This document shows, in pieces, positions 1-64,000 of a stretch of 64,000 bases of DNA. Position numbers and translations under genes: made by a program. Numbering within the stretch: position 1 is the stretch's first letter; each line of letters starts with the position of its first letter. Below the pieces are notes generated by a model that was not told the origin of the DNA, made no database searches, and worked only from the letters and a program-made list of their open reading frames with translations. Source of the DNA: Escherichia phage S143_2; sequence record MZ189261.1; one strand, written 5' to 3'.

Positions 1-861
1 CCTATTGTAAATGTTGAATTAACTACAGACCAAATTTATGATTGTATTTCACGAGCGTTAGAACTTTATGGCGAATACCATTTTGACGGGTTGAATAAAG
101 GTTTCCATGTATTTTTTGTTGATGACGAAGAAAAATACCGTCACGGCGTATTTGATATGCGTGGTTCTAACGTATTTGCTGTAACAAGAATTATAAGAAC
201 AAATGTTGGCTCTATTACTTCAATGGATGGTAATGCAACTTATCCATGGTTCACTGATTTCCTTTTAGGAATGGCCGGTGTTTCAGGTGGTATGGGTAGT
301 AATTGTGGTAAATTCTACGGCCCGAACGCTTTTGGCGCTGACCTCGGGTATTATTCTCAATTAGTATCTTATATGGGTATGCTTCAAGATATGATTGCTC
401 CTCTTCCAGATTTTTGGTTTAACTCTGCAAACGAGCAATTAAAAGTAATGGGTAACTTTAGACAGAAAGATGTCATTATCGTTGAATCATATGTTCGCTC
501 TTATATCGAGACCCATAAGATGGTAGGAAATACAGTAGGGTACGGTCAGGTCGGTCCTCGTGATTCATGGTCTATTTCTGAACGTTATGATAATCCAGAC
601 CATAATTTGGTCGGACGTCGAGTTGGTGAAGATCCTGCAACTAAACAAGGCGCATATAACAACCGCTGGGTTAAAGATTATGCAACTGCATTAGCTAAAG
701 AGCTTAATGGACAAATTCTTGCTAAACATCAAGGTATGATGTTACCGGGTGGCGTCACTGTTGATGGTGTTCGATTAATTGAAGAAGCTCGTTTAGAGAA
801 AGAAGCTTTACGAGAAGAGTTATATTTACTGGACCCTCCTGCAGGTATTTTGGTAGGTTAA
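1..861 (+). CDS. 13: Neck protein gp13 (5'-truncated by window edge)
   Basis: Frame 1 open from base 1 ([38 protein letters not shown]...) to stop at 859-861; matches T4 gp13 C-terminal region as recalled; followed by gene 14. Confidence 0.88.
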
Positions 862-862
862 T

Positions 863-1498
863 ATGGCAACATACTACAGATTGTATATTACAACATTTGA
901 AACATCCACCGGTATAAAGATTTATGGTGGTAAACACAAATCAGTTTACGAAGACCCTTCAAAAGACCCTTATACTGGGTCTGGTACCTTTATACGAAGG
1001 GCCAAAAGAAAATACGGTCCGTCTTGTATAAAAGAAATTATATGGTCTAAGCCATTTGAATCTAAAGCTCTAATGGATGAAGCTGAAGAGTTACTGGTAG
1101 ATGAATTATCCATTTTAGAAAATTGCGCAAATCTTGTTAAAGGTGGTGCAGGCGGAAGGTCGTATATTAACCCAGAAGATAATCCATCTATAGGACAAAA
1201 ACGTTCAGCCCAATCTAAAAAGAAAATGTCTGACGCCGCAAAATCAAGAAAATGGACTGAAGAAGGGTTAAGAAAACGTAAAGAATCTACAGCAAGAATG
1301 TGGAAAGATTTCAAACATAGACATCCTGATTTTTCTGGTTCAAAAAATCCAGCAGCTCGAAAAGTTAGTGTAAATGGTAAAATATTTAACACCTGCAAAG
1401 AATGTGGTGAAGAATTTAATATCACATCAAGCGCGGTTATAGGCCGATGCAAAAACAACAAACCTAAATGGGCAGGATGGAATTATGTCGACGTATAA
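863..1498 (+). CDS. Seg-like GIY-YIG homing endonuclease (putative), inserted between genes 13 and 14
   Basis: 211-aa ORF; N-terminal YRLY-x11-IYGG spacing like GIY-x10-11-YIG, later [16 protein letters not shown] resembling the conserved Glu/Asn region of I-TevI; C-terminal CKECG...C zinc-finger-like; starts 2 nt after gp13 stop and overlaps gp14 start by 14 nt. Confidence 0.55.
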
Positions 1499-2249
1499 TT
1501 CAAATTTATTTGCAAAGTTAGAAAACCGAGAAGGCTATTCTAAAACTAATGAAACCGAGATTTTAAACAAATACGTGAACTTCAACAAATACGAAAATAG
1601 TCAGACATTAGCCGATGTTCTAGTGGCAGAAAGCATACAGATGCGCGGTATTGAATGTTTTTATGTTCCACGTGAATATGTTGCCGTGGACCTTATCTTT
1701 GGTGAGGACCTTAAAAATAAATTTACTAAAGCATGGAAATTTGCTGCATATCTGAACTCTTTTGAAGGTTATGAAGGAGCGAAATCGTTCTTCAGCAACT
1801 TCGGAATGCAAGTTCAAGACGAAGTTACATTATCTATTAACCCAGGTCTTTTCAAACACCAGGTCAACAATCAGGAGCCCAAGGAAGGTGATTTAATATA
1901 CTTCCCAATGGACAACAGTTTGTTTGAGATTAACTGGGTTGAACCATATGACCCATTCTATCAAGTAGGTAAAAATGCGATTCGTAAAATTACTGCAGGC
2001 AAGTTTATTTACTCTGGCGAAGAAATCAATCCGGTGCTTCAGAAAAATGAAGGTATCAATATACCTGAATTTAGTGACTTGGAACTTAACCCTGTTAGAA
2101 ATCTTGACGGTATCCATGACATTAATATCGATGAATATTCTGAAGTTGAGCAAATCAATTCAGAGGCAAGTGAATATGTTGAGCCGTATGTAGTAGTTAA
2201 CAACCGTGGTAGACAAAATTCACCATTTGACGATGGGTTTATGAATTAA
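1485..2249 (+). CDS. 14: Neck protein gp14
   Basis: 254-aa ORF ([28 protein letters not shown]...); size and sequence match T4 gp14 as recalled. Confidence 0.88.
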
Positions 2250-2301
2250 TAAATAGATAAGATAAAGCAAACACCGGTCGAAAGGCCGGTTAGGAGAAAT
2301 G

Positions 2302-3123
2302 ATGTTTGGTTATTTTTACAACTCGTCGTTCAGGCGATATATCACAATGATGGGCGATTTGTTTTCAAATATCCAAGTTAACCGTCAATTGTCTACAGGC
2401 AATAAATTAATTAGAGTTCCTATTACGTACGCATCTAAAGAGCACTTTATGATGAAACTTAATAAATGGACCTCTATAAACTCACAAGAAGATGTGGCTA
2501 AAGTCGAAACTATTCTACCACGTATAAATCTCCAAATGGTAGATTTCGTTTATAACCCAACGTTTAAAACGAATATATTGAATAACTCTCTTTTGAGTAA
2601 ATCGACTAAGGATATTGTAGACCAATACAACCCATCACCAATTAAAATGATTTTTGAACTGAGCATCTTTACTCGTTATGAAGATGATATGTTCCAAATC
2701 GTTGAGCAAATTATTCCATATTTTCAGCCGCATTTTAATACGACTATGATTGAGCAATATGGGCAGGATATTCCATTTGAAAGGGATATTAAAGTCGTAT
2801 GGATGGCAGCATCAATGGATGAACAAATAGACGGTGATAATTTATCTCGTCGACGTTTAGAGTGGTCATTAACATTTGAAGTAAATGGATGGATGTATCC
2901 TCCGGTAGGCGCAGCAGAAGGCCTTATTAAAACGACTTATCTTGATTTTCATGCTAATGAACGAGACCTTCAATCAGCCGCCAGCGTTTTTGAATCAGTT
3001 GATACAGAAATTAAACCGAGAGACGTTGAAGCACAAGATTGGAATGGCGAAGTTGAACAAACTTATACTCATGATATTCCAATCCCGACTCCACCAACCC
3101 CTCCTGGTCCTAGAAAACAATAA
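2302..3123 (+). CDS. 15: Tail sheath stabiliser / tail completion protein gp15
   Basis: MFGYFYNSSFRRY... matches T4 gp15; second ATG chosen because AGGAG is 5 nt upstream of it. Confidence 0.88.
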   Translation: MFGYFYNSSFRRYITMMGDLFSNIQVNRQLSTGNKLIRVPITYASKEHFMMKLNKWTSINSQEDVAKVETILPRINLQMVDFVYNPTFKTNILNNSLLSKSTKDIVDQYNPSPIKMIFELSIFTRYEDDMFQIVEQIIPYFQPHFNTTMIEQYGQDIPFERDIKVVWMAASMDEQIDGDNLSRRRLEWSLTFEVNGWMYPPVGAAEGLIKTTYLDFHANERDLQSAASVFESVDTEIKPRDVEAQDWNGEVEQTYTHDIPIPTPPTPPGPRKQ

Positions 3124-5449
<2,326 letters not shown>

Positions 5450-5476
5450 AAATAAAGCAAATTAAGAGGAATTAAA

Positions 5477-7459
5477 ATGGCACTTCTCTCTCCGGGCGTT
5501 GAGCTCAAAGAAACTACCGTACAGAGTACTGTAGTTAATAACTCCACTGGTACTGCTGCCCTGGCTGGAAAATTCCAATGGGGACCGGCATTCCAGATTA
5601 AACAAATCACTGATGAAGTTGCATTAGTTGATATGTTTGGTACTCCTAATACGGATACAGCAGATTATTTCATGTCTGCTATGAACTTCCTTCAATATGG
5701 TAATGACCTTCGTGTTGTACGCGCAGTTGATCGTGATACTGCTAAGAACTCATCTCCTGTAGCAGGCAATATTGAATTCACAATCTCTGCTACCGGTAGT
5801 AACTATGCAGTCGGTGATAAAATTATCGTTAAGTATTTGACCGAAACTGTTGAAGCAGATGGTTATGTCACTTCAGTTGATGTTGACGGTAAAATTCTTA
5901 ACATTTATATCCCAACTGGTAAAATTATTGCTCGTGCAAAAGAAATTAATGAATATCCGGCATTGGGTTCTAATTGGACGGCCGAAGTTGCCAGTTCTTC
6001 TTCTGGACTTTCTGGCGTTATTACAATTGGTTCTATCGTAACCGATTCGGGTATTCTGTTAACTGAAGTTGAAACTTCTGAAGAAGCTATTACTTCTCTA
6101 ACTTTCCAAGAATCTATTAAAAAATATGGTGTCCCAGGCGTAGTTGCTCTTTATCCTGGTGAACTTGGCGACCAGCTTGAAATTGAAATCGTATCTAAAG
6201 CAGACTATGACAAAGGTGCTTCAGCCCAGTTAAAAATTTATCCTGATGGTGGTACTCGTGCATCTACTGCTAAAGCAGTGTTTGGATATGGCCCACAAAC
6301 TGATGACCAATATGCAATTATTGTTCGTCGTAACGATGCTGTAGTTCAGAGCGTAATTCTTTCTACTAAGCGTGGTGAACGCGATATTTATGGTAGTAAT
6401 ATCTTTATTGATGATTTCTTTGCTAAAGGCGCAAGCAATTATATTTTCGCTACTTCACAAGGTTGGCCAAAAGGTTTCTCTGGCGTAATCAAACTGGGTG
6501 GCGGCTTATCATCTAATGAAACGGTTGACGCTGGTGATTTAATGGAAGCTTGGGATTTGTTTGCTGACCGTGAATCTGTTAATGCGCAGTTGTTTATTGC
6601 TGGTTCTTGTGCAGGTGAATCTTTAGAAGTTGCTTCTACAGTTCAGAAACATGTTGTAGCAATTGGTGATTCTCGCCAAGATTGTTTGGTTCTTTGCTCA
6701 CCGCCACGTGCAACTATAGTCGGTATTCCTGTTAATCGTGCAGTTGATAATCTGGTTGATTGGCGTACTGCGTCAGGAACTTACACTGATAATAACTTTA
6801 ATGTAAGTTCTACTTATGCTGCTATTGACGGTAACTATAAATATCAATATGACAAATATAATGACGTGAATCGTTGGGTTCCATTAGCTGCTGATATTGC
6901 TGGTCTTTGTGCTCGCACAGACAATATTTCTCAGCCTTGGATGTCTCCTGCCGGTTATAACCGTGGACAAATTCTTAACGTTATTAAGCTTGCAATTGAA
7001 ACTCGCCAAGCGCAGCGTGATCGTTTGTATCAGGAAGCTATTAACCCTGTTACTGGTACAGGTGGTGATGGGTATGTTCTGTACGGTGATAAAACTGCCA
7101 CTTCTGTTCCTTCACCATTTGACCGTATTAACGTTCGTCGTTTGTTCAATATGGTTAAAACGAACATTGGTTCAGCATCTAAATATCGCCTGTTTGAATT
7201 GAACAACGCATTTACCCGTTCTTCTTTCCGTACAGAGACTTCTCAATATCTACAGGGTATTAAAGCTCTTGGTGGTGTATATAACTTTAAAGTTGTTTGT
7301 GATACTACCAATAACACCCCAGCAGTTATCGACCGTAATGAATTTGTAGCTACTTTCTACTTACAACCTGCCCGCTCGATAAATTATATTACGTTGAACT
7401 TTGTAGCAACAGCAACTGGTGCCGATTTCGACGAACTAATTGGTACTGTAAGTGGCTAA
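5477..7459 (+). CDS. 18: Tail sheath protein gp18
   Basis: 660 aa; MALLSPGVELKETTVQSTVVNNSTGTAALAGKFQWGPAFQ... essentially the T4 gp18 sequence as recalled. Confidence 0.97.
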   Translation: MALLSPGVELKETTVQSTVVNNSTGTAALAGKFQWGPAFQIKQITDEVALVDMFGTPNTDTADYFMSAMNFLQYGNDLRVVRAVDRDTAKNSSPVAGNIEFTISATGSNYAVGDKIIVKYLTETVEADGYVTSVDVDGKILNIYIPTGKIIARAKEINEYPALGSNWTAEVASSSSGLSGVITIGSIVTDSGILLTEVETSEEAITSLTFQESIKKYGVPGVVALYPGELGDQLEIEIVSKADYDKGASAQLKIYPDGGTRASTAKAVFGYGPQTDDQYAIIVRRNDAVVQSVILSTKRGERDIYGSNIFIDDFFAKGASNYIFATSQGWPKGFSGVIKLGGGLSSNETVDAGDLMEAWDLFADRESVNAQLFIAGSCAGESLEVASTVQKHVVAIGDSRQDCLVLCSPPRATIVGIPVNRAVDNLVDWRTASGTYTDNNFNVSSTYAAIDGNYKYQYDKYNDVNRWVPLAADIAGLCARTDNISQPWMSPAGYNRGQILNVIKLAIETRQAQRDRLYQEAINPVTGTGGDGYVLYGDKTATSVPSPFDRINVRRLFNMVKTNIGSASKYRLFELNNAFTRSSFRTETSQYLQGIKALGGVYNFKVVCDTTNNTPAVIDRNEFVATFYLQPARSINYITLNFVATATGADFDELIGTVSG

Positions 7460-7470
7460 TAAGACGCCTG

Positions 7471-7492
7471 ATGGGCTATTTCGGTAGCCCAT
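7471..7492 (+). terminator. Stem-loop after gene 18 (ATGGGCTA-TTTCGG-TAGCCCAT)
   Basis: Perfect 8-bp inverted repeat 11 nt after gene 18 stop, followed by AT-rich sequence; abuts the gene 19 late promoter. Confidence 0.4.
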
Positions 7493-7499
7493 ATAAATA
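7492..7499 (+). promoter_or_regulatory. Late promoter TATAAATA upstream of gene 19
   Basis: TATAAATA within CATATAAATATAACTATA, a motif that recurs upstream of gene 20. Confidence 0.55.
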
Positions 7500-7572
7500 T
7501 AACTATATCGTTTAAAAATTAATTCTATGGGCATCTGGTTAATCCTAAGCCCATATTACTACAGAGGCTAAT

Positions 7573-8064
7573 ATGTTTGTAGATGACGTAACTCGCGCCT
7601 TCGAATCAGGTGATTTCGCTCGCCCTAACCTGTTCGAAGTAGAAATCTCTTATCTTGGGCAAAACTTTAGCTTCCAGTGTCGTGCTACGGCTCTTCCTGC
7701 TGCGATCGTTGAAAAGGTTCCTGTTTCTTATATGAACCGTAAAATTAACGTGGCTGGTGATCGTACATTCGATGATTGGACTATTACAGTAATGAACGAT
7801 GATGCTCATAGCATTCGTCAGAAATTTGTTGATTGGCAAGGTATTGCAGCAGGACAAGGTAATGAAATTACCGGTGGTAAACCTGCCGAATATAAAAAGA
7901 CTGCTATCGTTCGTCAATTTGCTCGTGATGCTAAAACGGTCACTAAAGAAGTTGAAATTGTTGGCTTGTGGCCTACTAACGTTGGTGAAGTATCTCTTGA
8001 TTGGGACAGCAATAACGAGATTGAAACGTTCGAAGTAACTCTTGCTCTTGATTGGTGGGAATAA
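7573..8064 (+). CDS. 19: Tail tube protein gp19
   Basis: 163 aa, identical length to T4 gp19; synteny 18-19-20. Confidence 0.93.
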   Translation: MFVDDVTRAFESGDFARPNLFEVEISYLGQNFSFQCRATALPAAIVEKVPVSYMNRKINVAGDRTFDDWTITVMNDDAHSIRQKFVDWQGIAAGQGNEITGGKPAEYKKTAIVRQFARDAKTVTKEVEIVGLWPTNVGEVSLDWDSNNEIETFEVTLALDWWE

Positions 8065-8112
8065 TCTGGTTGGGGAGAAATCCCCAGCTTCCCGTGATGA
8101 CGGAGAAGTCCA

Positions 8113-8120
8113 TATAAATA
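8113..8120 (+). promoter_or_regulatory. Late promoter TATAAATA upstream of gene 20
   Basis: TATAAATA 28 nt upstream of gene 20 ATG; same CATATAAATATAACTATA motif as before gene 19. Confidence 0.55.
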
Positions 8121-8148
8121 TAACTATAATTCCCATTCGGAGAATACA

Positions 8149-9720
8149 ATGAAATTTAATATCTTAAGTTTGTTTGCTCCATGGGCAAAAATGGACGAAC
8201 GTGATTACAAAGACCAAGAAAAAGAAAATTTAGAATCTATCACCACACCAAAATTAGACGACGGCGCTAAAGAATACGAAGTATCTGAAAATGAAGCACA
8301 GCAAACATATAATGCTATGTTTCAGAGAATGTTCGGTAGTCAAGAACCAGGGCTCAAATCAACCCGTGAATTAATCGATACGTATCGAAATTTGATGACG
8401 AACTATGAAGTGGATAACGCGGTCTCTGAAATAGTTTCCGATGCTATCGTGTATGAAGATGATACAGAAGTCGTTTCTATAAATTTAGACAACACAAAAT
8501 TTAGTCCAAATATCAAATCAATGATGTTGGATGAATTTAATGAAGTGTTAAATCATTTATCTTTCCAACGTAAAGGTTCAGATCATTTTAGACGTTGGTA
8601 TGTGGATTCTCGAATTTTCTTCCATAAAATTATTGACCCTAAACGCCCTAAAGAAGGTATTAAAGAGCTTCGTCGTTTAGACCCACGTCAAGTTCAATAT
8701 GTCCGTGAAGTTATTACAACCACTGAAGCCGGTGTTAAAATAGTCAAGGGTTATAAAGAATATTTCATTTATGACACGTCACACGAATCTTATGCTTGTG
8801 ATGGTCGCATATATGAAGCTGGCACAAAAATAAAAATCCCTAAAGCCGCGATTGTTTACGCCCATTCTGGTTTAGTTGATTGTTGTGGTAAAAATATCAT
8901 CGGTTATTTGCATCGGGCTATTAAGCCAGCGAACCAATTAAAACTTCTTGAAGATGCTGTCGTAATTTATCGTATTACTCGTGCTCCTGATCGTCGTGTA
9001 TGGTACGTTGATACAGGTAATATGCCTTCAAGAAAAGCAGCAGAACATATGCAACATGTTATGAATACGATGAAAAACCGTATTGCATATGATGCTACTA
9101 CAGGCAAGATTAAAAACCAGCAGCATATTATGTCGATGACCGAAGATTATTGGTTACAACGACGTGATGGTAAAGCAGTAACAGAAGTTGACACATTACC
9201 GGGTGCAGATAATACCGGAAATATGGAAGATGTACGTTGGTTCCGTAATGCGCTTTATATGGCTTTACGTATTCCTATTACCCGTATTCCAAGTGACCAA
9301 GGTGGTATACAGTTTGATGCTGGTACTTCTATTACACGAGATGAATTGTCATTTGGTAAATTTATTCGTGAGCTGCAACATAAATTTGAAGAGATATTCC
9401 TAGACCCGCTTAAAACTAATTTAATTCTTAAAGGAATTATTACAGAAGATGAGTGGAATGATGAAATAAATAATATTAAGATAAAATTTCATCGGGATAG
9501 TTATTTCTCGGAATTAAAGGATGCTGAGATTCTGGAGCGTCGCATTAATATGCTTCAGATGGCCGAACCATTTATTGGTAAATATATTTCTCACAGAACA
9601 GCTATGAAAGATATTCTTCAGATGTCTGACGAGGAAATTGAACAAGAGGCTAAGCAAATTGAAGAAGAGTCGAAAGAGGCTCGTTTCCAAGACCCCGACC
9701 AAGAACAAGAGGATTTTTAA
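8149..9720 (+). CDS. 20: Portal vertex protein gp20
   Basis: 523 aa (T4 gp20 is about 524); position between tail tube and prohead core genes. Confidence 0.93.
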
Positions 9721-9956
9721 TGGACGATTTAATTCAAGCTATTAAATCAAACGACCTCGTTGCTACTCGAAAGTTTTTTGAAAGTGCAATGGCAGAAAAA
9801 ACGGTTCGTTTGATTGAAGCACGCAAAGCAGAAATCGCGTCTCAATTTTTGATTGAAGGCGAAGAACCTGAAGAAGAAAAGAAAGCTAAAGCTTCGGAAG
9901 ACGACGCTGATGAAGGCGATGACGACGAAGACGAAGATGATGAGGACGATGAATAA
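9720..9956 (+). CDS. 67: Prohead core protein gp67
   Basis: 78 aa with acidic D/E-rich C-terminus; T4 order 20-67-68-21. Confidence 0.8.
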
Positions 9957-10381
9957 TGTATCTTATCCCTGAATCTTATGAATTGGTACTCGAAAATGTC
10001 GAAGCACTTATTCCTGAAGCACAGGGCCGAATCGATGCATTGTCTTCTGCTCTCGATATTGACGATATAAATACTATTATCGAGAACATGCTTGAAACTG
10101 AAACGGATTTAGCTGTTGCAATGGCTTCCATTATTAATGAAGAACAGTTAAATGAGTTTATTGTTAAACATGTTTCTTCTCGTGGTGAAGTCACCCGCAC
10201 TAAAGACCGTAAAACTCGTGAACGTAACGCGTTCCAAACAACCGGTCTTTCTAAAGCAAAACGTAGACAAATCGCTCGTAAGGTCGTTAAAGCTAAAAAA
10301 GCTAACCCTTCAGGCCAAGTTAAAGGCTTGCGTAAGCGTAAAAAAGCTCTTAAACGTCGTAAAGCATTAGGATTAAGCTAA
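9956..10381 (+). CDS. 68: Prohead core protein gp68
   Basis: 141 aa with basic C-terminus; synteny. Confidence 0.8.
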
Positions 10382-11028
10382 TGAATAAACCCGAGTTACT
10401 TATTGAAACTTGGGGTCAACCCGGTGAGATTATTGATGGCGTTCCAATGTTGGAATCTCATGATGGAAAAGATTCTGGCTTAAAACCAGGGCTTTATATA
10501 GAAGGTATTTTTCTTCAGGCAGAGGTTGTTAACCGAAATAAACGTTTATATCCTAAACGCGTTTTGGAAAAAGCAGTAAGTGACTATATTAAAGAACAAG
10601 TCGCAACCAAACAAGCCCTTGGAGAATTAAACCATCCACCTCGTGCAAATGTTGACCCCATGCAAGCCGCTATCATTATTGAAGATATGTGGTGGAAAGG
10701 AAACGATGTATATGGACGTGCTAGAATTATTGAAGGCGACCATGGTCCCGGCGATAAATTAGCTGCTAATATACGAGCTGGTTGGATTCCAGGTGTTTCC
10801 TCTCGTGGTCTTGGTTCTTTAACCGACACCAATAAAGGGTACCGTATCGTGAACGAAGGATTTAAATTAACCGTCGGCGTAGATGCCGTATGGGGACCTT
10901 CCGCTCCAGATGCTTGGGTTACTCCTAAACAAATATCAGAATCAGAATCAGAAAATTCGGTGGAAACCGCCAAAAACAGTGCTGATGAAGCATTTAAAGC
11001 TCTCGCAGAGAGTTTAAAAGCATTATAA
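10381..11028 (+). CDS. 21: Prohead core protease gp21
   Basis: 215 aa; position and similarity to T4 gp21 as recalled. Confidence 0.88.
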   Translation: MNKPELLIETWGQPGEIIDGVPMLESHDGKDSGLKPGLYIEGIFLQAEVVNRNKRLYPKRVLEKAVSDYIKEQVATKQALGELNHPPRANVDPMQAAIIIEDMWWKGNDVYGRARIIEGDHGPGDKLAANIRAGWIPGVSSRGLGSLTDTNKGYRIVNEGFKLTVGVDAVWGPSAPDAWVTPKQISESESENSVETAKNSADEAFKALAESLKAL

Positions 11029-11031
11029 ATA
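11024..11031 (+). promoter_or_regulatory. Late promoter TATAAATA upstream of gene 22
   Basis: TATAAATA overlapping gene 21 stop, about 30 nt upstream of gene 22 ATG. Confidence 0.5.
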
Positions 11032-11061
11032 ATAATGTAATCTAAACCACAGGACACTAAA

Positions 11062-11874
11062 ATGATCAAAGAACAACTTTTGAAAGAAGCTCAGAACATC
11101 GAGACTTCAGTTGCTCTTAATAGTGTTTTCGAATCAGTAGAACTGTCTCCGGACGTTAAAGCTAATTTCAGCACTGTATTCGAAGCCACCGTTAAGCAGG
11201 AAGCAGTCAAACTGGCTGAATCTCATATCAAAGCCATCGCCGAAAAGGCCGAAGAAGAAGTTGAAAAGGCTAAAGAAGATGCTGAAGAGAAAGCTGATAA
11301 AAAATTGGCTGAACAAGCTTCTAAATTCCTAGACCATCTTGCAAAAGAATGGCTCGCAGAAAACCAAATCGCAGTTGATAAAGGCATTAAAGCTGATTTG
11401 TTCGAATCCATGCTTGGTGGTCTGAAAGAACTGTTTGTTGAACATAACGTTGTTGTTCCAGAAGAATCTGTAGATGTTGTAGCAGAAATGGAAGAAGAGC
11501 TGGCCGAACATAAAGAAGAAACCGCTCGTTTGTTCGAAGAAGTTACCAAACGTGATGCATATATCAATTACGTTCAGCGTGAAACCGCTATTAATGAAAG
11601 CGTAAAAGACCTGACTGAATCTCAGAAAGAAAAAGTTATTGGCCTGGTTGAAGGTATGGATTATTCTGACGCATTTGGTACTAAGTTAACTGCTATTGTA
11701 GAAATGGTTAAAGGTTCTACTAAAGAAGAAGCCGCTATCACCGAAAGTATAAATACAGTTGACAATGACGCTGCCGGTCTTAATTTTGTTGCCGAAGCAG
11801 TTGACACTACCACAACTCAGGTAGAACAGAATTCTAATGTAAGTTTATATGCGAAAGTCGCATCTCGTTTCTAA
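11062..11874 (+). CDS. 22: Prohead core scaffold protein gp22
   Basis: 270 aa, acidic and coiled-coil-rich; T4 gp22 is about 269 aa. Confidence 0.88.
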   Translation: MIKEQLLKEAQNIETSVALNSVFESVELSPDVKANFSTVFEATVKQEAVKLAESHIKAIAEKAEEEVEKAKEDAEEKADKKLAEQASKFLDHLAKEWLAENQIAVDKGIKADLFESMLGGLKELFVEHNVVVPEESVDVVAEMEEELAEHKEETARLFEEVTKRDAYINYVQRETAINESVKDLTESQKEKVIGLVEGMDYSDAFGTKLTAIVEMVKGSTKEEAAITESINTVDNDAAGLNFVAEAVDTTTTQVEQNSNVSLYAKVASRF

Positions 11875-11891
11875 TTTAAAGGTTAACACAA

Positions 11892-13460
11892 ATGACTACT
11901 ATCAAAACTAAAGCTCAGCTCGTAGACAAATGGAAAGAACTGCTGGAAGGCGAAGGCCTGCCGGAAATCGCTAATAGCAAGCAGGCTATTATCGCTAAAA
12001 TCTTCGAAAACCAGGAAAAAGATTTCGAAGTATCCCCTGAATATAAAGACGAGAAAATCGCTCAGGCATTTGGTTCTTTCTTGACCGAAGCTGAAATTGG
12101 TGGTGACCACGGTTATAATGCTCAGAACATCGCAGCAGGTCAAACCTCTGGTGCAGTAACCCAGATTGGGCCAGCAGTTATGGGTATGGTTCGTCGTGCT
12201 ATTCCTAATCTGATCGCTTTTGATATTTGTGGTGTTCAGCCTATGAACAGCCCGACCGGTCAGGTATTTGCTCTCCGTGCAGTATATGGTAAAGACCCTA
12301 TCGCTGCTGGCGCTAAAGAAGCTTTCCATCCGATGTATGCCCCGGACGCGATGTTCTCTGGTCAGGGTGCTGCTAAGAAATTCCCAGCTCTGGCTGCTGG
12401 CACACAAACCACAGCAGGTGATATCTATACTCACTTCTTCCAGGACACTGGTACTGTGTATTTGCAGGCTTCTGTTCAAGTAACAATTGATGCTGGCGCT
12501 ACCGATGCAACTAAATTAGATGCTGAAATTAAGAAACAAATGGAAGCCGGTGCACTGGTAGAAATCGCTGAAGGTATGGCCACTTCTATCGCTGAACTTC
12601 AGGAAGGCTTCAATGGTTCTACCGACAACCCGTGGAACGAAATGGGCTTCCGTATCGACAAACAAGTTATTGAAGCTAAATCTCGTCAGCTGAAAGCAGC
12701 TTACTCCATCGAATTGGCACAAGACCTCCGTGCAGTACACGGTATGGATGCTGATGCTGAACTGAGTGGTATTCTTGCTACTGAAATTATGCTGGAAATC
12801 AACCGTGAAGTTGTTGACTGGATTAACTACTCCGCTCAGGTTGGTAAATCTGGTATGACTAATATCGTTGGTTCTAAAGCTGGTGTATTTGACTTCCAGG
12901 ACCCGATTGATATCCGTGGTGCTCGTTGGGCCGGTGAAAGCTTTAAAGCTCTGTTGTTCCAGATTGATAAAGAAGCAGTTGAAATTGCTCGTCAAACCGG
13001 TCGTGGTGAAGGTAACTTCATTATCGCTTCCCGTAACGTAGTTAACGTACTGGCTTCAGTTGATACTGGTATTTCTTATGCTGCACAGGGTCTGGCTTCT
13101 GGTTTTAATACCGACACTACTAAGTCTGTATTTGCCGGTGTACTTGGTGGTAAATACCGCGTATACATCGACCAGTATGCTAAACAGGATTACTTCACCG
13201 TTGGTTACAAAGGCGCTAACGAAATGGATGCAGGTATTTACTATGCTCCTTACGTTGCACTTACCCCACTGCGTGGTTCCGATCCTAAGAACTTCCAGCC
13301 GGTAATGGGCTTTAAAACTCGTTACGGTATCGGTGTTAACCCGTTTGCTGAAAGTTCCCTGCAGGCTCCAGGTGCTCGCATCCAGTCCGGTATGCCGTCT
13401 ATCCTGAACAGCCTTGGTAAGAACGCTTACTTTAGACGCGTCTACGTTAAAGGAATTTAA
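11892..13460 (+). CDS. 23: Major capsid protein gp23
   Basis: 522 aa; MTTIKTKAQLVDKWKELLEGEGLPEIAN... matches T4 gp23 as recalled. Confidence 0.97.
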   Translation: MTTIKTKAQLVDKWKELLEGEGLPEIANSKQAIIAKIFENQEKDFEVSPEYKDEKIAQAFGSFLTEAEIGGDHGYNAQNIAAGQTSGAVTQIGPAVMGMVRRAIPNLIAFDICGVQPMNSPTGQVFALRAVYGKDPIAAGAKEAFHPMYAPDAMFSGQGAAKKFPALAAGTQTTAGDIYTHFFQDTGTVYLQASVQVTIDAGATDATKLDAEIKKQMEAGALVEIAEGMATSIAELQEGFNGSTDNPWNEMGFRIDKQVIEAKSRQLKAAYSIELAQDLRAVHGMDADAELSGILATEIMLEINREVVDWINYSAQVGKSGMTNIVGSKAGVFDFQDPIDIRGARWAGESFKALLFQIDKEAVEIARQTGRGEGNFIIASRNVVNVLASVDTGISYAAQGLASGFNTDTTKSVFAGVLGGKYRVYIDQYAKQDYFTVGYKGANEMDAGIYYAPYVALTPLRGSDPKNFQPVMGFKTRYGIGVNPFAESSLQAPGARIQSGMPSILNSLGKNAYFRRVYVKGI

Positions 13461-13488
13461 TGCTTTAACGTTAAAATACATAACCTTA

Positions 13489-13512
13489 TGGGAGACTTCG
13501 GTCTCCCATTTT
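13489..13512. terminator. Bidirectional intrinsic terminator (GGGAGAC-UUCG-GUCUCCC plus T-run)
   Basis: Perfect 7-bp stem with UUCG tetraloop followed by TTTTT on +, A-rich on the other side; sits between gene 23 (+) and the 89-aa - strand ORF. Confidence 0.7.
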
Positions 13513-13517
13513 TGGTT

Positions 13518-13787
13518 TTATTTCTGTGCAATTTCGATGTAAGTTTTCAAAATATTTTGCCAATTAGGCATACCTTCTTGGACATATGCCGGAGAACCGT
13601 CTTTGTTTTTGAATGATGCAAGTTTATCAGTGGCCCAATAACCTTTAGCTCGAGCTTCAGAATCAACTTTCATCCATACTTTGTTGAAGGCGTTACCATT
13701 AACTTTTGCACCATATTTTTCTACCAACTTAACTGCTTCAGCTTCTAGAACTTTTAAAGTATCTCGTAAGAAACGTGCTTTAGTCAT
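13518..13787 (-). CDS. Hypothetical early protein (89 aa) between genes 23 and 24
   Basis: 89-aa ORF on - with SD GAGGAG 6 nt before ATG and an early-type promoter upstream; no recognisable motif. Confidence 0.5.
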   Translation of the reverse strand: MTKARFLRDTLKVLEAEAVKLVEKYGAKVNGNAFNKVWMKVDSEARAKGYWATDKLASFKNKDGSPAYVQEGMPNWQNILKTYIEIAQK

Positions 13788-13817
13788 TTTGTTTACTCCT
13801 CTGTAGTTGATAAGTTT

Positions 13818-13848
13818 ATAGTATCACATACCAAATACGTTGTAAACA
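13818..13848 (-). promoter_or_regulatory. Early (sigma70-type) promoter GTTTAC-N18-TACTAT for the 89-aa ORF
   Basis: On - strand: GTTTACAACGTATTTGGTATGTGATACTAT; TG-extended -10; about 25 nt upstream of the ORF ATG. Confidence 0.45.
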
Positions 13849-13853
13849 ATCTT

Positions 13854-13861
13854 TATAAATA
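13854..13861 (+). promoter_or_regulatory. Late promoter TATAAATA upstream of gene 24
   Basis: TATAAATA about 27 nt upstream of gene 24 ATG. Confidence 0.55.
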
Positions 13862-13888
13862 ATCTATATCACATAAGGAAAAAATGCA

Positions 13889-15172
13889 ATGAGTAAAATC
13901 CAAAAATTATTGCGTGAATCTACAACGTCTACTAGCAACTCAATTGGTCGCCCAAATCTCGTTGCTTTGACTCGCGCTACGACTAAATTAATATATTCTG
14001 ACATTGTAGCAACACAAAGAACTAATCAACCTGTTGCTGCTTTTTATGGTATCAAATATCTTAACCCAGATAACGAATTCACATTTAAAACTGGTGCTAC
14101 TTATGCTGGCGAAGTTGGATATGTAGACCGAGAAAAAATTACTGAGCTCACAGAAGAATCAAAAGTCACACTAAATAAAGGCGATTTTTTCAAATATAAT
14201 AATATCGTCTATAAAGTGTTAGAAGATACACCATTTGCAGATATTCAAGAAAGTGATCTAGAATTAGCTCTTCAGATTGCAGTCGTTCATTTAAAGGTAC
14301 GGTTATTTTCAGATGCAGCGGTAACAAGCAAATTTGAAAGTTCTGGTAGCGAAATTTCTGATGCAAGATTCCAGATTAATAAATGGCAAACTTCGGTCAA
14401 ATCTCGTAAACTTAAAACAGGTCTCACGGTTGAATTAGCGCAAGATTTGGAAGCGAATGGATTTGATGCCCCTAACTTCTTAGAAGATTTGCTTGCTACT
14501 GAAATGGCTGATGAAATTAATAAAGATATTCTTCAGTCTTTAATTACTGTATCGAAACGCTATAAAGTTACTGGAATTACTGACACCGGATTTATTGACT
14601 TGAGCTATGCGTCCGCTCCAGAAGCAGGTCGTTCGTTATATCGAATGGTGTGTGAAATGGTATCACACATTCAAAAAGAGACAACTTATACTGCAACGTT
14701 TTGTGTAGCCTCAGCTCGTGCAGCTGCTATTCTTGCTGCTTCCGGTTGGTTAAAACATAAGCCAGAAGATGACAAGTATCTTTCACAAAATGCTTATGGA
14801 TTCTTGGCAAATGGATTACCTCTTTACTGCGATACCAACAGTCCGTTAGATTATGTTATTGTGGGTGTTGTAGAAAATATCGGCGAAAAAGAAATTGTAG
14901 GGTCCATCTTTTATGCTCCATACACTGAAGGAGTAGATTTAGATGACCCGGAACATGTCGGTGCATTTAAAGTTGTAGTTGATCCAGAAAGCTTGCAACC
15001 GTCTATCGGATTATTGGTTAGATACGCTTTATCAGCAAATCCTTACACAGTAGCAAAAGATGAAAAAGAAGCGAGAATAATTGATGGCGGGGACATGGAT
15101 AAAATGGCAGGACGTTCAGACTTGTCTGTTTTACTCGGTGTTAAATTGCCTAAAATCATCGTTGATGAATAA
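13889..15172 (+). CDS. 24: Capsid vertex protein gp24
   Basis: 427 aa, same length as T4 gp24; gp23 paralogue downstream of gene 23. Confidence 0.93.
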   Translation: MSKIQKLLRESTTSTSNSIGRPNLVALTRATTKLIYSDIVATQRTNQPVAAFYGIKYLNPDNEFTFKTGATYAGEVGYVDREKITELTEESKVTLNKGDFFKYNNIVYKVLEDTPFADIQESDLELALQIAVVHLKVRLFSDAAVTSKFESSGSEISDARFQINKWQTSVKSRKLKTGLTVELAQDLEANGFDAPNFLEDLLATEMADEINKDILQSLITVSKRYKVTGITDTGFIDLSYASAPEAGRSLYRMVCEMVSHIQKETTYTATFCVASARAAAILAASGWLKHKPEDDKYLSQNAYGFLANGLPLYCDTNSPLDYVIVGVVENIGEKEIVGSIFYAPYTEGVDLDDPEHVGAFKVVVDPESLQPSIGLLVRYALSANPYTVAKDEKEARIIDGGDMDKMAGRSDLSVLLGVKLPKIIVDE

Positions 15173-15179
15173 AAAAAAA

Positions 15180-15200
15180 GGGACCTTACGGTCCCTTTTT
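15180..15200. terminator. Bidirectional terminator (GGGACC-UUAC-GGUCCC) between gene 24 and rnlB
   Basis: 6-bp GC stem flanked by A9 upstream and T5 downstream. Confidence 0.7.
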
Positions 15201-15202
15201 CG

Positions 15203-16201
15203 TTATGATACTAATTCAATCCATGCAGGACGCAGAACATCTTGCACCATTCGGACTAATTCTTTCTTAACAAGATTCGGATTATCAGATGATGTTAATA
15301 CAATACCTTCACGAGAAGTTTCTTCCAGAATATCTTGAACAGTCAATCCCATCACTTTGCCAAAATCTTTTGGCGTTACAGTCCCAATCTTAGAAATAAC
15401 ATTATTAACACGATTTAATGTAACATAACAAGCTAGAACACCAAGCAAGTTTTTGTCAATTTCGGTTAATGGAACCTGAGTTTTAATAGGCTTATCAGAC
15501 TTTTTCTTTTCACTGAATTTAGAGTTCTTGCACTTAATAGCTACACGAGTACCGTTTGGCAGCCATTTAGGGAAACAAGGCTTCAGAACATAACCTTCTG
15601 CTGTATTATTGCCAATAACATTAGCATCAAATACACAATTATTTGCTTCTACAAGGTCTTCTGACGCAGTAGCATTATAAGCGGCTAAGACTGAATCAAG
15701 GTCGTTTGGAATCATGATAAGAGCATCAAATGTTCCACGACCAAGCATTGGTGCCATTTTAAAACCGAATTCATTACAGAAATCTTGCATTTCGTAATCG
15801 GTCAAATACGTATTATCACCACTTTCTGTATTGATAATGATATCGAACACATAAAAATCTTTTTCACCGTAGTCAACACCTTTCTGGATTCCACCACCAG
15901 CGAATTCACCGAATACTTGATATGATACGGCTCGAGCTTCGTGCATTAATTCCTGAACGGCTTTAATAGCCTTATCATACTTCTTGAGTACGATTTCATA
16001 GCCGTAAAAATCTTCTGCTGGAAGAATAGGGCCTGTGCGCTTGGCGCATGTGACGTTGTCACGTTCAATTATTAACGAGAAGTTGGTCCCGTGGATTTTC
16101 TCACGTGCTACCCAAACACCAGTAGTCAAACCATTAGTGTAGAGTTTTTCAATAAACTTAGAGTTGTAGTGGTTTTCAAGACTGCTGTATTTCTTAAACA
16201 T
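15203..16201 (-). CDS. rnlB: RNA ligase 2 (RnlB)
   Basis: 332 aa; [20 protein letters not shown]... and KIHGTN nucleotidyltransferase motif I; matches T4 Rnl2 as recalled. Confidence 0.93.
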
Positions 16202-16293
16202 AAATCACCATTATAAATAATAATATCAAAATAATTAGCAGAGACTCTATCTCCGACCCGATGTTTAATTTGAATGGATAGAACCTAGATTCA

Positions 16294-16318
16294 TTATACC
16301 ATCAAAAAATGTAAAGCA
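16294..16318 (-). promoter_or_regulatory. Middle (MotA-dependent) promoter candidate for rnlB
   Basis: On - strand ATGCTTTA-N13-TATAAT: MotA-box-like TGCTTTA with a -10 TATAAT. Confidence 0.4.
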
Positions 16319-16320
16319 TA

Positions 16321-16572
16321 CTAGAACTTGATTTCTATCCAGTGCCCATCACGTTGGTCGTGATTAATTTTGTACTGAAAGCCGTTATCACGGAACCACT
16401 GGCCGATTTGCTCGGTGATAGTTAAATCATTCTTTGACGGATAGTATGTAAATTGTGTCTGGCCTTTGTCAGCGGCTTTCTCTGCCATCACAGAGAAGTT
16501 AGTAATAAAATCTTTCAACAAATTGGCTTTAGTGGCCAGGGCCCTTTCTCTTAATTCCTGTGCAAAACTCAT
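16321..16572 (-). CDS. Hypothetical protein (83 aa)
   Basis: ORF in the operon-like - strand array between hoc and rnlB; overlaps the next gene by 4 nt. Confidence 0.55.
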   Translation of the reverse strand: MSFAQELRERALATKANLLKDFITNFSVMAEKAADKGQTQFTYYPSKNDLTITEQIGQWFRDNGFQYKINHDQRDGHWIEIKF

Positions 16573-16769
16573 TTCTTCACCTTTCTGTTAATCAAACGTT
16601 TACGGTATACAACTTTTTCTTTTGCTTTAAACTTTGACCGAGCTGTCTCGGCTTTAGTCCATAGTAATCCAACTTCTTTAGGTTGTAAACCGATTTTTTG
16701 AGCAATTTCTACGAATGAAAATCCCGCCTCATGTAATGTATAAACTTCAACTTCAGCTCTCATAATCAA
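16569..16769 (-). CDS. Hypothetical small basic protein (66 aa)
   Basis: ORF with basic C-terminal tail (RKRLINRKVKK); position downstream of hoc. Confidence 0.5.
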   Translation of the reverse strand: MIMRAEVEVYTLHEAGFSFVEIAQKIGLQPKEVGLLWTKAETARSKFKAKEKVVYRKRLINRKVKK

Positions 16770-16842
16770 TCCCGTATTATTTGGTTTGTGCCATTATACA
16801 TCAATCTCAAGATGTGTTTTGTATGCTTTAAAAACGAAGAAA

Positions 16843-16856
16843 GGGGCCGAAGCCCC
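16843..16856 (-). terminator. Intrinsic terminator after hoc (GGGGC-UUCG-GCCCC plus U-tract on - strand)
   Basis: GC stem 7 nt after hoc stop; - strand transcript continues with TTTCTTCGTTTTT. Confidence 0.6.
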
Positions 16857-16862
16857 TTACGA

Positions 16863-17993
16863 TTATGGATATGTATAGATGATACCAGTTTCTAAAGCAG
16901 TTTTATGGATGATGTATCCATTACGTGATTCTTGAACATCAACTTCTGGATAATCTTGTATCATCTTCTGAAGGGTGTAACGATGCAGGTAATATTTACT
17001 ATCTGGGTCGTCAGTTTTCCAATCTTTACCTTCTTCAGTCATTTTTTGGATTTCATCCATAACCCACCAACCACACCAGATATAAGCTGAAGTACGATGT
17101 GGAAGAGGATGAACATAAGGTAGTTCACCTTCTGGTTCTGGAGCAACTTTATCAGTTACCTGAACTTGACCTTCTGCTGTAATAGTTTTGCTATCGTAAT
17201 CAGTTGCAGTAATAGTTGCAGTAACTTCAATAGTTTGACTTCCAATAGATGATGTATCAACGGTGTATACGTTAGTTGACCCTTCCACAGGAGAAGAATC
17301 TTTCTTCCATGAATATTCGATTTGCGCTTCTTCAGGAGCATCGGTTACATTAGCAGTAAATGTAGCCGAAGCATCTTGATGAACGTTAATAGAAGGAGGA
17401 GTCAATGTAACCTGTGGATTCATTGTCTTCTTATTAACCGTTAATGATACTTCATTCGAAGTAACTTCCTTTGCATCATAATCTGTTGCGGTTACTTGGG
17501 CTACACATTTAATTCTTTTTACACCACTTGTAGTTGGAGTATAGCTAAATGTAGAGTTAGTTTCTCCACCAATTTGAGAATCATCAACATACCATTGATA
17601 CGTAGCAGATGCGCCTGATGGCTGTGAAGCTAAGGCGGCAGTAAATTGAACTGGGGTTCCAATTACTCCAGCTGAAGGACTATTAGGAGTTACTGCCAAT
17701 GTAGTTGACTGAGTTTTATTTTTAACCGTGATAGTCGTAGTAATTTCTGCTGTTTCAGCGTCAGTATCAGGAATAGTATTTGTTGCAACAACTTTAATTG
17801 TTTTTGTTCCAGCAGGTCCTTTTAACACATAATCAAAAGTTTCTGCCGATCCTACTTGAGGAGCATCGTCTACACTCCATGCATAGGTAATAGTTCCACC
17901 TCCAGTTTCACCACTGGGAGTAGCAGTAAACTGCTGAGTCTGATCTATAACTCCAGTAGGTGTTTTAGGAGTTATATCAACTGTAAAAGCCAT
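16863..17993 (-). CDS. hoc: Highly immunogenic outer capsid protein Hoc
   Basis: 376 aa; MAFTVDITPKTPTGVIDQTQQFTATPSGETGGGTITYAWSVDD... and C-terminal ...ETGIIYTYP match T4 Hoc as recalled. Confidence 0.93.
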   Translation of the reverse strand: MAFTVDITPKTPTGVIDQTQQFTATPSGETGGGTITYAWSVDDAPQVGSAETFDYVLKGPAGTKTIKVVATNTIPDTDAETAEITTTITVKNKTQSTTLAVTPNSPSAGVIGTPVQFTAALASQPSGASATYQWYVDDSQIGGETNSTFSYTPTTSGVKRIKCVAQVTATDYDAKEVTSNEVSLTVNKKTMNPQVTLTPPSINVHQDASATFTANVTDAPEEAQIEYSWKKDSSPVEGSTNVYTVDTSSIGSQTIEVTATITATDYDSKTITAEGQVQVTDKVAPEPEGELPYVHPLPHRTSAYIWCGWWVMDEIQKMTEEGKDWKTDDPDSKYYLHRYTLQKMIQDYPEVDVQESRNGYIIHKTALETGIIYTYP

Positions 17994-18002
17994 AAGTTAT
18001 CC

Positions 18003-18671
18003 TTATTTTAATGTTACGAAAGAAGAATTACGAGATTCACGAATTAGAACTGATCCATCGCGATTAATATAATAAATTAAGCTAAATAATGTTTGGTGAG
18101 CAGAAGCATGCACAAAACTAGTTGGGCGAGATTTCCAATCAGGCGTTTCGGCTATCCATTGATAAATCCACCAAGGAACAGTAACATATCCTGGGCTTTT
18201 GCCTAATTTAATGAGTGTAGGACTAAAATTTTCAGGCAGAACAAATGTTACTTCTTTATTTACCTCTGCCTCAGGCTCTTTTTCAGATTCAACAACCTGA
18301 GTAATTGCTTCTTCGAATTTATCATGGTCGAATTCTTTTTCTTGTTCGACAACTTCTAATACTTCAACTTGTTCTGTTGGAGAATCAAACAACAGAATAG
18401 CTTCTTCTTTAACTTCTTCGTTGGTGAAATTAACACCGTCCACATCATCTGCGGCAGTAATTAAATCGGTGATAGATAATCCATCAGTTTCAGGTAATGG
18501 TTCATCAGCCAGTGCGTTAAGAGCTTCTTCGATATCAATAACAATATTATCAAATGATTTTGTTTTCTTAACACTAATGCCAAATTGTTCCGCATATTCA
18601 AACAGTTTAGCTTTAGCTTCCTTTTTATCAGAAAGAGCACGTAACTCTTCAATATAGTCTTTATCGATCAT
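18003..18671 (-). CDS. inh: Inh-like protein (inhibitor of prohead protease)
   Basis: 222-aa acidic protein in the T4 inh position between hoc and uvsW; assignment by synteny and size. Confidence 0.7.
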   Translation of the reverse strand: MIDKDYIEELRALSDKKEAKAKLFEYAEQFGISVKKTKSFDNIVIDIEEALNALADEPLPETDGLSITDLITAADDVDGVNFTNEEVKEEAILLFDSPTEQVEVLEVVEQEKEFDHDKFEEAITQVVESEKEPEAEVNKEVTFVLPENFSPTLIKLGKSPGYVTVPWWIYQWIAETPDWKSRPTSFVHASAHQTLFSLIYYINRDGSVLIRESRNSSFVTLK

Positions 18672-18684
18672 GATATTTCCTCAT

Positions 18685-18692
18685 TATAAATA
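18685..18692 (+). promoter_or_regulatory. Late promoter TATAAATA upstream of uvsW
   Basis: TATAAATA 30 nt upstream of uvsW ATG within CATTATAAATATAACTATA. Confidence 0.5.
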
Positions 18693-18721
18693 TAACTATA
18701 TTTATTACATGGTAATTTGAC

Positions 18722-20236
18722 ATGACTGACATTAAAGTACATTTTTATGATTTTAGTCACGTGCGCATTGAATGCGACGAAAGTACGTTTTACGAACTTC
18801 GTGACTTTTTTAGTTTTGAAGCTGACGGGTATAAATTTAACCCAAAATATCGCTATGGGCAATGGGATGGTAGAATTCGACTTTTAGATTACAATCGTTT
18901 GTTACCATATGGACTTGTAGGACAAATAAAAAAGTTCTGTAACAATATGAGTTATTCTGTATGGATTGACCCTAAAATCTTTGAGACTGAAGACCTTACC
19001 AGGGAAGATTTTGACGCATGGCTTTCTAAACAAGAAATTTATTCGGGCAACGCCAAAATCGAACCACATTGGTATCAAAAAGATGCAGTATACGAAGGAT
19101 TAGTTAATCGTCGTCGAATTTTAAACCTTCCGACATCAGCAGGTAAATCACTAATCCAAGCACTTTTAGCTCGATATTATCTAGAGAACTATGAAGGTAA
19201 AATTCTCATTATCGTCCCTACAACAGCATTGACAACCCAGATGGCTAATGATTTTGTTGATTATCGCTTGTTTAGTCATTCGATGATTAAGAAAATTGGC
19301 GGTGGTGCTGATAAAGCGGACAGAGCTAAAAACGACGCTCCAATTATTGTTGGCACATGGCAAACAGTAGTTAAGCAGCCTAAAGAATGGTTCTCTCAAT
19401 TCGGTATGATGATGAACGATGAATGCCACTTAGCGACAGGCAAAAGTATTTCTTCAATCATCTCAGGATTAAATAATTGCATGTTTAAATTCGGTTTATC
19501 TGGCTCATTAAGAGACGGAAAAGCCAATGTAATGCAGTATGTAGGTATGTTCGGTGAAATCTTCCGTCCTGTTAGCACGTCTAAATTAATGGAAGATGGA
19601 CAGGTAACTGAGCTTAAGATTAATAGTATTTTCCTTCGTTATCCAGATGAATTCGCCATTAAATTAAAAGGTAAAACATACCAAGAAGAAGTTAAAATTA
19701 TTACCGGACTAAAACGTCGTACAAAGTGGATTGCTCAACTTTCAGTCAAATTGGCTAAGAAAGACGAGAACGCCTTTGTAATGTTTAAACACGTTACACA
19801 CGGTAAAGAAATATTTGAAGCTATTAAAGAGCTTGGATACGAAAAAGTTTATTACGTATCAGGTGAAGTTGATACTGAAACACGTAACGCGCTTAAAGTC
19901 ATGGCAGAAAATGGTAAAGGCATTATTATTGTCGCATCATACGGAGTATTCTCTACTGGTATTTCAGTCAAGAATCTTCATCATGTTATTTTTGCTCATG
20001 GTGTTAAATCAAAAATTATCGTACTTCAAACCGTAGGTCGTGTGCTTCGTAAGCATGGTTCTAAAGCTGTTGCTACAGTTTGGGATCTCATCGATGACGC
20101 AGGTGTAAAACCTAAATCATTAAATACTAAAAAGAAGTATACTCATCTTAATTACTTGTTAAAACACGGTATTGATCGTATCCAACGTTACGCTGATGAG
20201 AAATTTAACTATGTAATGAAAACAATTAATTTATAA
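18722..20236 (+). CDS. uvsW: UvsW DNA/RNA helicase
   Basis: 504 aa; Walker A LPTSAGKS, DECH box; N-terminus matches T4 UvsW as recalled. Confidence 0.95.
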   Translation: MTDIKVHFYDFSHVRIECDESTFYELRDFFSFEADGYKFNPKYRYGQWDGRIRLLDYNRLLPYGLVGQIKKFCNNMSYSVWIDPKIFETEDLTREDFDAWLSKQEIYSGNAKIEPHWYQKDAVYEGLVNRRRILNLPTSAGKSLIQALLARYYLENYEGKILIIVPTTALTTQMANDFVDYRLFSHSMIKKIGGGADKADRAKNDAPIIVGTWQTVVKQPKEWFSQFGMMMNDECHLATGKSISSIISGLNNCMFKFGLSGSLRDGKANVMQYVGMFGEIFRPVSTSKLMEDGQVTELKINSIFLRYPDEFAIKLKGKTYQEEVKIITGLKRRTKWIAQLSVKLAKKDENAFVMFKHVTHGKEIFEAIKELGYEKVYYVSGEVDTETRNALKVMAENGKGIIIVASYGVFSTGISVKNLHHVIFAHGVKSKIIVLQTVGRVLRKHGSKAVATVWDLIDDAGVKPKSLNTKKKYTHLNYLLKHGIDRIQRYADEKFNYVMKTINL

Positions 20237-20249
20237 GGGCTTCGGCCCT
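20236..20249 (+). other. Intercistronic UUCG tetraloop hairpin (AGGGC-UUCG-GCCCU) between uvsW and uvsW.1
   Basis: 5-bp GC stem with UUCG loop immediately after uvsW stop, preceding the SD of uvsW.1; no U-tract. Confidence 0.45.
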
Positions 20250-20261
20250 TAGGAGATAAAA

Positions 20262-20492
20262 ATGGTACTTGAATTTAAACAATTTTTATACGAAGCATCT
20301 ATTGACGAATTCATGGGTAAAATTGCTAGTTGTCATACCTTAGAAGGGCTTGAAGAATTGGAAGCTTATTATAAGAAACGTATAAAAGAAACGGAATTAA
20401 AAGATACAGATGATATTTCTGTCAGGGATGCCTTAGCAGGTAAGCGTGCCGAACTTGAAGGCGATGATGAGGATGCGGAAGAAGACTTCTAA
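20262..20492 (+). CDS. uvsW.1: UvsW.1 small acidic protein
   Basis: 76 aa, same size and position as T4 UvsW.1. Confidence 0.7.
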   Translation: MVLEFKQFLYEASIDEFMGKIASCHTLEGLEELEAYYKKRIKETELKDTDDISVRDALAGKRAELEGDDEDAEEDF

Positions 20493-20501
20493 TTAAAAAA
20501 A

Positions 20502-20524
20502 GGCCCGACCTTTTTGGAAGGGCC
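20502..20524 (-). terminator. Putative terminator of the - strand uvsY transcription unit
   Basis: GGCCC...GGGCC inverted repeat followed on the - strand by a T7 run; weaker stem than the others. Confidence 0.35.
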
Positions 20525-20549
20525 AAAAACCATAGGCAAAAAGGTAACA

Positions 20550-20717
20550 CTATAGTAAAAGTTGGGTTTCGTTCAATTGCTCTTCTGAACTTTCTGAAAC
20601 CGGCAATTGTTGGACATAATTATAACAAGGACCAGGATGTGCTGGACCTTTGTCTGTTTCAACAACCAATGCAGAATCGATTGGAGTTTTACAGACAACA
20701 CAAATCTTATCTGACAT
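20550..20717 (-). CDS. Small Cys-containing protein (55 aa), absent from the ORF track
   Basis: MSDKICVVCKTPIDSALVVETDKGPAHPGPCYNY...; GGAGG SD 5 nt upstream of ATG; below the 60-aa track cutoff. Confidence 0.45.
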   Translation of the reverse strand: MSDKICVVCKTPIDSALVVETDKGPAHPGPCYNYVQQLPVSESSEEQLNETQLLL

Positions 20718-20749
20718 GATTGCCTCCTAAGTTGAAATTACATATCTAT

Positions 20750-20974
20750 TTATACCACTCGCATGCACATATCGATACCCATATCTTTTGTATAAAAATA
20801 CTCGTCGATGTACCCGGCAAACTTCCCTTTAATATAAAGGACGTCTTCGCCACAAGGATGGTCTGCCAGGATACGAATATCCTGACGACGTAGACGATAC
20901 TTTTCCATTAAGAATTTAATTTCAGTTTCAAATTCTTCATCATTATTAAAGGCATCTTCAATTGAATAACGCAT
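20750..20974 (-). CDS. Hypothetical protein (74 aa) downstream of uvsY
   Basis: ORF whose start overlaps the uvsY stop. Confidence 0.5.
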   Translation of the reverse strand: MRYSIEDAFNNDEEFETEIKFLMEKYRLRRQDIRILADHPCGEDVLYIKGKFAGYIDEYFYTKDMGIDMCMRVV

Positions 20975-21387
20975 TATTGCCCCGCTTCAAATTCTCGCAT
21001 ATCCTGGATATGTTTAAGTGCAAAACTACGAGATTTAACTGCGTCAAGTGCACCACTACAGAACTCAAGTAAAATTCCCCAGTATTGTAAAGTAGTCTCT
21101 ATTTTAAGCACATCTTTATCTGCGGCCAAGACAGTTTTCATTTCAGATTTCTCGTATCGGTCCATACTGAATTCATCACCGTCACCTCGTCCCGAGTAGT
21201 AGTCTAATCTTGCTTTTAGAGCAGTTTTCTTCTGAGTCTCTATACGCAACATTTCTTTACGAATAAATGAGTGCTTACGTAGCCATTTGCTGTATAACTT
21301 AACATTATTCGCTGTCTCATATTGCAACTTTGTCATATCAATAGCTAAGTCTGCGTCTAACTCTTCCTGTAAATCTTCCAGCTTCAT
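20974..21387 (-). CDS. uvsY: UvsY recombination mediator
   Basis: 137 aa from MKLEDLQEELDADLAIDMTKLQYETANN...; matches T4 UvsY as recalled; the longer 164-aa ORF start rejected. Confidence 0.88.
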   Translation of the reverse strand: MKLEDLQEELDADLAIDMTKLQYETANNVKLYSKWLRKHSFIRKEMLRIETQKKTALKARLDYYSGRGDGDEFSMDRYEKSEMKTVLAADKDVLKIETTLQYWGILLEFCSGALDAVKSRSFALKHIQDMREFEAGQ

Positions 21388-21467
21388 AATGTTCTCTCTT
21401 TTAACTAATAATCTCCCGGCTGTATCGGAAGGACCTAAAACCATTATACATAGGTTGCCTTGAAGCA

Positions 21468-21866
21468 TTACACTCTATTGCTTGACGCTAACTGAAGTTT
21501 AATTTGTTCAATATCGTCAGGGTTGTCTACGACCGAAAATCTAATCTCTACTATAACCGTATAGTCATCATATACTGGCGTTACACTTACAGAAAGTTTG
21601 TCGATGCGTGGTTCATAGTTACGAACAGCCGCCTGGATATTACGCTCAATCGTATCGGCTGTAAGTGGTGTCATGTTCTCGAAAAGTTCGTCGACCAAAT
21701 CGCATCCAAATTCAGGGTCGAAGGGGCGTGAGCCTTTTCTAGTTGTCACTATACCAAGAAGACTATTTTTAATAGAACGAAGTCCTACAGAACGAGCAAC
21801 GTCCTTGTTCCAATCCATACGCATTTCTGGGTCGATATCTGAATAAAGTTTATTGATATTAGACAT
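21468..21866 (-). CDS. 25: Baseplate wedge protein gp25
   Basis: 132 aa, same size as T4 gp25; synteny uvsY-25-26. Confidence 0.88.
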   Translation of the reverse strand: MSNINKLYSDIDPEMRMDWNKDVARSVGLRSIKNSLLGIVTTRKGSRPFDPEFGCDLVDELFENMTPLTADTIERNIQAAVRNYEPRIDKLSVSVTPVYDDYTVIVEIRFSVVDNPDDIEQIKLQLASSNRV

Positions 21867-22492
21867 TATAGTAACTCAAAGAATTCTTTGAGGCCTCGTA
21901 TTGTGTGAACGTGTGACGCCCCACATTTGGGACATTTAATAGGGGTTGCCAGATAAATTGATGGCGATACTAAAAGATTTTTAATATTGATCATGTCATC
22001 TTCTGTTATAAGGCCGTAAAGGTCGTTTATTTCTGCTTCAGTTAAATCTTCAACAGGGATGGACTCTCCATTGACAAAAACGGCCTCAATACATGAAGCA
22101 ATCATTAATGCGATATTTTTATCGTCAAATAATTTAGGTTGACGGAACTTAATTTTAATACCACTAAACGAATACCAGGGATCGGCCTGTTCATCCAATT
22201 GAGTGTGCAATAAATTCATATAGACTTGAAATGAATGCCCACAGGAACAATTCCAGGTGTGTTCTTGATTCACTTCACCTAACGAATGTGCCCACAGATT
22301 TACCAACAATAGCTCGGCTTCTTGTTTAGTCAAGTTTTTAGCGTTAGAGCAATTAGTGATAATATTGTTCACTGCTGATTCAATAGTACCGGTAGCCCGC
22401 GCACCAATGAGTCCTAAATATTCTTTTAAAGTAAAGGCTCTACAATTCACTTCTTTATCGCCTAAACGTACGGTAAACGTATATTTGTACAT
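21866..22492 (-). CDS. 26: Baseplate hub protein gp26
   Basis: 208 aa as in T4 gp26; divergent from gene 51. Confidence 0.82.
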   Translation of the reverse strand: MYKYTFTVRLGDKEVNCRAFTLKEYLGLIGARATGTIESAVNNIITNCSNAKNLTKQEAELLLVNLWAHSLGEVNQEHTWNCSCGHSFQVYMNLLHTQLDEQADPWYSFSGIKIKFRQPKLFDDKNIALMIASCIEAVFVNGESIPVEDLTEAEINDLYGLITEDDMINIKNLLVSPSIYLATPIKCPKCGASHVHTIRGLKEFFELL

Positions 22493-22510
22493 GTTAACTC
22501 CTTTATTGTG

Positions 22511-22522
22511 TATTTATAAATA
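22511..22522. promoter_or_regulatory. Overlapping divergent late promoters (TATTTATAAATA) for genes 26 (-) and 51 (+)
   Basis: Reads TATAAATA on + (22515-22522) and on - (22511-22518) between the divergent starts of genes 26 and 51. Confidence 0.55.
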
Positions 22523-22539
22523 ATAGAAAAGGAGTAATT

Positions 22540-23292
22540 ATGGCTAATATAATTCGTTGTAAATTACCGGATGGTGTTCATCGTTTTAAGCCGTTCACTG
22601 TGGCGGATTATAGAGACTTTTTACTAGTTAGAAATGATATCGAACATCGTTCGCCACAAGAACAAAAAGAAATAATTGCCGATCTGATTGATGATTATTT
22701 TGGCGAGTACCCTAAAACATGGCAACCATTTATATTCCTGCAAGTTTTTGCAGGCTCTATAGGCAAAACAAAAGTTCCCGTTATTTTCACTTGCCCTAAA
22801 TGCTCTAAAGAAAAAACTGCACCATTTGAGATATATCAAAAAGAACTAGTCGAACCTGAACTTGATGTTGCTGGTATAAAAATACGTTTTTCTTTCCCTG
22901 AAAAGTTTTATGACAATAAGGCATTAATGATAAGTGAAAACATAAAAGAAATATATTATAATGATGAATGGTACCCATGGAATGATTTGACTGAAGAGAA
23001 CCAAATCCAAGTAATAGAAGCAATAGACATTGACTCGCTCGAGAAGGTTATTGCTTCTATGAACCCTATTAATTTGACCCTTAGATTAGGTTGTTGTGAA
23101 CGTCATGTTAAAACATATACTGATATCTTAGAGGTTTTTAAATTGTTAGTTAACCCTGATGAGATTTTTACATTCTATCAGATAAACCATTCACTAGTAA
23201 AGAGTCAATACACATTGGATTCTATTATGCAAATGATTCCTGTTGAACGTGGTATTGCTTTAACATTAGTAGAAAAGGACCATAAAAAATGA
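22540..23292 (+). CDS. 51: Baseplate hub assembly catalyst gp51
   Basis: 250 aa; position upstream of gene 27. Confidence 0.82.
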
Positions 23293-24461
23293 CAGTATTC
23301 CAACGTCCAGGATATCCTAACTTAAGCGTTAAATTATATCAAGATTATTCGGCTTGGCAAGAAAATAGATATGTTGAACTCGCAGCAACAATAACAACTT
23401 TAACCATGCGAGATTCGCTATATGGAAGAAATGAAGGGATTCTTCAATTTTATGACACTAAAAACATCCACACTAAAATGGATGGTAGACAGATAGTCCA
23501 AATCTCTGTTTCAAATTCAAACACACCTCTCCAAGTTAGAACTCGAATTTATGGATGTAGACATTATTCTGTGTCTGTGGACTCAAAAGGTGACAATATT
23601 ATTGCAATTGAGCTTGGAACAATACATTCTATAGAGAACCTTAAATTTGGGCGACCATTCTTCTCAGACGCAGGAGAATCTATACGTGAAATGTTAGGTG
23701 TCATATATAAAGACCGTACGTTAATTACTCCGCCAATAAACACTATTAATGCTTATGTTCCTGATATTCCTTGGACAAGCACATTTGATGATTATTTGGC
23801 ATATGTCAGAGAATTAGGACTTGCTACAGCGAGTGATAAGTTCGTATTCGTATGGCAAGATATTTTAGGCGTAAACATGATTGACTATGATACTCTTATT
23901 GGTCAGGAAGGCATTAAGATGGTTGTAGGTGAGCCAAATACTGTAGGTCAGTATATTCAAGAGCTTGAGTATCCATTAGTATGGGATTTCACCTGGATGA
24001 CTAAAGCTAACCAATTTACAAGAGACCCTATTAAAAACGCCACGATATTCGCTCATTCATTTTTAGATACATCTATTCCGGTTATTGTTACAGGCGATGG
24101 TGATAATGCTATTCTTGTGTCAAGATCAGGTGGATATTCCGAAATGACCTATCGTAATGGATTTGAAGAAGCAAGTCGTCTTCAGACAATGGCCCAATAT
24201 GACGGATATGCTAAATGCACTACTACAGGTAATTTTAACATAACGCCTGCTACTAAAATTATATTTGTTGACCAAAAGAACCAATTCAAATCCGAATTTT
24301 ACGTGGATGAAGTTATTCATGAGTTATCAAATAACAACTCACAAACTCATCTGTACATGTTTACCAACTCAATGGTGTTAGAACCTGTTAACCCAGTTAA
24401 GGTTAAAAATGAACTTAAATCTGATTCTACCTCTAAAGAAAATAATTCTACCACAGTCTAA
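23289..24461 (+). CDS. 27: Baseplate hub protein gp27
   Basis: 390 aa (T4 gp27 is about 391); synteny. Confidence 0.88.
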
Positions 24462-24942
24462 TAAAAAGGTAATGATTCCCAAATTAGGGCTTAAACATTA
24501 TAATCTTTTAAAGGACGTTAAAGGCCCTGACGAAAACATGAAAATCTTAGCTGATTCTATTTGTAAAAATATGAGTCCAGCAGATTTTGATTTTGCATGT
24601 CTACACATATTGGAATTTAATAATAAACTTAATTCTGAAGTTGAAAAAGATGGATTCACTTATAAACTAGATGACGTCTATGTATGCCAACGAACAGAAT
24701 TCCAATTTCAAGGTAATACTTTTTATTTTAGACCCCCAGGCAAATTTGAACAATTCGCTACAATCAGTGAAATGCTATCAAATTGCTTAATAAAAGTTAA
24801 TGACGAAGAGAAAGAAATTTCTTTCCTTGAGATGCCTGCTTTTGTAATCAAATGGGCAGAAGACCTTTCGACAACTATTGCTATTCCAGGCCCTAATGGC
24901 CCTATTAAGGGTATAGCAGAAATTATTGGATTGCTTGAATGA
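24409..24942 (+). CDS. 28: Baseplate hub distal subunit gp28
   Basis: 177 aa as in T4 gp28; overlaps gene 27 end. Confidence 0.82.
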
Positions 24943-26711
24943 AACCTGAAGAAATGAAATCCATGCGTAGAAATAAGGTCATTGCCGATAATAAACCACA
25001 AAAAGTAGCTGCAACAGCAGCTACTGATTCATTAGAAGCATTGAATAACATTTCATCAAAACTGGACGATGTCCAAGCCGCGTCTGAACTCACATCACAA
25101 AGTGTAGAAGATAAAGGCAATGGAATTATTGAATCAATTGGAGACTTAAAGAATTCGACAGATAATACTGCTGAAGGCACAGAGCTTATCGCAGAAGTTA
25201 TTGAAAAACAAACTGAAGTCACTAAAAGTATAAACGAAGTTTCTAGTGCAATAAGCTCCAAGTTAGACCGATTAGCTACATTATTAGAGCAAAAATTACA
25301 AACATCTACCGCTATTCAAAATACAGGAGGCACCTCTCTTGAAGTAATTGAGAACGCAATACCTGTTAAAGTGGTTGAGAATGAAACTTATGATGAGCTG
25401 TTTAAAGCATTACCTACACCTGAAAAGATTGATAATAAGCCAGACGAAGATTTCTTCCCAGCCCCGGTTCAAGAAAGTGCTAATTCTACTTCCGATTCTA
25501 AAGGCGGGATTAGCTTTAAATTGAGCGATAAAATTGCAATGCTCACCAAAACAGTTCAAGCCGGGTTTAATAAATCAATATCAATTTCTGACAGAATTGC
25601 TGGAATGCTTTTCAAATACACTATAACGGCTGCTATTGAAGCAGCAAAAATGGCCGCACTTATTCTTGGTATTGTTATCGGTATTGATTTATTGATAGTC
25701 CATTTCAAATATTGGACAGACAAGTTCACTTCTGCCTGGGATTTATTTGATGAAAACTTTACTAAATTCTCCGATGAAGCTAAAGAGTGGGGTAAATTCT
25801 TAAGTGATATATTCACTTCTATTGACTCTATAAAACAATTGTGGGAAGCTGGAGACTGGGGTGGTTTAACCGTTGCTATTGTCAAAGGTGTAGGAACAGC
25901 GTTAATGAACTTAGGTGAACTAATTCAATTAGGAATGGCTAAACTCTCTGCGTCTATATTGCGTGCTATAGGTTTTGGTGATACCGCAGACGAAATAGAA
26001 GGACGTGCTTTGGAAGGATTCCAAGAAACTACTGGGAACAAATTAAAGAAAGAAGACCAAGAGAAAGTCGCTAAATATCAAATGAAGCGTGACGATGGGG
26101 AATTAGGAACCGTTTCTAAAGGTCTTGATATGTTACAACGCGGCAAAACATTCGTTACTAACTGGGTTCGTGGTAATGACAATAAAGAAGAGTTTAGTAC
26201 AAGCGATGAGCGTGCTGCGGAATCGGCAAAATTAAAAGAGTTACCTGAAGAGGAGCGTAAAGAGGCGTATATAAAAGCTAATGAAACTCGTGCGGCACTG
26301 GTTAGATTTGAGGATTATATCGATAAAATCGATATGACTAATCCGGAAAATGCTAAAAACGTCGAGAAGTCTTATGCTGATTTAAGTAAACTTATTAAAG
26401 ACCCTGAACTTAATAAAACTCCTGTTGTTAAAAAGGAATTAGATGCTAGATTTGAAAAGCTAAATAATAAAATGGCTGAAGCCAAAAAGGCTCAGACAAC
26501 AGTTAAGCCTGAATCTTCGACTAAATCTCCGGAAGCAAAACAAGTTCAGTCAATAGAGAAAGGACGTGCTTCTGAATCTAAACAACAGCAACCGGTAGCG
26601 GCGATTAGTAACACAAATAATGTCGTCAAAAAGAATACCGTAGTCCAGAATATGACCCCTGTAACAAGTACAACGGCTCCTGGAATTTTCCATGCCACCG
26701 GTGTTAATTAA
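24939..26711 (+). CDS. 29: Baseplate hub / tail length determinator gp29
   Basis: 590 aa as in T4 gp29. Confidence 0.88.
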   Translation: MKPEEMKSMRRNKVIADNKPQKVAATAATDSLEALNNISSKLDDVQAASELTSQSVEDKGNGIIESIGDLKNSTDNTAEGTELIAEVIEKQTEVTKSINEVSSAISSKLDRLATLLEQKLQTSTAIQNTGGTSLEVIENAIPVKVVENETYDELFKALPTPEKIDNKPDEDFFPAPVQESANSTSDSKGGISFKLSDKIAMLTKTVQAGFNKSISISDRIAGMLFKYTITAAIEAAKMAALILGIVIGIDLLIVHFKYWTDKFTSAWDLFDENFTKFSDEAKEWGKFLSDIFTSIDSIKQLWEAGDWGGLTVAIVKGVGTALMNLGELIQLGMAKLSASILRAIGFGDTADEIEGRALEGFQETTGNKLKKEDQEKVAKYQMKRDDGELGTVSKGLDMLQRGKTFVTNWVRGNDNKEEFSTSDERAAESAKLKELPEEERKEAYIKANETRAALVRFEDYIDKIDMTNPENAKNVEKSYADLSKLIKDPELNKTPVVKKELDARFEKLNNKMAEAKKAQTTVKPESSTKSPEAKQVQSIEKGRASESKQQQPVAAISNTNNVVKKNTVVQNMTPVTSTTAPGIFHATGVN

Positions 26712-26719
26712 GGATTATT

Positions 26720-27829
26720 ATGATTAGTGTAAAAGAAATAGTAGTAGATGCAAAGGATTTAAATAAAGCAATCCCAGTCTCAGAAAGTGCTGGGCAAAGC
26801 ACTAAAACCGAAACAACTACTAAAACTTATGTTGCTCAATTTCCTACAGGAAGAGCAGCCGGAAATGACTCCACAGGAGACTTCCAGGTAACAGACCTTT
26901 ATAAGAATGGATTATTATTTACCGCGTACAATATGTCTGCACGCGATTCAGGATCCCTCAGGAATTTACGTCCGGCATACGCCGGCACTTCATCTAACGG
27001 TATCATATCAGATTTAACTGATAATGTGAAAGATGCAGTGACTAAATTCTCTAATGGGTTGCTTCCTGCTGGAGCTAATAAACCTACTATAAATAAAACT
27101 CCTGTTGCTAATATACTTTTGCCACGTTCCAAATCTGACGTTGATACAACTTCACATCGTTTTAATGATGTTGGTGATAGCCTTATTACTAAAGGTGGAG
27201 GTACTGCTACGGGTGTTTTAAGTAACATTGCTTCTACTGCAGTTTTTGGTGCATTAGATTCTATTACTCAAGGGCTTATGGCTGATAATAACGAACAGAT
27301 TTATACGACTTCTCGTAGTATGTATGGCGGTGCAGAGAACCGTACTAAAGTCTTTACATGGGATTTAACTCCGCGTTCAACTGAAGACCTTATGGCTATT
27401 ATAAACATTTACCAGTATTTTAACTATTTCTCATATGGTGAGACCGGTAAATCACAATACGCCCAAGAGATTAAAAGTTATTTAGACGAATGGTACCGTT
27501 CAACGTTTATTGAGCCTATGACGCCTGATGATGCAGTAAAAAATAAGACATTGTTTGAAAAGATTACTGCGTCATTAACAAATGTATTAGTTGTAAGCAA
27601 CCCTACAATTTGGATGGTTAAAAACTTTGGTTATACGTCTAAATTTGATGGATTAACTGACGTATTTGGCCCATGTCAAATTCAAAGCGTACGTTTTGAT
27701 AAAACTCCAAATGGACAATTTAATGGTCTTGCTGTTGCTCCTAACTTACCGTCAACATTTACGTTAGAGATAACAATGCGAGAAATTATTACATTAAACC
27801 GTTCTTCACTTTATGCGGGGACTTTCTAA
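26720..27829 (+). CDS. 48: Baseplate tail tube cap gp48
   Basis: 369 aa; T4 order 29-48-54. Confidence 0.88.
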   Translation: MISVKEIVVDAKDLNKAIPVSESAGQSTKTETTTKTYVAQFPTGRAAGNDSTGDFQVTDLYKNGLLFTAYNMSARDSGSLRNLRPAYAGTSSNGIISDLTDNVKDAVTKFSNGLLPAGANKPTINKTPVANILLPRSKSDVDTTSHRFNDVGDSLITKGGGTATGVLSNIASTAVFGALDSITQGLMADNNEQIYTTSRSMYGGAENRTKVFTWDLTPRSTEDLMAIINIYQYFNYFSYGETGKSQYAQEIKSYLDEWYRSTFIEPMTPDDAVKNKTLFEKITASLTNVLVVSNPTIWMVKNFGYTSKFDGLTDVFGPCQIQSVRFDKTPNGQFNGLAVAPNLPSTFTLEITMREIITLNRSSLYAGTF

Positions 27830-28791
27830 TGTACTCTTTAGAAGAATTTAATAATCAAGCTATAAATGCAGATTTCCAACGAAACAATATGTTTAGTTGT
27901 GTATTTGCTACTACACCATCAACCAAATCGTCTTCACTAATTTCGTCAATTGGTAGTTTTGCTTATAATAACTTAGGGTTGGATTCTGATTGGTTAGGAT
28001 TGACTCAAGGTGATATCAATCAGGGCGTAACAACCCTGATTACAGCAGGAACACAGAAATTAATTCGAAAATCAGGTGTAAGTAAATATCTGATTGGAGC
28101 AATGAGTCAACGTACGGTACAAAGCTTGTTAGGCGAGTTCACAGTAGGATCTTATCTGATAGACTTCTTCAATATGGCATATAATAATACAGGTTTAATG
28201 ATTTATTCTGTAAAAATGCCTGAGAACCGATTATCTTATGAAACAGATTTCAACCATAACTCCCCGAACATCCGAATTACCGGCCGTGAAATGGACCCGT
28301 TAGTAATAAGCTTTAGAATGGATTCCGAAGCATCTAACTTTAGAGCAATGCAAGACTGGGTAAACTCAGTCCAAGACCCTGTAACAGGTCTTCGTGCTTT
28401 ACCACAAGACGTCGAAGCAGATATTCAGGTTAATTTACATGCACGAAATGGTTTACCGCATACCGCTGTCATGTTCACCGGATGTATTCCTGTTAGTGTC
28501 TCTTCTCCTGAGTTAACGTATGATGGTGATAATCAGATAACAGTTTTTGATGTAACATTTGCTTATCGCGTTATGCAATCAGGTGCTGTAAATAGACAGG
28601 CTGCTTTAGAATGGCTGGAATCAGGACTTATTAGTAGTGTTTCAGGAATGTTTGGAAATAATCAGAATGATTCTGGTCTAGGAAGTGCGGTATCAAGACT
28701 TTCTAGATTAGGTGGGACTGCCGGAGGTGTGTCTAATATAAACACATTGACAGGTGTGGTGAATTCTGCGTCAAGAGTTTTAGGACTATAA
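27829..28791 (+). CDS. 54: Baseplate tail tube initiator gp54
   Basis: 320 aa as in T4 gp54. Confidence 0.88.
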   Translation: MYSLEEFNNQAINADFQRNNMFSCVFATTPSTKSSSLISSIGSFAYNNLGLDSDWLGLTQGDINQGVTTLITAGTQKLIRKSGVSKYLIGAMSQRTVQSLLGEFTVGSYLIDFFNMAYNNTGLMIYSVKMPENRLSYETDFNHNSPNIRITGREMDPLVISFRMDSEASNFRAMQDWVNSVQDPVTGLRALPQDVEADIQVNLHARNGLPHTAVMFTGCIPVSVSSPELTYDGDNQITVFDVTFAYRVMQSGAVNRQAALEWLESGLISSVSGMFGNNQNDSGLGSAVSRLSRLGGTAGGVSNINTLTGVVNSASRVLGL

Positions 28792-28798
28792 AGAAAAA

Positions 28799-28815
28799 GG
28801 GAGACAACGTCTCCC
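28799..28815. terminator. Bidirectional terminator hairpin (GGGAGAC-AAC-GUCUCCC)
   Basis: 7-bp perfect stem between gene 54 (+) and the - strand alt-downstream ORF, flanked by A-run and T-rich sequence. Confidence 0.6.
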
Positions 28816-28824
28816 TTTAGGGGT

Positions 28825-29118
28825 TTATTTACGGAATGAAAGGAATGCTGGTGCTCGGAATGGAGTATCATCTTTAGAGTATTTAACTAATACGACCATT
28901 GGTACCTCTGTTTCTAAATGACCCGTCACTACACCGACAAAAATTTGATCAGTGTGTTCAGGGTCACGAAAGTTTTTAAGAGGTTCCATAGCAATATGGA
29001 ATGCACCTGGGAATACTCGATTCAATTCGTCAATCACAGCTTCGTTAAAAGCATCATCCGCTGGGATAACATCTTCAACTACTAGTTCTTGACCATTAAA
29101 GCGAAGCATAGATTTCAT
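28825..29118 (-). CDS. Hypothetical protein downstream of alt (97 aa from second ATG)
   Basis: Start at MKSMLRFNG... chosen because the early promoter and GAGGA SD lie upstream of this ATG; the longer 121-aa start would lie upstream of the promoter. Confidence 0.5.
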   Translation of the reverse strand: MKSMLRFNGQELVVEDVIPADDAFNEAVIDELNRVFPGAFHIAMEPLKNFRDPEHTDQIFVGVVTGHLETEVPMVVLVKYSKDDTPFRAPAFLSFRK

Positions 29119-29147
29119 AACGTTTTCCTCATGTTGTTGATGGGATG

Positions 29148-29177
29148 ATAGTATCACACATCCATGTGTTTGTAAAC
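29148..29177 (-). promoter_or_regulatory. Early promoter GTTTAC-N18-TACTAT
   Basis: On - strand GTTTACAAACACATGGATGTGTGATACTAT; same architecture as the promoter at 13818-13848. Confidence 0.45.
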
Positions 29178-31264
29178 TATCCTTGGACAAATTTAAACGG
29201 AACTGATTCTAAATCCATTAAAGATGCTAACAATTTCAATCCTTTAGGAGCACTAGTTTTTTCTACAAATGAGGAGAACGATATCGGCTCATCTGATTCG
29301 ATTTCACCCGTCATAGCAACCACCTCACCTGTTTCCATGAGAACATCACCGTCGTAAATGACAGCTTCGTCCAACTGGTCTGAGGACATGACTTCAGCTT
29401 GAATAAATTTAAGGTTGGATTCTAAACCTGCACCAGTGTCAGATGACGCATCTGTAATTTTATTTATCTGCAAGAGAATGCCTCTAGGCAAAATAATTTC
29501 TTGCTCATTAGGGTGATTACTCAACTGTCCAGGATAAATCACGTTAACTTTATGGGCGCCATCAATAGCCCATCCAACGTTAACACGGATTTGGTCTGGT
29601 GCATGCATAGCTGTTCTTACTTGACTAGGAGAAATAGTAACACCTTCGTCATTATTGTCAATGTTAAGCTCTTTGCGAACTTCTTCAGGAGCAAGTCCAA
29701 GGGCAACGTTCTCTTTAAACCCACCAAAAATAATAGGAGCTAGTGAAGTAGAAACATAGTTTCTGAAGTAGAATACCTTATTTTTAACCATTGCTTCGTA
29801 AATAGGCATTCTGATAGACTGGGCTCTATATAACGTTAGTCCTTCAGGTAAACGGTCTCCATTTAAAAACGCTGAATCAAGACCATCAATAGCGCGTTTA
29901 ACTTCATCTTCATCTGCAACATCGTAAAAATCTGGTTTATAACGACCTAACAACATATTATTGATATCCGTATACGCAGAAGAGGCATATTCACGAATAG
30001 CTCGTTTTTCAGCAACAGAGTATTGATTAGGGACCCGATTCATTGTTATATTAAAGGTGCCTCTAGCCGATTCTCGTGCATAAGTATACATCACATTAGA
30101 CAAGAACGCTGATTTACGTTGTTTCCAAGTTCTTTCAGATACTTCAGCTAAAACGTCGTCGGGCAGTTGGAAATTATCACGTCTAAAATCTTCAAACCAT
30201 TCGTCTTTAATAGAGTCTGCAATTTCATTTGCAGCTTCGACAAAAGCAGCTAATGCTTTAACAGATGTTGTTTTTTCAGTTTTAATTTTCTTAGCAAACT
30301 TTTCTAAAGTTGGCTTAATAACACTACCATAAGAAACTTCATCAGCAAATCTAAAGGATTCATCAATACGATTATAAATCTTATTTTCGATATCAGCAAC
30401 TAAAGTGCCTTTTGCTGTGGACGATGCTTGGGCTAGTACGATTTCATATGCTTCAGGAAGTAATTCGGCTGTAGCTGGGCCACTAACTTCTTTAGCAGAA
30501 TTTTCGTATTTCTGGAATAACTCACCTTCTTGGCGGTCAGCTTCTAAAGATTGACTTGCTGCAATAGCACGACGAGAAATTTTAGTACGAGCAATAACAG
30601 GCTTATCTTTACGTTTTTCTTCTACCGCAGCAATAGAACCAGCGATAGCCGTTTCTTTGGTGACCATTTCGCCAGTCTTTTTACTCACATAAACTTCGCC
30701 AACATCAGAATCTACTTTCGTGTACAACTCTGTGTTAATGTTAGGGATGCCTTTAATATCTTCAATGTTGGCATTTTTACGAACCATCATCACATAGGTG
30801 TGTTTACCTGTGAATTGATACATTGCCGACAATACTTTAAAACGACCACCGGTTTTAGTAGAAACTAAACGAGCAAGAAGAGTTTGAAGCTGCTGTCCGC
30901 GTCCTTTCAATTTCTTGGTAGGGAATCGGAATAGAACTGCATCCATACGAAGAGCTTTAACCTGTTCATATACTGTATTGAAAATGGTGTTGATTGCATC
31001 AATAGGAGCAGGACCAAGGCCATTTTTCAATTCAGCGAGATTGCCCTTTTCAGATAGACTCATAATAACAACATGAGCGTATTTGTCGCCAAGTTTAACT
31101 TGTTTTACAGCATCACCTTCGGAAAGGTAAGAGAATAAGCGAACTACGATGTTTGTATCGATATCACCAATTTTCCAGACTTGTGGAACTTTAGCTTTAG
31201 GGTTCAAATTGACGACAGGAAGACTGCCTTCAGATTCAAACACTTCATTTAATTGTTCAGACAT
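29177..31264 (-). CDS. alt: Alt ADP-ribosyltransferase (virion-packaged)
   Basis: 695-aa ORF in the T4 alt position between gene 54 and gene 30; size close to T4 Alt (about 682 aa). Confidence 0.85.
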   Translation of the reverse strand: MSEQLNEVFESEGSLPVVNLNPKAKVPQVWKIGDIDTNIVVRLFSYLSEGDAVKQVKLGDKYAHVVIMSLSEKGNLAELKNGLGPAPIDAINTIFNTVYEQVKALRMDAVLFRFPTKKLKGRGQQLQTLLARLVSTKTGGRFKVLSAMYQFTGKHTYVMMVRKNANIEDIKGIPNINTELYTKVDSDVGEVYVSKKTGEMVTKETAIAGSIAAVEEKRKDKPVIARTKISRRAIAASQSLEADRQEGELFQKYENSAKEVSGPATAELLPEAYEIVLAQASSTAKGTLVADIENKIYNRIDESFRFADEVSYGSVIKPTLEKFAKKIKTEKTTSVKALAAFVEAANEIADSIKDEWFEDFRRDNFQLPDDVLAEVSERTWKQRKSAFLSNVMYTYARESARGTFNITMNRVPNQYSVAEKRAIREYASSAYTDINNMLLGRYKPDFYDVADEDEVKRAIDGLDSAFLNGDRLPEGLTLYRAQSIRMPIYEAMVKNKVFYFRNYVSTSLAPIIFGGFKENVALGLAPEEVRKELNIDNNDEGVTISPSQVRTAMHAPDQIRVNVGWAIDGAHKVNVIYPGQLSNHPNEQEIILPRGILLQINKITDASSDTGAGLESNLKFIQAEVMSSDQLDEAVIYDGDVLMETGEVVAMTGEIESDEPISFSSFVEKTSAPKGLKLLASLMDLESVPFKFVQG

Positions 31265-31304
31265 AGTGTTTTCCTTTTAGTAATAATTTATATTTATGCC
31301 AAAA

Positions 31305-31320
31305 AGAGCCCGAAGGCTCT
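31305..31320 (-). terminator. Intrinsic terminator (AGAGCC-CGAA-GGCUCU plus U-tract on - strand)
   Basis: 6-bp stem; - strand continues CTTTTTGG; lies between the gene 30 cluster and alt. Confidence 0.55.
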
Positions 31321-31508
31321 TAATCCACAATCGGGAGCAAAGTACGATAAACTTCAAAATTAGGGCCTTTTTCGTACCCATTAACGTTATCTACGAAAAC
31401 CCGATACGAATTTTCATTAGGAAAATCTAATATAATCTGAGAGCAAGAGGTGGAAACATCTCCACCATCCTTCTTAGCTACAATAACTGTTTCTAAATAA
31501 GCTTTCAT
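31320..31508 (-). CDS. Hypothetical small protein (62 aa)
   Basis: ATG overlaps the gene 30 stop (TAATG arrangement); no recognisable motif. Confidence 0.4.
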   Translation of the reverse strand: MKAYLETVIVAKKDGGDVSTSCSQIILDFPNENSYRVFVDNVNGYEKGPNFEVYRTLLPIVD

Positions 31509-33001
31509 TATAAACCTGTCTGGGACCACGGTCCAAATACGTCTTCAAACGAATCCGCTTCTGTTTTATCAAAACGGAACCCTTTAATAATTGGAAGGAA
31601 AATACCTACAGTACCTTCACGGCCTTTAGAATGAACCCAACCATTACATTCACAATCAGCGATACGTCCAATTAATTTACCTTCACGAGCTTCGGTCATT
31701 AATCGTTCACGGTCTAAATCATGACGCTCGTCTAAAGGAATAAGAACCTTTACACCGTCAACTGTTTTATGAGTTGTATCTTTAAACCCTGAACCACAAT
31801 CGGTTGTAATACGACGACAACGTGATACGAGTTCGACACCACCTAATTTGTTAGGGTCTTTAGAGTGTTCATAGTATCCTACAACTTCTAAAGCGATATC
31901 AATAACTTCTTTAAATTTAATTAGGTTCTTAGAGCGTTTGTTTTCCCAATATGAATCACGGTTTTTAAGGATAATACCTTCAAGACCTTGGTCAACATAT
32001 TTTTTATAAACTACTTTAGCTTCGTCAAGATTACGAACTAACTGATTTTCAATTGGTTCAATTCGCTTAAAGCCTTCAGCCATATTTTCAAGAGCAGCAA
32101 AACGAACATCGTATTTCTGACCTTTAATTTTGCCGTCAGAATAGACTTCATCTAAAGGAACATAGTCCCAGGCTTGAAGAACCATACCTTCCGCTTCTTT
32201 AGGAGAAATAGTCCCTTGAAGAGATTTATTTGCTAAACCATTTGAAGTGCTACGGTCTGCAACTTGTACTTCTTCGGATTCTTCATTATCACCAAATAAG
32301 AACGACAGGTCATTTCCTGAGCTCACAGCCTTTTTAATATCGAATGAATGATAAACTAATTCACCGTCGATTAAAACCCCATTAGGGTGTCTTTCACGAG
32401 CTTCTTTAGTCATTTCCATTAGTTCATCCGCTAATAGAGTAAGACCATGGTATTCGTTACCAGCACGAGAAAAGAATTGAACACCATCATCGCGAACTTC
32501 AGCGAAACAACGAGCACCATCTGCTTTTAATTGGGCAAATGCGGGCCATTTAATATTTTTAGTAATCAATTTCTCATCATATGCAGATGCTAACATCTGT
32601 GGTTGCAATTGAATAAGTCCAGGCCACACCTTATTCGCGATAGACACTGAAGCACCTACTTCAAGGTCGCGCATCATTACACGACGAAGGACTTCTACAT
32701 CATCAGGTTTACCGTCAGCGATATAACCCATGAGCTCTTTAATTGCGGCATTACCGGTGAGTTTACGAGTGGCTAATGTGAACTCAATAAAATCCAACAT
32801 GTCATCTAATTCAAGAAGACCATATGCTTGGGACCTTTCACCCGGCCCCGGCCATTTCTTAATATAATACTGGATACCACGTGCATATGTTAAACGATAC
32901 ACACGTTCAAGTAATTTGTTGTCCTTATTTTTCTTAAGGATTTCTTGTTTTGTTTTAGTAGAACCGATCGCAGCTATTTGGTTTAAAATATCTAAAATCA
33001 T
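31508..33001 (-). CDS. 30: ATP-dependent DNA ligase gp30
   Basis: 497 aa; KADGAR adenylation motif; N-terminus MILDILNQIAAIGSTKTKQEILKKNKDN... matches T4 DNA ligase as recalled. Confidence 0.95.
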   Translation of the reverse strand: MILDILNQIAAIGSTKTKQEILKKNKDNKLLERVYRLTYARGIQYYIKKWPGPGERSQAYGLLELDDMLDFIEFTLATRKLTGNAAIKELMGYIADGKPDDVEVLRRVMMRDLEVGASVSIANKVWPGLIQLQPQMLASAYDEKLITKNIKWPAFAQLKADGARCFAEVRDDGVQFFSRAGNEYHGLTLLADELMEMTKEARERHPNGVLIDGELVYHSFDIKKAVSSGNDLSFLFGDNEESEEVQVADRSTSNGLANKSLQGTISPKEAEGMVLQAWDYVPLDEVYSDGKIKGQKYDVRFAALENMAEGFKRIEPIENQLVRNLDEAKVVYKKYVDQGLEGIILKNRDSYWENKRSKNLIKFKEVIDIALEVVGYYEHSKDPNKLGGVELVSRCRRITTDCGSGFKDTTHKTVDGVKVLIPLDERHDLDRERLMTEAREGKLIGRIADCECNGWVHSKGREGTVGIFLPIIKGFRFDKTEADSFEDVFGPWSQTGL

Positions 33002-33267
33002 TTGATGTCCTCGATTTTGGTTACGGTTCTATTATAAGCCACTTCATCTAGAAGCGATTTCAGCGTTTTCTGATAAGTGGTAATCCATTTACCGAGTCCT
33101 TCAACATAGTATTCTGAAATGTAGATGAACCCTTGTTCAACACACTCTTTAAATATTTCCGCGTCTTTTACTGAACGAAACAATGGCCAGTCTCGAAAGA
33201 ACATGTTAACGTGACCGTAGTCACGCGTTGTGTTTTTGCCATCTGTAATATCATGAACTACAAACAT
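32998..33267 (-). CDS. Hypothetical protein (89 aa), 30.1 position
   Basis: ORF overlapping gene 30 start by 4 nt. Confidence 0.5.
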   Translation of the reverse strand: MFVVHDITDGKNTTRDYGHVNMFFRDWPLFRSVKDAEIFKECVEQGFIYISEYYVEGLGKWITTYQKTLKSLLDEVAYNRTVTKIEDIK

Positions 33268-33279
33268 AATTAACCCTTA

Positions 33280-34092
33280 TCAATTTGTAGACCAAGTCCA
33301 TTTGGACGAATCTAAAGGAAAGTTTTGAATCGTCCACCATGGCTGCATATCAGTCGGTCCTGGGGTTCGCCAGGTATACGGATTCGACGGAGCGCCAATT
33401 TGATTAGGCCATGCACCTGGACTTGTTGTACCAGATTCTTTAAGCAAATCCGCCAATCGTTTTAAAAGGTCTTCACGATCTGAATCTGAATTATGCTCGG
33501 GTGGAACCAAACGAGATTCAATATCATCCCACGTGTGTACACGTTGTGCAGTACGAGGAATGGCATCACGTTCACCACGAGCCAACCAATAAATCGGTAC
33601 ATTAAGAATTTCTGCTGCATGGTCACAGTGATGAGCTAAATCGTCAACGTAACAAATCACGTTATATTTTGTTTTAGCTAGTTCGAATAATTGTTCCTTT
33701 GAAGAATCATGACCACACATCATTACTTCAGAGAAAGCGCCTGGGAACAAAGCATTCAAATTAAATTGTCTATTCAATCGAGCATCAATTGAATCACCTA
33801 GCGCCGTCACGGCTACAAAATTATAGTCTTCTTTTAGTTTATTGATAACTCGAAGAGCATCCGAATAAGGCGCTAAGTAACGAATAAAATCAGAGCTATT
33901 ATATTTTTCTATCAATTGTTTACCAAGGTTATCGTCGGTATTGAACAGTTTACCAGGAGAAATAAATTTTTCGTCCTGAATCATTTTTAAAATATGTTCT
34001 AATGGAAGATTATATTTTTGGGCAAAATAAGGAAGTCCAGATTGCCAGCTTAAACATACACCATCAATATCAGTCAAAATAGTAGGTTTCAT
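33280..34092 (-). CDS. HAD-superfamily hydrolase-like protein (30.2 position)
   Basis: 270 aa; N-terminal ILTDIDGV resembles HAD motif I (DxDG). Confidence 0.55.
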   Translation of the reverse strand: MKPTILTDIDGVCLSWQSGLPYFAQKYNLPLEHILKMIQDEKFISPGKLFNTDDNLGKQLIEKYNSSDFIRYLAPYSDALRVINKLKEDYNFVAVTALGDSIDARLNRQFNLNALFPGAFSEVMMCGHDSSKEQLFELAKTKYNVICYVDDLAHHCDHAAEILNVPIYWLARGERDAIPRTAQRVHTWDDIESRLVPPEHNSDSDREDLLKRLADLLKESGTTSPGAWPNQIGAPSNPYTWRTPGPTDMQPWWTIQNFPLDSSKWTWSTN

Positions 34093-34556
34093 AAAGAGTC
34101 TCTTAATAGGTTTAACACATCAATAAATTCAGCTTCGGTTAGTATTGTATCATCTTTTGTTAGACCGCTAGCCATGCTGTGCTTCAAAATTTTTCCTTTA
34201 GAGGCTTGTAAGGCATCACGAAACCCCTTGTTTTGGATCGCGGCTTCAAAATATGCATTTGTGTATAATTCTTTCCACGCTTCGGAGTATCTTGAAAATG
34301 GAACTCCTAACCAGAAGAGAGTTCCACGGTCCTGAGCTCTTGCATAAGACCTTCCAGCTTGCTGTGCAGCCAATCCAGACATCCCAAATATGCGTCTTTG
34401 TTGTTCAACATTTTTCACCTTACATCCTTGGAGAAATCCTTCAAGTCCTCCGAATTGAATACCATCCATAACGAAAGGCCATTGAGCAAAGTTACTTAAT
34501 GCACATGACGGCCATTTGAAATTGCTTCTTATTTCTAATTCAGACATCTTTAACAC
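34089..34556 (-). CDS. YbiA/NADAR-domain-like protein (30.3 position)
   Basis: 155 aa; LSNFAQWPF...DG...LEGFLQGCK resembles the DFSNFA...EHYFQAQK signature of E. coli YbiA as recalled. Confidence 0.5.
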   Translation of the reverse strand: MLKMSELEIRSNFKWPSCALSNFAQWPFVMDGIQFGGLEGFLQGCKVKNVEQQRRIFGMSGLAAQQAGRSYARAQDRGTLFWLGVPFSRYSEAWKELYTNAYFEAAIQNKGFRDALQASKGKILKHSMASGLTKDDTILTEAEFIDVLNLLRDSL

Positions 34557-34758
34557 TTATAATTTCAACATCAGCCCAATGGCCATATCCAGGTATACGG
34601 TCTTCGATAGATAAATTTCCGTCATTTTTAGGCATTTTAATTGACGTAACGTATGGTTCTAAACGGTTTTCTGCATAATACGGAAAAACGTCTGTTACAC
34701 GATAAGTAACTTCGATCATTTCCGTACCAAACAATTTCTGGATTAATTTATTCAACAT
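34540..34758 (-). CDS. Hypothetical protein (72 aa)
   Basis: ORF in tightly packed - strand array. Confidence 0.45.
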   Translation of the reverse strand: MLNKLIQKLFGTEMIEVTYRVTDVFPYYAENRLEPYVTSIKMPKNDGNLSIEDRIPGYGHWADVEIISVKDV

Positions 34759-34945
34759 GTTTCAACCCTTTAATAGGAGATAACTCTTTACCCATACGTA
34801 TGTCAGAAGTCCCATCAACCCATTGAACAGCATACGCTTCATTGATAATTCCAGCAGTGGTTTTAAATTCACGGAGAACTTTAAAAATCATCCCAGGAAT
34901 TCCAACACCTTTTAATTGAACTGTTTGTGCTATTAAAAATTTCAT
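34748..34945 (-). CDS. Hypothetical protein (65 aa)
   Basis: ORF in tightly packed - strand array. Confidence 0.45.
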   Translation of the reverse strand: MKFLIAQTVQLKGVGIPGMIFKVLREFKTTAGIINEAYAVQWVDGTSDIRMGKELSPIKGLKHVE

Positions 34946-34999
34946 ATTTTTCCACTTACTAAAGAAATCATTATACTCTAATCCGTCCTTGGATGTAAA

Positions 35000-35617
35000 C
35001 TACTTAACGAAATTAATTTCTACCGGATGAACAACAGGTTGAGCAGTGATATATTGGGTAATTGCTTTCAAGACTAGAGCTTCAGACCCAGGATTTTTCT
35101 CAACGAATTCACGTGCTTGGTTATGAGCTTCAAGTTCACTTAGTAAACCACTTCGTTGGCATCCACGGTCTTGAGTACCCTGTTCAGATAAAAAGACGAC
35201 GATGTATTTTTCATCATCGTCATACGGTTTAGACGGTTGAGCAAATGTTCCTTTACTTCCAAAAGGAGAGTTATGACGCCACATCACGCCGTGAGGAGTT
35301 TCAACCTTCGTATATTCGTGCGGGCCGTTTTTCTTAGTTTCTTGATGTGGAACTTTGTAGACCTTAGGGTTAGGACATTCAATAAAATGCTCATCTAAAT
35401 CGGTCGAGAATATTAAAGTAAAACAATTACTAAATTTACCAACACCCGCCTGATAAATTTTACCTTCAGAAGTTCTAATTTCACAAACTGAGCCGGCATC
35501 AGTAACTTCTAAAACTTCAAAAGGCTCGATAAGGTCATATGAGAACATGTTTTTAAGGCGTGGAGTAATATCCCCATTTTTAAAATTCATTTTATAAAAA
35601 GTATTAACTTTAAACAT
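35000..35617 (-). CDS. Hypothetical protein (205 aa)
   Basis: ORF with GAGG SD; no recognisable catalytic motif. Confidence 0.6.
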   Translation of the reverse strand: MFKVNTFYKMNFKNGDITPRLKNMFSYDLIEPFEVLEVTDAGSVCEIRTSEGKIYQAGVGKFSNCFTLIFSTDLDEHFIECPNPKVYKVPHQETKKNGPHEYTKVETPHGVMWRHNSPFGSKGTFAQPSKPYDDDEKYIVVFLSEQGTQDRGCQRSGLLSELEAHNQAREFVEKNPGSEALVLKAITQYITAQPVVHPVEINFVK

Positions 35618-35629
35618 AATTTCCTCAGT

Positions 35630-35645
35630 GGGAGCCGAAGCTCCC
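35630..35645 (-). other. GC hairpin (GGGAGC-CGAA-GCUCCC) in intercistronic region
   Basis: 6-bp stem without U-tract between two - strand genes; possible RNA stability or processing element. Confidence 0.4.
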
Positions 35646-35652
35646 AGTTAAA

Positions 35653-36018
35653 TTAGATGTCGAATTCGTTAAGAACTACATCAAAGATTGCTTCGAGATG
35701 TTCAGGTTTAGCTCGGTTGCTCAGGATATGACGAATCCAAGTTTTAACCAGAAGTTTACGATTAACACCGTTCCAGCAAGGATGAGTACCTAAATCACGT
35801 TGACGGAAATCGTCATCTAATGCAATTTTGAAGTTAGAACCTTCCATCGTGATTGAAACCGTGATGCCATTTTCAAATCGCATATAAACGTAATTAGGAG
35901 TCATATACTGCTCAATTTCGCATACTGAACCGTTATTATGCTTCCATAAGCAAATTGTATCGATAGAACCAGCAATACCGTTAGAAACATATTTACGTTC
36001 GAAGTTGATGTAGTTCAT
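35653..36018 (-). CDS. Hypothetical protein (121 aa)
   Basis: ORF preceded by the conserved cassette GGAGAATAAAATGA (SD plus ATG) and an early promoter. Confidence 0.6.
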   Translation of the reverse strand: MNYINFERKYVSNGIAGSIDTICLWKHNNGSVCEIEQYMTPNYVYMRFENGITVSITMEGSNFKIALDDDFRQRDLGTHPCWNGVNRKLLVKTWIRHILSNRAKPEHLEAIFDVVLNEFDI

Positions 36019-36059
36019 TTTATTCTCCAGATGTTTAAGTTGTTTGTTGGTACAGGTCT

Positions 36060-36088
36060 ATAATAACAAAACCTGTACCAAAGTAAAC
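36060..36088 (-). promoter_or_regulatory. Early promoter GTTTAC-N17-TATTAT with a 10-bp inverted repeat across the spacer
   Basis: On - strand GTTTACTTTGGTACAGGTTTTGTTATTAT; TTGGTACAGG...CCTGTACCAA palindrome at 36046-36080. Confidence 0.45.
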
Positions 36089-36092
36089 ATTT

Positions 36093-36464
36093 TTATTTGA
36101 TTTTTGTCCACTTAGCTGAATCAATAACACCTTTTGCTTTAATCTTCTCGATTAATGCCTCTGCACGATTTCTGGCATTTTCGTACCATACAACATCTTC
36201 AGAGTAACCAGTCTCTTCATCTTCGTAAGTTTTAGAACGAATACAACCATAAACTGTAGAATTCAGACGGTAAATTTCACCAGTGAAAAAGTTTTCGATT
36301 TCGATATGATAACAAAAATCGTCTGAAGGGCCATCAGGAGTTGTACAATAAACTACATCACCTTGAACTGAACGAACCATCCACTGTAACTCGTTAACAA
36401 CTTGAGATTTATATCCATCATGGTCACGGCATTTAATTGTAGCATTTAAATTGATAGTGTTCAT
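36093..36464 (-). CDS. Hypothetical protein (123 aa)
   Basis: ORF with the same GGAGAATAAAATGA start cassette and an upstream early promoter. Confidence 0.6.
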   Translation of the reverse strand: MNTINLNATIKCRDHDGYKSQVVNELQWMVRSVQGDVVYCTTPDGPSDDFCYHIEIENFFTGEIYRLNSTVYGCIRSKTYEDEETGYSEDVVWYENARNRAEALIEKIKAKGVIDSAKWTKIK

Positions 36465-36506
36465 TTTATTCTCCGGTTGTTTTTATTGATTAGGTGGTAC
36501 AAGTCT

Positions 36507-36535
36507 ATAGTAACACATCCTACAGGAGAGTAAAC
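36507..36535 (-). promoter_or_regulatory. Early promoter GTTTAC-N17-TACTAT
   Basis: On - strand GTTTACTCTCCTGTAGGATGTGTTACTAT; homologous to the cassette at 36060-36088. Confidence 0.45.
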
Positions 36536-36565
36536 ATCTTTTTTTAAACTTTTTCTGCCCTAAAC

Positions 36566-36583
36566 GCACAAAAGGGAGACCGA
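36566..36583 (-). terminator. Intrinsic terminator (GGGAGAC-UUCG-GUCUCCC plus U-tract on - strand)
   Basis: Same 18-nt hairpin as at 13489, in opposite orientation, followed on - strand by CTTTTGTGCGTTT. Confidence 0.6.
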
Positions 36584-36596
36584 AGTCTCCCTAAAA

Positions 36597-36776
36597 TTAT
36601 GCAACAACCTTTCCAAAACGAGAAGCATCATCTCGAAGAACTGCACGTGCTCTGCGCATGATCTTCTCAACTGTTTGATTAATACGAGAGTTCGACCCAC
36701 GCTTGTATCCAGCGCGTTTAGAGGTACCATCAACTTTCTTTTCTACTGCTTTCTTTGCTTTAGCTTGTTTTGCCAT
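36597..36776 (-). CDS. Small lysine/arginine-rich protein (59 aa), absent from the ORF track
   Basis: MAKQAKAKKAVEKKVDGTSKRAGYKRGSNSRINQ...; followed directly by a terminator; just below the 60-aa track cutoff. Confidence 0.45.
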   Translation of the reverse strand: MAKQAKAKKAVEKKVDGTSKRAGYKRGSNSRINQTVEKIMRRARAVLRDDASRFGKVVA

Positions 36777-36939
36777 TATAAATTCTCTTTAAATGAAAAT
36801 GCAGGACTTATTGACATTGCCTGCTCAAGCCCTCAAGGGGAACATAGGTTTTGGATATTTAACGACAGGATAACCATAAACCCGTCATCATACCGACCAC
36901 GACTTACACAGCTAACATTTTGCTGACGCATGATAGTAA

Positions 36940-37188
36940 TTATTTCAAAGTAATAACAAAATGACGAACTGCTTTACGTGCTGCAGAAGCCAGAGGCTTA
37001 GCATATTTCAATTCATCTTTCTGGACCAGGATATCGCGAAGATCGGCTTGTGCTGGATTCAGATGTTTGAAATACTGTAAGATTTCAAGAGCTTCGGCTT
37101 CAACATCAATAGATGCGCCGTAATTGTCATGGCCATTATTCCATGCATGGCGTTGCAGTTCAAGAGCGTGTTGTAATTGTTTAATCAT
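36940..37188 (-). CDS. rIII: rIII lysis inhibition accessory protein
   Basis: 82 aa; MIKQLQHALELQRHAWNNGHDNYGASIDVEAEALEIL... matches T4 rIII as recalled. Confidence 0.9.
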   Translation of the reverse strand: MIKQLQHALELQRHAWNNGHDNYGASIDVEAEALEILQYFKHLNPAQADLRDILVQKDELKYAKPLASAARKAVRHFVITLK

Positions 37189-37312
37189 TTTAAATTCTCA
37201 ATTCGAGATAATACTTAGTAGCCACGTTCTTCTGAATTTCACTTTCTTTCGTCAAGTCTCTCAGTTGTAGGCTACCGCTTAGAAGAGTGTTCTCTTCATA
37301 TAGTTATTTATA

Positions 37313-37645
37313 TCACTTATAAAGACATGGAATAGCTTTATAGTGGCATGTTACGAATTTCTGTTTAATTTCTTTAGGTTGTTTAAGACCTAAAGCCACA
37401 AATGGATGTGGAACATTTCGAATTTGTCCAACTGGTAGTGGAGTCAAATCACCGACTTCAACAAAACCTTCAGGAACATCAGGACCTACAGAATGAACTA
37501 CACATAGTTCAGGAACTTCACCTTGAACACGTTTACCAATCACAAGTCCTGATTCGGTAACTTCTTCATCACCTGCTTGAGCGGGTTCAGAAACCAGAAT
37601 GACATATTCACCAACAGCACGAATTGGGAGTTGTACTTCAGACAT
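37313..37645 (-). CDS. 31: Co-chaperonin gp31 (GroES analogue for capsid folding)
   Basis: 110 aa; [34 protein letters not shown]... matches T4 gp31 as recalled. Confidence 0.93.
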
Positions 37646-37675
37646 CTTATTTCCTTGTTGTTTGACGATAGATTA

Positions 37676-37700
37676 ATAATACCATACTATTCGTAAAGCA
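37676..37700 (-). promoter_or_regulatory. Middle (MotA-dependent) promoter candidate for gene 31
   Basis: On - strand ATGCTTTA-N12-TATTAT about 25 nt upstream of gene 31 ATG; T4 gene 31 is known to have a middle promoter. Confidence 0.4.
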
Positions 37701-37702
37701 TA

Positions 37703-38011
37703 TTACATAAGAAGCAAACGTTCCACCGGAGTACCATCAACCGAAATTACTTTATCAAGGCGGAAAGAACGCCACTGACCTAACTTGGTGTCGAATGCTC
37801 GAGCTGATTCACGAGGTTCATAACGAACTTCTGTTGCTGGATTGTTATTTTCATATTTGACTTCAAGTTCATCGCGCGAAGCAAACATAGTGCGTACCTC
37901 GCCGTTAGCCTTTTCAAATACAACACAATGAACGCCTACAGACAGAATAGTTTTAATACGTTCACGAAGAACCATAGTTTCTTGTTCAGTTAAAATCATA
38001 TTATTCACCAC
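37703..38011 (-). CDS. Hypothetical protein (102 aa), 31.1 position
   Basis: ORF between cd and gene 31. Confidence 0.5.
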   Translation of the reverse strand: MVNNMILTEQETMVLRERIKTILSVGVHCVVFEKANGEVRTMFASRDELEVKYENNNPATEVRYEPRESARAFDTKLGQWRSFRLDKVISVDGTPVERLLLM

Positions 38012-38582
38012 AAAAGTTTCGGATTTGTTCCCAATTCAGAGAACGAAGATTATTACGAGAGTACTGAATTACTTCAATACCGGCTTGTTTTAGAATGTCT
38101 GCCCAATTTTCAGGAGATCTGTCATATAATTCTGCGTATACAACCTTTTTAATACCTGACTGCGTAATAGCTTTAGTGCAATCAGGACATGGAGAAAGCG
38201 TCGTATATAACGTAGCACCTTCAATAGAATTACCTTTACGAGCTGCAAACAAAATTGCATTCAATTCTGCATGGATTTCATTATTAGCAGACCATGCACT
38301 ATGAGCGGCCCGATGTTCTTTAGCCAAAACAAAATTATCTGCCCGTCCAAATGCTGTAGTGCCTTCTTTATGTCCAGCAACGATGACCGGACTTGGTTTA
38401 TTCTTCAACCAACCGTTTTCGGATGCATGTTCGCAACAGTTTGTACCACCTGAAGGAGAGCCATTATAACCTGTAGAAATAATGCGTCCATCTTTTTCAA
38501 TGACTGCGCCAACTTTCCATGAACAACATTTTGATTCTTGAGAAATCAGATATGCAATCTGAAGGTATGTGCTAGCTTTCAT
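38001..38582 (-). CDS. cd: dCMP deaminase
   Basis: 193 aa as in T4 Cd; zinc-binding HAELNAI and SPCPDC motifs. Confidence 0.9.
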   Translation of the reverse strand: MKASTYLQIAYLISQESKCCSWKVGAVIEKDGRIISTGYNGSPSGGTNCCEHASENGWLKNKPSPVIVAGHKEGTTAFGRADNFVLAKEHRAAHSAWSANNEIHAELNAILFAARKGNSIEGATLYTTLSPCPDCTKAITQSGIKKVVYAELYDRSPENWADILKQAGIEVIQYSRNNLRSLNWEQIRNFCGE

Positions 38583-39574
38583 TATTGAACCTTATTAATA
38601 TAAGTTAACAGCTCTTTAGTTTGTTCCCAACTGATGCACGCATCGGTAATGGAAACGCCATAGGACATATTATCAGAAATTTTTTGATTTCCTTCATGTA
38701 GGAATGATTCTATCATAATTCCTTTGACCAAATCATTAGCTGCTAAATTTTTACCAATACCAATTTGATTGCTATAATACCCATCAGCGTTTGCGTGGCT
38801 ACAGTCAACCATTACATAATGATTCAGACCTAATGCACTTGCTTTGTTAGAAGCTTCTTGAATATCAGAAGAATGATAGTTCGGGCCGTTAGTCCCGCCA
38901 CGCAATACGATATGCGTATTCTGATTACCTTCAGCTTCAACAATGCCTACAGTACCATCGACGTCCATACCCATATACCGATGAGGCCAGGCGGCACTAT
39001 ACATCGCGTCTGTAGCTACTTTAATAGAACCATTGGTTGCGTTCTTGAAGCCTACGCACATCGGTAGACCTGAAGCAATTTCACGATGTGTCTGACTTTC
39101 AGTCGTACGGGCGCCAATAGCAACCCATGAGAAAATACCAGAAAGATACTTAATCGTGAATGGGTCTAATACTTCAGTTGCTAATGGAAGTCCCATACGT
39201 AGAAGTTTACGACACAATGTTCGTGCAACTATAAGACCGTGGTTCATATCAAAACTTCCGTCAAGATATGGATCATTTACAAGACCTTTCCAACCTACGG
39301 TAGTTCGAGGCTTTTCAAAATAAACGCGCATCACTAACAGAACATTAGGAAGACGAGTTTGAAGTTCAGCCAGACGTTTGCCGTATTCAACAGCAGCAAT
39401 AGGGTCATGAATTGAACAAGGACCTACAACAATAAGTTTGCGTGGGTCTTCACCGTTCATAATCGAATTAACTTGTTCGCGATGAGAAGCCACTTGTGAT
39501 GCGTAAGCTTCCGACAAAGGAATAATCTCAGCCAGTTCTTTTGGAGAAATAAGTTTTCTGACGACAGGTAACAT
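38582..39574 (-). CDS. 3-deoxy-D-arabino-heptulosonate-7-phosphate (DAHP) synthase, class I (AroG/AroF/AroH-like)
   Basis: 330 aa; LIVVGPCSIHDP, VMRVYFEKPRTTVGWKGL, AIGARTTESQ, DCSHANA, MIESFLHEGNQ and SITDACISW blocks align to E. coli AroG/AroH as recalled, including the four metal-ligand positions (Cys, His, Glu, Asp). Confidence 0.88.
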   Translation of the reverse strand: MLPVVRKLISPKELAEIIPLSEAYASQVASHREQVNSIMNGEDPRKLIVVGPCSIHDPIAAVEYGKRLAELQTRLPNVLLVMRVYFEKPRTTVGWKGLVNDPYLDGSFDMNHGLIVARTLCRKLLRMGLPLATEVLDPFTIKYLSGIFSWVAIGARTTESQTHREIASGLPMCVGFKNATNGSIKVATDAMYSAAWPHRYMGMDVDGTVGIVEAEGNQNTHIVLRGGTNGPNYHSSDIQEASNKASALGLNHYVMVDCSHANADGYYSNQIGIGKNLAANDLVKGIMIESFLHEGNQKISDNMSYGVSITDACISWEQTKELLTYINKVQ

Positions 39575-39694
39575 AACAATCCTTAGGAGATATAAACAGA
39601 TTCTGATTCAACAATACCTTTAACCGGATTAGACAGGCTAAGTTGGTAGTGCTAAGATTTATGACCATTCTCGATAGTAATGAGATAGCTCTCA

Positions 39695-39931
39695 TTATAG
39701 TGTTCCATATACTCGAGTTGCTTCAACAAGACCATCACTGCCTAATTTAAGGCTAGTAATCTGGTCACCATCTTTAGGATTAACGATTATGAGAAAAGAA
39801 CGAGGAGATTCTTGAATAACTCGTAATGTTGCATCTTGGAAACGTTCAGACACTTTATTGATGAGTGCTTGAGCAAATTCTTTTACTTTAATCTGAAATT
39901 CGTGTACTGTAATTGGGTTTTCACTTAGCAT
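39695..39931 (-). CDS. Hypothetical protein (78 aa)
   Basis: ORF downstream of an early promoter; followed by the ATGAGAG-CTAT-CTCTCAT hairpin at its stop. Confidence 0.5.
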   Translation of the reverse strand: MLSENPITVHEFQIKVKEFAQALINKVSERFQDATLRVIQESPRSFLIIVNPKDGDQITSLKLGSDGLVEATRVYGTL

Positions 39932-39959
39932 TTCTATTTCCTCATTTGTTGGTAGAGTT

Positions 39960-39989
39960 ATAGTATCACAACTCCACCATGTTGTAAAC
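39960..39989 (-). promoter_or_regulatory. Early promoter GTTTAC-N18-TACTAT
   Basis: On - strand GTTTACAACATGGTGGAGTTGTGATACTAT; likely promoter for the 78-aa gene and the DAHP synthase downstream. Confidence 0.45.
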
Positions 39990-39991
39990 CA

Positions 39992-40267
39992 TTAAATTGC
40001 TTTGCATTCAATTTTTTGTGTACCGAAATTGATATCACATTGGATAACTAAATCGCCGTCAAGATCAAATACCACTATGACGTGTGCAGACCCAGGGAGA
40101 AGAGTAATAGCAATAGAATCTACTTGGTCTGGGAGCAAAGCATTGAGTACATGAGTTAGTTGAGCATGAACTCTGAGTTCGGCTGCATTATCAAGCACTT
40201 CAAACATATTATTAGCAATAATCTGACTGAAGACTACCTTTACAATTTCAGAATAAGTTGGGAACAT
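39992..40267 (-). CDS. Hypothetical protein (91 aa)
   Basis: ORF in the cd to pseT variable region. Confidence 0.5.
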   Translation of the reverse strand: MFPTYSEIVKVVFSQIIANNMFEVLDNAAELRVHAQLTHVLNALLPDQVDSIAITLLPGSAHVIVVFDLDGDLVIQCDINFGTQKIECKAI

Positions 40268-40274
40268 AATTACC

Positions 40275-40499
40275 TCAGTGCACAGTATTTACTTTAACTC
40301 GAACAACAAATCGCTCGGTTGGTTCACCTACAGGAACAAACTCTACATGATATTCACCTTTGTAACGAGTATTCAGATCATTACGAATTCCTGCGAGTTT
40401 GTTGATTAATGTAGGACTCATATTAAGTCCCACTAGTTTACGAAGCATTTTGTATGCTTCATCTTCGATTTCATGATGTTTATCGTACATAGTTTTCAT
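40275..40499 (-). CDS. Hypothetical protein (74 aa)
   Basis: ORF in the cd to pseT variable region. Confidence 0.5.
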   Translation of the reverse strand: MKTMYDKHHEIEDEAYKMLRKLVGLNMSPTLINKLAGIRNDLNTRYKGEYHVEFVPVGEPTERFVVRVKVNTVH

Positions 40500-40670
40500 T
40501 TAACCATTCAATTGCCTGGTCGACGTTATCAAATATACTGCCGTCCAACCATTCTTCATGTTCATAGTCCAGCACATCAATGCCGAACCGTCCATTTACT
40601 AAAGGCCATACTACAAACAAATATTCTTTATGCTGTTCGATGGCCTCAATCACTTCATATAATCGTTTCA

Positions 40671-40671
<1 letters not shown>
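40480..40671 (-). CDS. Hypothetical protein (63 aa)
   Basis: ORF whose start overlaps the pseT stop. Confidence 0.45.
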
Positions 40672-41757
<1,086 letters not shown>

Positions 41758-41758
<1 letters not shown>

Positions 41759-42057
41759 TATTTTATTCCTAAGAAAGTTTCAAGAATACGAATGTTATGC
41801 TCGCGCCGGTCTTTATTAATTTCAGCAACGTTTTTATTAATTGACGTACTTCTAACGTTTGAAGAAATAAATTTAATCATATGACTTTTGAGTTGTTGCA
41901 AATCCAACCCTTTTTCTTTAGCAGCTTTACGAAGAGCTTTACCTGCTTCATCTAGTGCCTTTGCTGCATCTTTGTCATAATTGCCGAGTGACATTCCACG
42001 ACAGATATCAATATACTCATCAGACCGTTTGATGTAATTCTCTAGTAATGTTTTCAT
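41758..42057 (-). CDS. Hypothetical protein (99 aa)
   Basis: ORF in operon-like array. Confidence 0.5.
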
Positions 42058-42114
42058 TTAGATTTCCTCAATTATCCATAGGAGCATTATACTCTGCTCC
42101 TGAGAGTTTGTAAA

Positions 42115-42339
42115 CTATTTTACTAAAGATTCAATATACTCGTGAAGAGCTTTAGTCGCTACTGCCCACTTATTCTGATATTCATTTTTCAGATTAGCAC
42201 GAGACTGAACTAACAATCGGTCATTAGTCGGAGGCAAAGATTCTAATCGTTGAATCTGGCGCCCATAAATCATAGCCGCCATTTCAGATTCATAGATAAG
42301 CCCTTTAATGTATTCATGTTGTTCTTTAGTCATTGGCAT
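42115..42339 (-). CDS. Hypothetical protein (74 aa)
   Basis: ORF in operon-like array. Confidence 0.5.
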   Translation of the reverse strand: MPMTKEQHEYIKGLIYESEMAAMIYGRQIQRLESLPPTNDRLLVQSRANLKNEYQNKWAVATKALHEYIESLVK

Positions 42340-42620
42340 TTTTCCTCTTTTAAACCACTACGATAATAACATATCATAGTCTTCTGGTCGTGTACATATC
42401 TTTTTACATCGTTTAACCAGATACGAAATTCTTGAGAGTCTTCAAATGGCATTCCAACCCACGGATTACCATCAATAACCTTTACTTGCCATTTCTGGTT
42501 ATATTCAACAATAGATTCAGGCCATGGCGGATGTAAAGTTTCTTTAGGGCTTAAGGGCACATCCTGGGCACATCCGGCCAAAATGCCAATAGATAATACA
42601 ACTGCGGTTAATTTAATCAT
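42330..42620 (-). CDS. o-spanin (outer-membrane lipoprotein; T4 PseT.2 position)
   Basis: 96 aa; signal peptide with lipobox ILAGC; immediately downstream of and overlapping the i-spanin-like gene. Confidence 0.7.
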   Translation of the reverse strand: MIKLTAVVLSIGILAGCAQDVPLSPKETLHPPWPESIVEYNQKWQVKVIDGNPWVGMPFEDSQEFRIWLNDVKRYVHDQKTMICYYRSGLKEEKCQ

Positions 42621-42973
42621 TCTGAGAGCTTCCTGAGGTCTTCTGCAAAGGAATCGAAGGACCTGTTGATTTGTTTTTCGACCAATCCTGGTTTACTTGC
42701 CACCACGTTCTTCTTCTTCGAATCCTTACGGAGCTTTTCATTTTCGGCCTTAAGTTGGTCAACTAAAACACGGTTCTTATAAGTCATTTCTTCGATTGAC
42801 TGATATTGAACCTTGAAGTCGTCTAATACTTTAGCATTGTTTTTAGCGGTCTCTTTGACAGAAGCTAATTCAGTATTCAACGAATCAACTTTGTTGTTTA
42901 AGACCACTATTGTTATCGTAGAAACTAGAGCAAAAGCTGCTACTATAGCATAAATCGGATTTACTTTAAGCAT
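42617..42973 (-). CDS. i-spanin (inner-membrane; T4 PseT.3 position)
   Basis: 118 aa; N-terminal hydrophobic helix (IYAIVAAFALVSTITIVVL) followed by coiled-coil-like charged region. Confidence 0.7.
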   Translation of the reverse strand: MLKVNPIYAIVAAFALVSTITIVVLNNKVDSLNTELASVKETAKNNAKVLDDFKVQYQSIEEMTYKNRVLVDQLKAENEKLRKDSKKKNVVASKPGLVEKQINRSFDSFAEDLRKLSE

Positions 42974-43461
42974 GTTTTAATAATCTCAATGATTTCATCT
43001 CGGGATAAACCATTAATAAGAACGGTTTTCAAACCATCACACTGGATTTTGTACGATTCAAACAATACACACAACTCTTCTGCTGTATGATATGGACTTG
43101 AAATTCCGAGGCGGTTGAATTTGTCGGTAAGAGGGTCGCAAATAATGTAGAATTTTATACCTGCGATATGTACATTCGGTTGACTAATATTAATGAACAC
43201 ATTAGCGTCATATTTAGTCAAATTGTTTTGAAGAAATTCTACCATGGCATTAACTGCTTCTGGCATCGCTTCACGTTTCTCTTCGGCGTAACGTGTTGAA
43301 TATTCCTTTTGCTTTAACTTCTTTTTAGCATTTTTCGCTAGAGTAGTACGAAGGTCCGTAAGATAACCAACTGCACGGCCTTTCTTAAAGACCCGGATTC
43401 CATCTGTAGAATCACCAAATGCTGCCACAACCATATCGTTAGTAATCAATTGCATATTCAT
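42961..43461 (-). CDS. alc: Alc-like protein (host transcription shutoff)
   Basis: 166 aa from MNMQLITNDMVV... (T4 Alc is about 167 aa); position between spanins and rnlA; start chosen downstream of the early promoter with GAGGAG SD. Confidence 0.6.
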   Translation of the reverse strand: MNMQLITNDMVVAAFGDSTDGIRVFKKGRAVGYLTDLRTTLAKNAKKKLKQKEYSTRYAEEKREAMPEAVNAMVEFLQNNLTKYDANVFINISQPNVHIAGIKFYIICDPLTDKFNRLGISSPYHTAEELCVLFESYKIQCDGLKTVLINGLSRDEIIEIIKTCLK

Positions 43462-43491
43462 AATTTTCTCCTCGTGATGTTGATAAAAACC

Positions 43492-43521
43492 ATAGTAACA
43501 CCTTCCTTGGTGTTTGTAAAC
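43492..43521 (-). promoter_or_regulatory. Early promoter GTTTAC-N18-TACTAT
   Basis: On - strand GTTTACAAACACCAAGGAAGGTGTTACTAT about 30 nt upstream of the alc ATG. Confidence 0.45.
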
Positions 43522-43523
43522 CA

Positions 43524-44657
<1,134 letters not shown>

Positions 44658-44674
44658 TCAGTTAGTTTTTTTAA

Positions 44675-44704
44675 ATTGTACCACAATCCTTGTGGCATGT
44701 AAAC
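44675..44704 (-). promoter_or_regulatory. Early promoter GTTTAC-N18-TACAAT with inverted repeat CCACAATCCTTGTGG in spacer
   Basis: On - strand GTTTACATGCCACAAGGATTGTGGTACAAT, about 25 nt upstream of rnlA ATG. Confidence 0.45.
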
Positions 44705-45114
44705 TACTTTTTCTTATGTTGGATATTCCAAGGCGGGTTGAACTTTTTGATAAAAAGCGGTTCTTCAAGGTCCATTGTTGCGATGGTCATTGAACCAAGT
44801 TCGTTGGTGACTGAAAGGTCAAAACATTGGCGGGCCCAGAATTCAACCTTTTTGCCTTGCATTAAGGCATCCAAAATCATAAGTGATTTTCTTGAATCTG
44901 AAGTCTGGTCTTTTCGATTTATGGCTGTTCGATAATAGTTAATGCGTTTCTTTAAATTCTTGGTTTTACCAATATACACAAGTTCGTCATCTATAGCAAT
45001 AGCGTATATGACATTTTTCTTATTAGGGACATCAACTGTTTTAATTGTTGCATCTTCTAATAGCTCCAATTCTGTATATTTAATAAAGGAATATTCGGCG
45101 GCAATATCTTTCAT
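44704..45114 (-). CDS. denA: Endonuclease II (DenA), GIY-YIG family
   Basis: 136 aa as in T4 DenA; VYIGKTKNLKKRINYY GIY-YIG-type motif; position between rnlA and nrdB. Confidence 0.88.
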   Translation of the reverse strand: MKDIAAEYSFIKYTELELLEDATIKTVDVPNKKNVIYAIAIDDELVYIGKTKNLKKRINYYRTAINRKDQTSDSRKSLMILDALMQGKKVEFWARQCFDLSVTNELGSMTIATMDLEEPLFIKKFNPPWNIQHKKK

Positions 45115-45122
45115 AATAAAGT

Positions 45123-45136
45123 GGGACCGAAGTCCC
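45123..45136 (-). terminator. Hairpin (GGGAC-UUCG-GUCCC on - strand) between nrdB and denA
   Basis: 5-bp GC stem with tetraloop, followed on - strand by ACTTTATTATG; modest U-tract. Confidence 0.45.
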
Positions 45137-45140
45137 GTCC

Positions 45141-46280
45141 TTAGAAATATTTTTTGTATGAATTGATTACATTTTGGTCTACATCATTATCAATTTGTGC
45201 GACAAGATAAGAACTGATTTCAACTTCCTGAGGAGCTGCTTGAACTAAATCAGAGTTCAGATATTCACGAATCCAAGGATACGGATGCTTGGTCGGAGCA
45301 TCAGTGATTGGGCAGGGCAAACCACACTGTTTCATACGAGACACAGTCAAGTAATCAACAAAAGCACACATACTCTGCGTATTGATACCTGGACATGTAC
45401 CGTCTTTAAAGAGGTGTGCAGCCCATTCCTTCTCTTGACGGTTAACTTCCATAAAAATGTCAACTGCTTCTTGTTCACATTCTTTAGCAATTTGAACCCA
45501 CTCATCGCCGTCAATACCAGATTGAAGTTGACGAATAATGTACTGAGTACCCTTGAGGTGGAGTTGTTCGTCACGAGCAATGAACTTCATAATCTTTGCA
45601 TTACCTTCCATAATTTCCATATTTTTATGGAAGTTGAAAGTACATGCAAATGATACGTAAAAACGAATAGCTTCCAGAGCGTTGATTACGTGCAGACAGA
45701 GGTAAAGAGAACGCATTAGTTCGTATTTAGCCTGTTTTACGCCTTCGCTAAACTCGTGATATTCTTCTAAAGCATTCTGGTAAAGGCGAGTCTTGACTAG
45801 AACATCATCGTAATATTTACCTATTGATTCAGCTCGTTTCATGATTGCTTCGTCTAATACAATTTCATCAAATACCTTAGATGGATCCGTATAAAGATTT
45901 CGCATAATATGAGTATACGAACGAGAGTGAATAGTTTCACTGAATGTCCATGTTGCAACCCACGTATCTAATGAAGGGTCGGAAATCAGTGCCATAAGTA
46001 CCGCAGATGGGGCCCTGCCTTGGATAGAATCTAATAATGATTGATACTTAAGATTGTTTGTAAAGATGTCCTGTTGGAACTGAGGAAGCTTATTGAACTG
46101 CGCAGAGTCCAACATCAAGTTTACCTCTTCTGGGCGCCAAAAAAACGATAATTGCTTTTCGGTCAAATCTTCAAAAACTTTATGGCGTTGAATATCATAA
46201 CGCGCAATACCAAGACCAGAACCAAAGAACATCGGTTCATTCAAAACATCGACTTGTTGTGTGTTAAAAACTGTACTCAT
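45141..46280 (-). CDS. nrdB: Ribonucleotide reductase small subunit NrdB (uninterrupted)
   Basis: 379-aa continuous ORF in the T4 nrdB position; no intron-like interruption. Confidence 0.9.
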   Translation of the reverse strand: MSTVFNTQQVDVLNEPMFFGSGLGIARYDIQRHKVFEDLTEKQLSFFWRPEEVNLMLDSAQFNKLPQFQQDIFTNNLKYQSLLDSIQGRAPSAVLMALISDPSLDTWVATWTFSETIHSRSYTHIMRNLYTDPSKVFDEIVLDEAIMKRAESIGKYYDDVLVKTRLYQNALEEYHEFSEGVKQAKYELMRSLYLCLHVINALEAIRFYVSFACTFNFHKNMEIMEGNAKIMKFIARDEQLHLKGTQYIIRQLQSGIDGDEWVQIAKECEQEAVDIFMEVNRQEKEWAAHLFKDGTCPGINTQSMCAFVDYLTVSRMKQCGLPCPITDAPTKHPYPWIREYLNSDLVQAAPQEVEISSYLVAQIDNDVDQNVINSYKKYF

Positions 46281-46333
46281 TATATTTTCTCACTTAGTTT
46301 AACTCATCCATGAGTAAATTATAATCAAAAGTC

Positions 46334-48589
46334 TTAAAGCTTACAAGCAGAACAATCTTCAGCTTTAGGTGTTTCTAATTCATAGTCATCTGTACCTGAC
46401 CCATCACGAGTGTTATGATAGTAGAGATTTTTTCCGCCAAAGTACCAGAAGTAAAGTAGATCGTCAAGCATTACTGACATTGGTACTTTACCTTTCTCAA
46501 ATACTGCAGGGTCATAGTAAGTATTAGCAGAAGCAGATTGGCACACCCATTTCAACATGATAGCAACTTGGGTCAAATAAGGTTTATTACCTTTCTTGGC
46601 AAGTTTCCACGCGTAGTCGTAAAGACTCATGTTATGTTCTATATTAGGAACAACCTGACGGAAGTTGCCTTCTTTAGATTCTTTAATACTTACTGGACCA
46701 CGCGGGGGCTCAATCCCGTTTGTAGAGTTTGATACTTGGCTGCTTGACTCACAAGGCATGAGTGCAGACAACGTTGAGTTACGAATTCCGTGTTCTTTGA
46801 GTTCAGCTCGAAGTTCTTCCCAGTCACAGACGTAGTTCGGGGCTGCGATTTGGTCAATCTTTTTATTGTACCAGTCGATAGGTAATTCGCCTCTAGACCA
46901 TTTAGTGTCTGAATAATACTCGCAACATCCTTTTTCTTTGGCGAGTTTGATTGAAGCTTTGATAAGGCCATATTGCAATCTCTCAAACAATTCATGAGTC
47001 AAATCGTTAGCGTCTTCATACGAAGCAAAGTTAGAAGCTAACCATGCAGCATAGTTCGTAACACCAACACCAAGATTACGACGCTTTTTAGCTTTTAAAG
47101 CTTCTGGAACCGGATAATCTTGATAGTCTAACAGGTTATCAAGTGCACGTACTTGTACTTCAGCAAGTTCATTAATTTTATCTTGGTCTTGCCAATCAAA
47201 TTTATCTAATACAAAAGCAGATAATGTGCATAAACCAATTTCAGCATCGGGACCATTCACATCATTAGTTGGAATAGCGATTTCACAACATAAGTTACTC
47301 TGACGAATTGGAGCTTTTTCACGAATAAATGGAGTGTAGTTATTCGTGTTATCAACAAACTGTGGATAAATTCGAGCAGTACCAGAACGTTCAGTCATGA
47401 ACAATTCAAAGAGTTCTAGTGCTTTGATTCTTTTCTTTCTGATTGTTGGGTCTTTTTCAGCTTTCTCATAAAGCTCACGGAATTTATCTTGGTCTTCAAA
47501 GAACGAGTAGTATAGTTCGCCTGACATTTCGTGAGGGCTAAATAAAGTAATATAATCATTTTTACCAAGGCGTTCCATCATAAGGTCATTAATCTGAATT
47601 CCGTAGTCCATATGACGAATACGGTTTTCATCCACACCTTTGTTATTTTTCAGAACTAATAGGTTCTCTACTTCTAAGTGCCACATCGGATAATACGCTG
47701 TAGCAGCACCACCACGAATACCACCTTGAGAACAAGATTTTACTGCAGTTTGGAAATGTTTCCAGAATGGAATAACACCTGTATGTCGAACTTCACCCAT
47801 ACCGATCTTAGAACCTTCTGCACGAAGCATACCAACGTTGATACCGATACCAGCTCGTTTAGAAATATATTCAATAATTGATGCTGAAGTTTTGTTAATA
47901 GATTTTAACGAATCACCTGCTTCAATAACTACACAACTAGAGAACTGGCGAGTCGGAGTACGAGCACCTGCCATAATTGGGGTAGGCAATGAAACTTGAT
48001 GAGTAGAAACGGCATCATAAAAACGAATAATATGTTTCAAACGGTCATGAGTTTCGTCTTGGTGTAAGGCCATACCAATAGCCATGATAGCAAACTGTGG
48101 AGTTTCATAAATCTTCCCGGTTGTTTTATCTTTAACTAGATATTTTTCTTTAAGCTGCATAGCACCAGCATAAGTCAGGTCAAAGTCTCGTTCATGTTTA
48201 ATCTGTGAATCGAGATAAATGATTTCTTCTGCTGAATATTGAGACAACAACTCAGGGTCATATTTGCCTTCATTAACACAGTAAGAAATATGGTCGATAA
48301 AAGCAGGCGGTTCAAACTGCCCGTATACATCTTTACGAAGTGCAAACATTAATCCTTTAGCGGCGACATACTGATAATCAGGTTCTTCGACAGAAATCGA
48401 GTTAGCTGCAACTTTAATACAAATCTTCTGAATATCTTTGGTGCTCATCCCATCGACAAGATGGGTCTTAATTTCTTCGTACAATTCATATGGGTCAATT
48501 TGTGTTCCTTCACATTGCCAAGTTAAAACTTGAATAATTTTCTGTGCATCAAAATTTTGGGATACACCACTGCTCTTAGTTACTTGCAT
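46334..48589 (-). CDS. nrdA: Ribonucleotide reductase large subunit NrdA
   Basis: 751 aa; NLCCEIAIPT active-site block; C-terminal CxxC (CSACKL). Confidence 0.95.
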   Translation of the reverse strand: MQVTKSSGVSQNFDAQKIIQVLTWQCEGTQIDPYELYEEIKTHLVDGMSTKDIQKICIKVAANSISVEEPDYQYVAAKGLMFALRKDVYGQFEPPAFIDHISYCVNEGKYDPELLSQYSAEEIIYLDSQIKHERDFDLTYAGAMQLKEKYLVKDKTTGKIYETPQFAIMAIGMALHQDETHDRLKHIIRFYDAVSTHQVSLPTPIMAGARTPTRQFSSCVVIEAGDSLKSINKTSASIIEYISKRAGIGINVGMLRAEGSKIGMGEVRHTGVIPFWKHFQTAVKSCSQGGIRGGAATAYYPMWHLEVENLLVLKNNKGVDENRIRHMDYGIQINDLMMERLGKNDYITLFSPHEMSGELYYSFFEDQDKFRELYEKAEKDPTIRKKRIKALELFELFMTERSGTARIYPQFVDNTNNYTPFIREKAPIRQSNLCCEIAIPTNDVNGPDAEIGLCTLSAFVLDKFDWQDQDKINELAEVQVRALDNLLDYQDYPVPEALKAKKRRNLGVGVTNYAAWLASNFASYEDANDLTHELFERLQYGLIKASIKLAKEKGCCEYYSDTKWSRGELPIDWYNKKIDQIAAPNYVCDWEELRAELKEHGIRNSTLSALMPCESSSQVSNSTNGIEPPRGPVSIKESKEGNFRQVVPNIEHNMSLYDYAWKLAKKGNKPYLTQVAIMLKWVCQSASANTYYDPAVFEKGKVPMSVMLDDLLYFWYFGGKNLYYHNTRDGSGTDDYELETPKAEDCSACKL

Positions 48590-48676
48590 ATAGTCCTCAG
48601 TATAGGTTGATAGACATTACTCCAAACGGGATAGTATTTATCCCGTTAATTTATTATACACTTTTAAACTGAAGCG

Positions 48677-48931
48677 TTAATTATCCTCAGCAATAATTTC
48701 TTCGTATTCTTTAGGTGTCAAGACTGTGATATCGAAATAAACCACCGGTTCTTTTTCTATACCGTAACCACCACAAAATTCACGATATCCATAAATTCGT
48801 TCGTGTGAATAGCAAATGAATCGCTCACCTTTAACTGTGATTTCACTATTCGGTGAAGGGATATCCAGTTCGGTAGGATTTTTCATTTCAAAAATTGTGG
48901 TGCCATATGAATTAATAAAACGTAAAATCAT
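48677..48931 (-). CDS. Hypothetical protein (84 aa) between td and nrdA
   Basis: ORF whose stop is 2 nt from the td stop-side boundary. Confidence 0.5.
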   Translation of the reverse strand: MILRFINSYGTTIFEMKNPTELDIPSPNSEITVKGERFICYSHERIYGYREFCGGYGIEKEPVVYFDITVLTPKEYEEIIAEDN

Positions 48932-48932
48932 T

Positions 48933-50618
<1,686 letters not shown>

Positions 50619-50620
50619 AA

Positions 50621-50869
50621 TTATTTCCTCAGATTTTTCTTAACAACTTTCCAATCAGCTTTAAACTGATCGACGTCAGAATGATAAATCCAGAATCCTG
50701 CACTTTCACCATCTTCGTAGAGTGGACATCCATCACATTCTTCGTTCCAACCCATTTCTCGTAAAGCTTCTTCAGCTTGTTCAAGGAGTTCAGCGTCTTT
50801 ACCGACGATGTTGAAGTACCATTTACCTCTAACTTCCGAATCTTTGATGCTCTGGCGTTGCAATCTCAT
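50621..50869 (-). CDS. Hypothetical protein (82 aa), frd.2 position
   Basis: ORF preceded by the GGAGAATAAAATGA cassette. Confidence 0.5.
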   Translation of the reverse strand: MRLQRQSIKDSEVRGKWYFNIVGKDAELLEQAEEALREMGWNEECDGCPLYEDGESAGFWIYHSDVDQFKADWKVVKKNLRK

Positions 50870-50906
50870 TTTATTCTCCGCTTCACTTTTGATTTGATAG
50901 GGCTAC

Positions 50907-50934
50907 TATAACATAGCCCTATCTTGTTATAAAC
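50907..50934 (-). promoter_or_regulatory. Early promoter-like element with stem-loop (ATAGGGCTA...TAGCCCTAT)
   Basis: On - strand GTTTAT...TATAGT overlapping a 9-bp inverted repeat at 50907-50930. Confidence 0.35.
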
Positions 50935-51326
50935 TACTTTTTAAAAGTTTTTTGCAAAAGTTCAATGACTTCGTCGACGTTGGTTTCATCTACAATACAA
51001 TGTATTTTTGTTACACCTAAAGCTATACCTTTGTTAGTAGGTTGAGGCTTTACTAAATCTACCTCAGTAAAGTATTTGAACTCGTTAGGATAAATCTCAA
51101 AATAAGTTTCAATTTCACCACCAGCAGAACATACCGTACCATCTTCCATAGTTACACTTACTACGTTTGACGTATCGCTATCATAATCAGGTTCCATTCC
51201 GTTTACAACAAAACTAGGCCCGTGGAGTTCAATCAATTTTAACATCTTAGCGTTATTGTGTGGTGCTTCTTGAACAAAGTCGTCTTTAAACAAAGGGTTA
51301 ATGATATAAGATTTTCCGATTTCCAT
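50934..51326 (-). CDS. Hypothetical protein (about 130 aa), frd.3 position
   Basis: Start at MEIGKSYIINP... chosen to avoid overlap with the upstream 83-aa gene; GAGGA SD upstream. Confidence 0.45.
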   Translation of the reverse strand: MEIGKSYIINPLFKDDFVQEAPHNNAKMLKLIELHGPSFVVNGMEPDYDSDTSNVVSVTMEDGTVCSAGGEIETYFEIYPNEFKYFTEVDLVKPQPTNKGIALGVTKIHCIVDETNVDEVIELLQKTFKK

Positions 51327-51336
51327 TTTGATTTCC

Positions 51337-51588
51337 TCATTTGTTGATGTGTTGTAATAAAGATTCTGCAAACATCTCATATGATTCCAGGTGTTCTTCT
51401 TTAATGCGAACTGCATGATTATCACCCGAAGAATAGAACATCTGTACGATAAGAGCTTCGTAATCAGACGAAATACATGCTACGTTTTCCGGCTTCAGGC
51501 ATTCATTGTATGTCGCAACTGGGTCAGTGAAAGCTGCAACGTTTTTGCTACCGCAGTAATCCATACTTCTTTGAATAATAAAAATCAT
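51337..51588 (-). CDS. Hypothetical protein (83 aa)
   Basis: ORF with early promoter and SD upstream. Confidence 0.5.
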   Translation of the reverse strand: MIFIIQRSMDYCGSKNVAAFTDPVATYNECLKPENVACISSDYEALIVQMFYSSGDNHAVRIKEEHLESYEMFAESLLQHINK

Positions 51589-51618
51589 TTTATTTTCCTC
51601 TCATTTGTTGATAAGTCT

Positions 51619-51647
51619 ATAGTATCATGTTTAAAGGAAAAGTAAAC
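51619..51647 (-). promoter_or_regulatory. Early promoter GTTTAC-N17-TACTAT
   Basis: On - strand GTTTACTTTTCCTTTAAACATGATACTAT about 30 nt upstream of the 83-aa ORF. Confidence 0.45.
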
Positions 51648-51678
51648 AACTTTTTTGGCAATTTACAGATACTCAAAA

Positions 51679-51696
51679 GGGAGACCGAAGTCTCCC
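51679..51696 (-). terminator. Gene 32 terminator (GGGAGAC-UUCG-GUCUCCC plus U-tract on - strand)
   Basis: Same 18-nt hairpin as at 13489, 6 nt after the gene 32 stop, followed on - strand by CTTTTGAGTATC. Confidence 0.65.
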
Positions 51697-51702
51697 AATT
51701 TA

Positions 51703-52602
51703 TTATAGACCAGCTAACAGGTCATCGAGGTCACCATCGTCAGAAGACGAGGAACTCATGAAGTCATCTTCAGTTTTTGCAGAACTAAAGGCTTCCATGT
51801 CTTTATCAAAATCGTCGAGGTCAGAAGCAACTTTATCTGCAACAGAAGCTGCGGCAGCTGCTGCACCACCAAGAGCGGCAGTACCAAGAACTTGATTAAA
51901 TTTAGTATTCAGTTCTTCAAACGATTTGAACTTATCTTTAGAAGTCATTTCAGAAAGGTCAACCATTTGTTCGAACAATTCTTTCTGGAAAGATTCATCA
52001 TCAATGTTTGGAATCGCAGATTGATTCAGGAATTTAGATTCGTCGTAGTTACTGAAACCAGAAACCTGTTTAACTTTCAGCACAAAGTTAGCACCTTCCC
52101 ATGGGCAAGTTACATCAACAGGAGTTTCACCCATTTCAGTATCGACTGCAATCATTGCATTGATTTTGTCCCAAATCTTTTTACCAAAACGGTATTTGAA
52201 TACTTTACCTTCATTATCTGGAGCTTGTGGATCTTTAACAACCAGGATATTAGCCCAATAAGAAGTTTTACGTTTCAGTTGAGAATATTCTGTTTTGTTT
52301 GTATTGTACAGATCATTTTTACTAATGTACTGACATACCGGACAAGAGTCATAATCGCCGTGTGTAGATGAACAGGTTTCAATATACCATTTGCCGTTTT
52401 TCTTGAACCCGTGGTTAACAAGAATTGCAAACGGAAGTGCGTCATCTGTTTTTGCCGGCAGGAAACGAATTACCGCTTGACCATTACCGGATGCATCGAG
52501 TTTCAGCTTCCATTCACCTTTATCTTCTGAAGAGAAACCTTTGTTACCATTCAGTTTAGCCATCTGAGCTGCAAGGTCTGCGGTACTTTTACGTTTAAAC
52601 AT
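51703..52602 (-). CDS. 32: Single-stranded DNA-binding protein gp32
   Basis: 299 aa; [36 protein letters not shown]... and zinc motif [14 protein letters not shown] match T4 gp32 as recalled. Confidence 0.97.
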
Positions 52603-52716
52603 TTTATTTGCCTTTATTTAGATTAATTAAATTTTACAGTTGGTTGCTACGACACTTATACCTCGTAGCTGGTATGATTTATTTATAAAGTAATTTTAAC
52701 ACACAAGAAATAAAGC
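52603..52716 (-). promoter_or_regulatory. Gene 32 leader: late promoter (TATAAATA on - strand at 52679-52686), stem-loop and AU-rich translational operator region
   Basis: - strand TATAAATA; inverted repeat GCTACGA...TCGTAGC at 52645-52668; unstructured A/U-rich tract immediately 5' of the gene 32 ATG. Confidence 0.5.
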
Positions 52717-53370
52717 TTAATACTTACATGATTTGATTGTTTCTATGAACAATTTCTTAGCAGCATTTCCATCGATTTGAAGTATTTTTCGATATGCCTT
52801 TAATTTGGTAGAATAATTTTGCCAGACTAAGTTATCGGTTAGTTCGTCGTGCTTATCTATAATATTCAAAAATGAGTCCAACAATAAGAAAGTCTCAAAT
52901 GAAATTATATTGCTTTGTAGCAATTTGAATATGTAGCTCGACTGAACATTGTTATTATAATCAAATATCTCTTGAAGCGCACTAACTTCAACTTTCTTAC
53001 CGAAATAGTAGATGTTACGTACATCTTCAGCAAACGTCTCCTTGGCTTGTTTGAGACGTCCAATATATTCCCTATAGAAAACTAATGCATCAGCGTCTGA
53101 TATCTCACCAATCCATGCGTCTTGGTTAGCAACTAAGTTGCTTATGAATATCAAGGTGAGTTCCTTCAATTTATATTTCTCTGCTAGTTTTTCAAAGAAA
53201 TATTTATCTCGGCGTTTTTGATACGCATTATCCGAAACACGCATGCACCAGTTATATTTGATTACGTCATACCGACCATTAAAATGTTGTTTGCACATCA
53301 AGTATAGTTTGTATACCGATTTTCCGTTAATATAACGTTCTCCATCAGGAGGCATGCGTATTTTAATCAT
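52717..53370 (-). CDS. 59: Helicase loader gp59
   Basis: 217 aa as in T4 gp59; MIKIRMPPDGERYINGKSVYKLYLM... matches as recalled. Confidence 0.93.
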   Translation of the reverse strand: MIKIRMPPDGERYINGKSVYKLYLMCKQHFNGRYDVIKYNWCMRVSDNAYQKRRDKYFFEKLAEKYKLKELTLIFISNLVANQDAWIGEISDADALVFYREYIGRLKQAKETFAEDVRNIYYFGKKVEVSALQEIFDYNNNVQSSYIFKLLQSNIISFETFLLLDSFLNIIDKHDELTDNLVWQNYSTKLKAYRKILQIDGNAAKKLFIETIKSCKY

Positions 53371-53705
53371 AATAAGAAATCTAACGTATTAGTTTTTTCA
53401 CCACGAGCAACTGATGGGCGAAGCATATTTTCGTCAATTGCTTCGCTTGTAATTTTTTCAACAATTCCTGTAGGAATAAATTTAGCAAATTGTGTTTCTG
53501 GAATAGAATTTTCTTCCAAGAAAGCAGTTGTTGCTTCTAAATAAGACATACCAAATTGTTCAACCATGGATTCGATAATGAATCCATTTTCTTGACGGTC
53601 AAGCAATTTAGCGATATCATCTTTATCGTGTTTTACTGCTAATTCTTGTTCAGATAAACCGGCCTCATCAACCGGTTTAATATCACTTAGTGAAAACTGT
53701 GTCAT
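53367..53705 (-). CDS. 33: Late transcription co-activator gp33
   Basis: 112 aa as in T4 gp33; synteny 59-33-dsbA. Confidence 0.85.
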   Translation of the reverse strand: MTQFSLSDIKPVDEAGLSEQELAVKHDKDDIAKLLDRQENGFIIESMVEQFGMSYLEATTAFLEENSIPETQFAKFIPTGIVEKITSEAIDENMLRPSVARGEKTNTLDFLL

Positions 53706-53952
53706 AAAGCTCGACTACCTCTTCGTTTTCAGCTTCAAATTGGTCACGAGCGTCTTTATGATAAAGAGCTAACAAACGATTAAACATTTTTCCATCGACG
53801 CCAAGCTCTTCTTTAGCACGAGTACGAATGTCTTTAATCAGTTCATTATAACCAGAAATTTTAAGTTTGTTATCAGAAGCTTCCTTGACTAGTTTAGCCA
53901 GTTCTTCACCATGCACATCTTGATTAAATTCAACTGCTTCTTTCTTAGCCAT
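53683..53952 (-). CDS. dsbA: dsDNA-binding protein DsbA
   Basis: 89 aa from MAKKEAVEF...; matches T4 DsbA as recalled; the longer 95-aa start rejected. Confidence 0.85.
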   Translation of the reverse strand: MAKKEAVEFNQDVHGEELAKLVKEASDNKLKISGYNELIKDIRTRAKEELGVDGKMFNRLLALYHKDARDQFEAENEEVVELYDTVFTK

Positions 53953-53959
53953 GTTTACC

Positions 53960-54877
53960 TCAGAATTCATTAATTACACTTGTTAATTTAGAAAGACCAG
54001 ATTTTACAAAGTATGAATAAATCTTGCCTTTAGGTTGTGGTTTATATGAGTTATAATACTCTATAATAGTTGAAGCAATATTATCAGGGATATAATCAAA
54101 ATCAATGAGAACCAAATTTTCTTGATACCGTTTATATTCTTCAGCACTTAATAATACTTCAGCTTGAGAACGGTCGTTAGCAATTGCTTCAATAATTGAA
54201 GTTTTCATGCTCGGAGTTCGTTCACCATCAACTCTGGTAAACCAGAAGTCGCCACGAACTCGAACAGATGCAACCCCGTCTTTACGGTCACCTTTAAGAA
54301 TTTTAGTCATGCAATCAATTTCAGCAGAACCGTTCTTAATTTTAACCCATTTTTTCTGTGGTGGTGACCACTGTTTAACGTTAGGATATTTGTGTAATTG
54401 TGTAAAGTCACCGTCTGATGCAACAATACATACCTTATGTCCAGCTAATGACAAATATTTAGTTAATACACCGATATGGTCATCCGCTTCATATTTGTCA
54501 ATATCCATTACAACGTATGGCATGTATTTCTTAATCTCATCAACAACTTGACGGAGTGCAGTAAAATATCCTTCCCAATCCCACTTTGAAGCTTCACGAT
54601 CGGTTTTACGATTTTTCTTGTAATAGTAAGCAAAGTCACGACGCCAATAACCTGAAGTAGCATTATCCATACACAATACAAATTTTGTATAGCCTTGCTT
54701 ACGGAACATCACCACGTTTTTACGAATTGAATTCAAGATTACATGGCGAACCATCGGAACAGTAATTTTATCACCGTCTTCAAAGTTGTTTAATGCAGCT
54801 GCCAATGCAATGTTACTAAAGTCGGCAAGTGCAATACCTTCTTTGTAATCTTCATCCAACATCATTTCTAAATCCAT
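53960..54877 (-). CDS. rnh: RNase H (5'-3' exonuclease, FEN-1 family)
   Basis: 305 aa as in T4 Rnh; position between dsbA and gene 34. Confidence 0.9.
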   Translation of the reverse strand: MDLEMMLDEDYKEGIALADFSNIALAAALNNFEDGDKITVPMVRHVILNSIRKNVVMFRKQGYTKFVLCMDNATSGYWRRDFAYYYKKNRKTDREASKWDWEGYFTALRQVVDEIKKYMPYVVMDIDKYEADDHIGVLTKYLSLAGHKVCIVASDGDFTQLHKYPNVKQWSPPQKKWVKIKNGSAEIDCMTKILKGDRKDGVASVRVRGDFWFTRVDGERTPSMKTSIIEAIANDRSQAEVLLSAEEYKRYQENLVLIDFDYIPDNIASTIIEYYNSYKPQPKGKIYSYFVKSGLSKLTSVINEF

Positions 54878-54909
54878 ATGAACCTCTTGTTCAGTTAGTC
54901 AACTTGACT

Positions 54910-54939
54910 ATAGTAACATACTCATTTGAAAGCGTAAAC
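54910..54939 (-). promoter_or_regulatory. Early promoter GTTTAC-N18-TACTAT for rnh
   Basis: On - strand GTTTACGCTTTCAAATGAGTATGTTACTAT; palindrome AGTCAACTTGACT adjacent. Confidence 0.45.
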
Positions 54940-54942
54940 TGG

Positions 54943-54950
54943 TATAAATA
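54943..54950 (+). promoter_or_regulatory. Late promoter TATAAATA for gene 34
   Basis: TATAAATA 30 nt upstream of gene 34 ATG; divergent from the rnh early promoter. Confidence 0.55.
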
Positions 54951-54980
54951 AGTATTATTGAAACAATAAAGGAAAAACGA

Positions 54981-57900
54981 ATGGCCGACATCAAACGTAA
55001 GTTCAGAGCCGAAGACGGTCTGGACGCCGGTGGCGACAAGATTGTTAACGTAGCATTAGCCGACCGTACAGTAGGTACTGATGGCGTAAACGTTGACTTC
55101 CTGGTACAAGAAAACACCGTTCAAGTATATGATTCTACGCGTGGATATAACAAAGGATTTGTTGTTCTTTATGACAACCGTTTATATCAAGCAATAAATG
55201 ATATCGTGTCTCCTTCCGGGGCATTTAACCTTTTACAATGGCGTACAGTTCGCACCGATGCACAATGGATAACTGTCGCTTCTGGGACTTATCAACTTTC
55301 TTCAGGTGAATCGATTTCGGTTAACACTGGCGCCGGCAATGATATGGTTTTCACGTTGCCAAATGCGCCGGTTGATGGTGATACTGTTGTTTTGGCTGAT
55401 ATTGGTGGAAGAACCGGGACAGTTAAAGTACAGATTAACGCGTCTGTGCAGAGTATTTTAAACTTTAGAGGTGAACAAGTTCGTACAGTTTTAATGACGC
55501 GACCACGTTCACAACTAGTGTTTGTGTTTAGTAATCGTTTGTGGCAGATGTATATCATTGATTACGGTAAAGAATCAATCACTGTTACACCTGCGGCACC
55601 ATATCAAGCACAAGCAAATGATTTTATCGTTCGTCGTTTTACTAGTGCAGCACCAATCAACATTACACTTCCACGTAATGCTAACAATGGTGATATAATC
55701 AGCCTAGTCGATTTAGATAAATTAAACCCACTGTATCATACAATTGTTAAAACATTTGATGATACAACGTCTATTGGTGAAGTCGGGACTCATACTGCCG
55801 AAGGCAGAAATGACTCTGACGCGTTTTTTGTTTTTGATGCTGCAAATAGTTTATGGCGTATATGGGAAGGCGACCAGAAATCGCGTCTTCGTATTATCCG
55901 TGCGGATTCAAATATTCGTCCAAATGAAGAAGTTCTTATTTTTGGCACAAATAACGCTGCAACCGGAACTATTAATCTTACGCTGCCTACCGGAATTTTG
56001 AGTGGTGACACTGTTAAAATTTCAATGAACTACATGCGTAAAGGCCAAACAGTAAAAATTAAAGCTGCCGAAGGTGATACAATTGCTTCTTCTGTTGCGT
56101 TGCTTCAGTTCCCTAAACGTTCTGAATATCCACCTGATGCTCAATGGGTCTCTGTTACTGAACTAGAATTCAATGGCACTACTTCATATGTTCCTGTATT
56201 AGAATTATCGTATATCGAAGACACCGTTGCTGGTACACGTTATTGGGTTGTGCAACAGAATGTCCCTACGATAGAACGTGTTGATGCTGGAACTGATGCT
56301 ACACGAGCTCGTTTAGGTGTTATTGCTCTTGCAACTCAGGCACAGGCAAACGTTGATTTTGAAAATTCTCCGGCTAAAGAAGTTGCTATTACTCCTGAAA
56401 CGTTGGCAAATCGTACAGCAACTGAAGCTCGACGTGGTATCGCTAAAATTGCTACAACAGCACAAGTTAACCAGAATTCCACAGCATCATTTGTGGACGA
56501 TACTATTGTTACGCCTAAAAAACTAAATGAGCGTACAGCAACTGAAACTCGTCGCGGTCTTGCTGAAATTGCTACTCAGGCTGAAACCGATGCTGGTCTT
56601 GATGACACAACGATTATTACGCCTAAGAAATTACAGGCACGTCAGGGTTCCGAAACACTATCGGGTATAGTTAAATATGTATCGACTACTTCTGCTATTC
56701 CTGCTGAAACTCGTGGTGCCGCAGGCACTAACGTTTATAATAAAACCGTAAATAATTTAACTATTTCTCCTAAAGCCCTTGACCAATATAAAGCAACTTA
56801 TGCTCAACAAGGTGCAGTAATTTTAGCTATTGATAGTGAAGTAATTGCTGGACAATCTCAGTCTGGATACTCTCACGCTGTAGTAACTCCTGAAACACTA
56901 CATAAGAAAACTTCTACTGATGGACGTATTGGTTTAATTGAAATTGCTACGCAAGCAGAAACTAATGCTGGGACTGATTATACACGTGCAGTAACGCCTA
57001 AGACGTTAAATGATAGGAGAGCGACGGAAGGATTATCCGGCATAGCCGAAATTGCTACGCAAGTTGAATTTGATACTGGAACTGATGATACTCGTATCTC
57101 GACTCCACTGAAAATTAAAACTCATTTTGATTCTTCTGACCGTACCAGTGTTAATTCTGATTCCGGACTTATTGAAGAAGGAACCTTGTGGAACCATTAT
57201 ACTCTTGATATTTCTAAAGCAAATGAAACACAACGTGGTACACTTCGCGTAGCGACCCAGGCAGAATCTAATGCAGGAACTTTAGACGATGTTCTTATTA
57301 CTCCTAAAAAGCTTTTAGGGACTAAGTCCACTGAAACGTCTGAAGGCGTAATTAAGGTTGCTACTCAGGCTGAAACTGTAACAGGAACTTCTGCTAATAC
57401 TGCTGTATCTCCTAAGAATTTAAAATGGATTGTGCAGAGTGAACCAACATGGGCTGCTACTACGGTGATAAGAGGTTTTGTTAAAACTTCATCTGGTTCA
57501 ATTACATTCGTTGGTAATGATACAGTCGGTTCTACACAGAACTTAGAGCTATACGAGAAAAATAGCTATGCAGTATCACCGTATGAATTAAACCGTGTAT
57601 TAGCAAATTACTTGCCATTAAAAGCAAAAGCTGCTGACACGAATTTATTGGATGGTCTAGATTCATCTCAGTTCATTCGTAGGGACATTGCACAGACGGT
57701 TAATGGTTCACTAACCTTAACCCAACAAACGAATCTGAGTGCCCCTCTTGTATCATCTAGTACTGCTACGTTTGGTGGTTCTTTAGCTGCTAATTCTACA
57801 TTTACTATTCGTAATACAGGTGCTTCAACTCGTTTGATATTTGAAAAGGGACCACAAACTGGAAATAACCCGTTTCAAACCATGAATATCCGAGTATGGG

Positions 57901-58856
57901 GTAACCAATTCGCTGGTGGTTCTGATACAAGTCGTTCTACGATATTTGAAGTTGGTGATGAAACGTCTAATCACTTTTATTCTCAACGTAATAAAGCTGG
58001 GAATATAACATTTAGTATCAATGGTACTGTAATGCCAATAAATGTTAATGCTTCGGGTTCTTTGAATGCGAACGGCGTTGCAACATTTGGTAGCTCAGTT
58101 ACTGCTAATGGTGAATTCATCAGCAAGTCTGCAAACGCATTTAGAGCTATTAGTGGTAATTACGGATTCTTAATTCGTAATGATGGTTCTAATACCTATT
58201 TTCTGCTAACTAATTCAGGTGAACAGACAGGTGGTTTTAATGGATTACGTCCTATCGCGATAAATAATGCCTCCGGTTTAGTATCTATTGCCGAAGGATT
58301 AATTATTGCTAAAGGTGCTACTATAAATTCAGGTGGTTTAACTGTTAACTCTAGAATTCGTTCTCAGGGCACTAAAACATCTGACTTATATACCAGTGCT
58401 CCAACATCTGATACTGTAGGATTCTGGTCAATCGATATTAATGATTCAGCTACTTATAACCAGTTCCCAGGTTATTTTAAAATGGTTGAAAAAACTAATG
58501 AAGTGACTGGACTTCCATACTTAGAACGTGGTGAAGAAGTTAAATCTCCTGGTACATTGACTCAGTTTGGTAACACACTTGATTCGCTTTACCAAGATTG
58601 GATTACTTATCCAACAACTCCAGAAGCACGTACAACCCGTTGGACACGTACATGGCAGAAAACCAAAAACTCCTGGTCAAGTTTTGTTCAGGTATTTGAT
58701 GGTGGAAACCCTCCTCAACCTTCTGATATCGGCGCTTTACCTTCTGATAATGCAACAATCGGAAACTTGACAATAAGGGATTTCTTAAGGATTGGTAATG
58801 TCCGCATTATTCCAGACCCTGTGAATAAATCTGTTAAATTTGAGTGGATTGAATAA
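54981..58856 (+). CDS. 34: Long tail fibre proximal subunit gp34
   Basis: 1291 aa (T4 gp34 is about 1289); internal repeats of the (I/V)TPKKL...ATE...RG...IATQAE type. Confidence 0.95.
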   Translation: MADIKRKFRAEDGLDAGGDKIVNVALADRTVGTDGVNVDFLVQENTVQVYDSTRGYNKGFVVLYDNRLYQAINDIVSPSGAFNLLQWRTVRTDAQWITVASGTYQLSSGESISVNTGAGNDMVFTLPNAPVDGDTVVLADIGGRTGTVKVQINASVQSILNFRGEQVRTVLMTRPRSQLVFVFSNRLWQMYIIDYGKESITVTPAAPYQAQANDFIVRRFTSAAPINITLPRNANNGDIISLVDLDKLNPLYHTIVKTFDDTTSIGEVGTHTAEGRNDSDAFFVFDAANSLWRIWEGDQKSRLRIIRADSNIRPNEEVLIFGTNNAATGTINLTLPTGILSGDTVKISMNYMRKGQTVKIKAAEGDTIASSVALLQFPKRSEYPPDAQWVSVTELEFNGTTSYVPVLELSYIEDTVAGTRYWVVQQNVPTIERVDAGTDATRARLGVIALATQAQANVDFENSPAKEVAITPETLANRTATEARRGIAKIATTAQVNQNSTASFVDDTIVTPKKLNERTATETRRGLAEIATQAETDAGLDDTTIITPKKLQARQGSETLSGIVKYVSTTSAIPAETRGAAGTNVYNKTVNNLTISPKALDQYKATYAQQGAVILAIDSEVIAGQSQSGYSHAVVTPETLHKKTSTDGRIGLIEIATQAETNAGTDYTRAVTPKTLNDRRATEGLSGIAEIATQVEFDTGTDDTRISTPLKIKTHFDSSDRTSVNSDSGLIEEGTLWNHYTLDISKANETQRGTLRVATQAESNAGTLDDVLITPKKLLGTKSTETSEGVIKVATQAETVTGTSANTAVSPKNLKWIVQSEPTWAATTVIRGFVKTSSGSITFVGNDTVGSTQNLELYEKNSYAVSPYELNRVLANYLPLKAKAADTNLLDGLDSSQFIRRDIAQTVNGSLTLTQQTNLSAPLVSSSTATFGGSLAANSTFTIRNTGASTRLIFEKGPQTGNNPFQTMNIRVWGNQFAGGSDTSRSTIFEVGDETSNHFYSQRNKAGNITFSINGTVMPINVNASGSLNANGVATFGSSVTANGEFISKSANAFRAISGNYGFLIRNDGSNTYFLLTNSGEQTGGFNGLRPIAINNASGLVSIAEGLIIAKGATINSGGLTVNSRIRSQGTKTSDLYTSAPTSDTVGFWSIDINDSATYNQFPGYFKMVEKTNEVTGLPYLERGEEVKSPGTLTQFGNTLDSLYQDWITYPTTPEARTTRWTRTWQKTKNSWSSFVQVFDGGNPPQPSDIGALPSDNATIGNLTIRDFLRIGNVRIIPDPVNKSVKFEWIE

Positions 58857-58864
58857 GAGGTATT

Positions 58865-59992
58865 ATGGAAAAATTTATGGCTAAGTTTGGACAAGGATAC
58901 GTCCAAACGCCATTTTTATCGGAAAGCAATTCAGTACGATTTAAATTAAGCATAGCGGGCTCTTGCCCGTTATCAACATCTCCTACTTATATTAAGTTCC
59001 AAGATAATCCACTTGGGTCCCAGGTTTTTTCCGTTGGATTAAACGTTCGTGTAATAAATCCTACAACAGGTGCAGTAGTTGAATCCAAGTCGTATGATTT
59101 CTCTACTGAAAACGACGCCACGTCAAGTGCATTTGTTACTTACATGGACACATATGCTTCTAATTTTATATTTGCTCTTGTTACTAATGCTAAAACAAAC
59201 TTTCCACCCGAAGTTCTTGCATGGTTTACCAAAGCTGGGAGTTCTGTTATTCCATTAGCCCAACAAGTTTTAAATATAGTGGACATTTCTTATTCGGCAT
59301 TTTATATTTCTGGTAAGAATGCTATAGCACTAGAACATATTAAGTATAGTAATAAGAAAACTTCAACCGACTATAGTACACCACTTGATGTTGTGTATGA
59401 CACGATTGATGATATTGGTGCTACCGGCTTCCCTAGTCGTACGTACGAATCGTCAGACACATTTTTATCTGCTGTTGGAGGTACTAATAATGAAATTAAA
59501 AGGATGCCTACAACATCCCTTATTACACCTCTCGCTGGGTATAAATTGAAGGCTGGAGATTTCCTTTATATGAAATTCCAACTAATGGCCGATGCTGATT
59601 TGTTAGCACAAGGGACGACACGACTTTCTATTCGGTTCTTTAAATCTCCTTCTACTTCACCTATTTCATTTAAGGATATAAACTTTGATGGGGGTGCAGG
59701 TGAATGGAAGATATATGAAGACTACATAGAAATTCCTGCTGGTGCCGACGGGTTCACGATTTATTGTTATCGTACAGCTCCAGTAGGGCAAGGTGGATTA
59801 AGAAACGTTATATTCACTGAAGTATCATGTAATGGAAGCGTTTCAAAACCTGCAGAGTTTGGTATAAATGGTATTCGTGTAAATTATGTTTCAGAATCTT
59901 TAAGCGCCCCAGACATAATGACATTACCTACTCAATCTTCAACTGATACTGGTAAGGTATTTGGACAAGAATTTAAAGAAGCATCAGAATAA
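58865..59992 (+). CDS. 35: Long tail fibre hinge connector gp35
   Basis: 375 aa; synteny 34-35-36-37. Confidence 0.88.
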   Translation: MEKFMAKFGQGYVQTPFLSESNSVRFKLSIAGSCPLSTSPTYIKFQDNPLGSQVFSVGLNVRVINPTTGAVVESKSYDFSTENDATSSAFVTYMDTYASNFIFALVTNAKTNFPPEVLAWFTKAGSSVIPLAQQVLNIVDISYSAFYISGKNAIALEHIKYSNKKTSTDYSTPLDVVYDTIDDIGATGFPSRTYESSDTFLSAVGGTNNEIKRMPTTSLITPLAGYKLKAGDFLYMKFQLMADADLLAQGTTRLSIRFFKSPSTSPISFKDINFDGGAGEWKIYEDYIEIPAGADGFTIYCYRTAPVGQGGLRNVIFTEVSCNGSVSKPAEFGINGIRVNYVSESLSAPDIMTLPTQSSTDTGKVFGQEFKEASE

Positions 59993-59997
59993 ATTTA

Positions 59998-60020
59998 GGG
60001 AGACTTCGGTCTCCCATTTT
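59998..60020 (+). terminator. Intrinsic terminator (GGGAGAC-UUCG-GUCUCCC plus T-run) after gene 35
   Basis: Same 18-nt hairpin as after gene 23, followed by ATTTTTG. Confidence 0.65.
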
Positions 60021-60022
60021 TG

Positions 60023-60030
60023 TATAAATA
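60023..60030 (+). promoter_or_regulatory. Late promoter TATAAATA for gene 36
   Basis: TATAAATA about 25 nt upstream of gene 36 ATG, with AAGGAG SD in between. Confidence 0.55.
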
Positions 60031-60054
60031 TGGTATACATATAAGGAGACAACT

Positions 60055-60717
60055 ATGGCCGATTTAAAAGCTGGTAGTACAACTGGCGGTGCCGTTATAT
60101 GGCACCAAGGTAATTTCCCTTTAATGCCAGCAGGTGATGACGTCCTGTATAAAACGTTTAAACTCTATTCAGAATATAATAAACCACAAGCTGCTGATAA
60201 CGATTTCGTTTCTAAAGCTAATGGTGGTACTTACGCCGCAACTGTTCGATTTAATGGAGGCGTACATGTTCCTACTATAGGTAGTAGTCAACAGTGTGGT
60301 GTTTATCCAGGTAACGGTGATGCAGCTACTTTTGCTATGGCAAATATTGACATCGTTTCGTGGAATGGTATTGGTTTTAAGTCATCACAAGGTTCAGCCG
60401 ACCGAACTGTTGTAATTAATGCACGTAATGGTGATATTAGTACAAAAGGCGTTGTGACAGCAGTAGGTCAAATAAGAACTAATGCAGTTGCTCCAGTTGC
60501 AGCGAATGATCTCACAAGAAAAGATTACGTTGATGGACGAATAAATATTGTTACAGATAACGCAAATTCCCGTGTATTGCGTTCTGGCGATACCATGGCT
60601 GGTACTTTAACAGCACCAAACTTTTTCTCACAGAATCCGGCGTCTGAGGCTAATCATGTTCCTCGTTTCGACCAGATTGTAATTAAAGATTCTGTTCAAG
60701 ATTTCGGCTATTATTAA
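60055..60717 (+). CDS. 36: Long tail fibre distal connector gp36
   Basis: 220 aa (T4 gp36 is about 221). Confidence 0.88.
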
Positions 60718-60725
60718 GAGGACTT

Positions 60726-63700
60726 ATGGCTACATTAAAACAGATACAATTTAAAAGAAGCAAAGTAGCAGGAGTTAATCCTACTGCAGCACAATTAGCC
60801 GAAGGCGAATTAGCGATAAACTTAAAAGATCGAACTCTTTTTACTAAAGATGACCTCGGTAATATTATTAGCCTAGGCTTTGCTAAGGGCGGGGATATTA
60901 ACGGTAATGTAACTCAAAATGGAGATTATTTACAGAACGGTACATATAATCTCAATGGAAACCAGTTTGTTTATGCAGGAAAATATATTGAATTTTTACC
61001 TAAAACTGCAGGCAATGGTGCTTGGGCTAACCAACATCTGAATAAAGCTCCTATCTTTACAGATTTGAGTTCAACTACTTCTGTTTCAGAATATCATCCG
61101 CTGATTAAACAACGCTATAAAGATGGAACTTTTTCTGTTGGTACGTTAGTAAACGAAGGAAGTTTTAAAATTCATTTTATGAATGAATCTGGTGATTCGA
61201 AATATTGGACGTTTCGCCGTGACGGTGGATTTACTGTTGATGGTGGAGGTTTAGCAGTATCAGGAGGTAGTATAACTACATCTGGAAATATTGCAGCTCT
61301 CGGAAATATTACTTCGCCTCAGATTAATACTAAAAATATTATTTTAGACACAAAAGCATTCGGACAATATGATTCACAGTCATTAGTTCAATATGTTTAT
61401 CCTGGAACAGGTGAAGAAAATGGTATAAACTATCTTCGTAAAGTTCGAGCTAAATCAGGCGGAACTATTTACCATGAAATTGCTTCTGCGCAGACTGGTA
61501 AGAATGATGAAATTTCTTGGTGGACCGGAAATACACTTACCACTAAATTAATGGGTCTTCGTAATGATGGCGCAATGGTATTACGTCGTTCACTTGCTAT
61601 TGGCACAATTACCACTGATGAAAATACTAACAACTATGGCTCTCCTACTCCAATGGGAGAAAGATATATTGCTTTAGGTGATGCCGCCACTGGTTTAAAA
61701 TACATTAAGCAGGGTGTTTATGATTTAGTAGGTAATTGGAATTCTGTTGCTTCTATTACTCCTGACAGTTTCCGTAGTACTCGTAAAGCATTATTTGGAC
61801 GCTCAGAAGACCAAGGCGGAACCTGGTCAATGCCTGGCACTAATGCCGCTTTCTTGTCTGTTCAAACACAAGCTGATAATAACAATGCTGGAGACGGCCA
61901 GACACATATTGGTTATAACTCCGGTGGAAAAATGTCGCACTATTTCCGTGGTACAGGTCAGATGAATATCAATACCCAACAAGGTATGGAAATTAACCCG
62001 GGTATTTTGAAATTGGTAACTGGCTCTAATAATGTACAGTTTTATGCTGACGGCACTATTTCTTCTATTCAATCTATTAAATTGGATAATGAGATATTTT
62101 TAAATAACTCTAATAATATTGCAGGCCTTAAATTTGGCGCCCCTAGCAAAGTTGATGGAACAAGAGCTATCCAATGGAACGGTGGTACTCGCGAAGGACA
62201 GAATAAAAACTATGTGATTATTAAAGCATGGGGTAACTCATTTAATGCCGCTGGTGATAGATCTCGCGAAACGGTTTTCCAAGTATCAGATAGACAAGGA
62301 TATTATTTTTATGCTCATCGTAAAGCTCCAACCGGCGACGAAACTATTGGACGTATTGAAGCTCAGTTTGCTGGAGAACTTAATGCTAAAAGTATTAATG
62401 CCATCGAAAATTTTAAAGTTAATGGGTCAAGCACTTTAGTCGGTAATGTTACCGTGTCTAATGGTTTGTTTGTCCAAGGTGGTTCTTCTATTACCGGCCA
62501 AGTTAAAATCGGCGAAACTGGCGACGCATTAAGAATTTGGAATGCCGAATATGGCGCTATTTTCCGTCGTTCAGAAGATAAGCTTTATATTATTCCAACT
62601 GCGCAAAATGCTGGTGAATCAGGTGATATTTCTAATTTACGTCCGTTCTATATTACATTAAGTAACGGTAAAGTTGTCATGGGTCATGATGTAGATATCG
62701 GTGGCGGTAGATTTAAAGTAGAAACTAGTGGAACAACATCAGGGCAAGCTATCACAATTAACGCTAATAACGCCGCGCTTATTATTAACTCGGCTTCATC
62801 GACCAACGCTGTTTATATTCAGGGTAAAAAAGCTAATACGGTTAAATGGTACGTTGGTAATGGGAGTGGTAGTTCAGATGAACTTAACTTATATAATAAT
62901 GCATTAGGTCATGGGGTTGCATTTAGAACCGACGATGTTCTTTTTTCAAAACCATTAAAAGTTGGTAATGCTCAATTCGGTACTGACGGTAATATCACTG
63001 GTGGTTCTGGTAATTTTGCTAACTTGAATACCACAATAAATAACCTTAAGATAGATATTGTGTCGAGTTATCCAATTGGTGCTCCGATTCCTTGGCCTAC
63101 TGATACACCTCCTGAAGGTTATGCCATCATGGAAGGCCAGACGTTTGATACTGACTTGTATCCTAAGTTAGCTGCGGTGTATCCTTCCGGCGCTCTGCCT
63201 GATATGCGTGGTCAAACTATCAAGGGTAAACCATCTGGGCGTGATGTATTAAGTACAGAAGCAGACGGTGTTAAGTCACATAGCCATAGTGCAAGTGCGT
63301 CAAGCACGGATTTAGGTACTAAGACCACTTCTAGTTTTGATTACGGTAGCAAAACGACTTCAAGCTTTGATTATGGTACTAAAACCAGTAATACTACTGG
63401 TAACCATAACCATACAGTGAGTGGTAATACTAGTGCCGCTGGTAACCACCGGCACTCACAAACTGGCCCAAGGGGTCCTAATAACCAACCAACAGGAATA
63501 TATCCTAATGGAGCTACTGCAATTAGTGGATCCCAGGTTCTTTCTTTTGCCACAAGCAACAAAATCGTGCCTGGTATAGGCCAATATATTGCAAAGTCAT
63601 CGACAGAAGGTAACCATACCCACTCTTGGTCAGGAACTACTAGCACCACAGGTAACCATGCCCACACTGTCGGTATTGGTGCACATACACATACTGTAGG

Positions 63701-63827
63701 CATAGGTGCTCATACTCACACGGTAGCTATTGGTTCCCATGGTCATACAATAACCGTAAATGCCACAGGAAATACAGAAAACACAGTTAAAAACGTTGCT
63801 TTTAACTATATCGTTCGTTTAGCATAA
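60726..63827 (+). CDS. 37: Long tail fibre distal subunit gp37 (receptor-binding tip)
   Basis: 1033 aa; C-terminal His-x-His-rich repeats ([34 protein letters not shown] x2, GSHGHTI) as in the T4 gp37 needle domain. Confidence 0.93.
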
Positions 63828-63832
63828 GGAGA

Positions 63833-63852
63833 AGGGACTTCGGTCCCTTTTT
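63833..63852 (+). terminator. Hairpin (AGGGAC-UUCG-GUCCCU plus T-run) after gene 37
   Basis: GC stem with UUCG loop followed by TTTTT, immediately before the gene 38 start. Confidence 0.55.
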
Positions 63853-63857
63853 ATAAT

Positions 63858-64000
63858 ATGAAACTCTATCACTATTATTTTGACACTAAAGAATTTTACA
63901 AAGAAGAAAATTATAAACCATTAAAAGGCGTAGGATTTCCGGCTCATTCGACACCAAAAAAACCTTTAGACCCTAAAGAAGGCTATGCTGTTGTATTTGA
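63858..64000 (+). CDS. 38: Tail fibre assembly chaperone gp38, T4-type (3'-truncated by window edge)
   Basis: MKLYHYYFDTKEFYKEENYKPLKGVGFPAHSTPKKPLDPKEGYAVVF matches the T4 gp38 N-terminus as recalled; ORF runs off the window. Confidence 0.8.
   Translation, partial: MKLYHYYFDTKEFYKEENYKPLKGVGFPAHSTPKKPLDPKEGYAVVF

Follow-up and report, generated by a model that had tools for sequence, protein, structure and literature searches.

Genes 13 and 14, which encode neck proteins, are adjacent in phage T4, where a single nucleotide and no ORF separates them. In the window analysed here, a stretch of 64,000 nucleotides from Escherichia phage S143_2 (MZ189261.1), a further gene is found between the same two genes. 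This raises the questions of what the gene encodes, how it came to lie at this junction and whether its product is active. The sequence-only reading of this DNA had proposed a Seg-like GIY-YIG homing endonuclease, and this proposal is borne out by homology to T4 SegC, by invariant catalytic residues, by a sporadic distribution among related phages and by the absence of the gene from T4. The assignment of positions 863 to 1498 to a free-standing Seg-type GIY-YIG homing endonuclease gene of the T4 Seg/I-TevI branch, in the following called seg, is thus supported.

The window comes from a T4-like phage of the RB69 group (genus Mosigvirus), and over bases 1-2400 it shares 99.6% identity with Escherichia phage moskry and 98-99.5% with eleven other records. 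It starts within gene 13, whose TAA stop codon occupies positions 859-861 and is followed by a single spacer base (862) and the seg ATG at 863. The seg stop codon is found at 1496-1498 and the gene 14 ATG, at 1485, is located inside seg, which creates an overlap of 14 nt. These coordinates (Table 1) confirm the proposed ORF of 211 amino acids that starts 2 nt past the gp13 stop and overlaps the start of gp14, and the adjacency of genes 13 and 14 in T4 had also been stated correctly. The insert-free Mosigvirus allele shows the same arrangement as T4, with a 1-nt spacer and no ORF. A chance reading frame does not account for seg, because the protein matches PHROG_314 ('homing endonuclease') over its whole length (E 2.6e-37) and has 12 full-length homologues (53-100% identity) and approx. 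7,100 profile relatives. A second seg copy was not found in the window, where tblastn returned a weak match at 51526..51612 (E 0.93).

Table 1. Features at the junction of genes 13 and 14; positions refer to the window.
Feature	Position	Strand	Evidence and remarks
gp13 (neck gene 13, head-tail adaptor), 3' part	1..861	+	frame open to 861; phrog_211 match; annotated as gp13 in phage moskry
seg, Seg-type GIY-YIG homing endonuclease gene, 211 aa	863..1498	+	PHROG_314; T4 SegC homology; annotations in 12 phage records
seg start, ATGGCAACATA, encodes M-A-T-Y	863..873	+	10/11 nt identical to gene 14 start of insert-free alleles
catalytic GIY-YIG domain, residues 1 to ~95	863..1147	+	Y8, Y21-G22-G23, H25, D35-P-Y37-x-G39-S-G41, E75, N90, G94-G95
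NUMOD3-like linker motif, residues 105-123	1175..1231	+	PF07460 E 0.0063 (sub-threshold); NUMOD3 of T4 SegC at the aligned position above threshold
I-TevI-type helix-turn-helix, residues 159-204	1337..1474	+	PF20987 E 1e-4 (below Pfam cut-off); 1i3j matches
replacement gene 14 initiation region in the last seg codons (W-A-G-W-N-Y)	1471..1487	+	Shine-Dalgarno-like AGGA 1474-1477, 7-nt spacer, ATG 1485
neck gene 14 (head closure protein), 254 aa	1485..2249	+	PF11649, E 2e-127
recoded 5' gene 14 patch, travels with seg	1488..1532	+	16 mismatches to empty allele within 48 nt

Conservation and modelling confidence are highest in the N-terminal domain of the Seg protein, which displays the alpha/beta fold of GIY-YIG domains. 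The motifs that had been read from the sequence are present: Y5-R-L-Y8 is separated by 11 residues from I20-Y-G-G23, and a block extending from E75 to N90 follows downstream. The GIY and YIG motifs correspond to R6-L7-Y8 and Y21-G22-G23, and the spacer between them comprises 12 residues, compared with 10 in I-TevI. Residues Y8, Y21, G23, Y37, G39, G41, E75, N90, G94 and G95 are invariant among 41 diverse relatives. BLASTP aligned residues 4-197 collinearly with residues 8-190 of T4 SegC, a Seg protein characterised by experiment, at 33% identity (E 2e-16; tblastn E 4e-9). The hhalign match to I-TevI is weak (E 0.095), and its register places Y21 on Y17, E75 on E75 and N90 on N90. A clear counterpart of the catalytic Arg27 of I-TevI was not found: in this register no Arg of the Seg protein is aligned with it, and the family is three residues shorter than I-TevI at F24-K26, immediately before Arg27, with a conserved D-P-Y-x-G-S-G loop further downstream.

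Curated domain models did not recognise the catalytic domain of this protein directly. PF01541 and PF19835 gave no match at E <= 10, including for residues 1-96 alone, and a GIY-YIG match was likewise absent from NCBIfam and Pfam searches with the whole protein and with residues 1-96. Searches of PDB sequences by phmmer and with profiles retrieved only the I-TevI DNA-binding domain, and a GIY-YIG domain was not retrieved by Foldseek. In contrast to the window protein, which falls short of both Pfam models, T4 SegC passes the cut-off of PF19835 (SegE_GIY-YIG; 26.4 versus 25). The same model is matched by 6 of the 41 relatives, and PF01541 by one of them. The outcome that had been named as refuting, the absence of a significant GIY-YIG domain match, thus formally occurs with Pfam, where neither PF01541 nor PF19835 matches directly; the protein is connected to the GIY-YIG family by the transitive link via SegC and the relatives and by structural evidence.

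Beyond the catalytic domain, the protein contains a NUMOD3-like linker motif and an I-TevI-type helix-turn-helix, and both elements, NUMOD3 and the I-TevI helix-turn-helix, are found at the corresponding positions of T4 SegC. The C-terminal segment is modelled as strand-strand-helix-helix-strand and was matched to PDB 1i3j with an E value of 0.12 for the single sequence and of 2.7e-5 for the family profile, and by Foldseek with a probability of 1.0. A putative C-terminal zinc finger, which the sequence-only reading had suggested, was rejected. The protein contains cysteines at positions 55, 88, 178, 181 and 196. Only the last three are C-terminal, whereas a zinc finger of the I-TevI type has four conserved Cys/His ligands, and of these three only C181 is invariant: among 11 close homologues, 10 have G or L in place of C178 and 7 have I in place of C196. 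The region that contains the three cysteines corresponds to the helix-turn-helix.

T4 SegC and the window protein share a D-x-Y-x-G-S-G loop, a His four residues past the YIG tyrosine, NUMOD3 at approx. residues 105-124 and the C-terminal helix-turn-helix. However, T4 segC resides at the locus 5.1/5.3 (between 5.1 and 5.4) and the window gene at 13/14, which implies a different target. Because the two proteins are only 33% identical and their genes occupy different loci, the window gene is not a segC orthologue and represents a paralogous lineage; the name 'segC', which GenBank records use for relatives, is a similarity label. I-TevI is intron-encoded, its linker includes a zinc finger and its helix alpha-1 contains Arg27, whereas the window protein is free-standing, lacks conserved zinc ligands and has the longer GIY...YIG spacer described above. 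The published T4 seg loci do not include the 13/14 junction (PMC2988022), in line with the earlier remark that this insertion site is not a seg locus of T4, and T4 has no ORF there. Among T4 relatives, the junction is nevertheless a known seg locus, with a gene annotated 'segC' in Phi1.

The identity of seg is already known. The gene is annotated in 12 Mosigvirus records under the names 'homing endonuclease', 'GIY-YIG endonuclease' or 'putative endonuclease', and related genes at 13/14 have been annotated since 2007-2010. A literature search for an experimental study or a target description of a 13/14 Seg enzyme retrieved nothing beyond the mention of the Phi1 annotation. The annotation value of our analysis is therefore small: the label is already correct in a dozen public Mosigvirus genomes and the 13/14 Seg of Phi1 was reported in 2010.

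How the gene is embedded between its neighbours becomes apparent when the 13/14 junction is aligned with T4, which lacks the ORF, and with relatives. The alignment defines a net insert of 622 bp (863-1484) in comparison with the empty alleles of KAW3E185 and F27. The left junction can only be placed to 862-874, because ATGGCAACATA matches the gene 14 start at 10 of 11 positions. As a consequence of its position, seg occupies the former gene 14 ribosome-binding site (GGTAGG, 853-858) and start codon, and the last seg codons provide a replacement initiation region for gene 14. The junctions were read in six genomes (window, SP18, MX01, KpF2, phT4A and G5211). In all six, the conserved seg C-terminus, which has the consensus W-x-x-W-x-Y, overlaps the gene 14 ATG and provides a Shine-Dalgarno-like sequence. 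The locus thus adds to the cases in which a homing endonuclease cassette has reorganised the translation signals of an essential neighbour gene.

The insert is present in 12 of approx. 152 Mosigvirus-level records (~8%), and in these 12 records the ORF is intact and 99-100% identical at the amino-acid level. In an alignment of 8 carriers and 6 non-carriers over approx. 14 kb, fixed differences separate the two groups at only three places, namely the junction itself, the patch at 1488-1532 and one gp13 site at position 276; the last ~580 nt of gene 13 contain no fixed difference from insert-free alleles. Divergence among the 8 carriers is 0-0.66% in seg and reaches 3.8% in gp13, and in the carrier SQ17 the gp10-wac module to the left of seg is 25-31% divergent. 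The left flanks of the carriers mogra and phiEC1 group with those of the non-carriers O157tp3 and SA79RD, and by their flanking sequence the carriers as a whole are not a clade. Haplotypes are reassorted immediately to the right of the patch, where carriers have either GATC or ACCT at 1604-1613 and each variant is also found in non-carriers. The low divergence of seg in combination with reassorting flanks therefore indicates that the cassette is younger than, and unlinked from, the genomic backgrounds in which it resides. This is the pattern that homing predicts, and it could also have been generated by a single acquisition followed by ordinary recombination.

The second fixed difference, the patch at the 5' end of gene 14, provides a possible explanation for how carriers coexist with the enzyme. 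The patch is 66.7% identical to the empty allele, compared with 99.2% for the remaining gene 14, and 16 of the 22 mismatches in the gene fall within its first 48 nt (binomial P = 3e-15). Eight of the changed codons are synonymous and four are non-synonymous. The overlap with seg does not enforce these changes, because 12 of the mismatches are located past the seg stop codon. Similar clusters are observed in other genera. When MX01 is compared with QL01 (Dhakavirus), 21 of 32 mismatches fall within the first 90 nt of gene 14 (P = 8e-13), and between G5211 and RB49 (Krischvirus) approx. 54 of 74 mismatches fall within the first 117 nt. By altering the target site, the patch probably shields the carrier from its own enzyme; alternatively, it may mark only part of the target or represent donor sequence that was carried along.

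Homing endonucleases favour conserved sequences in essential genes as targets, and the empty site, GGTAGGTTAATATGGC(A/T)ACTTATGATAAAAATCTTTT, differs very little between T4 and Mosigvirus. The predicted target comprises the 13/14 junction and the first ~50 nt of gene 14, and the predicted immunity determinant consists of the 16 substitutions within 48 nt.

A T4-type late promoter, TATAAATA, does not occur before position 5442, and sigma-70-like sites in positions 1-3200 are not above chance; this also applies to a promoter or terminator of its own for seg. RNA structure is not significant at either start, neither for a hairpin over the seg start (z = +1.05) nor for an 8-bp stem around the gene 14 AUG of the carrier allele (z = -0.98). 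Because late and sigma-70-like promoters were not found, seg is considered a promoter-less cassette. T4 segC, segF and segG are also promoter-less cassettes that are read with their neighbours (Edgell et al., PMC2988022), and segC additionally overlaps these neighbours (PMC2988022). Transcription of seg would occur together with the late neck genes, presumably on a late transcript that spans genes 13 and 14.

During mixed infection with a seg-less relative, the C-terminal domain of the enzyme would bind the 13/14 junction and the 5' end of gene 14 (approx. GGTAGGTTAATATGGCAACTTATGATAAAAATCTTTTCGCC), and a double-strand break would be introduced near the bound site. Recombinational repair from the seg-carrying genome would then copy seg together with the recoded patch, which would protect the new carrier against self-cutting. 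The mechanism proposed here is that of T4 SegF and SegG, where a conserved neighbour gene is cut in the seg-less relative and resistant sequence is co-converted (PMC2330249), and homing with co-conversion of flanking sequence is described for SegB, SegE, SegF and SegG (PMC2330249; PMC2988022). SegF and SegG and their targets in genes 56 and 32 are experimentally demonstrated, whereas the target of the window enzyme in gene 14 is predicted from sequence comparison alone. Likewise, we infer its cleavage, exact target and immunity from sequence; the family assignment, the architecture, the anatomy of the insertion and the population pattern are direct results of the analysis.

With these qualifications, it is probable that seg encodes a Seg-type homing endonuclease that is active or was so until recently. 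The enzyme would cut seg-less relatives at the 13/14 junction or in the 5' part of gene 14, and its gene would be copied together with a protective patch. The junction is flagged as a probable marker-exclusion locus, which would bias recombination in crosses among T4-like phages for phage cocktails or engineering.

Homing endonuclease genes pass through a cycle in which they are expected to degenerate once they are fixed. The window copy could accordingly be decaying or already inactive and be kept at low cost, since its deletion would remove the Shine-Dalgarno sequence and the ATG of gene 14, which are embedded in seg. The missing match to a curated GIY-YIG HMM would fit such a gene, and so would a difference at position 25: in an alignment of 12 close homologues, the window protein reads K-H-K-S, with His at this position, and the remaining 11 sequences read K-R-H-S, with Arg.

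However, the wider family does not favour Arg at this position. Among the 41 relatives, 20 have His and 20 have Arg (H or R in 40 of 41), and His is also present in T4 SegC, which is listed as active (PMC2988022). Inactivation of the window copy by an R25H exchange was therefore dropped as evidence. E75, N90 and both tyrosines are intact, and so is the ORF in all 12 records, with the near-complete amino-acid identity described above. Moreover, seg is far from fixation (~8% of the records) and younger than its flanks, which fits an actively spreading element. We consider a decaying or inactive gene unlikely.

A further possibility is that the protein has lost its nuclease function and serves as a sequence-specific DNA-binding protein, e.g., as a regulator of the late neck genes. 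I-TevI itself also acts as a transcriptional autorepressor, and the PDB entry 1t2t is described as 'DNA-binding domain ... with operator site'. In addition, the strongest direct database matches of the window protein are to its DNA-binding part (PF20987, 1i3j). Such a function is nevertheless very improbable, because conservation is highest in the N-terminal domain, where the GIY-YIG active-site residues are invariant, and because the gene is distributed sporadically and as a cassette, in the manner of a mobile element and not of a regulator.

An endonuclease encoded inside a group I intron, as implied by the product names 'intron-associated endonuclease' and 'putative group I intron endonuclease' in OR062945 and MK327947 and by a sub-threshold match of the C-terminal half to TIGR01453 grpIintron_endo (27.1 bits versus a cut-off of 56), has a negligible probability and is refuted by the gene arrangement: seg is located between two complete genes and not within one, genes 13 and 14 abut with a 1-nt spacer in empty alleles, positions 1-3200 match no Rfam family, introns included, at E <= 1, and the junctions show no significant RNA structure. 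The complete flanking genes, the lack of intron RNA and the sporadic presence also agree with the initial view of a free-standing gene between conserved neck genes, as is typical for seg genes.

Full-length homologues with 53-63% identity occupy the 13/14 junction in four further genera. They are found in SP18 (annotated 'segC' in 2010), VR26 and RZ (Gaprivervirus), in MX01 and vB_EcoM_005 (Dhakavirus), in KpF2 and phT4A (Slopekvirus) and in G5211, G37-3 and Brandy (Krischvirus). Their distribution is sporadic within each genus, e.g., a 13/14 seg is present in 4 of approx. 50 Dhakavirus and in 3 of approx. 60 Krischvirus records. These homologues share with the window gene the family, the site, the overlap with the gene 14 ATG and the linked recoded 5' end of gene 14, and differ from it by an amino-acid divergence of approx. 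40%.

A more distantly related Seg gene is present at the same junction in Phi1. Its 'segC' (phi1p149.1, EF437941) lies at 13/14 and extends over the start of gene 14, and the sister phage RB49 does not have it, in agreement with the published comparison of the two phages (Arbiol et al. 2010, PMC2839356). The Phi1 protein has the same domain order as the window protein and a C-terminal K-W-K-x-x-Y motif, but the two are only 29% identical, which indicates a separate Seg lineage with a common landing site. The codons for the conserved C-terminal W/Y motif, both in Phi1 segC and in the window family, at the same time contain the Shine-Dalgarno sequence and the ATG of gene 14. KFS-EC contains yet another, distantly related Seg enzyme of 271 amino acids at the 13/14 junction.

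We tentatively suggest, as a possibility that at present has the odds against it, that the 13/14 junction serves homing endonucleases throughout the Straboviridae as a conserved landing pad, which has been used by at least three Seg lineages (the window family in five genera, Phi1 'SegC' and the KFS-EC enzyme), and that the translation of gene 14 is coupled to the retention of seg. If true, such an 'expression addiction' would slow the loss of the endonuclease gene after fixation. The copies also differ at the left junction, where the Mosigvirus gene begins on the old gene 14 ATG and the others use a start of their own, 2-19 nt past the gp13 stop.

Within gene 14, next to the cassette that carries seg, the Seg-type GIY-YIG homing endonuclease gene, four linked substitutions (window positions 1604, 1607, 1608 and 1613) form a second small cluster and distinguish two haplotypes, GATC and ACCT. 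Both haplotypes at 1604-1613 occur in Mosigvirus phages that carry seg at the junction of neck genes 13 and 14 (carriers) as well as in those that lack it (non-carriers), and they segregate independently of seg, which places a recombination breakpoint less than about 70 nt from the seg cassette. The stop codon of seg and the AUG of gene 14 are both enclosed by an 8-bp stem (GAAUUAUG / UAUAAUUC; window 1479-1502) in the carrier allele. This stem could link the initiation of gp14 to ribosomes that terminate on seg; in comparison with shuffled sequences it was not significant (z = -0.98).

Seg-type endonuclease genes are also present at the 13/14 junction of the Krischvirus phages KFS-EC (locus L025) and Phi1 (locus L027), and their kinship to the window gene is distant. 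The 13/14 junction looks like a recurrent landing site for genes of this type.

Seg-type genes in the Krischvirus loci and two further ORFs of the window
Feature	Location	Strand	Length (aa)	Characteristics
KFS-EC Seg-type endonuclease gene	L025:923-1738		271	Krischvirus; three NUMOD3 repeats
Phi1 Seg-type endonuclease gene	L027:3148-3732		194	Krischvirus; 29% identity to the window protein
GIY-YIG ORF	window 44704..45114	-	136	adjoins nrdB; Arg follows a canonical GIY-YIG motif (VIYAIAIDDELVYIGKTKNLKKRINYY)
Putative DAHP synthase gene	window 38582..39574	-	330	adjoins the dCMP deaminase gene

The 136-aa ORF of the window is labelled 'GIY-YIG catalytic domain protein' in the closely related Escherichia phage moskry. 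This ORF probably represents the homologue of EndoII/denA, a standard gene rather than a homing endonuclease. Judged by moskry coordinates, the 330-aa ORF appears to correspond to the gene annotated in this phage as phospho-2-dehydro-3-deoxyheptonate aldolase (DAHP synthase). Such a gene would be an unusual auxiliary metabolic gene in a T4-like coliphage.

In vB_EcoM_SQ17, the module from gp9/gp10 to wac (L016:1-5900), which lies to the left of where the window begins, diverges by 25-31% from all 11 other Mosigvirus loci that allowed a comparison, and from gp13 onward the phage is 97-99% identical to the other Mosigvirus loci. The baseplate, short-tail-fibre and fibritin module of SQ17 is a mosaic replacement that ends just upstream of gene 13.

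In Shigella phage SP18 (GQ981382), the gp14 start is annotated at L005:2231, which appears to be 102 nt too far downstream; the ATG at L005:2129 overlaps the end of 'segC' and yields the conserved gp14 N-terminus M-R-N-S-Y-D-A-S-L-F-A-R-L-E that is common to all other phages. Throughout the vB_EcoM_JQD51 stretch (PV204681), the GenBank product names are displaced by one gene, such that the name 'endonuclease' falls on gp13, 'head closure protein' on the seg ORF and 'tail sheath stabilization protein' on gp14, with later genes likewise affected. Phage F2 (MN864145 / NC_054913) is assigned to Tequatrovirus by the taxonomy line of its record; across the 14-kb region compared, however, it shares 98-99% identity with Mosigvirus phages.

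Follow-up and report, generated by a model that had tools for sequence, protein, structure and literature searches.

Gene organization and transcription of the locus

The window analysed here is a 64,000-nt stretch of the genome of Escherichia phage S143_2 (record MZ189261.1). In its pseT-cd region, a DAHP synthase gene lies between a cd.2-like gene and cd, in the slot that cd.1 occupies in T4 (Table 1). The 330-aa minus-strand open reading frame was found exactly as originally predicted, with an ATG start; it opens with the earliest start codon that follows an upstream stop and therefore cannot be extended upstream. The prediction also held that T4 has only small open reading frames at this place, and these are cd.1 to cd.5, located between T4 cd and pseT. 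The TAA stop codon of the DAHP synthase gene shares one base with the start codon of cd (TAATG), an overlap that makes co-transcription of the two genes probable and translational coupling of cd to the DAHP synthase gene possible.

Table 1. Features of the DAHP synthase locus (window coordinates)
Feature	Coordinates	Strand	Basis
cd, dCMP deaminase, 193 aa	38001..38582	-	ORF and Pfam
DAHP synthase gene, class I-alpha, 330 aa	38582..39574	-	ORF and Pfam/NCBIfam/PDB matches, alignment, predicted fold
Codons of shortened N-terminus, residues 1-10 (MLPVVRKLIS)	39545..39574	-	
Spacer, 120 nt, cd.2-like gene to DAHP synthase gene	39575..39694	-	
Shine-Dalgarno sequence AAGGA	39580..39584	-	5 nt before ATG, direct sequence reading
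cd.2-like gene, 78 aa, DUF7320	39695..39931	-	ORF, Pfam, T4 comparison
Early-type promoter, GTTTACA - 17 nt - TG-TACTAT	39960..39989	-	Promoter scan and T4 likeness

The original prediction placed the gene under an early promoter upstream of the cd.2-like gene, and a promoter-like site (TTTACA-17-TACTAT, with TG upstream) is present there, at 39988..39960. Taken alone, this site is a 9/12 match, and promoter-like sites in the region are no commoner than in shuffled sequence. The segment from 39925 to 40010, however, matches almost base for base the T4 cd.3/cd.2 intergenic region, in which the T4 record places the early promoter Pe133295, and the window, T4 and RB69 are almost identical across the region of that promoter. 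In agreement with the original prediction, we found no convincing promoter belonging to the gene itself: in the 120-nt gap upstream of it, the coding strand shows nothing promoter-like and RNA folding is not significant (fold z-score -0.70). Rfam gave no match in the whole window, and no terminator-like site was detected on the minus strand from 39960 to 38001. It is thus likely, from this arrangement, that the DAHP synthase gene is transcribed early and together with cd; transcription would start at the conserved promoter, the presumed early transcript would open with the cd.2-like gene, and cd.2 and cd would be read jointly with the DAHP synthase gene.

Identity and catalytic residues of the encoded enzyme

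The product of the gene is a full-length class I-alpha DAHP synthase. The 330-aa phage protein matched the Pfam family DAHP_synth_1 (PF00793) with E = 1.7e-74 (250.6 bits against a cutoff of 25.5), the NCBIfam aroFGH equivalog TIGR00034 with 426 bits (cutoff 173), PRK12755 with 454 bits (cutoff 343), and the structure of E. coli AroF (6AGM) with E = 1.5e-104. These profile and structure matches lie far beyond chance and span the protein above curated cutoffs, so that its assignment to the class I DAHP synthases along the full length, proposed from the sequence alone, can be upheld. The proposal had further likened the protein to AroG and AroH; the whole-length alignment stands, but the nearest E. 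coli paralog is AroF instead (51% identity, against 47% for AroG and 44% for AroH). Isozyme-specific NCBIfam scores, given for the AroH and AroG models in a listing that has no AroF-specific model, fall below their cutoffs (384.7 bits against 463 and 362.3 bits against 568, respectively).

All four motifs quoted in the prediction as carrying the metal ligands occur in the translation (GPCSIHDP at residue 51, DCSHANA at 257, MIESFLHEGNQ at 287, and SITDACISW at 308). On proper alignment the Cys-His-Glu-Asp tetrad is retained, with C53, H260, E289 and D311 corresponding to AroG C61, H268, E302 and D326. This tetrad is invariant in 127 of the 127 full-length sequences compared, a set that does not include the 182-aa fragment P0070, which reaches only the Cys position. 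The PEP-site residues (R83, K88, E134, G154, A155, R156, K177, and R225) are likewise conserved, as is the erythrose-4-phosphate motif KPRT (K88-P89-R90-T91), and five phage genera share all metal, PEP and erythrose-4-phosphate residues with the three E. coli isozymes. The KPRT motif separates DAHP synthases from KDO8P synthase; this motif and a TIGR00034 score far above cutoff ruled out KDO8P synthase or another PF00793 member.

The AlphaFold model of the monomer (pLDDT 92.6) superimposes in Foldseek on solved DAH7PS structures from N. meningitidis and E. coli, with a TM score of 0.96 and 1.4 A rmsd. The model is a (beta/alpha)8 barrel with a beta6a/beta6b hairpin insertion (strands 198-203 and 209-214), and this hairpin, which forms the inhibitor pocket, is kept without indels. 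Judging from these conserved features, the phage enzyme very probably catalyses the formation of DAHP from PEP and erythrose-4-phosphate.

Distribution and evolution of the phage clade

A DAHP synthase gene in T4-like phages is already known. The original prediction left it undecided whether the gene was documented in close T4 relatives, which 212 phage records and the PHROGs database show it to be. Identical or near-identical proteins are encoded in 212 deposited phage genomes from at least five T4-like genera, and every one of the 212 matching records covers at least 80% of the protein; those of Escherichia phages SF, PHB12 and TH58 are 100% identical to it. Many records annotate the gene as phospho-2-dehydro-3-deoxyheptonate aldolase, aroF or AroG, and several GenBank records label it 'aroF, Tyr-sensitive'. 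The profile phrog_5045, which PHROGs lists as an auxiliary metabolic gene family, matches residues 1-330 on profile positions 8-337 of 341 (E = 8.6e-182, 604.5 bits). A full-text literature search returned only passing mentions of the phage gene, in two papers, with no biochemical, genetic or functional study, and no enzyme assay, expression data or knockout phenotype for any member of the clade.

By locus comparison, the gene has the same pseT-cd position in Mosigvirus, Kanagawavirus, Marfavirus, Winklervirus and Bragavirus. It is absent from T4 and RB69, and because these phages do without it, the gene is dispensable under laboratory conditions. RB69 lacks it naturally; most other Mosigvirus genomes have it. 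No other shikimate or folate biosynthesis gene was found near the locus in the approximately 45 kb of annotated sequence inspected in the close relative SSE1.

The phage clade was recovered as monophyletic in 190/200 NJ bootstraps, or in 173/200 once the pocket columns had been masked, and has diverged to 53% identity. It is under purifying selection, with dN/dS between phage genera of 0.14-0.23, values for which synonymous sites are saturated. This constraint, the intact catalytic residues and the predicted DAH7PS barrel all favour the earlier view of a catalytically competent enzyme rather than a decaying fragment. The GC3 of the phage gene is phage-like (0.29, against 0.51 in E. coli aroF), and no bacterial homolog with more than 55% identity to the phage protein was found. 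We suggest that the gene was acquired long ago by an ancestor of several T4-like genera, and has since been kept in the pseT-cd early region.

A remodelled regulatory site and a shortened N-terminus

Although the prediction of a plain DAHP synthase was correct as to identity, an altered allosteric site and N-terminus had gone unseen. An unbiased scan compared the phage clade with 98 bacterial homologs for columns that are fixed in both groups yet different. Only six such columns exist, at AroG positions 150, 151, 155, 180, 209 and 223. The phage protein has I141, K142, G146, P171, Y200 and A214 there (P150I, Q151K, D155G, S180P, F209Y, and T223A in AroG numbering), and these phage residues are present in none of the 98 bacterial homologs. 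Among the 120 best hits in a 5.8-billion-protein database, the combination I-K(R)-P-Y at AroG 150/151/180/209 is found in the 24 full-length phage-clade proteins, with the exception of P0022, in which P150 is kept; the clade fragment P0070 has I-K-P at the three positions that it covers. The bacterial proteins among these hits, about 95 in number, all have P/V-Q-S/T-F instead. Five of the six fixed differences fall among 11 AroG residues named as regulatory or feedback-resistance residues (PMC9529685), a coincidence with a hypergeometric P of about 1e-7.

The second alteration is at the N-terminus, where 8-12 residues precede the equivalent of AroG P19 in the phage clade (24 full-length proteins and the fragment P0070), as against 16-53 in the 98 bacterial homologs. 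The phage-clade N-terminus is thus shorter by about 8-10 residues, and the phage protein begins at about the start of strand beta-0 of AroG and AroF. This protein has no counterpart of AroG residues 1-8/9, D6 and D7 among them, or of AroF N7 and N8; the extension at the N-terminus by which a subunit completes its partner's inhibitor site is therefore missing throughout the phage clade. The pocket itself is not degenerate, being more conserved than the remainder of the phage protein (entropy 0.15 bits, versus 0.91 bits for the whole protein, in the phage clade). At AroG position 211, which sets Tyr-type apart from Phe-type enzymes, the clade has Gly, as do Tyr-sensitive enzymes. From these data we conclude that the regulatory site has undergone clade-specific remodelling.

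Among other viral copies, S180P and F209Y also occur together on the 262-kb jumbo-phage contig L029, and S180P in Aeromonas phage HJ05; NJ support bearing on whether these two arose convergently or are remotely related to the T4-like clade is 13-71/200. Independent phage acquisitions were considered as a test of convergence, and proved mostly unusable: the 'Acinetobacter phage MD-2021a' contig has cobalamin genes and looks bacterial, and two 'Bacteriophage sp.' contigs from faeces lack both verification and annotation. About 70 IMG/VR contigs have the canonical site or differ from it at one position; over half of them are giant-virus MAG bins.

Proposed role of the phage enzyme

Class I-alpha enzymes sense Tyr, Phe or Trp via the regulatory apparatus that is altered here. 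In the phage enzyme the active site is intact but this apparatus has been rebuilt: the N-terminal residues with which one subunit closes the inhibitor pocket of the other are missing, and I, K, P and Y stand in place of the residues that hold the inhibitor (AroG P150, Q151, S180, and F209), with G and A in place of D155 and T223. Given the loss of N-terminal closure and the replaced pocket residues, the enzyme is predicted to be insensitive to Tyr, Phe and Trp, none of which would inhibit it; on sequence grounds we regard this insensitivity as rather probable. Entry of carbon into the shikimate pathway is controlled at this first step, so that a deregulated enzyme produced early in infection would sustain the flow to chorismate, and onwards to aromatic amino acids and perhaps pABA and folate, after the host has lost the power to adjust expression of its own aroF, aroG and aroH. 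Our main reading, to which we give a probability of roughly 0.6, is accordingly that of a catalytically active DAHP synthase, expressed early, which does not respond to Tyr, Phe or Trp and keeps chorismate supplied with carbon after host shut-off. That a supply of aromatic precursors is the selective benefit is a more tentative suggestion, which we think somewhat less probable than not.

A new ligand or a structural role would explain the high conservation of the pocket no less well than a simple loss of regulation would. The enzyme may still be allosteric, with the pocket re-specified, through Lys for Gln, Tyr for Phe and the loss of acidic residues at the N-terminus, for a ligand that is not an aromatic amino acid; this could be, for example, a pathway intermediate without an amino group or a metabolite peculiar to infected cells. 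If the binding site had simply been lost, constraint on it should have relaxed, and yet the six positions, like the rest of the pocket, show practically no variation in a clade that has diverged this far, with the beta6a/beta6b hairpin of the pocket retained without indels. We nevertheless consider a different effector unlikely, because the N-terminal segment of the partner subunit that closes the pocket is gone, the same region is the tight-dimer interface, so that its conservation can be structural, and no candidate ligand is indicated by any data. A related and equally speculative thought is that the T4-like phage DAHP synthases constitute a natural, undescribed subclass of class I-alpha in which an aromatic-amino-acid sensor has been converted, and not just broken. 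The pocket could have been remodelled at six fixed positions and then frozen, as a self-filled lock that leaves the enzyme permanently active; alternatively, a new effector could couple entry into the shikimate pathway to the state of the infected cell. Were such a conversion real, the recurrence of S180P and F209Y would imply that this state is favoured by selection among phages generally.

A feedback-insensitive enzyme serving aromatic amino acids must also be weighed against an active enzyme selected for nucleotide metabolism, a role that we likewise think improbable. Either chorismate would be used for pABA and folate in the reactions of the phage td, frd and hydroxymethylase products, as the original prediction speculated, or the enzyme would act as an erythrose-4-phosphate sink, pulling the non-oxidative pentose-phosphate pathway towards pentose phosphates. 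The T4-like gene is indeed fused into the transcription unit of cd, whose product is a dCMP deaminase; the related gene on the jumbo-phage contig overlaps a thymidylate kinase gene; and in SSE1 the genes td, frd and nrdAB are within a few kb of it. The early regions of large phages are rich in nucleotide genes anyway, however, which makes two such neighbourhoods weak evidence; moreover, folate is recycled and the cofactor is required in small amounts, and the inspected part of SSE1 contains no pab or fol biosynthesis gene.

Less probable still is that the phage protein is an ordinary Tyr-sensitive isozyme of the AroF type, and merely provides more of a host-type enzyme. AroF is its closest E. 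coli paralog, Gly is present at AroG position 211, and the GenBank label cited above says as much; against this, the main-chain inhibitor contacts of AroF, Q152 and S181, are changed to Lys and Pro, AroF P151 and F210 are changed to Ile and Tyr, N7 and N8 are absent, the phage residues occur in 0/98 bacterial homologs, and the AroH and AroG isozyme models score below their cutoffs. Finally, a functionless passenger, that is, a recently captured host gene now decaying, would agree with the non-essentiality implied by T4 and RB69 but is effectively refuted by the conservation data (the dN/dS values, catalytic residues all kept across five genera, fully phage-adapted codon usage, and no bacterial protein more than 55% identical) and is extremely improbable.

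The presence of the gene is no news, as it is already catalogued; it is the regulatory change that could matter. DAHP synthase acts as the valve on the flow of carbon into aromatic compounds, and feedback-resistant versions of it have been the object of industrial engineering effort. A whole phage clade appears to have naturally evolved such a version, by a specific and conserved solution. If this is true, the phage gene would illustrate cleanly how a virus can override, by means of one early gene, the allosteric control that its host exerts on a biosynthetic pathway, its product would be a ready-made deregulated class I-alpha enzyme, and the 'Tyr-sensitive' labels spreading through phage annotations would need correction. 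The absence of the gene from RB69 and its presence in most other Mosigvirus genomes provide a convenient comparison for any fitness benefit.

Comparison with known enzymes

The annotated homologs in Mosigvirus and other Straboviridae, grouped in phrog_5045, are the same gene as that of the window, with no difference; their existing annotations are silent on the altered regulatory site, and some assert Tyr sensitivity. The E. coli enzymes AroF (6AGM/6AGL), AroG and AroH align with the phage protein over the whole length, have identical metal, PEP and erythrose-4-phosphate residues, and share the same barrel with its beta6a/beta6b insertion. The phage protein differs from them in an N-terminus shorter by about 9-10 residues, in two small internal deletions (of 5 and 3 residues) and in the six substitutions described above, and its gene has phage codon usage and is without a TyrR- or TrpR-controlled promoter.

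Several laboratory variants are feedback resistant. In AroG, P150L is fully Phe-resistant, S180F, F209A and F209S are also resistant, and Q151/Q152 and S180/S181 are inhibitor contacts (PMC9529685); AroF without Ile11 is feedback-resistant (PMC10729320); and yeast Aro4p without residues 1-20, or with Q166E or S195A, is described as not regulatable (PMC9733642, citing Hartmann 2003). These variants of AroG, AroF and Aro4p are altered at the same positions and in the same N-terminal element as the phage protein, in which, by contrast, the changes are natural, combined (six substitutions and a truncation) and long fixed. The replacements themselves also differ (P150I and not P150L, S180P and not S180F, F209Y and not F209A), so that feedback resistance of the phage enzyme is extrapolated from these mutations.

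The PhzC-type (type IIB) DAH7PS of Pseudomonas aeruginosa is an extra isozyme without aromatic-amino-acid allostery, through which chorismate supply escapes the control of primary metabolism (PMC6435475). It belongs to the type II class, with less than 10% identity to type I, lost its regulation through omission of helices alpha2a and alpha2b and a new dimer, and serves phenazine biosynthesis, with no virus involved. As a deregulated extra isozyme, however, it follows the same logic as that proposed here for the phage enzyme.

Identity and prior record of the gene

The 330-aa protein matched Pfam DAHP_synth_1 (E = 1.7e-74). It scored 426 bits with TIGR00034, the NCBIfam equivalog for aroFGH, and 454 bits with the subfamily model PRK12755, both well over the respective cutoffs of 173 and 343; it scored under the cutoffs of both isozyme-specific NCBIfam models, AroH and AroG. 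The closest solved structure was that of E. coli AroF (6AGM; E = 1.5e-104, residues 7 to 327 aligned). The four motifs quoted in the original prediction were all found in the translation, and all four metal ligands, all eight PEP-site residues and the KPRT motif are conserved. An AlphaFold model built from a 40-sequence alignment (mean pLDDT 92.6) agreed with solved class I-alpha DAH7PS structures (TM 0.96, 1.4 A). Together, the profile, structure and residue evidence establish that the DAHP synthase proposed from sequence alone was a real observation, correctly interpreted. Its class therefore stands, but AroG and AroH, originally taken for comparison, are not its nearest relatives: against references from the annotated E. 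coli K-12 genome, AroF is the closest paralog (51% identity), followed by AroG (47%) and AroH (44%).

The gene itself is already catalogued. A tblastn search of 50,697 deposited phage genomes recovered full-length copies in 212 records, 139 of them at least 95% identical to the window protein and four 100% identical (Escherichia phages SF [two records], PHB12 and TH58). Shigella phage SSE1, which is classified within the species Mosigvirus JS09, shares 98.6% identity with the window over the 5.5 kb that surround the gene. Many records annotate the product as phospho-2-dehydro-3-deoxyheptonate aldolase, DAHP synthase I alpha, aroF or AroG, and the protein matches PHROGs family phrog_5045 (E = 8.6e-182), categorized there as “moron, auxiliary metabolic gene and host takeover”. 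These 212 records and phrog_5045 answer affirmatively the earlier question of whether close T4 relatives document the gene. In the literature, a DAHP synthase gene is mentioned in passing in the genome description of phage phiC120 (PMC8022965), and a Klebsiella phage paper refers, also in passing, to the Kanagawavirus DAHP synthase as an auxiliary metabolic gene (PMC11845039); our full-text search turned up no study of any phage DAHP synthase at the biochemical, genetic or expression level.

Genomic context and expression

Features of the pseT–cd region in the window
Feature	Coordinates	Strand	Position or basis
pseT, polynucleotide kinase/phosphatase	40671..41570	-	
Two small overlapping ORFs, 74 aa and 63 aa	40275-40671	-	cd.3-like gene to pseT
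cd.3-like gene, DUF7355		-	5' of promoter-like site
Promoter-like site	39989-39960	-	between cd.2-like and cd.3-like genes
cd.2-like gene, DUF7320	39695..39931	-	5' of 120-nt gap
Gap, 120 nt		-	between cd.2-like gene and DAHP synthase ORF
Ribosome-binding site AAGGA	5 nt 5' of DAHP synthase ATG	-	sequence
DAHP synthase ORF	38582..39574	-	330 aa, ATG start, TAA stop
cd, dCMP deaminase	38001-38582	-	next gene after DAHP synthase; Pfam dCMP_cyt_deam_1

The DAHP synthase stop codon shares one base with the cd start (TAATG). Because the ORF listing opens each frame at the first start codon past a stop, no N-terminal extension of the DAHP synthase ORF is possible. The SSE1 annotation places a 41-aa ORF inside the 120-nt gap, in a frame that is not among the intact ORFs listed for the window, and a 55-aa window ORF (39528..39695) overlaps the DAHP synthase start in a different frame; probably neither is a gene. 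A Pfam search with the 74-aa and 63-aa ORFs returned no match, and the 63-aa ORF lies at the position of cd.4 in T4 and RB69.

The promoter-like site (GTTTACA-17 nt-TG-TACTAT) matches the consensus at only 9 of 12 positions, and such sites are no commoner in this region than in shuffled sequence. The surrounding 60 nt are near-identical to the cd.3/cd.2 intergenic regions of T4 and RB69, and the T4 record places the early promoter Pe133295 within that region, in agreement with the early promoter originally proposed here. No terminator-like site was found on the minus strand from the promoter through to cd. Given the homology to T4 and RB69, the predicted early co-transcription of the gene with cd.2 and cd is well supported. 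The 120-nt gap contains neither a promoter nor significant RNA structure, consistent with the claim that the gene has no promoter of its own.

Distribution and evolution

Five genera have the gene in the same place between pseT and cd: Mosigvirus (the window and SSE1), Kanagawavirus (Enterobacter phage Entb_45), Marfavirus (Klebsiella phage F48), Winklervirus (Serratia phage X20) and Bragavirus (Proteus phage PM2). It is accessory, as T4 carries a small unrelated cd.1 in this slot (T4 locus L010 3197-3535 vs. window 38582-39694), and RB69, the type Mosigvirus, has no DAHP synthase gene, its cd.2 directly abutting cd (RB69 locus L011 7252-7503). The gene is found in most other Mosigvirus genomes, making its presence or absence polymorphic within the genus. 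The cd protein is 193 aa in the window and in T4, and 169 aa as annotated in RB69 (L011 6743-7252), a difference that may be linked to the differing upstream junction. The window/SSE1 alignment, elsewhere 98–99% identical, has a single break in its 5.5 kb, at ~36939-36940 between the 30.9-like ORF and rIII, where the window has ~106 bp fewer.

Searching 5.8 billion proteins revealed a gap between the phage clade (319–343 aa, at least 57% identical) and all bacterial proteins (341–385 aa, at most 55% identical). Of 200 NJ bootstraps, 190 recovered the clade as monophyletic, and 173 still did so with the pocket columns masked. Between genera, dN/dS is 0.14–0.23, with synonymous sites saturated, and GC3 is 0.29 for the phage gene vs. 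0.51 for E. coli aroF. The acquisition is old and maintained by purifying selection, and present-day hosts were not its source.

Remodeling of the regulatory site

Class I-alpha enzymes bind their inhibitor in a pocket that one subunit forms and the partner subunit's N-terminus closes. All phage-clade N-termini start ~8–10 residues after those of AroF, AroG and AroH, and equivalents of AroG D6/D7 and AroF N7/N8 are missing. AroF without Ile11 is feedback resistant (PMC10729320); yeast Aro4p, according to the citation of Hartmann et al. 2003 in PMC9733642, loses regulation when its first 20 residues are removed or when it carries Q166E or S195A, residues that correspond to AroG Q151 and S180 by a constant offset of 15.

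We searched an alignment of the phage clade (28 sequences) and bacterial homologs (98 sequences) for columns that are near-invariant within each group but differ between them. Only six emerged (AroG P150->I, Q151->K, D155->G, S180->P, F209->Y and T223->A), and the phage residues at these columns occurred in 0 of the 98 bacterial sequences. Five of the six fall within the 11 AroG regulatory or resistance residues named by an engineering study of DAHP synthase feedback resistance (hypergeometric P about 1e-7; PMC9529685). That study describes AroG P150L as completely Phe-resistant and S180F, F209A and F209S as resistant; it places Q151/Q152 and S180/S181 in contact with the inhibitor and has D155 making a stabilizing salt bridge (PMC9529685). 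The partner in that bridge is likely Lys K128 (our numbering), a position that varies within the phage clade. A single protein from phage-like metagenomic contigs, P0022, is intermediate, retaining P150 with K151, P180, Y209 and a 12-residue N-terminus.

Mean entropy within the phage clade is 0.15 bits for the pocket vs. 0.91 for the whole protein; the pocket is not decaying but was rebuilt and then frozen. Judged from sequence, the combined changes speak strongly against ordinary inhibition by Tyr, Phe or Trp, our main mechanistic claim, to which we assign a probability of about 0.65. The main rival is that the frozen pocket serves as a site for a new effector; it is also possible that it locks the active state structurally, or that it reflects constraint at the dimer interface. 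The non-obvious addition here is the clade-specific rebuilding of the allosteric site together with the shortened N-terminus, which predicts that the enzyme is feedback-insensitive or differently regulated, and makes “Tyr-sensitive” database labels doubtful.

Other viral DAHP synthases

IMG/VR yielded 80 DAHP synthase loci. All 10 T4-like loci have the signature I-K-G-P-Y-G-A, and the ~70 others are canonical (P-Q-D-S-F-G-T) or one position off; more than half of these ~70 come from giant-virus MAG bins, and some are ~650-aa fusions. In the fusion ORFs (~630–680 aa; L058, L067, L070, L077, L079, L081, L084-L086, L088, L092 and L093), a canonical DAHP synthase domain is followed by an additional C-terminal portion; the ORFs lie on contigs that are in the majority from giant-virus MAG bins and are assigned as viral by bin.

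Partly similar alteration (P-N-H-P-Y-G-S) is seen at L029 and L030. L029, a 262-kb jumbo-phage contig (3300028829_003504; positions 2971-4663), has S180P and F209Y; its DAHP synthase gene has a topoisomerase-IB-like gene (phrog_23460) upstream and overlaps, at its 3' end, a gene for thymidylate kinase. Aeromonas phage HJ05 (79 kb) has the signature A-H-P-P-V-A-T in a different gene context. Its enzyme (L008 3399-4562) is divergent (41% identical to AroG) and has a long N-terminus as annotated; with A/H/P/P/V at AroG positions 150/151/155/180/209, it too is without the canonical pocket residues. By NJ trees, the L029/L030 and HJ05 lineages could be either convergent with the T4-like clade or its distant relatives. 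The phage collection also includes the 13-kb “Acinetobacter phage MD-2021a” contig (CAKLQH020000056.1), in which aroF lies beside an alpha-ribazole phosphatase gene and cobS, cobT and cobU; it looks like a piece of bacterial chromosome wrongly binned as phage.

Possible physiological role

In enteric bacteria, entry to the shikimate pathway is controlled at the DAHP synthase step (PMC9529685, PMC11845039), so a lone deregulated copy, expressed early, would sustain chorismate production after host expression is shut off. The benefit may lie in aromatic amino acids, in pABA/folate, as originally suggested, or in removal of erythrose-4-phosphate or PEP. The joining of the gene to cd in the window, and the overlap of its L029 relative with a thymidylate kinase gene, hint weakly at nucleotide metabolism. 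PhzC of P. aeruginosa offers a characterized bacterial parallel: this additional isozyme is unregulated and releases the supply of chorismate from the control of primary metabolism (PMC6435475).
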